Assembly: GCA_035540435.1 (NCBI GenBank)
Contig: DATLGQ010000003.1
Location: 1 to 27,656 of the forward strand
Direction of reading: 5' to 3'
DNA length: 27,656 bases
Source: Fimbriimonadaceae bacterium
Lineage (GTDB): Bacteria; Armatimonadota; Fimbriimonadia; Fimbriimonadales; Fimbriimonadaceae
A program made the position numbers and the translations under genes. Positions 1 to 27,656 of this stretch are shown here, one piece after another; within the stretch, counting starts at the first letter, position 1, and each line of letters begins with the position of its first letter. The notes below the pieces were generated by a model that had not been told where the DNA came from, searched no databases, and saw nothing but the letters and a program-made list of their open reading frames with translations.

Positions 1-37
1 ATCGTTCGCCGTGCGGTGGCGGCTTCCCTACCCAGCG

Positions 38-1051
38 TCAGGAACGGCTCACGCCGAGGATCGGCGCCAGGAACTGGCCGGTGTGGCTGCCGGTCACCGT
101 GGCGACGTGCTCGGGCGTGCCCTCGGCCACGACCGTGCCGCCGCCGGAGCCGCCCTCGGGGCCGAGGTCGATGATCCAGTCGGCGGTCTTGATCACGTCG
201 AGGTTGTGCTCGATGACCAGCACCGTGTTGCCCTGGTCCACCAGGCGGTGCAGGACCTGGAGCAGGCGGCGCACATCCGAGAAGTGCAACCCCGTCGTGG
301 GCTCGTCGAGGATGTAGATGGTGCGGCCGGTGGATCGTTTGGAGAGTTCGGCGGCGAGCTTGATGCGCTGGGCCTCGCCGCCAGAGAGGGTGGTCGCCGG
401 CTGGCCGAGCTTGATGTAGCCGAGGCCGACCTCTTCGAGGGTGGTGAGCTTGCGGTGGATCTTGGGGATGGGCTGGAAGAAGGCGACCGCCTCCTCGATC
501 GTCATCTCGAGGACGTCGGTGATGGACTTGCCCTTGTACTTGACCTCGAGGGTCTCGCGGTTGTATCGCTTGCCCTTGCACACCTCGCATGGGACGTAGA
601 CGTCCGGGAGGAAGTGCATCTCGATTTTTATGATGCCGTCCCCCTTGCACGCCTCGCACCGCCCGCCCTTGACGTTGAAGCTGAAGCGGCCGGACTTGTA
701 GCCGCGCATCTTCGCGTCGGGCGTCATGGCGTAGAGGTCGCGGATCATGTCGAACGTGCCGGTGTAGGTGGCTGGGTTGCTTCTTGGGGTTCGTCCGATG
801 GGGGATTGATCGATGTCGATGACCTTGTCGAGTGTCTCGTGCCCTTCGAGGGCGTCGTGGGGTTCCCAGACTCCTCTTGTGCCGTAGACCTCGTACATGA
901 GGCGGGGGAAGAGGGTGTCCTGAACGAGGGTGGACTTGCCGCTGCCCGATACGCCGGTGACGCAGACGAACAGGCCGAGGGGGATGGCCACATCGACCCC
1001 CTGGAGGTTGTTGCCGCGCGCGTTCTTGAGGATCAGCCAGCCTTCAGACAC
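38..1051 (-). CDS. uvrA: Excinuclease ABC subunit A, C-terminal ABC module only (337 aa; N-terminal ~600 aa of a normal UvrA absent here)
   Basis: Starts at the NBD2 boundary ([12 protein letters not shown]). Walker [26 protein letters not shown], Zn-finger [14 protein letters not shown], signature [12 protein letters not shown], Walker [18 protein letters not shown]. In-frame TGA upstream at 1118-1120. Confidence 0.92.
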
Positions 1052-1060
1052 GTGGACAGG

Positions 1061-1066
1061 AGGATA
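1061..1066 (-). promoter_or_regulatory. Putative -10 element (ggTATCCT), 9 nt upstream of the uvrA-C GTG start
   Basis: Minus strand reads aaaaggTATCCTcctgtccacGTG. Same ggTANNNT pattern as upstream of fdxA and the 12341 gene. No Shine-Dalgarno at normal spacing. Confidence 0.45.
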
Positions 1067-1222
1067 CCTTTTCGGGTGTTTGTGGTGGGCGCTCCCTGGA
1101 GATCTCTCACCCGCCGCTCACTTCGCGCACGCCTGCCTCCAACGGGTTCGGGTGTTCGGTGTTGTATGTTGCAGGGCTGAAGTCAGTCTCGACATGCGGG
1201 TGGGATCGTCTAACTTAGCGCG

Positions 1223-2139
1223 ATGATTCGTAAACCGACCATCATGGCTCTTCTGGCCCTCGCGGCCCAAGCCTCTGCCGATTACTCACCGACCGCGGCC
1301 AAATGGAATGGCTGGACTGTGCAAACCGGCGAGGACCTGTATGGAGGTGCCCGCCACACGGGATATCCGATCTGGCAGATGTTCGACCGGAAGCCTCAGA
1401 CGGCGTGGGTATTCAGCGGGAAGTTCGCGAATCCTTATCCTGAGGAGGGCGGGCCGCCTTTACGTTCATTTGAGGCGCGTTATTGGCTGGAGTTGACGCC
1501 GGACAACCCGGTGCGGCTGGATGAGCTCCGGATCATGAACGGCTACAACAAGGACGGTCGCACCTTCGGCCGTAACAACCGCATCCTCGAGTTGGAGGTC
1601 GTCGCGTTTGGCCCAAAGTATGGGGACAGAAGCGCCTCGGCACATTCAAGCTGCCGGACCGGATGGGTTGGCACGTGATCAAGATCCCTGACCGCACCTA
1701 CCACCGCCTGAAGCTCGTGGTAAAGGGGATTGCAAGAGGCTCCGAACCTGACGTGGCGGTGTCGGAGCTGGATCCTGTACATAGAGGAAAGAGCAGGGGC
1801 CCTGGTCCCGCTCGTTACGTAACTTTTACTCAGGGCTCGGATTGTGGTTGCTCGACTGTTTGGGAACTGTTGGCCGCGAGCGGCCGTCGCCTGGCAGCCA
1901 CGGTCGACATGGCTGAGATCGTTTGGGACCCGCAGGGACGGTTCTTTGCTGGCGTTGAGAGCGCCGCGCCAGGCAACCGCTTGTGGGTGTTTGATTCCAC
2001 GCGTGGCCAATTCGTCCTGCGGAAGCCTGTTCCAGAGTCGGTATCGACGCCCTACTGGGCTGGAGACCGATTGTTCGAGTTCAAGCCGCAGAGCGGCGAA
2101 GAGCCGCCCCGGATGCTGTGGCGGGTTCCTCCACGTTAG
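1223..2139 (+). pseudogene. Secreted protein with discoidin-like (NADase-type glycan-binding-like) domain, split by a frameshift near 1600-1630
   Basis: Signal-peptide-like N-terminus and domain motifs MFDRKPQTAW and IMNGYNKD..TFGRNNRI..LEV in ORF 1223-1678. The domain continues in the other frame as GQKRLGTFKLPDRMGWHVIKIP...LKLVVKGIARGSEPDVAVSEL (ORF 1663-2139). One extra base around aaagtatggggacag would join them. Confidence 0.7.
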
Positions 2140-2184
2140 TGGGGCTGAACGACTTGATGTAGATTGATGCTGTGGAACCAAAAC

Positions 2185-2243
2185 GCGAACTGCCGCAGGC
2201 TGTGAGCGAAGAGGCTTTGGCTCACAGGGCTGCGCCTGTTCGC
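2185..2243. repeat. Long imperfect inverted repeat (about 23-bp stem, 12-nt loop)
   Basis: Left arm gcgaactgccgcaggctgtgagc (2185-2207) versus reverse complement of right arm gcgaacaggcgcagccctgtgagc (2220-2243): three mismatches and one bulge. Confidence 0.75.
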
Positions 2244-2285
2244 CAGCGGGCTCCACGCTTCGCCAAAATCAAGCGCGAAAATCCC

Positions 2286-2429
2286 ATGGCCTACAAACTT
2301 TGGACACCCGAAGAGGACCAACAGCTGCGACGGGAGTTGGCCGAGAACCTCCCGATCGCCGCCATCGCGAAAGCCCACAACCGCCCACCGAGCGCCATTC
2401 GTTCCCGCTCACGCCGCCTCGCCCAATGA
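2286..2429 (+). CDS. Small (47 aa) Myb/GcrA-like helix-turn-helix protein
   Basis: MAYKLWTPEEDQQLRRELAENLPIAAIAKAHNRPPSAIRSRSRRLAQ: WT.EED..L motif followed by IA.IA..H.R...AIR helix-turn-helix. ATGA overlap with the next gene. ATG 2286 preferred over the GTG 2172 of the ORF track. Confidence 0.65.
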   Translation: MAYKLWTPEEDQQLRRELAENLPIAAIAKAHNRPPSAIRSRSRRLAQ

Positions 2430-3076
2430 TTTTCGCGCTCGACGAACGGGGACTTCGAGTCGAGGCCCGGAGGGGACTCAAGGCCAAGTGCCCGATTTGC
2501 GGCGCGCCCGTGCGAGCCAAATGCGGCGAAGTGCGAGTCTGGCACTGGGCCCACGAGCAGCAGATCGACTGCGATCCCTGGGGCGAGCACGAGTCCGAGT
2601 GGCATCGAGGATGGAAGGCGCTCGCGCCTCTGGAGAGAGTTGAGGTTACGATGGGGCCCCATCGCGCCGACATCGTCGCCACGGACGGCGCCGTCATCGA
2701 GTTGCAATACTCCAGCATCTCGCCTCAGGAGATTCGCGAGCGCGAGGCACATTACGGGCGCATGGTTTGGCTGCTCAACGGCGGCGCGTTCCGCGGCAAG
2801 TTTCGGGTGGAACTGCTCGCAAGTGGCGCCCAATTCGACTGGGCCCACGCGCGCGTGTCGTGGCGGGCGGCGCGCCGCGGCGTGTTCATCCACGGCTACG
2901 AGATCGGGCGCTACCTCCAGATCGTGGACCCCAAGAGCGGCGGCCTCAACCGCATCTGGCGGGCGGCAGCCTGGAGCGACGACATCTTTCAAGTTAAGTC
3001 ACTGGAGCGCAGACGCTTCGCCGGATGCGGGCGACAGATCCCCAAGTCCGCCTTCATCGACCGGTTGATCGGCTAG
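2426..3076 (+). CDS. CoiA-family protein (Zn finger plus PD-(D/E)XK-type nuclease domain)
   Basis: CPICG..V.AKCGEVRVWHWAH zinc finger, ESEWH, HRADIV and VIELQYS (D...ExQ) nuclease motifs. Start re-assigned to ATG 2426 because of the ATGA overlap. Confidence 0.85.
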   Translation: MIFALDERGLRVEARRGLKAKCPICGAPVRAKCGEVRVWHWAHEQQIDCDPWGEHESEWHRGWKALAPLERVEVTMGPHRADIVATDGAVIELQYSSISPQEIREREAHYGRMVWLLNGGAFRGKFRVELLASGAQFDWAHARVSWRAARRGVFIHGYEIGRYLQIVDPKSGGLNRIWRAAAWSDDIFQVKSLERRRFAGCGRQIPKSAFIDRLIG

Positions 3077-3110
3077 CTCGTGCGGGGCTCTGCGCCAGCC
3101 TCACCGAAGG

Positions 3111-3116
3111 TAAAAT
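3111..3116 (+). promoter_or_regulatory. Putative -10 element ggTAAAAT, 7 nt before the fdxA GTG (leaderless-type)
   Basis: cgaaggTAAAATcccgctcGTG; no SD. Confidence 0.6.
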
Positions 3117-3123
3117 CCCGCTC

Positions 3124-3372
3124 GTGCCCTACGTCGTCACCGAACCCTGCATCGGCGTTAAGGACAAGTCCTGCATGACCGTATGTCCGGTCGATTGCAT
3201 CTACGAAGGCGACGACATGGTCTTCATCAATCCAGACGAGTGCATCGACTGCGGATTGTGCGAGCCCGAATGCCCGGTGACGGCGATTTTCGTGGACACC
3301 GACGTGCCCGGCAACTGGAAGGACTACATCGAGAAGAACGCGGTCAAGGGCCGCGAACTGTCCGGCGGCTAG
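3124..3372 (+). CDS. fdxA: 7Fe ([3Fe-4S]/[4Fe-4S]) ferredoxin
   Basis: MPYVVTEPCIGVKDKSCMTVCPVDCI...INPDECIDCGLCEPECPVTAIF, the typical FdxA cysteine pattern. Start GTG 3124. Confidence 0.92.
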   Translation: MPYVVTEPCIGVKDKSCMTVCPVDCIYEGDDMVFINPDECIDCGLCEPECPVTAIFVDTDVPGNWKDYIEKNAVKGRELSGG

Positions 3373-4079
3373 CGCTTTCCGATCACGAACATGGTGCTCA
3401 GCTTGCGCTGGGGCGGTACCACGAGCGAGCCGTTGTAGTAGAGGCAGGTCGAGCCGCCTCCATCCAAGCTGACCGCTTCTTGAACGCCCTTTTGCTTCAT
3501 GGCCTTTCCCAACTCGCTCAAGGTCACCTGGTTCTTGGTGGCGACCAGCACGAGCTTGCCCTGCTTGGTGATGCCGACACCGGTACGCGCGGCCCGACCC
3601 CAGATCCGCTTGTCCTTGAACTTCTGGGCCTTGGGATTCGGCTGCACCTTGCCCTTCTGGATAACCCGCACCGCGCCACGAAGGGCGAACTGGTAGCTGG
3701 ACCAATCCACCTTCTGCTGGAACTTGGGGTCGAAGATCTTCACGCCGCCAAACCAGTCGACTGCGACGACGCTGCCCCGATGTCCCCTCGCGACCAAGTT
3801 GCCGTCGACCAGCACATCGGCGACGGGCCGGTGGCTGCTCGGGGCGAAGAAGGTGCCGGTGATCGCGGCGACCGGCTGCTTTTGCTTGACCAGGTTCCAC
3901 ACCGAGGTGAGCCGCGGGCTGTGAACCGTCGCCGGCTGGAGCGCGCCAGACCGCAGATCGGCCGTGACGACATGGTAGCGGTTCGGGCCCCACTTGAACG
4001 TCTCGTACCCGATGGGCGAGAACGTGGACTGACTATTCGCAATTGCGGCAGCAACTAAAACAACCGGCGCAAGCGCCAT
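3369..4079 (-). CDS. Secreted phosphodiester glycosidase family protein (NAGPA/DUF2233-like)
   Basis: Signal peptide; AAITGTFF, AARTGVG and SLDGGGST motifs; SD gggag upstream of ATG. Confidence 0.85.
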   Translation of the reverse strand: MALAPVVLVAAAIANSQSTFSPIGYETFKWGPNRYHVVTADLRSGALQPATVHSPRLTSVWNLVKQKQPVAAITGTFFAPSSHRPVADVLVDGNLVARGHRGSVVAVDWFGGVKIFDPKFQQKVDWSSYQFALRGAVRVIQKGKVQPNPKAQKFKDKRIWGRAARTGVGITKQGKLVLVATKNQVTLSELGKAMKQKGVQEAVSLDGGGSTCLYYNGSLVVPPQRKLSTMFVIGKR

Positions 4080-4249
4080 GAAACTCCCTCTTCTCCCCCT
4101 TGTGGAGCGCTCTCCCCTCGGCTCCGATATAGACCCTGACGTGCGAACGTACAGGAAGTCGCACCGATTTGTAGAAGTTTAGGTGCTTCTTCTTCACCTT
4201 CTTCAGAGAAGGGCCTGTCTTCATTGTCGGACAAAAACCACGAATTTGG

Positions 4250-4669
4250 CTACTTGTTTTCGATCGTCCACTCAGAAACGACCGCTGGAGCTGCCCGCAG
4301 AGTGGCAATAACCGAGCAGTACTTGGTGTCGCTGAGCTCGACTGCGCGCGCCACCGCGTCCGGATCGAGGTCCGGCCCTTCCAGGATGTGCTTGATCCGG
4401 ATGGACTCGAAAGGCCGGGGCCACTGCCCGATCGGCGGCCGCGCCCCGTCCACCTCGATGCGGTAGGCGGTCACCTGCTGCCGCTTCTTCGCGAGAATCA
4501 ACACGACGTCGATTGCGCTGCATGCGGCGACGGCCGTCAGCAGCGCTTCGATCGGGGTAGGACCCTTGCCTTCGCCTCCACTCTCAGGATGGGCGTCCAC
4601 GATGAACGTCGCACCGCTCGGCGGCCTCGCCTCGAAAGCCAATCCTCCCTTCCAATGCACCTCGAACAT
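4250..4669 (-). CDS. OsmC/YhfA-like family protein
   Basis: GPTPIEALLTAVAACSAIDV and SDTKYCSV with the two conserved cysteines. Confidence 0.9.
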   Translation of the reverse strand: MFEVHWKGGLAFEARPPSGATFIVDAHPESGGEGKGPTPIEALLTAVAACSAIDVVLILAKKRQQVTAYRIEVDGARPPIGQWPRPFESIRIKHILEGPDLDPDAVARAVELSDTKYCSVIATLRAAPAVVSEWTIENK

Positions 4670-4762
4670 GACTCATTGTCCACATTCCAGCAGGAATCGC
4701 GCGTGGAGGTTTCGGGCTCCTCGGCCAAAATCACAGCGGTACCATTAGGCTCCTCCTCCGTT

Positions 4763-5596
4763 GTGAGCATCTCTCCCGGCTCTCCCTATATCGTGTTCGA
4801 CGACGTCGAAGTCCGCTACAACGAGTTCGTGTACGGGCTCCGCGGCGTCAGCCTCAGCATTCAGCGTGGCGACTTCGTTTTCTTCGTCGGGAACTCGGGA
4901 GCCGGCAAGAGCACGCTTCTGAAGGTGCTCACCCGAGAGGTGCATCAGGACGAAGGCCGCCTTCTCTTTCAGGGACGCGACCTCAGCAACCTGAAGGCTT
5001 CCGAAATCCCGTACCTGCGTCGGGAGATGGGCATCGTCCCGCAGGACTTCGCGCTGCTCCCCCGCAAGCGGGTCTGGGAGAATGTCGCGTACGCGATGCG
5101 GGCAGTGGGCGCGAGCAAGCGCGAAGTGCGCAAGCGGGTGCCTGAGATCCTGGAGCGGGTGAACATCGGGCACCGGGCGGATGCGTTCCCCCACGAGCTG
5201 AGCGGTGGCGAGCAGCAAAGGGTGGCGATCGGGCGAGCGCTGATCAACAACCCCAGCCTTCTTATCGCCGACGAACCGACCGGGAATCTCGACCCCGAGC
5301 ACTCGTGGGAGATCATGGAGCTGCTCAAGACGCTCAACTTGCGGGGCACGACGGTGCTGGTGGCCAGCCATGACATGATGGTCGTCGACCGAATGGGCCG
5401 TCGCATCGTGACGCTCAAGGGGGGACGCGTGGTACATGACACGGCCACGGCGGTCGCCCTGGCGGTGCCACCGACCGCTGCCGCCGCCGAGCCGGTGGTC
5501 GAGGGCGAGGTTGACCAACGGGAGAAGGTCGCGATTCAGCTAGAGGAAGACGCGGATCTCAAGGATCTGGAGGTGCTGGAGGACGCCGATGCTTGA
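4763..5596 (+). CDS. ftsE: Cell division ATP-binding protein FtsE
   Basis: Walker A GNSGAGKST, GIVPQDF.LL, LSGGEQQRVAIGRA, IADEPTGNLD; directly upstream of ftsX. Start placed at GTG 4763 (approximate). Acidic C-terminal tail. Confidence 0.92.
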   Translation: MSISPGSPYIVFDDVEVRYNEFVYGLRGVSLSIQRGDFVFFVGNSGAGKSTLLKVLTREVHQDEGRLLFQGRDLSNLKASEIPYLRREMGIVPQDFALLPRKRVWENVAYAMRAVGASKREVRKRVPEILERVNIGHRADAFPHELSGGEQQRVAIGRALINNPSLLIADEPTGNLDPEHSWEIMELLKTLNLRGTTVLVASHDMMVVDRMGRRIVTLKGGRVVHDTATAVALAVPPTAAAAEPVVEGEVDQREKVAIQLEEDADLKDLEVLEDADA

Positions 5597-6473
5597 TCGG
5601 GTCGAGTTCCTGGTGCGGGAGGCCCTGGTCTCGCTGCGGCGCAACAGCCTGATGACCTTCGCCGCCGTCACCACGGTCGCGGTGTCGCTTTTCCTGCTAG
5701 GTGGGCTGGGGTACGCCTACCTCAAGCTGCGCGATTACGGCGAGTCCCTCCCTAGCCAGTTCGACGCGCGGGTGTTCCTCAAGGACGGCGTGACGAAGGA
5801 ACGGATCAGCGAGCTGGCGGGCGAGATCCGCCGGATGCCGGGCGTAGCCAGCTGCGTATGGATCCCCCGGGACGCGTACTGGAAGAAGGTGCTGGAGGAG
5901 GACCCCGAGATGATGCGTGAATACGGGGCCGACCCCGACTTCGAGAACCCCTACCCGGACGCCTTCAAGATCGTTTGGTCGGACCTCGAGCTAGCCCGGG
6001 AGACTAGCGCGGCGATTGCCGAAGATTCGGATGTGGCTTCGGTGCAGCAGTTTGCGGACGAGCAGCGGGTGGTGGCTCAGGCTCAGCGGCTCATCCGCGG
6101 GGTCGGCATCGGGCTCGGCGGGCTGCTGTTCATGACCGGGGGGATTCTCATCTATAATGCGATTCGTCTGACGGTTATCGCACGGAGGCGAGAAATCCGG
6201 ATCATGCAGCTAGTGGGGGCAACCCGGGCGACGGTAAGGATTCCGTTCCTGATCGAGGGCATCGTTCAGGGCCTGATCGGCGGCGGCCTCGCTTGTCTGA
6301 TCTTGATGGCCGCGCAAGCCAGCCTGGCCAACTTCCTCAGCACCTTGGACGCCTTCCAAAGACCCGAACCCTTTCCTATGGGGCTCGCCCTCGCCGCCCT
6401 TTGTACGGCCGGAGCGCTGTACGGCTTGCTCTGTTCCTACATCGCGGTGCGAGAACCTACCCGAACGCCATGA
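5589..6473 (+). CDS. ftsX: Cell division permease FtsX
   Basis: RRNSLMTFAAVTTVAVSLFLLG TM1, large extracytoplasmic loop with ENPYPDAF, IYNAIRLTVIARRREIRIMQLVGAT...IPFLIEG. Confidence 0.92.
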   Translation: MLDRVEFLVREALVSLRRNSLMTFAAVTTVAVSLFLLGGLGYAYLKLRDYGESLPSQFDARVFLKDGVTKERISELAGEIRRMPGVASCVWIPRDAYWKKVLEEDPEMMREYGADPDFENPYPDAFKIVWSDLELARETSAAIAEDSDVASVQQFADEQRVVAQAQRLIRGVGIGLGGLLFMTGGILIYNAIRLTVIARRREIRIMQLVGATRATVRIPFLIEGIVQGLIGGGLACLILMAAQASLANFLSTLDAFQRPEPFPMGLALAALCTAGALYGLLCSYIAVREPTRTP

Positions 6474-7597
6474 AGAACGTCTCGAGGAACCTGAGTCTCA
6501 TTCTCCTGCTCATGGCAGCTTTTGCGCCCGTAGCGGCGCAGCGCGCGAACGAGGGCAAGCTCAAGAACGACCTCTCCAAGCTGCGCAGCGAGAGGCGGGA
6601 CGCCAGCCGCAAGCTGCGTACCACCCGCACCAAGGTGCGGGCGGTACGGGGAGACATTCGACTCGTCGACGAGCGACTCAATACCGTCAGCAGTCGTCTC
6701 GAGTCCACCTCTCAGCGGCTGGAGGAGAGCCGCCGCGAGCAGGAGCGACTGGCGAGCGATCTCGTACAGGCCACTCAGCGGCTGGGTGAACGGCGGGAGC
6801 AAGTGAGGGCGCGGCTACGGCGAATGTACATGCAAGGCCACACCTCCGCGCTGTCTGGCCTCGTCCAGAGCAAATCGCTGGGCGAACTCGCCTCCCGTCA
6901 GTATCTGTACGAGCGGCTGCGGGACCAGGATCGCAAGGTCTTTGAAGAGTATCGGTCGTTGAGGGAGCAGGTGGCCGAGCGCAAAGAGCGGCAAGACCGG
7001 TTGGTGGTCGAAGTTTCGCGCCTCAAACGCGACCAAGAGATGCAGCAGCATTCGCTGGAGGTAGCGCGAAGTGAAAAGCAAGAGCTCCTTCAGGATTTGC
7101 GGGGCCAGCAACAGGAGCTGGAGAAGATGCTCGCCCAGTTGGAGGCGGAGGAAGCGGCGATCGAAGCGCGGCTGGCTGCCCTGGCGCGGCGGGGATCATC
7201 CCTGCCGGCCTTCACGGGCCGGTTCATGCGGCCGGTGAACGCCGGCGTCACGAGCGGCTTCGGCATGCGCTTTCACCCGATCTTGAAGGTGAACCGGCTG
7301 CACAAGGGCGTGGATTTCGGCGCGCCTACGGGAACGCCCATCTACGCGGCCGCCGACGGAATCGTGATCACGGCCGGCTACTCGAACGGGTACGGCAACA
7401 TGGTGATCCTCGACCACGGCGGCGGGGTGACGACGTTGTACGGCCATGCATCGCGATTGTATGTGAGCGAGGGGCAGCGGGTTTCAAAGGGTGAGCGCAT
7501 AGCCGCCGTCGGCTCTACGGGCCTCTCGACCGGGCCGCATTTGCATTGGGAAGTGCGGATCAATGGTCAGCCGGTGAATCCCCTCGGCAGACTCTGA
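6470..7597 (+). CDS. Coiled-coil plus M23 peptidase (EnvC-like architecture)
   Basis: Signal peptide, long coiled coil, M23 domain with HKGVD, YGNMVILDH, LYGH and GPHLHWE. ATGA overlap with ftsX places the start at 6470. Confidence 0.9.
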   Translation: MKNVSRNLSLILLLMAAFAPVAAQRANEGKLKNDLSKLRSERRDASRKLRTTRTKVRAVRGDIRLVDERLNTVSSRLESTSQRLEESRREQERLASDLVQATQRLGERREQVRARLRRMYMQGHTSALSGLVQSKSLGELASRQYLYERLRDQDRKVFEEYRSLREQVAERKERQDRLVVEVSRLKRDQEMQQHSLEVARSEKQELLQDLRGQQQELEKMLAQLEAEEAAIEARLAALARRGSSLPAFTGRFMRPVNAGVTSGFGMRFHPILKVNRLHKGVDFGAPTGTPIYAAADGIVITAGYSNGYGNMVILDHGGGVTTLYGHASRLYVSEGQRVSKGERIAAVGSTGLSTGPHLHWEVRINGQPVNPLGRL

Positions 7598-7622
7598 TTT
7601 GCCTGTTCGGCGAGATCCGCAG

Positions 7623-9878
7623 CTAGGAATCCTCGCTGAGAAGTTGGACGAGCGACCACAGCAAGTGGGAGCCGATTGGGTTGCGAGACAGCGACGTCGG
7701 CTGCATGCCCAGCCCACCCCACGGCCGCAGAGTCGTGACGATCGCGTTGCCCTTGCGCACCAGCATTGGCAGTTCCTCGTAAGTACGAACGTCGACCCGC
7801 GTCATCAGCACCTGCCCTTCGTCGAGGCCCTGTTCCACAAGCCATTTGGGCTCGATTGCTCGATCGGGCGCGATCGGCAGCCAGCGGCCCCAGCCGCCCC
7901 GCAGCCCCATTCTCGACCAGAAGTCGGGCTCGCTAAAGACGTATGCGCTCTCTCGCCAGAAGGGGCGGGCTACGGTGCCGACATCGGTGAGGAAGACGAT
8001 GCCGGCTCCCTCCGCAGGTACTGGGGACGGTCCGAACGAGATCAGGTTGGGGCCACCACTTAGCTTCAGGTCGTCGAGTGCTCCGCCCGCACTGGCAATT
8101 CCCCAGCCGCTGACCCGTTGCCAGTCCGGCGACTCGACGACCGCGAGTTCCCAGGCGTTGCAGGCGTCCGCGAACTCCACTTCCAGGGTGAAGACCCCGG
8201 GCGCGTGACACTCCCAGTGAATCTGACCCACTTCCTCGGAGCTGAGGGTCGGCACAAGCACCCGCTCCTCGGCCCCGCCCGCGACAGTCTCGCCATCTGC
8301 TGAGAGGATGCGCCACACGAGGCCTCCAGCGAGGTCGTGATCCGAATGCGCTCCAACCCGGAGGTAGATCGCGCCCGTGAAGTGGTGGAAGGAATCGAGG
8401 AAGCCGGGACGGTTGCCCCCGTGCACCCAGGTCGGCCTGCGAGTCGGGATCAGGTAAAGCACGCTCGGGCCATTCCAAGAGCAAACCTCGGACGCGGAGA
8501 ATCTGGCGCGACCCCAATCGTCCACGAAGCCGGCGGTCGAGATCGGGGTGTCGCGCCAGCCGGTGACGACATAGCCGGAAATGGCCTCTCGCGCCCGAAC
8601 CCATTCGTGCACGGTCTTGCGCATCCAGAGGGCCTTCTGACGTGAGCTCTCCATCAGCGCATCGTGTTCGTTCTCCCCAGGTTCGAGGGCGAACCGGGAC
8701 GTGGCCAGGAACCGTGGCAAGTCGTGCTGCCACCGCACACCCACGTCGTTGAGTTCTGGGAGGCTGGAGGCCCAAAACGGCCGCTCGTCGTGCAGCGCCG
8801 CGATGTCCCGGTGTACGTCGACGTCGTTGAACTCGCCCAGCAGGATCGGCATCCTCTTGCGGGACGTCGGGAGAAGACTATCCAGCACGGACGGATAGAA
8901 GTGGGTGTCGCAGTACGGGTGGAAGTCGTAGAAGTCGCCGAACTCGCGCAGGTCCCCGCCGTACATCTCCGCGCCGCCCGAATTGTCCTTGACCAACGGA
9001 CAGCCGGTGAGGTTGCGCACCATTTGCGTCAGGTGCCTCCGGTACTCGGGCCGGGTGGCCCCGCTCAGCTCGCAGCCTACCGTCCAGCAGATGATATTGG
9101 AGTGGCGGCGATACTGCCGCACGACTCGTTCGATCTCGGACGCGATGATGGCCTGGCGTTCGGGATCATCCGTAGGGTCCCACAACGGTAACTCCATCCA
9201 GGCTTCCATCCCTTCCTCGGCCAGGATCTCCAGGTAGCGGTGAGGCGGGACCCACAGGCAGAACTTGACGAGGTTGAACCCGAGGCTCCGAGCCAGGCGG
9301 ACCTCCTTGCGGATCGTCTCCTCGGGCGGGTTCGTATGCCCGATCTCTGGGTACCAACCCCACGTCAGCGCGCCGCGGATATAGAACGGCTCACCATCGA
9401 CGTACAGCCGGTGACCGTCCACAAACACACGGGTTTCCGGCGCGGGAGGCGGGTTCGCAAGCGGGTCTTCTGGTGACTCCGCCACCTCGACCGGCTGGTA
9501 GATCCCCCCAAACGTGTGGAAGACGTAGGGCAGGAAGCCGCTGGCAACCTCCTTCACCGGGTACGTCTGGCCGCCGTTCTTCACGACCTCGACCCGTAGC
9601 CTGATTTTCTTGCCGGCAAAGGGCCGCAGGGAGACCGAGAAGGCGTCCCAAATGCCCCGGTGGTGGCCGACTTGCCTGCCCTCGATGAACACTCGCGCCT
9701 CATAGCTGACGCCATGGAAGACCAGCCACGCCGGAGCTTTGGGAACCTGCAGCTCCGTTTCATAGATCGCCGGCCCCTCCCAGAAGACCGGAACGTCCTG
9801 CCGCCACGCGTGCGGGAGCTTGACGGGGTGCGGCTTTTCGTCGGCGTGGTAGGAGACGGTCCACGATTCGAGCAGCAT
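7623..9878 (-). CDS. Glycoside hydrolase family 2-like protein
   Basis: N-terminal sugar-binding jelly-roll (LVFHGVSYEARVFIEG..VGHHRGIWDAF), TIM barrel start LYVDGEPFYIRG, GFNLVK, WTVGCE (acid/base position), PILLGEF (nucleophile). Confidence 0.8.
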   Translation of the reverse strand: MLLESWTVSYHADEKPHPVKLPHAWRQDVPVFWEGPAIYETELQVPKAPAWLVFHGVSYEARVFIEGRQVGHHRGIWDAFSVSLRPFAGKKIRLRVEVVKNGGQTYPVKEVASGFLPYVFHTFGGIYQPVEVAESPEDPLANPPPAPETRVFVDGHRLYVDGEPFYIRGALTWGWYPEIGHTNPPEETIRKEVRLARSLGFNLVKFCLWVPPHRYLEILAEEGMEAWMELPLWDPTDDPERQAIIASEIERVVRQYRRHSNIICWTVGCELSGATRPEYRRHLTQMVRNLTGCPLVKDNSGGAEMYGGDLREFGDFYDFHPYCDTHFYPSVLDSLLPTSRKRMPILLGEFNDVDVHRDIAALHDERPFWASSLPELNDVGVRWQHDLPRFLATSRFALEPGENEHDALMESSRQKALWMRKTVHEWVRAREAISGYVVTGWRDTPISTAGFVDDWGRARFSASEVCSWNGPSVLYLIPTRRPTWVHGGNRPGFLDSFHHFTGAIYLRVGAHSDHDLAGGLVWRILSADGETVAGGAEERVLVPTLSSEEVGQIHWECHAPGVFTLEVEFADACNAWELAVVESPDWQRVSGWGIASAGGALDDLKLSGGPNLISFGPSPVPAEGAGIVFLTDVGTVARPFWRESAYVFSEPDFWSRMGLRGGWGRWLPIAPDRAIEPKWLVEQGLDEGQVLMTRVDVRTYEELPMLVRKGNAIVTTLRPWGGLGMQPTSLSRNPIGSHLLWSLVQLLSEDS

Positions 9879-10018
9879 TGCCTCGGATTAAACCCGCCGC
9901 GGAACGCCGGTGGCGGCTGAAACGTAGGTTTTTGAAGGCGTTGCCGAGTGTCTTTGCGACTCCAGAAACGTCTCTTTGAACAACCAGCCGAGCCGAGCAT
10001 CGGCTCGTGGAGGATTGT

Positions 10019-11035
10019 ATGCCCTTAGTTCCTTTGTTTGCCCTCTCACTTGCCCAAGCTCCCGCCGCCATGCCGAAAGCGCCCGTCTTGACGGTAACGC
10101 CCGGCAAGGTGATCATGGGCGCCCGCGCCCTCGCCTATGCTCAAGGGCCTTCGGGAGCACGTTTCGCGGCCACTCTCGAAGATCGCAGCGTGCGCATCTA
10201 CGATGCTGCAACCCGCCAGACGATCCGCGTCTTTCAGGGGCATCCCCAACCCGCTTACGCCATCGCCTGGACCCGCGACGGCGCCTTCCTCGCCACCGGC
10301 GACGAATCGGGTCGGATCATGATCTGGAACGCCAACACGGGGCAAAAGCTGCAAGAGGTACGCACCCACATCCGCGGCATCCAGGCGCTCGACTGGGATG
10401 CGAGCAGCAAGTACCTCATCAGCACCGGGAAGGACGACGTGGTGAAGGTGTGGGAGCGCGGCAAGAACAAGGAGCTGCACACCATCCCGGGCCAAGGAGT
10501 TAACTTCTACAGCGCCACCTTCATCGGGGCGACGCCGCAGTTCGGCGTCGGCTTTTTGGGCACGGGGGCACGGATCTACAGCGCCCCGAACGCAAAGGTG
10601 CAGAACTTCTTGACCGGCCACAACGGCGAAGGCATCTTCGACATCGACTTCAACTCTGCAGGAACCCGAGCCGTCACGGCCGGTCGCGACGGCACGGGAG
10701 CGATCTGGGACATGAAGACCTACAAGCGGCTGAACAGCCTGCGGGGCCACACCGATCAGGTCATTCACGCAACCTTCTCGCCTGACGGCCGGTTCGTTGC
10801 CACGAGCTCTCCCGACCGTACGGTGCGCGTCTGGAACGCCGCGAACTATCAGCCGGTGACGGTGCTAGAGAACCACACCGCGGTTGGCTCGCCTCTTGTA
10901 TTCACCAAAGATGGCAAATACCTGGTCACGGTCAACTTCGACGACTTCATCCAGATCAACGAGCTGAAGCCCGCTCTCGCGCCCTCGAGCGCGCCAGTCA
11001 AGAAGCCGGCGCCCGCCCGCAAGCGCGGGGGTTAG
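10019..11035 (+). CDS. WD40-repeat beta-propeller protein, probably exported
   Basis: About seven repeats with GH...AIAW..DG, DDVVKVWE, GHTDQVIHATFSPDG, DRTVRVWN; SD ggagg before ATG 10019; basic Pro/Ala tail. Confidence 0.9.
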   Translation: MPLVPLFALSLAQAPAAMPKAPVLTVTPGKVIMGARALAYAQGPSGARFAATLEDRSVRIYDAATRQTIRVFQGHPQPAYAIAWTRDGAFLATGDESGRIMIWNANTGQKLQEVRTHIRGIQALDWDASSKYLISTGKDDVVKVWERGKNKELHTIPGQGVNFYSATFIGATPQFGVGFLGTGARIYSAPNAKVQNFLTGHNGEGIFDIDFNSAGTRAVTAGRDGTGAIWDMKTYKRLNSLRGHTDQVIHATFSPDGRFVATSSPDRTVRVWNAANYQPVTVLENHTAVGSPLVFTKDGKYLVTVNFDDFIQINELKPALAPSSAPVKKPAPARKRGG

Positions 11036-11058
11036 CTAGCCAGCTAGATTGGAACACT

Positions 11059-11081
11059 AGGCGGGGCGAGCTGCCCCGCCT
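11059..11081. terminator. GC-rich hairpin between convergent WD40 and mutM genes, likely terminator
   Basis: aggcggggc-gagct-gccccgcct, perfect 9-bp stem; no strong U tract. Confidence 0.55.
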
Positions 11082-11096
11082 GACACTTGTGGCTCG

Positions 11097-11999
11097 TCAG
11101 CCTCCTCCCATCTCTTCTACCGTCCGAGGCCAATCATCCTTCAGGAGGCGTGACAGCGATCGATCCGCCAGGATGCGATCTTCGTTCTGGCACCTCGGAC
11201 AGTAGTTCGTTTCGTTCTCGGCGTATCGGATCCGCTGGACCTTGACGCCACATCTGGGACAGGGCAAGCCGAACTTCCCGTGGACGGCGAAATCGGGCCG
11301 AAACGCAGTGATCTGGCCAGAGCCGGGGAATCGGGCGCCGAACTCCGTCCTCAGCCGCTTGACCCAGGTCGCCAAGACGTGCCGGCAAGCCTCGTGGAGC
11401 CGCACGACTTCGTCTTCCGAAAGAGAGCGACTCAGTCGCAGGGGAGACAGTCGCGCCTCGTGGAGGATCTCGTCCGAGTAAGCGTTGCCAATGCCGTCGA
11501 AGCGTCGAGGGTTGCTCAGGGCCCGCTTCAGGGTCCGGTTCTCGGCCTGCAAGGCCTCCCGAAAGGCCACCGAATCGGCTGTGAAGACGTCGAGCCCGCC
11601 GGGGTCATGGTGGGCCAGCGCGTCGGTGCCCCTCAATACATGAACCCCAGCGCGCCTCTTGCTTCCGGCTTCCGTCAAGGTGAGCGCGCCGCTCTCGAAA
11701 ACGAAGCAAGCCAGAGCGATCTTCCCACCTTGTCGATTCGGGGCGGCTTCCTCCTTCCAGAGCAACCGGCCGGCGATCATCAGGTGAATCACGAGGTACA
11801 GGTCGCCCTGAAACCCGATGACGATGCGCTTGCCCAAGCGCTCGACCCGTTCGACTTCAAGACCTTCGAGCGACCGCAGCTGCGGCTCGAACGTGCGCAA
11901 AACGAACGGGCTGTACAGGCGAGCCTCGACGAGCCGCCTCTCGACTACCCTCGCCCGCAGTGCCTCGACGTAGATCGTCACGTCGGGCAGTTCGGGCAT
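11097..11999 (-). CDS. mutM: Fpg/Nei family DNA glycosylase/AP lyase
   Basis: N-terminal MPELPDV, RLGKRI, H2TH DGIGNAYSDEIL, Zn finger CPRCG...YCPRCQ. Confidence 0.9.
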   Translation of the reverse strand: MPELPDVTIYVEALRARVVERRLVEARLYSPFVLRTFEPQLRSLEGLEVERVERLGKRIVIGFQGDLYLVIHLMIAGRLLWKEEAAPNRQGGKIALACFVFESGALTLTEAGSKRRAGVHVLRGTDALAHHDPGGLDVFTADSVAFREALQAENRTLKRALSNPRRFDGIGNAYSDEILHEARLSPLRLSRSLSEDEVVRLHEACRHVLATWVKRLRTEFGARFPGSGQITAFRPDFAVHGKFGLPCPRCGVKVQRIRYAENETNYCPRCQNEDRILADRSLSRLLKDDWPRTVEEMGGG

Positions 12000-12005
12000 C
12001 GGTAG

Positions 12006-12341
12006 CTACGCCGCCTTTTCCAAGTCGTCCGCACGAACGAGAAGCATATAGTGAGCGTTAAAGGCCAGTTCCTCTGGCGTTAGTTGCTTCTTCTGCTCTT
12101 CGCTGATCGCACTCAGAAACTTCTCGCGCATTCGCTTGACGGACTCCTGGTGCACCGTGCCACTGACCGCCGTCAGGGCCTCCGGGTCGATCTTGATCGC
12201 GATCTCGTCGGCGCCATAGACGTTCTGAACAGTGCCGGTCAGGCCCGCCATATGATCGTAGTAGCGGTTCTTCTTGCGATCCTCCTCGCTAACCGCCCGG
12301 GTAACGATGCGCACGCGATCGCCCTCTTTCCACTTCGGCAT
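12006..12341 (-). CDS. Hypothetical protein (111 aa) with KOW/SH3-like N-terminus
   Basis: MPKWKEGDRVRIV...GLTGTVQNVY...IAIKID. Start placed at ATG 12341, 7 nt after ggTAAACT. Confidence 0.7.
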   Translation of the reverse strand: MPKWKEGDRVRIVTRAVSEEDRKKNRYYDHMAGLTGTVQNVYGADEIAIKIDPEALTAVSGTVHQESVKRMREKFLSAISEEQKKQLTPEELAFNAHYMLLVRADDLEKAA

Positions 12342-12351
12342 GGCAGACAGT

Positions 12352-13284
12352 TTACCGGCGGATCTGACGCACGGAGCCTGACCTTCTGACACCGATTCCG
12401 AGCACCCACACAATCAACTCCGGATGTCGCCACAGCTCGCCCAACATGGCGCGCAGCACCCTGCCGGTCAACTCGCCGGAGCCCCGCTTGTAATGGAAGA
12501 ACCGCAACCAGTTTTCCGCAGCCCGCCGCCGCAGATTACGGTATGCCTCCTTGCGCTCGCGCCGGTAAAGATGGCCGTCCCTCGCGAGCTTGGTGTAGCG
12601 GTCGACGACCGAGGAGGCGCCCTCCAGCATCCGGATGTAGATCTGCTTGGTCGCCGAGTGCGGGTGGAATCGGTAGTGGAACAGGGGCTTGGGGACATAA
12701 GCCCACGGGTAGTACTTGGCTAGCTTCAGGCAGAGGTCCCAGTCCTCCCCGATGTTGGGCACGGCCGGATCGAAGCCGCCCACCGCTTCCAAGGCTCCCC
12801 GCCGGATCATGGTCGCGCCAGGGGAGCCGATGAAGCATTCCGGAATGAACGAACGCAGCGTGTCCTTTGTTCGATCCCGAAGGTGCACGGTCCGGAACGG
12901 CTCCAGCCGCCCCTCGTAGTCGTTGACCTCCACTCGGTCGCAGTACACCGCGGCCGCATCCGGGTTCGCATCGAGCGCCGCTGCCATCTGCTCGCAGTAG
13001 TCGGGCTCAACCCAATCGTCGACGTCGATGAAGGTGACGTACTCGCCGCTCGAACGGGCAAGTCCCGCGTTGCGCGCGACGCAAACGCCCATGTTGCGCT
13101 GCTTGTGCACGGTAATGCGCCCCTCGTACTGGGCCACCACCTGGTCGGTTTCGTCGGTCGAACCATCGTTGACCAGAATGATCTCGATGCCGGGCATCGT
13201 CTGAGCCAGAAAGCTCTCGACCACCTTCTCGATGTAGCGCGCCCCATTATAGGAGGCGATGACGATGCTGACTCGGGGCCTCAG
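12352..13284 (-). CDS. Glycosyltransferase family 2; probable CTG start at 13284
   Basis: Extending the ORF upstream gives (L/M)RPRVSIVIASYNGARYIEKVVESFLAQ, the GT2 N-terminus; NDGSTD, ARNAGL, FIDVDD (DxD), GEDWDL. Confidence 0.9.
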   Translation of the reverse strand: MRPRVSIVIASYNGARYIEKVVESFLAQTMPGIEIILVNDGSTDETDQVVAQYEGRITVHKQRNMGVCVARNAGLARSSGEYVTFIDVDDWVEPDYCEQMAAALDANPDAAAVYCDRVEVNDYEGRLEPFRTVHLRDRTKDTLRSFIPECFIGSPGATMIRRGALEAVGGFDPAVPNIGEDWDLCLKLAKYYPWAYVPKPLFHYRFHPHSATKQIYIRMLEGASSVVDRYTKLARDGHLYRRERKEAYRNLRRRAAENWLRFFHYKRGSGELTGRVLRAMLGELWRHPELIVWVLGIGVRRSGSVRQIRR

Positions 13285-14168
13285 AGACTCCTCCCGGTCA
13301 CCCGCTCGAACGCCTCCACGTACTTCGCCCTCGTCTTTAGAACGATCTCATCCGGAAGTACCGGGCCGGGCGGGCGCTTGTCCCAGTCGATTGAGTCCAG
13401 GTAGTCGCGCACAAACTGCTTGTCGAAGCTGGCTTGGGGTCTTCCCGGCTGGTATGCGGTGGCATCCCAGAAACGGGAGGAGTCGGGTGTCAGCGCCTCG
13501 TCGATCCAGATCAATCCTTGCTCAGTCATGCCGAACTCGAACTTCGTGTCGGCAAGAATCAGGCCCTTTGCCTGGGCGTGCGCCGATGCCTGTCGATAAA
13601 GCGTAAGCGTCCACTCCCGAGCTTGCTCGGCGACCTCTCGGCCAACCATCTCACAGGCCCGCTCAAAACTGATGTTCTCGTCATGACCCTCCTGAGCTTT
13701 CGTGGCGGGGGTGAAGATCGGCTCCGGCAGCCGCCCGCTCTCTTGTAGGTCTGGGGGCAGGTTTAAGCCGTGAACCTGGGGACCATGCGATCGATACTCC
13801 TTGAAGAGGGAGCCGCTTATGTAGCCGCGAGCGACACATTCGATCGTCAGCGGGGTGGCCCGCCGGGCCAGCGTGCACCTTCCCAGCAACTCCGGATGAG
13901 GCTGCGGCAATGCTCGTTGGATTTCTTCGTCGTCGACGGAAAGCACATGGGTGGGGCAGACGTGAGCGAGCTTGTCAAACCAGAACGCGCTCATCTGGTT
14001 CAGGATCCGGCCCTTGTCCGGTATGCCGTTCGCCATGACGACGTCGAAGGCGGAGATGCGGTCGGTGGCCACGATGAGCAGCCGGTCGCCCAGGTCGTAG
14101 ACCTCCCGAACCTTGCCCGCGCGAGGGGGCGTCAGGCCCGGGATCGACGAGCTGAGCAACGGCAACAT
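13281..14168 (-). CDS. purC: SAICAR synthase
   Basis: GKVREVY, VATDRISAFD, IECVARGY.SGS, FTPATKA..GHDENI, ILADTKFEFG, DEALTPDSSRFW, FDKQFVRDYL. Confidence 0.96.
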   Translation of the reverse strand: MLPLLSSSIPGLTPPRAGKVREVYDLGDRLLIVATDRISAFDVVMANGIPDKGRILNQMSAFWFDKLAHVCPTHVLSVDDEEIQRALPQPHPELLGRCTLARRATPLTIECVARGYISGSLFKEYRSHGPQVHGLNLPPDLQESGRLPEPIFTPATKAQEGHDENISFERACEMVGREVAEQAREWTLTLYRQASAHAQAKGLILADTKFEFGMTEQGLIWIDEALTPDSSRFWDATAYQPGRPQASFDKQFVRDYLDSIDWDKRPPGPVLPDEIVLKTRAKYVEAFERVTGRSL

Positions 14169-14192
14169 GCCTGGATTATGCCTGTGCGACCG

Positions 14193-14879
14193 CTACCGGG
14201 CCTGCGCCGCCGAGTTACTCGTGAGCGGAGCTTCCGAAGGCACAAACTGGAGGCCAAAGACATCTTCGAATGCGGCGATGGACGCCACCCGAGCCTCCGA
14301 CACCGCGATGCGACGGCCGGCGGCCTGGCTCAAGCTGGTCACGCCATAGTTCTCAATGCCGCAAGGGACGATGAGGTCGAACGGCGAGAGGTCGTTCTCG
14401 CAGTTGAGGGCGATGCCGTGCATGGAGACCCATTTGCGAACCTTGATACCGATGGCAGCCGCCTTGCGGTCCCCGATCCACACGCCGGTGTGGGGCGGAA
14501 ACCGTCGTCCCTCGAGCCCGAAGCTCTGGAGGACGCGGATCATGGCCTCCTCGAGATCGCGCATCCACTTGTGCAGGTCCCGGCCGAATTCGGCGATTCG
14601 GAAGATCGGGTAGATCACGAGTTGGCCGGGGCCATGGTAGGTCACATCACCGCCCCGGTCGGTCTCGCACACCTCGATGCCTCGCCGCCGATACTCCTCC
14701 CGAGTCAAGAGCAGGTTTGAATCATGGAAGTTCGCCCCCAGGGTGAGCACGGGCGGGTGCTCGACGAACAGCAGCGTATTCGGCCGATCCTCACTCAGAA
14801 CTTCCTCGAGGATCTGTCGTTGGAGCTCCGTGCACATGCGGTAGCCCATCCTCCCCAGGTCGATCCAAACCCCGTTCAT
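14193..14879 (-). CDS. lipB: Octanoyltransferase (lipoate-protein ligase B)
   Basis: EHPPVLTLG, DRGGDVTYHGPGQLVIYPI, RKAAAIG, SMHGIALN, IVPCG. Confidence 0.95.
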   Translation of the reverse strand: MNGVWIDLGRMGYRMCTELQRQILEEVLSEDRPNTLLFVEHPPVLTLGANFHDSNLLLTREEYRRRGIEVCETDRGGDVTYHGPGQLVIYPIFRIAEFGRDLHKWMRDLEEAMIRVLQSFGLEGRRFPPHTGVWIGDRKAAAIGIKVRKWVSMHGIALNCENDLSPFDLIVPCGIENYGVTSLSQAAGRRIAVSEARVASIAAFEDVFGLQFVPSEAPLTSNSAAQAR

Positions 14880-16645
14880 TCGGCGAGCCTCGGGGCGAGC
14901 AGCACACTGTGCCCATCGGTCCTGCCGGCCTCCACCAGATCGGTCAAGCCGATCTGGGCGGCAACCGGAGGCGTCATAGCGATCGAGCCCGGTGGCGCGG
15001 CATCCTGAACGTGTGCCGCAATGTCGATGACGTCGGTAAACTGAACCTTGCTCAGTTCACCGGCCACGGATCCTACGTGCAGACCGATCCGGACCCGGAA
15101 GGGGGTCGGCAGTTTGTTCGTGTCCCGATTAAACGCCGCCAACTCCTCCTGGAGCGTTTGCGCCGCCTCATAGGCCTCGTGGCATCTGGGGAACGACACC
15201 ACGACTCCATCGCCGGCCGTGGAGTGCACTTCGCCTCCAAATCGCTCGCTCACGCTCGCCACGAAGGTCTGGTACTCGCGGAAGCTGTACTCCACCAGCA
15301 GCGGATCCGAGCTTGCCTTCATGTCGGAGCTCCGGACGACGTCCACCACCATGACGCAAACGTCTGCTGCCTGCGGTGAGAGCCGCCACTGGATCCGAAC
15401 CATCTCCGCAAGTAGGGCAGCCGGCTCCTCGTCCCGTAGCCGGCGGATGCGCTGCCAACGTTCCTCCACCGATGCGCCGAGGCCGGCAAGAACTGCGGCA
15501 AGGAAGGTGGTGGCCACCAGGAGCCAGAACTGGTGCGGCTCGGTAAAGCGATCGATCACGAACTGCGGGCCGGTGGTATAGCCAGGCATCGGCACCAGCA
15601 TCGTCAGGATGGTCCCGAGTTGGTACAGCCAGCCCGCTGCGATGGCCTTGAGAATGCTGCCGCTCAGGAACCCGCAGAGGGCCAATAGGACGATGTCGGT
15701 CGCGAAAAGGACCGGAAAGAGCAGGCGGCCGGCAATCGTGGGGCCGGTCTCCGCCTTCAGTGCGCCGACGAGAACCAGCGCCGCGATCTGAACCAGACCA
15801 AAACCGAGGCCCACGAGGAAGGATTTGAGCGGCCAGTGAACCCGGAAAGACCTCACCCACTGTTCGCGGGCGTCCATGCGCCTCTCCTGCGCGCTTTCGC
15901 CGCGCAGCTTGCTCCGAATCTCGAAGAGGCGCTCCAGGAGTTCTTGGCGAGACATCTGGGCGTCGCTGCGCTCGTGGCGCCGCAGCCGCACATAGGCGCC
16001 TGCGACGGCAACCACACTTGCGATCAGGCCGAGCTGCGCGAACAGAATGAACGACTGGCTGGCAACCAGAAGCAGCTCCAACACCACCTGGTCGGGAGGC
16101 TGCTCGCGGATGGTGGACCAGCGCAGAACCATGGCGACGGGTGCCGCAATCAGCCAGTTGACGAGGGCCGCCAGCACCGCATAACGCACCATCGCATGCC
16201 GTCCCAAGGCCGCCAATTGCAGCGACCAGAGGGCGATCGTGACGGACCACTGCAAACGTAGTGCCCAAATGGGCAGCCCATCCGGTCCGCTGAAAACCGC
16301 CTGGAGCGTGGTGGATACGAGAACCGAGGTGGCCGCTGTGACGATGAGGAAGAGCGTCAGACGGTCGGTTGCCCACAAGAACGCCGACCGCACGAGGTTC
16401 CAAAGCCGGTGGGCCGAGCCGGTGGAGCCATACCGGCGCCGTGGGCCTGACTCTTGCTGCCGGACTCCGCGCAGGACATCCTCAACGAATTCGCGCGTGA
16501 GACCGAACTCCTCGGCCAGAGCTTCGGCGGGCCGGTCGACCTCCGCAGGGTGCTGCTGAAGGTGCCGAGCCAGAGCCTGAGCGCCCTCCAACGGCGCATC
16601 CTGAGTGGTTTCAGCCCTCATTGCGATTCCAGCCGACAAGCTCAT
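14876..16645 (-). CDS. Multi-pass membrane protein with C-terminal class III nucleotidyl cyclase-like domain
   Basis: About 8 hydrophobic segments in two blocks of four; VMVVDVVRSS, AGDGVV, RVRIGLHVG, IDIAAHVQ..APPG. An alternative start at ATG 16621 is possible. Confidence 0.85.
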   Translation of the reverse strand: MSLSAGIAMRAETTQDAPLEGAQALARHLQQHPAEVDRPAEALAEEFGLTREFVEDVLRGVRQQESGPRRRYGSTGSAHRLWNLVRSAFLWATDRLTLFLIVTAATSVLVSTTLQAVFSGPDGLPIWALRLQWSVTIALWSLQLAALGRHAMVRYAVLAALVNWLIAAPVAMVLRWSTIREQPPDQVVLELLLVASQSFILFAQLGLIASVVAVAGAYVRLRRHERSDAQMSRQELLERLFEIRSKLRGESAQERRMDAREQWVRSFRVHWPLKSFLVGLGFGLVQIAALVLVGALKAETGPTIAGRLLFPVLFATDIVLLALCGFLSGSILKAIAAGWLYQLGTILTMLVPMPGYTTGPQFVIDRFTEPHQFWLLVATTFLAAVLAGLGASVEERWQRIRRLRDEEPAALLAEMVRIQWRLSPQAADVCVMVVDVVRSSDMKASSDPLLVEYSFREYQTFVASVSERFGGEVHSTAGDGVVVSFPRCHEAYEAAQTLQEELAAFNRDTNKLPTPFRVRIGLHVGSVAGELSKVQFTDVIDIAAHVQDAAPPGSIAMTPPVAAQIGLTDLVEAGRTDGHSVLLAPRLAE

Positions 16646-16698
16646 GTTACTGATGACGAACTCACGTCGGTTCCCTCAGATGGAACGCATGCGGCTCC

Positions 16699-17526
16699 CT
16701 ACAAGTTGCGGAGCCGTGCCGCCAGTCCCGCTGCCCCGATCTGCTCGAGGGTGTCCGCCCCTTCGCTCCAGTTCGGCTGAACTTGCGGCAGATCGGCTGC
16801 CAGGTCCCCACGCATAAGCACAATCTCGTAGAAGGTCTCCGCAAGTCTCACCTCCTCGGGTCGAGCCCACTGCTCCAAGACCCTTTGGAGGGTTCCATGC
16901 TTGAGCAACAAGGACGCCGCCGACTTCGGGCCTACACCCGGAAGCCCTGGAATCCGGTCCGAGCTATCGCCACTCAGCGCCTTGAAAGCTGGCACCTGCT
17001 CCGGCAAGACTCCCAGCCGGGCAACCACCTCACGGCAGTCGACTCGCTCGAGCTCGCGCTGACCCCGCTTGGGCGCGAGCACCGTGACCTGGTCCGAAAC
17101 GAGCTGATAAGCGTCCCGATCGGTCGTCAGGACGAGGCACGATCCGCCGGCTTCGACCTCAGCCCGAGCGGCTGAGGCCATCAGGTCGTCCGCCTCCGCG
17201 CCTGGCTGCTTGCCCACGCCCATTCCGCAAGCCTTGCAAAGGGCCGGCAGCAGTTCGAGCTGCTCGACGATCTCGGGGTCGAACACACGCCCCGTTTGAT
17301 AGGCCGGCCACAGCTTCGAACGGTAGGTGTCGACTCCAAGCGTATCCCACGCCACGAAGATGCCCCTCGGGTGCTCCTCCTGCCAGATCCTGGTGAGCAT
17401 GGAGAAGAACCCGACGATCGCATTGATTGGCCGGTCCTCGGCGCCGCGAACCGTCTTGGGAGTGGAATGATAGGCGCGGTGCGCCAAGTTGTCGCCATCG
17501 ACGATCAACAGTGGGGCGCCACCCAT
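16699..17526 (-). CDS. Stand-alone 5'-3' exonuclease / flap endonuclease (PolI N-terminal-like)
   Basis: LIVDGDNLAHRAYH, EADDL, TTDRD, H3TH motif GDSSDRIPGLPGVGPKSA. Start placed at ATG 17526. Confidence 0.88.
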   Translation of the reverse strand: MGGAPLLIVDGDNLAHRAYHSTPKTVRGAEDRPINAIVGFFSMLTRIWQEEHPRGIFVAWDTLGVDTYRSKLWPAYQTGRVFDPEIVEQLELLPALCKACGMGVGKQPGAEADDLMASAARAEVEAGGSCLVLTTDRDAYQLVSDQVTVLAPKRGQRELERVDCREVVARLGVLPEQVPAFKALSGDSSDRIPGLPGVGPKSAASLLLKHGTLQRVLEQWARPEEVRLAETFYEIVLMRGDLAADLPQVQPNWSEGADTLEQIGAAGLAARLRNL

Positions 17527-17543
17527 GCTGGAGAGTATGGCCG

Positions 17544-20291
17544 TTAACCTGTGCTCTGCATCGCGGCGGCGATACCCGCGATGCTTTGCAGCATCGCCTC
17601 GCGCCAAGGCCCAGATTGCTCCTCTTCGCTCAGCCGCTCCCACTCGTCCATGAGCGCGACCTGCAGGATGCTGAGTGGCATGACCGCCGGGTTGCGGAAG
17701 GCGACCGTACCCCGCACCACCTTCGCGGACTCGAGAAGTTCCGGCTGCTCCGTAATGGTTAGAATCGCTGCCCTCGTCCTTTCGAACTCAGACTCGATCT
17801 CGCGCTGCATCCGCTGCCCCAACTCTGGCGGCTGAACCCGCGCCGCGTAGAGCCTGGCGGTGGGCATGTGCGCCCGCGTCAGCTCCAACTGAGCGTTATC
17901 GAGCATGGTGCGGAAGAAGGGCCAAGAGCGGTACATCTGCCGCACTCTCGCCAAGCTCCCGGCATCATCGAGGACGCCCTCGAGCGCGGTGCCAAGGCCG
18001 TACCAGCCCACGAGAGTCGTCCGGCTCTGGACCCAGGCGAAGTTCCAGGGAATGGCCCGCAGCCCTTCGATCCCGCTGAGGGCCTTGCCCGGCCGAAACA
18101 CCGGGCGTGAGGCGATCGGCAGCAGGCTGATGTGCTCGATAGGAGTGGCTTGGGTGTAGAAGTCCCAGAAATCCGGGTCGTCGTAGACCAGCCGCCGATA
18201 AGCGGCCCGGGAACTCGCCTCCAGCGTGTGCATAAGGTCTCCATAGGCCGTCTCGTCTGCTCCCTCGCCGCATCCGGCGGCGGCTAGCATGACCGCGCTC
18301 ACGATCTGCTCCAGATGACGGTGCGCGATAGGGGGCAGGCTGTAGCGGAAGGAGATCACCTCGCCTTGTTCGGTGAAGCGAATCTGCCCACAGAACGACC
18401 CGCTCGGCTGAGCCAGGATCGCGCGGTTGGCCCTGCCACCTCCTCTGCCCACCGTGCCGCCACGTCCATGGAACAGCCGAATGTGAACGCCGCTCTCGCG
18501 ACTGACTTGAGCAAGCCGCGCCATCGTCGACTGCAGCGCCCAGTTGGCGGCGAGATAGCCCCCATCCTTGCTGGAGTCGCTGTATCCGAGCATGACCTCC
18601 TGGATGTCGCCGCGGGCGCGGAGGTGGCGACTGTAGGCGCCTCCTGAGAAGAGCGACCGCATCAGATCGCTGGATCGGGACAGATCATCGATCGTCTCGA
18701 ACAGCGGCACCACGTCCAGGTCGCTCTCCACCTCGCCGCCGGAGCTCACGCGCAACAGCCCCGCTTCCTTGCAGAAGAGCAGCACTTCAAGCAAGTCGCT
18801 CACTCCGTGCGTCATAGAAACGACGTAAGATGCGACACATGCCGCGCCGTATTCGGCTCTCGCGCGCCGGACGACGTGAAACACCTCCAGCACCCGGCTA
18901 ACCTCCTCGGGCGCCTCGTAGGAGGCGGGCAGCAAGGGGCGTGGACTATGGAGCTCGGCCTCGAGGAGCGCTATTCGAGCGTCCTCCTCCAAACTCAGAT
19001 AGTCCGAGTGGACGCCGGCTGCCTGCAGGATTGCGGCGAGCGCCTTGCCATGTTCGTCGCTGTGCTGCCGGATGTCCAGGGTAGCCAAGTGAAATCCGAA
19101 CGTCTCGACCTGGACGATCAGCTCCGCCAACCTTCCGCGGCGCGCGACCTCGCGCGCCCGGTTTGCCTCGAGACTGTGCTGAATAGTCCGCAGGTCCGCC
19201 AAGAGATCGTCCGAGTGCGGATACGCCCAGGCGCCGCCCGAAAGACTGTCCCGCAGCCTCTGCTCGACGCCCAGTAACATCTGGACGTAAGGCTCCTGTC
19301 CATAGCGCGTGCGCTGGTCGGGAGTCAGGAGTCCCCGCTCCACGTGCTTGGCGACCGCCTCGAGGAGCGGTTCGTCGGCATCCACGAGCTTCAGGCTTTG
19401 GGTCAACTCCTGTCGGAGCTCGGACGCATGGACCAGATGCATCTCCATTGCCCGCTGGCGGTGAGCCCGAAGCGTCTGCCAGCTGACTTCGGGCTTGACG
19501 TTGGGGTTTCCGTCGCGGTCTCCCCCGACCCAGGAGCGATAGACGATACGCAGCCTGGGGGGCTCACGAATGTCGTAGAGCTCCCTCAACGCGTCCGCCA
19601 GGTCCTCCTGAAGCCAGGGCACCACCTGAGCGATCGTGCCCTCGAAGAAGTAGAGGGCGTTGCGCACTTCCTCGCCGACGCTCAACCGCACCTCCCGCAT
19701 CTCGTCGGTTTGCCAAAGCGTTGTCAGCGTGCGCCGAATCTCAGCCAGCGATTCATCGCGCGCGTCGAGGGGCTGCGCCAGGGTGGGCCCACGCTCGTGG
19801 TCGGCCAAGGTGGTGGCGATGTGGCGCAGCTTGTCCAGCACCGCCTTGCGCTTGGCTTCCGTCGGATGAGCGGTGAGGGTAGGTGCGATTTCAATCCTTG
19901 CCAGCAGATCGCGCACTTCCCGTTCATCGAGCCCGCGACTGCTTAACTGGGCCACGGCGTCGTGGATGGACTCCCGCCGAGTCTCTCGCCTTTCCCGATT
20001 GACCCTCACGATCTCCTTCTGCTCGGCGATGTTCGCGAGCTGGAAGAAGGCCGTGAAGGCCCTGGCAAGACTCCTTATCTTGGCCGGATCTCGCAGTTCC
20101 GGATGCCGGTCAAAGAGCTCGCGGGGACTGGGTGCCTGCGAGGTCATGAGGGCGCGGGCGACATCGATCAGCCAGGGCCCCTCTTGCTCGTCGAGCGTCT
20201 CTCCCAAGATTCGATCGAGTATCACCAGATCTCGCGCGAGAGATGGGCTTAGTCCGTACTCCTCCGGCTTGACGTCCAGAAACGGCCTCAT
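17544..20291 (-). CDS. ppc: Phosphoenolpyruvate carboxylase (bacterial type)
   Basis: LTAHPTE, WVGGDRDGNP, DIRQHS, VPLFETI, QEVMLGYSDSSKDGG, FHGRGGTVGRGG, LRAIPW, IAAAMQSTG. Confidence 0.96.
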   Translation of the reverse strand: MRPFLDVKPEEYGLSPSLARDLVILDRILGETLDEQEGPWLIDVARALMTSQAPSPRELFDRHPELRDPAKIRSLARAFTAFFQLANIAEQKEIVRVNRERRETRRESIHDAVAQLSSRGLDEREVRDLLARIEIAPTLTAHPTEAKRKAVLDKLRHIATTLADHERGPTLAQPLDARDESLAEIRRTLTTLWQTDEMREVRLSVGEEVRNALYFFEGTIAQVVPWLQEDLADALRELYDIREPPRLRIVYRSWVGGDRDGNPNVKPEVSWQTLRAHRQRAMEMHLVHASELRQELTQSLKLVDADEPLLEAVAKHVERGLLTPDQRTRYGQEPYVQMLLGVEQRLRDSLSGGAWAYPHSDDLLADLRTIQHSLEANRAREVARRGRLAELIVQVETFGFHLATLDIRQHSDEHGKALAAILQAAGVHSDYLSLEEDARIALLEAELHSPRPLLPASYEAPEEVSRVLEVFHVVRRARAEYGAACVASYVVSMTHGVSDLLEVLLFCKEAGLLRVSSGGEVESDLDVVPLFETIDDLSRSSDLMRSLFSGGAYSRHLRARGDIQEVMLGYSDSSKDGGYLAANWALQSTMARLAQVSRESGVHIRLFHGRGGTVGRGGGRANRAILAQPSGSFCGQIRFTEQGEVISFRYSLPPIAHRHLEQIVSAVMLAAAGCGEGADETAYGDLMHTLEASSRAAYRRLVYDDPDFWDFYTQATPIEHISLLPIASRPVFRPGKALSGIEGLRAIPWNFAWVQSRTTLVGWYGLGTALEGVLDDAGSLARVRQMYRSWPFFRTMLDNAQLELTRAHMPTARLYAARVQPPELGQRMQREIESEFERTRAAILTITEQPELLESAKVVRGTVAFRNPAVMPLSILQVALMDEWERLSEEEQSGPWREAMLQSIAGIAAAMQSTG

Positions 20292-21565
20292 AGTCCATTC
20301 TGCCCGTGTGAGGCGTCGGTTGCGATCGGAACACCCTGTTTCCGGGTGGATGAAGCCTCGGAGGCCATGGCTTGTTCCAGCAGCTCCAACGTGTGCATGA
20401 CCCGCACGGCTCCTCCGTGTTCTCTCGAGGCCTGCTCAATCCAGGCGTGGCAGCCGGGATTTCCGCTCACCACGACTTGTGCTCCCGTAGAGACGATGTT
20501 CGCCCACTTGCGCTCCAGAAGCCGCCTCGCGATGGAGGGCTGCAGCAGGTTGTAGATGCCGGCGCTCCCGCAGCACATATCGCTCTCCGGAAGCGGTGTC
20601 AGCTCGATCCCGGGAATAGCACCCAGGAGGCTTCTCGGCGCATCGCGAACGCCCTGCCCATGGGCGAGATGGCAGGCGTCGTGATAGGCCACCTTGAGAG
20701 AGAGGGGCTCCGCCCCCTCGAGGTGGTGCACAAGACCTTCTCGGTGGAGGAACTCCGACGCGTCCATAACTCGCGACGAGAACCGGCGGGCGGGTTCGTT
20801 CTCCGCTATCAGAAAGTCATAGTGCTTCATCGTGGCTCCACACCCGGCTGCGTTGACGATCACCGGCAAGTCGTCGGGCATGGCAACCATCAGCTCCACC
20901 GCCCTCCGCCTCGCCTCGTCCAGATAGCCGTTGTGGGCGTGCAGCGCCCCACAACAGCCGGCGCTCGACTCTTTGACCTCATAGCCCACCCGGCGGAGCA
21001 GCCTGCGAGTGGACTCGTGAACGTCTGGGAACAGCACCCGCATGACGCACCCTTCCAGGAGATAGACCTCCCCCCGGACGGGTGGGAGCCGGCGATCATC
21101 CAGCGGCGGCCACCGGCGCTGCGGCTGGGGCCGAGGCTTGTCGGCTTCTGGCTTCTGGCCGGAGAGCAGCCGTGAGAGCACGCTTGGTATCCGCCTTCCG
21201 GGCAGCATCCGGCTCAGCAGCAACTGGGCCCTCAGAGTTGCGGGCTTCGTCATGCCGTCGAGCAGCATCCCCTTGGACCTATGAGGCTGCGCAACCTCCA
21301 GTCGCTGCCTGGTGATCTCCAGGATCTTGCCGTACTCGACCCCACTGGGGCAGGCGGTCTCGCAGGCAAGGCACCCCAGGCACGAGTCGATGTGCTGCTT
21401 GACCTGCCGGTCCCAATCCAGAACTCCTTCATCTGCGCTTCGGGCGAGGTAGATGCGGCCTCGGGGGGACTCCGTCTCGCGGCCCGTCACCACGAAGGTC
21501 GGGCAGGCTTCCAGGCAGAAGCCGCATCGGATGCAGTGCGACGTCAAATCCGAGAGTTCTTCCAA
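20288..21565 (-). CDS. glcF: Glycolate oxidase-type iron-sulfur subunit (GlcF-like; 2x[4Fe-4S] plus two CCG domains)
   Basis: CIRCGFCLEACP, ESPRGRI, CLGCLACETACPSGV, EGCVM, GCCGALH, AGCG, YHDACHL.HGQ, CCGSAGIYN, NPGC; TTG start with SD aagggaag. Confidence 0.88.
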   Translation of the reverse strand: MEELSDLTSHCIRCGFCLEACPTFVVTGRETESPRGRIYLARSADEGVLDWDRQVKQHIDSCLGCLACETACPSGVEYGKILEITRQRLEVAQPHRSKGMLLDGMTKPATLRAQLLLSRMLPGRRIPSVLSRLLSGQKPEADKPRPQPQRRWPPLDDRRLPPVRGEVYLLEGCVMRVLFPDVHESTRRLLRRVGYEVKESSAGCCGALHAHNGYLDEARRRAVELMVAMPDDLPVIVNAAGCGATMKHYDFLIAENEPARRFSSRVMDASEFLHREGLVHHLEGAEPLSLKVAYHDACHLAHGQGVRDAPRSLLGAIPGIELTPLPESDMCCGSAGIYNLLQPSIARRLLERKWANIVSTGAQVVVSGNPGCHAWIEQASREHGGAVRVMHTLELLEQAMASEASSTRKQGVPIATDASHGQNGL

Positions 21566-21707
21566 CTTCCCTTATCTTCGCATGAAGCGATCGTCGCCAA
21601 TGCAGCGCAGGCTCGAGCTTGCATCTCAGGCCAGGAGGATCGGGGCGTCGACCTCTGTTTCAGAGGGCTCGAACATTGGGGCCTTCCGGCTCATCCAAAG
21701 TTGCGAG

Positions 21708-22004
21708 ATGGAAGACCGGGATCATCAGATCGAGCTGCTTGAGACGGAGCTCAGGCACTGGGAGGAGCAGGCCGAGGTGGAAGAGCGCGCGAAGGCCGAA
21801 GCCAACACGAAGGCCACCGCCACGATCAGTCACTTGTCCACAAAGCTGGAGGAGGCCCGAAAGGCGCTGCAAGCTGTCAAGGAGGCTCCGCCAGATCAGT
21901 ACGAGGAATGCCTGGCTGAGCTGGAGGAGGACATCGACGACCTGCGGGACGCATTCAAGCGCCTGGACGAGAAGGCGATGACCGGCGGGCCCCCGCTTTC
22001 TTAG
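21708..22004 (+). CDS. Small acidic coiled-coil protein (resembles the sll1863-type stress protein family)
   Basis: MEDRDHQIELLETELRHWEEQAEVEERAKAEA...KLEEARKALQAVKEAPPDQYEECLAELEEDIDDLRDAFKR. Family assignment is recalled, not searched. Confidence 0.65.
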   Translation: MEDRDHQIELLETELRHWEEQAEVEERAKAEANTKATATISHLSTKLEEARKALQAVKEAPPDQYEECLAELEEDIDDLRDAFKRLDEKAMTGGPPLS

Positions 22005-22576
22005 CCGTAGACGCCGTCGAGGGCGGACCACATCGCTGCCGCAATGACCGCGCAGGCCGCCTTCGTCTTTCTGAACTCGTCATCCGACATTTCAGCGACG
22101 TAGTGGCGCAGCCTCTCGGCCTCCGCGAAGTCGGATGCATGCACCGCGAAGTACTCCTTGCCCGCGTCGGAGACCTGGTAGTGCTCGTTCAGGCCGTCCA
22201 GCTTGGACTGGGAGGTGTGGGGCTGCTGGGCTTCGAAGGCGTAGAGTGCGCCCACGGCTTCCGGGGCGGTGGAGAAGAGGTTCCGCGCGCTCGTGACCAG
22301 CGTCTCGGTCTGCGGCCGGCTGCTGGCGGCGCCCGAGCTGATGGCTAGCTGGAACTGCGCCCACAGCCGCTCGTGCACCCTTTCCTCCTCCGCAAAACCC
22401 TGTTCGCCGACCGTGTCCCAGCCCTGGGCAATCGTGCCGACGAAGCGGCCGTATTCTGCGGCGTAGTCGCGCAGCTTCTCGATGGGAAGTGTCCCCATCC
22501 GCCAGTCCTGGTAGAACGGGTGGCTGTTGAGGTCGAATTGAGCGATGAGGGCGTCGAGCTGGGCAATCCGGTCCAT
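22001..22576 (-). CDS. CADD/PqqC/TenA-like heme-oxygenase-fold iron-redox protein
   Basis: LNSHPFYQDWRMG.L..EKLRDYA.EY, EEERVHERLW, LYAFE.QQP, YFAVHASD; SD ggag before ATG 22576. Confidence 0.8.
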   Translation of the reverse strand: MDRIAQLDALIAQFDLNSHPFYQDWRMGTLPIEKLRDYAAEYGRFVGTIAQGWDTVGEQGFAEEERVHERLWAQFQLAISSGAASSRPQTETLVTSARNLFSTAPEAVGALYAFEAQQPHTSQSKLDGLNEHYQVSDAGKEYFAVHASDFAEAERLRHYVAEMSDDEFRKTKAACAVIAAAMWSALDGVYG

Positions 22577-22714
22577 GATGTTCTCCTGCGGCCCATGAGG
22601 ATACCGCGCCTCGACCAGGTGCGCAGCCCGCAAGCAGCCCGAGTTGGCTCCAGAAGCGACTTTGGTTACAATGCAGGAAGGACGCGGGCGAAAACGCGCC
22701 CGACGGAGGCATCG

Positions 22715-23581
22715 GTGGCCACATTCGACAGCCTATGGGACTACTCCCACCCGGCTCAGACCGAGGCGGTCTTCCGGGAATTGATCGCCACCACGCGTGG
22801 CGAAGAGCTCTGTGAGCTGCTCAGTCAGGTCGCTCGGGCACAGGGCCTGCAGCGCAGGTTCGACGAGGCGGCCGAGACACTCGATCAGGCGGAAGGTCTC
22901 CTGCAGGGGCACATGCCTCGAGCACGAGTACGCTGCATTCTCGAGCGGGGTCGACTGCTGAACTCTTCGGGCGACTCGATCGGAGCCAGGCACCTGTTCA
23001 TCGACGCCTGGCACTTGGCACGCGCGAACCGCTTGGACGGGTTGGCCGTCGACGCCGCTCACATGATTGCGATCGTCAGCGGCAACGAGGAGGCGAGAAC
23101 TTGGAATCGCCGGGCGATCGACCTTGCTGCCGGCAGCTCGGATCACGAGGCTCGGCGGTGGCTGGGCTCCCTCTACAACAATCTCGGATGGACGCTTCAT
23201 GACCAAGGTCAGCCGGAGGCGGCCCTAGACCTGTTCCAAAAGGCGGTGGACTTCCGCGAGGAGCAGGGAGATCGGGAAACGCTGCTCATCGCCAAGTGGT
23301 GCGTAGCTCGCTGCCTTCGCTCCATGGGACGAGTCGAGGAGGCGCTTGCCAGACAGTTGGACCTCCGAGGGGAGTACCGGCAGGATGGCAAGCGCAGCGG
23401 CTACGTGGAGGAAGAGTTAGCGGAGTGTCTGCGTGCGCTGGGGCGGCCGGGCGAAGCGACTCCGCACTTTGCGGTGGCTTACGAAGAGCTGTCGAAGGAC
23501 GACGTTCGAGGGGATCTCGAACCAGACCGGCTCGAACGACTGCGGCAGTTGGCCGAACCTGGCCGGGCGACGATCATCTAG
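22715..23581 (+). CDS. Tetratricopeptide repeat protein
   Basis: Helical repeats such as ARAQGLQRRFDEAAETL, SLYNNLGWTLHDQGQPEAALDLFQKA and ARCLRSMGRVEEAL; SD ggagg before GTG 22715. Confidence 0.85.
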   Translation: MATFDSLWDYSHPAQTEAVFRELIATTRGEELCELLSQVARAQGLQRRFDEAAETLDQAEGLLQGHMPRARVRCILERGRLLNSSGDSIGARHLFIDAWHLARANRLDGLAVDAAHMIAIVSGNEEARTWNRRAIDLAAGSSDHEARRWLGSLYNNLGWTLHDQGQPEAALDLFQKAVDFREEQGDRETLLIAKWCVARCLRSMGRVEEALARQLDLRGEYRQDGKRSGYVEEELAECLRALGRPGEATPHFAVAYEELSKDDVRGDLEPDRLERLRQLAEPGRATII

Positions 23582-23619
23582 TTACCGACGCCTGACCGGG
23601 CGAATCAAGGCATCGGGCG

Positions 23620-24618
23620 CTACCGCACCAGAAACAGCCGCCCTGAAGCGTTCTGGGAGGGGTCGGTGTTCTCTCCCAGGATGATCAGCTGACGGCCGCC
23701 TGCTCCTCGAGCCAACGCCAGCCCACGCGCGCGCCCCAGCGACGGGTGGGTGTAGCTGGCGACCTCTTGCCCGTCTACGCGACGGTACGCGCGCACTCGG
23801 CTGTTCGCCGCCGACCACAGCACATAGAAGAACAGGTTGTCTATGGCAATGCCTACTGGAGACTCACCGGCGGGTATCGACGTGGCCAACAGCGTCGCCA
23901 CTTGGGTCACAGCTCCCCCCTGCACCGTCACCTGTTGGACCCGAACGTCGGCTCCTTTGCGGCCGAGCAGCCAGAAGGACGCCCGCTGCGCGTTGGATTC
24001 CGGACCCAGGGCGGCATCCGCCAACGACTCGATGTCGTATCCTTGTCCGGACAAGGTCACCGTGGATGATGGCGCCAAGGTGGAGCGGTCGCGGATGGTC
24101 AACGACGAGTTGCCGAACGTATAGACCGGCCCGCTCGCATCTGCAACCACCACCCGCTGGGATCCCGGATTTACCACTGCCTGTCGAACGCCCGCCGGCG
24201 AGTATCTCGCCAACCCCGGCTCCTCGACGCTGCCGCCGGCTCCGCGATAGGTGAACATCGTCACAAAGAGCGCATCCGGAGCGACCGCGCAATCCCAGAC
24301 CTGCCGGAAGCTGCCCTGCCAGAACCCATCGTCCAAGAGGGCCGCAAAGCTTGGATTGACGGCTGAAGCGCTTGAGGCCAGTTCTAAGATCATCCCGGCG
24401 GGGCCTTGGATCGGGCTGTACCACACCGTCACTGCCAGGTCGCCGGAGGCTGCGACCGCGCCCTCGTAAGGGTCGCCGGCTTGGCCGCTCAGGGACCTAC
24501 CTGCGTGGACGATCCCCGCGAGCGGCGTGGACATCGATCCAGTAGCCCCTCCCCCTGCGCAACCCGACAGGAGGAGGCATGAGGCGACGAAGCAAAACGC
24601 CGGCGGGCGCACACACAT
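23620..24618 (-). CDS. Uncharacterised lipoprotein, beta-rich (paralog A)
   Basis: Lipobox LSGC followed by a Gly-rich linker; aligns by eye over its full length with the 24665-25714 product. Confidence 0.75.
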   Translation of the reverse strand: MCVRPPAFCFVASCLLLSGCAGGGATGSMSTPLAGIVHAGRSLSGQAGDPYEGAVAASGDLAVTVWYSPIQGPAGMILELASSASAVNPSFAALLDDGFWQGSFRQVWDCAVAPDALFVTMFTYRGAGGSVEEPGLARYSPAGVRQAVVNPGSQRVVVADASGPVYTFGNSSLTIRDRSTLAPSSTVTLSGQGYDIESLADAALGPESNAQRASFWLLGRKGADVRVQQVTVQGGAVTQVATLLATSIPAGESPVGIAIDNLFFYVLWSAANSRVRAYRRVDGQEVASYTHPSLGRARGLALARGAGGRQLIILGENTDPSQNASGRLFLVR

Positions 24619-24664
24619 GTAGAAGAAGACGAAGGCGCAGCCCCTCGAGACTGCGCATCTTCAT

Positions 24665-25714
24665 CTACCTGAACAAGAACACCCGTGCACTACCGGTGGA
24701 GTTGTTATCCGCGTTCTCTCCAAAGACCAGGAGCTGCCTCGCACTGCCCGAGTGCGCGATTGCTAGTGAAGCGCCGGTGCCGAGAGCCGGGTGGGTCAGC
24801 GTGTCGACTTCGGCGTTGTCCAGCCGCCGGTACACGTTGACCAGGCTGTTGGTCGAGGACAGCAACACGTAGTAGAACCCGCTGTCGACCGCGATCGCGG
24901 CGGGCGTGTGGCCAGCCGGCGGGGTCACGGTGAGGCGGGTAACCACGTTGGTGATCGCACTGCTCTGGATCGTCACCTCTTGCACCCGCATCTGCGCTCC
25001 CTTCATGCCCAGCACGAAGAAGACCGGAACCGTATCGGTCGATTCGGGCGCCAGGGCGATGTCGACGACCGAGTCCAGATCGAAGCCGCCTCCTACAAGC
25101 TGGACGGCGTCGACGGTGGCCAACGTCGTCCGGTCGCGGAAGACGATGCCCACGTTCGCCTGGTCGATGTCGACCGTGTAGACCGGGCCTGAATTGCGAG
25201 TCACTACCCGAACTCGGTTGCTCGAGGCGGCCACGTTGGCCACGGCTTGCCGGTCCCCGTTCGAGGCGTACCGGAGTAGCGCCGTCTGGTTGATCTCCAC
25301 GCTGGTGTCGTCGAGGTAGTTGTTGGTTGTGACGTAGACGTTGTCAGTGGCTATGGCGACGTCCCAGATCTCGCGCAAGGCGTTGCGATGGCTGTCGTCG
25401 TCGAACAGGCCAAAGGACGGTCCAGCGGCGGAAGCATTGGACGAGGTGAGGACTCTAAGCCCGGTGCCGCCCGCGGACGCGTCGTTCTCGTTGTATGCCG
25501 CGAAGACTGCCTGGTTGCCGTTCGCGGCCACCGCGCCGCTGAAACCGTCGCCGAAGTTGCCCGCGACTTCGGGGCCGATGCTGGAGACCCCCAGGAATGG
25601 GCTGGGATTGTTCGAGCCTCCACCTCCGCCTCCACCGCAGCCGCTCATGAGCCCTACGCCTAGAGCCGTGAACCCCAGCAACGCCGATCGTGTTGTGATC
25701 CCCTTGAGTTCCAT
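24665..25714 (-). CDS. Uncharacterised lipoprotein, beta-rich (paralog B)
   Basis: MELKGITTRSALLGFTALGVGLMSG-C-GGGGGGGS lipobox. Start at ATG 25714 (or 25729). Confidence 0.78.
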   Translation of the reverse strand: MELKGITTRSALLGFTALGVGLMSGCGGGGGGGSNNPSPFLGVSSIGPEVAGNFGDGFSGAVAANGNQAVFAAYNENDASAGGTGLRVLTSSNASAAGPSFGLFDDDSHRNALREIWDVAIATDNVYVTTNNYLDDTSVEINQTALLRYASNGDRQAVANVAASSNRVRVVTRNSGPVYTVDIDQANVGIVFRDRTTLATVDAVQLVGGGFDLDSVVDIALAPESTDTVPVFFVLGMKGAQMRVQEVTIQSSAITNVVTRLTVTPPAGHTPAAIAVDSGFYYVLLSSTNSLVNVYRRLDNAEVDTLTHPALGTGASLAIAHSGSARQLLVFGENADNNSTGSARVFLFR

Positions 25715-25878
25715 ACTGCATTCTGCCATAGCCTAACCCTGATAGAGGTGTCTGCCTCAGCAACGCAGCCTGTGGAAATGTCCAAACTTTTGCAACGCAT
25801 TGGGCTGTCAAAGAGACAGCACGTTCCTGGTTTCACGCGTTGGCGGAAGAGTCAAGGGGCATGCTTGCGAGGAGAGCG

Positions 25879-27534
25879 ATGAATCACCGGCTTTTGATTG
25901 CAGTTTTCGTCTCGATGCTGGCAGCAAGTGCGTCGGCCGGCATGCGGGCACAGCTCTTGATAAGTGGCCTGGTTCGTCCCGTCACGTTCGTACAAGACCC
26001 GGTCGACCCGACCGTCCAGTACGTCGTCGAGCAGCGCAGCGGCAACGTCGGACGCATCCGGGTCATCCAAGGCGGCGTCCTGCTGACGACGCCATTCTTG
26101 AGCATTTCGCCGGTGAGCACCGGGGGCGAGCAGGGTCTCCTGGGCCTCGCCTTTGCGCCTGACTACGCCACCAGCCGCCGCTTCTACGTTAACTATACGG
26201 ACTCCACGGGCGCCACCGTGATCGCGCGCTACTTGCGGTCCACCAGCAACCCGCTCGTCGCGGATGCCACCAGCGGCCAAACCGTCATGCAGTTCTCTCA
26301 ACCGTTCGCCAACCACAACGGCGGCAGCATGGAGTTCGGCCCGGACGGATACCTCTACATCGCCTCCGGCGACGGAGGGGACGCCAACGATCCCGGCGAC
26401 CGGGCGCAGAACCTGAACACGCTCCTGGGCAAGATTCTTCGCATCGACATCGACGGCGACGACTTTCCGGGCGACAGTCAACGCAACTACCGCATCCCGT
26501 CAAGCAACCCCTTCGCGACCGGCGGCGGGCTCCCCGAGATCTGGGCCTACGGCCTCCGCAATCCGTGGAAGATCACGTTCGACGTGCCCGAGTTTCTTGG
26601 GCGGGGCTCGATGTTCATCGGCGACGTCGGGCAAGACGCTCGGGAGGAGATCAGCTTCGGGCCGTTTGGGGCCGGCGGGCGGAACTATGGCTGGCGATGC
26701 ATGGAAGGCAACCTCCACACCGGGCTGCCGGGATGCACTCAAAGCCCGTTCGGAGTGCCGCCGATCTTTGACTACGACCGCTCCTTTGGCGCATCGATCA
26801 CGGGCGGCTACCTCTATCAGGGCCTGAAGCTGGGAGGCGCGATGTTCGGGCGCTACGTCTTCGCCGACTTCATCAGCGGGCGGGTGTTCTCGGTCGCGAT
26901 CCACTACCTGCCGAGCGGCGAAGCTACGGCATCCGACTTTCAAGAACACACCGCAGAGCTCGAAACGGGCGGGGACCTCGGATTGATCAGTGGGTTTGGC
27001 CGGGATGCCGACGGCGAGCTCTATGTCCTGAGCTACAGCGGAACCAATGGCCGGATCTGGAGAATCGAGCCGGACGGAGTCGTATGGCCGACCGACCGAA
27101 CGCTGCTTCAAGGTTCGTTCGGACTAGGCAGCCTTCGCTCGGTCCTCGTCGTGGACCGCAACACTCAGACCTTGAACCTCGAACAGGCTGCGGCTGACCG
27201 GTACACCGGCGCGTTCCTGCTGGGGCTCCAAACCGACAGGCCGAGCACTTCCAGCCTGCGCCTACGCATCGACGTGCAGAGTGACCGGAAGGCGCCAACC
27301 AAGCTGGAGGTCGCGTTCCGAGACTGGACGACCGGGCAAATGCGCGTCCTCGGCTCGTTCGACGTGACCTCGCGGGGCAGTGCGATTCACGTTCCGAGCT
27401 TTCCGGCAGCAGGGGTGATTCGTTCCGACGGCCGGATCGAGATGCGTCTTTTGGGAACCACGGTAGTGCCGCCGGGCGTTGATCCGGGGCGTCCGCGGGT
27501 GATGTTCGACCGGGTGCAGTTGGAAATCAATTAG
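25879..27534 (+). CDS. Secreted PQQ-dependent sugar dehydrogenase family (GSDH/sorbosone DH beta-propeller) protein with extra ~150-aa C-terminal domain
   Basis: Signal peptide; GEQGLLGLAFAPD, NHNGG.MEFGPDGYLYI..GDGG, LLGKILRID, EIWAYGLRNPW, DVGQ..REEI, NYGW, ITGG..Y, YVFADF, FGRD.DGELY; SD ggag before ATG 25879. Confidence 0.88.
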   Translation: MNHRLLIAVFVSMLAASASAGMRAQLLISGLVRPVTFVQDPVDPTVQYVVEQRSGNVGRIRVIQGGVLLTTPFLSISPVSTGGEQGLLGLAFAPDYATSRRFYVNYTDSTGATVIARYLRSTSNPLVADATSGQTVMQFSQPFANHNGGSMEFGPDGYLYIASGDGGDANDPGDRAQNLNTLLGKILRIDIDGDDFPGDSQRNYRIPSSNPFATGGGLPEIWAYGLRNPWKITFDVPEFLGRGSMFIGDVGQDAREEISFGPFGAGGRNYGWRCMEGNLHTGLPGCTQSPFGVPPIFDYDRSFGASITGGYLYQGLKLGGAMFGRYVFADFISGRVFSVAIHYLPSGEATASDFQEHTAELETGGDLGLISGFGRDADGELYVLSYSGTNGRIWRIEPDGVVWPTDRTLLQGSFGLGSLRSVLVVDRNTQTLNLEQAAADRYTGAFLLGLQTDRPSTSSLRLRIDVQSDRKAPTKLEVAFRDWTTGQMRVLGSFDVTSRGSAIHVPSFPAAGVIRSDGRIEMRLLGTTVVPPGVDPGRPRVMFDRVQLEIN

Positions 27535-27656
27535 GCGGCCGTCGCGGGACCGCAGTCAGCGGGCACTTGCGCGAGCCGAGACTCCAATTGAGCCCACGCG
27601 TCGAGCAACCGGAGCGCGGCTGCTTCGTTCCAGCGTCCGATGCTGCATTCCGCGAC
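27531..27656 (-). CDS. 3' end of an unidentified gene running off the window
   Basis: Open frame VAECSIGRWNEAAALRLLDAWAQLESRLAQVPADCGPATAA*, whose TAA overlaps the TAG of the dehydrogenase gene. Confidence 0.4.
   Translation of the reverse strand, partial: VAECSIGRWNEAAALRLLDAWAQLESRLAQVPADCGPATAA

Follow-up and report, generated by a model that had tools for sequence, protein, structure and literature searches.

UvrA is classically a single polypeptide that carries two tandem ABC ATPases, and its two ATP sites differ in damage finding and in UvrB loading. Solved class I proteins (about 940-960 residues) are those of Geobacillus stearothermophilus (2R6F and 3UWX), Thermotoga maritima (3PIH) and Mycobacterium tuberculosis (3ZQJ), together with the PDB entry 9GXK. 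Writing in Biochemistry in 1991, Myles and Sancar reportedly divided E. coli UvrA at the inter-module linker into N- and C-terminal domains, and the two halves are said to fold independently. ABC transporters occur in full and half forms, in which the nucleotide-binding domains lie on one chain or on two and pair head to tail, sharing composite ATP sites; unlike these transporters, UvrA is a soluble ABC protein of DNA repair. We found no published natural two-gene UvrA in open-access papers and preprints, and the genome paper of Fimbriimonas ginsengisoli gives nucleotide excision repair as present and leaves uvrA unmentioned (PMC4072686).

The locus described here very probably encodes the C-terminal subunit of a UvrA that is divided by nature between two genes, a state typical of the Fimbriimonadaceae (Armatimonadota), the family in which the names of close homologues place this bacterium of soil and water. 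Summed over both genes, the protein resembles canonical UvrA in having two ABC modules, three zinc modules and the UvrB-binding and insertion domains, with UvrB and UvrC also encoded. It differs from canonical UvrA in being specified by two genes, unlinked in this genome and each with its own promoter, and in the ends of the two products: the N-half is extended by P-x-S-P-x-P and in many cases by a tail rich in Lys and Arg, and the C-half has a new Met-Ser start. The hinge between the ATPase halves is the one at which the E. coli construct of 1991 was divided; unlike that laboratory construct, the Fimbriimonadaceae cut is natural, conserved, probably old and, as it appears, undone by re-fusion in some lineages. 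Judged from sequence, the two-gene UvrA is a real, conserved and expressed-looking form of a well-known protein.

The window, that is, the whole stretch of DNA analysed (27,656 nucleotides), is the entire contig C3 of a 419-contig MAG of 2.6 Mb and 63% G+C (82% complete, 4.5% contamination). The ORF at 38..1051 (Table 1) holds the second ABC module, the third zinc module and the C-terminus of UvrA. It matches positions 614-941 of the 943 positions of NF001503, the NCBIfam UvrA equivalog, with 618 bits, as well as positions 611-924 of TIGR00630, and the region that it covers equals residues 629-958 of the solved UvrA 2R6F. The first-pass annotation, made from the letters of the window, had described a conserved UvrA running from the start of the second ABC module to the C-terminus with its motifs intact, and this description stands: the motifs of Table 1 and the H-loop histidine H282 are invariant among 19 genera, and the C-half of this genome is 78-86% identical to the C-half genes of the 18 others. 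The same annotation had set an in-frame stop 22 codons upstream of the start. Extending the frame to this TGA (1120..1118) lengthens the product from 337 to 359 aa, and the 22 additional codons contribute just 2-3 more aligned residues. The truncation is also, as had been argued, no effect of the window edge. It is the 3' end of the gene that lies 37 nt from the end of the contig; the break at the N-terminal side lies inside the contig, which runs on for another 26.6 kb, and the DNA past 1120 carries unrelated plus-strand ORFs.

Table 1. Features of the uvrA C-half locus (coordinates are positions in the window).
Feature	Position	Strand	Remarks
uvrA C-half gene, 337 aa	38..1051	-	GTG start 1051..1049, TGA stop 40..38; NF001503 match
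ABC signature LSGGE (374..388; residues 222-226) and Walker B ILDEP (299..313; residues 247-251)	299..388	-	Sequence reading; invariant
Third zinc module, C132, C135, C155, C158	578..658	-	Sequence reading; 4/4 cysteines invariant
Walker A of second nucleotide-binding domain, GVSGSGKST, residues 33-41 (G33-T41)	929..955	-	Sequence reading; invariant, 19 genera
GTCCAC, candidate operator half-site (GTCYAC)	1052..1057	-	Between -10 box and start codon
-10-type hexamer TATCCT	1061..1066	-	9 nt upstream of GTG; TAnnnT at same spot in 18 other genera
In-frame TGA closing the C-half frame	1118..1120	-	22 codons upstream of start
Unrelated divergent gene, 151 aa, signal-peptide-like N-terminus	1223..1678	+	Occupies the place of the N-half in an unsplit gene

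Searching the whole genome with the NF001503 profile gave two strong matches, C209:3606-5441 (profile 3-612, 879 bits) and C3:56-1048 (profile 611-941, 617 bits), the next best scoring at most 41 bits. The first of these is the unlinked N-half whose existence the first-pass annotation had raised as a possibility. No full-length uvrA was matched by this profile in the MAG; because the assembly is 82% complete, a full-length copy could still lie on unassembled DNA of this organism, and such a copy is excluded in the closed-genome relatives. The N-half gene encodes 637 aa and lies within the 8.4-kb contig C209, with its stop codon internal to the contig and a convergent glycoside-hydrolase-like gene downstream of it. 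Its product, which aligns to residues 21-626 of 2R6F, keeps the first nucleotide-binding domain, the UvrB-binding domain (UvrA_inter, PF17760, residues 132-238), the insertion or DNA-binding domain (UvrA_DNA-bind, PF17755, residues 292-403) and the linker strand, and ends in a basic tail of 25 aa without homology, directly followed by the stop.

The two halves are exactly complementary along the UvrA profile, and their summed scores (879 + 617 bits) approximate those of full-length relatives (1490-1550 bits). The split point falls between residues 626 and 629 of 2R6F and between residues 630 and 632 of 9GXK, and by these alignments the cut is a clean one, located in the linker that joins the two ABC modules, where the first-pass annotation had put it. 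Neither half reaches the curated NF001503 cut-off (618 and 879 versus 1147 bits). The partners of UvrA are encoded by whole genes in the same genome, uvrB on contig C34 (1023 bits) and uvrC on contig C111 (590 bits summed).

Of 25 family genomes that each represent one genus, 20 are cut at the same place, profile position 610-613; the split is common to about 40 genera, and at most 38 of 175 species-level family genomes exceed the UvrA cut-off. Among the near-complete family genomes (at least 97% complete, n = 39), 32 gave at least two UvrA matches, and in the other 7 the gene is single and full-length; every near-complete genome that lacks a full-length gene and has its matches listed contains exactly one N-half and one C-half. 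Cases in which the halves had been recorded as neighbours in one frame were opened, and 6 of 13 proved to be interrupted by a stop. Five one-contig genomes (G009, G012, G054, G181 and G052) are split. The last of them belongs to a strain in culture, the type strain Gsoil 348 of Fimbriimonas ginsengisoli. Its N-half lies at 912318-914225 and its C-half, AIE84232.1 (378 aa, deposited as 'excinuclease ABC, A subunit'), at 920033-921022, and it also has a 798-aa UvrA paralog. Because this cultured strain carries the split, a two-chain UvrA is testable at the bench. NCBI names for the split genes are 'ATP-binding cassette domain-containing protein' or 'hypothetical protein', and since the halves are both below the cut-off and generically named, automated surveys would score most Fimbriimonadaceae as devoid of UvrA. 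The split state is not fixed in the family, as full-length genes occur within it, even inside genera.

The start of the C-half reads, in order, TATCCT (1066..1061), CCTGTCCAC and the GTG at 1051. The -10-like box that had been noticed 9 nt before the GTG is corroborated by comparison: in all 19 genera a TAnnnT box, in many cases extended by a leading TG or G, ends exactly 9 nt before the start, and the start codon itself has a constant position in 19 of 19, giving Met-Ser-x-Gly-Trp (MSxGW). Between box and start, GTC[C/T]AC is found in 15 of the 19 genera, and another three have variants that differ by one base. Throughout this genome TAnnnT is enriched upstream of first start codons, about 6-fold at 6 nt and about 3-fold at 9 nt, and the Shine-Dalgarno signal is weak (long ORFs, first start codons). 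The genome-wide TAnnnT signal points to leaderless or near-leaderless transcripts being common in this organism, and the C-half transcript is probably of this kind, because its conserved -10 box sits 9 nt before the start. The box is a weak one in this genome, TATCCT matching 4 of 6 consensus positions without a -35 box, and it is the absence of a -35 box that explains why a simple sigma-70 consensus scan of positions 1..1600 called zero promoters. GTG, the start codon here, is a poor initiator of leaderless mRNA in model bacteria. In tblastx comparisons with relatives, similarity ends about 33 nt upstream of the C-half start (near position 1084), and beyond this point no synteny with the flanks of the relatives' uvrA loci was detected, a genome of the same genus included; promoter and ORF therefore behave as a self-contained movable unit.

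The layouts of the two genes in the family are diverse. Canonical full-length genes with short linkers occur (for example in G014 and G041), other full-length genes have linkers with 10-50 extra residues, and the fused genes of genus g38 read V[T/M]LSPKW at the place where split genes have VH-MSxGW. In G172 the halves are neighbours that share a frame, the TAG stop of the N-half being the first three bases of a TAGAAT box that is followed by 9 nt and then, in the same frame, by the ATG of the C-half; in G072 they are also adjacent and in one frame with a stop between them. Further layouts place the halves on the same strand 0.5-34 kb apart, inverted and adjacent (G007) or unlinked, as in the present genome, and in many family genomes the two genes point in opposite directions, are widely separated or sit on different replicons. 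The family displays every stage of a gene fission, from the long linker and the stop that doubles as a -10 box, through adjacent, inverted and unlinked halves, to apparently re-fused genes, and suggests that leaderless-type initiation, for which just a -10 box and a start codon are needed, lowers the barrier to fission.

How often the gene was cut was assessed on an RpoB tree, the final version of which was calculated without the present MAG, whose RpoB branch was implausibly long in two runs. Full-length genomes fall inside split clades, placed there by branches of good support; explaining the split state takes 5 changes, of which at least 4 are made unavoidable by such branches, and a single split clade is rejected by the AU test (p = 4e-44); the UvrA tree is concordant with the RpoB tree (p = 0.015), and split and full-length genes of one genus are mutual closest relatives with 85-88% identity. 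Such alternation would fit a cut that arose repeatedly within the family, the full-length genes being ancestral and not re-fused, and so would the short, outgroup-like linkers of several full-length genes, which bear no trace of a former junction, and the linker expansions that are common elsewhere in the phylum. Repeated fission would, however, require the start position, the MSxGW beginning, the -10 box with its 9-nt spacer, the GTCYAC motif and the P-x-S-P-x-P extension, all of them common to all split lineages, to have recurred each time. It is also opposed by the identical TAG stop in 5 of 20 N-half ends inspected and by the V[T/M]LSPKW of g38, set against the VH-MSxGW of the split genes. 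We therefore regard repeated fission as unlikely. Since the start, promoter geometry and extension, and in several cases the TAG stop, are common to the split lineages, the history of the gene was probably a single old fission followed by several re-fusions, at least 3-4 in number. The single fission may have passed through an adjacent layout like that of G172, in which the stop codon of the N-half would double as a piece of the C-half's -10 box; rearrangements would then have scattered the halves, and several lineages would have fused them again.

The GTCCAC in front of the C-half of this genome is one base off the GTCTAC of lexA. In the lexA promoters of the family GTAGAC stands directly past the -35 box, and many of them have GTCTAC 2 nt past the -10 box; the N-half promoters, like those of full-length uvrA in the family and in sister families, carry GTCTAC (or GTAGAC) some 10 nt ahead of the -10 box. 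When tied to a -10 box the motif is rare in this genome (10 and 16 sites); apart from lexA and both uvrA halves, the genes that it precedes include one of radical-SAM SPL-like type, one for a Y-family polymerase and one of the DinB family, and neither recA nor uvrB has a clear copy here. The scans tied to the -10 box are the informative ones, as a relaxed 16-nt palindrome scan returned mostly chance matches. This distribution suggests joint SOS-type control of lexA and both uvrA halves through a putative GTAGAC/GTCTAC operator. Under such control both uvrA genes would answer to one SOS-type repressor by way of GTAGAC/GTCTAC, and the amounts of the two products would be kept matched. The split might go further and be a regulatory device in its own right, with separate damage-responsive promoters that gate assembly or set the stoichiometry, the C-half perhaps having a role of its own on DNA. 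We consider this idea rather improbable; if it were true, the switching between split and fused genes would reflect selection between two modes of nucleotide excision repair.

Each ATP site of an ABC ATPase combines the Walker A of one module with the signature of the other, and neither uvrA half is complete alone, each having one module with these motifs. We modelled the N:C complex with the chains given as alignments and obtained an ipSAE of 0.64, the best of three controls giving 0.00; the mark applied to such models is one that 58 of 80 solved complexes reach, as do 2 of 110 mismatched pairs. Three runs had at least 83% of their contacts in common, with a partner pLDDT of at least 82. In the modelled interface the Walker A region of each chain faces the signature region of the other, and residues 603-619 of the N-half, which comprise the linker strand and the family-specific P-x-S-P-x-P extension, lie on the C-half and touch its invariant Trp5. 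The model supports N:C pairing as a matter of likeness, not of binding, and its pass may amount to recall, because one-chain UvrA structures have been solved.

A C-half acting alone, or with some partner besides the N-half, for instance as a homodimeric zinc-finger ABC ATPase, would be in keeping with its own promoter, with its independent movement about the genome and with the 798-aa paralog of F. ginsengisoli. UvrA paralogs with other roles do exist, such as the UvrA-like paralogs in drug resistance. Against a solitary role, the C-half is never without the N-half in near-complete genomes among those with matches listed, its sequence is as near to canonical UvrA as that of the full-length relatives, and each ABC ATP site needs a Walker A and a signature from different modules. 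We judge it very unlikely. The first-pass annotation had left the choice between a UvrA made from separately encoded halves and the use of the C-half by itself: the former has gained the N-half of contig C209, and the latter finds no support, since 32 of 32 near-complete genomes without a full-length gene have at least two UvrA matches. That the halves work together is also argued by the several lineages that fused them back into one ORF.

It is most likely, then, that the two genes make a working two-chain UvrA. The N and C chains would associate head to tail in the manner of the modules within one-chain UvrA, which would rebuild both composite ATP sites, and two such N:C pairs would form the usual UvrA dimer that loads UvrB. 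A conserved protein of this kind suggests that the covalent link between the modules is dispensable, and it offers a ready system in which either half can be labelled, mutated or titrated separately.

Both halves are free of stops and frameshifts; among genera their mean column identity is 70% (N-half) and 75% (C-half), and no catalytic or zinc residue of either varies. The median pairwise dN/dS is 0.15 for the N-half and 0.12 for the C-half, values that are rough upper-range estimates because dS is saturated between genera. On this sequence record both halves are under purifying selection, and neutral evolution, which the first-pass annotation had named as the mark of a recent remnant, is not what the relatives display. 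A uvrA recently broken by rearrangement, its pieces surviving as non-functional pseudogenes, could account for the unlinked halves of this genome, for flanks that are non-syntenic with those of relatives and for the non-homologous 25-aa tail of the N-half. Decay is nonetheless highly improbable given open frames, catalytic and zinc residues that stay invariant across genera with saturated synonymous sites, dN/dS values near 0.12-0.15, a split shared by about 40 genera and a conserved dedicated promoter.

An assembly artefact, either a chimeric join near 1052 or two organisms binned together, was a natural suspicion for a gene at the very end of a contig in a fragmented MAG (419 contigs, 4.5% contamination). 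The break of the C-half is, however, internal to its contig, the complementary break of the N-half is internal to a second contig, and the same cut, start codon and promoter recur in five one-contig genomes, the F. ginsengisoli isolate among them. Mis-assembly is rejected on these closed genomes, and we give an artefact practically no weight. The analysis thus turned up neither the mis-assembly nor the full-length copy, the relatives without the half gene or the neutral evolution that had been named as ways in which the split could prove spurious. Restoration of a single polypeptide by a split intein, a trans-spliced group II intron, or ribosomal read-through or bypass is likewise scarcely credible: a few genomes (G172, G072) do have the halves adjacent and in one frame with a stop between them, but in many others they are inverted, distant or on different replicons, there is no room for an intein, as some N-halves end right past the linker and all C-halves begin MSxGW, and neither a Hint/intein domain at either half (Pfam) nor an intron or ribozyme adjoining either half (Rfam) was found.

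Outside the Fimbriimonadaceae the cut at profile position 611 was absent from the searched genomes of the phylum. Candidate carriers in three other families (f30, f8 and f35) were rejected as single ORFs with long inserts or linkers, that in G288 as a frameshifted gene, and other look-alikes were contig fragments. The sister family f4 has a different conserved cut in uvrA, at profile position 244/245, which corresponds to the end of the UvrB-binding domain, and 4-8 nt ahead of the start of its second uvrA piece there is again a box of TATAAT type.

In the sister family f4, which belongs to the same order as the Fimbriimonadaceae, uvrA is cut at profile position 244/245, unlike the Fimbriimonadaceae site, and the break falls directly after the UvrB-binding domain (PF17760, residues 132-238). 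This split was seen in five genomes (G027, G030, G033, G037 and G039; loci L068-L072 and L034-L038), where the N piece of 248-266 aa and the C piece of approximately 700 aa are unlinked and the ATG of the C piece is preceded at 4-8 nt by a TATAAT/TATACT box. Another member of f4, G035, has a full-length uvrA.

Other forms of the gene occur within the phylum. Two genomes of genus g50, G153 and G154, which at 1.5 Mb are very small for Fimbriimonadaceae, carry uvrA as a single 883-aa ORF (locus L103). This is a shortened one-chain form, which appears to be without part of the N-half region from about residue 290 to residue 400. In families f30, f8 and f35 (loci L139-L156) uvrA is one ORF with long insertions, consisting of 25-70 residues within the inter-module linker in f30 and of around 45-70 extra residues near profile position 430-450 in f8 and f35. 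The first ABC module of the G288 gene is frameshifted. In addition to its split canonical UvrA, the type strain of Fimbriimonas ginsengisoli (G052) encodes a 798-aa UvrA paralog (C1:2687444-2689312) that covers profile positions 267-659 and 686-939 and is without the UvrB-binding region.

Many N-halves, in the source genome (G000) and its relatives, carry a tail of 10-45 residues beyond the conserved RRxPxSPxP. The tail sequences vary, yet nearly all of them finish Lys/Arg-rich, an outcome not expected of chance read-through in DNA of 63% G+C. Fused long-linker uvrA genes contain a comparable Lys-rich stretch, and the tails of the N-halves perhaps have a role in DNA contact. Upstream of the N-half in the source genome lies a cobalamin riboswitch-like match, scoring slightly below the gathering score. 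There is no apparent connection between the split uvrA and the CoiA-like and NAGPA genes near the C-half.

Features near the two uvrA halves of the source genome
Feature	Location	Strand	Match
CoiA-like protein	window, 2300-3076	+	PF25164, PF06054, weak
Phosphodiester glycosidase (NAGPA)	window, 3369-4079	-	PF09992
N-half C-terminal end	contig C209, L011:1432-1506	-	
Cobalamin riboswitch-like match	contig C209, L011:4657-4799	-	RF00174, 29.8 bits vs gathering score 31.5

Across the whole source genome, TAnnnT boxes are over-represented 6 nt and 9 nt upstream of start codons and the Shine-Dalgarno signal is weak, which together suggest that this lineage commonly has leaderless or near-leaderless mRNAs. 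For uvrB, TAGAAT lies 8 nt upstream of the ATG.

In Fimbriimonadaceae relatives (loci L162 and L165-L193), GTAGAC is located immediately past the lexA -35 box and GTCTAC often 2 nt past the -10 box, giving GTAGAC-N18-GTCTAC, a candidate SOS box of the family. To our knowledge, no LexA motif has been described for Armatimonadota. In the source genome (contigs C133, C401, C342 and C404), the motif is also found upstream of radical-SAM SPL-like, Y-family polymerase and DinB-family genes.
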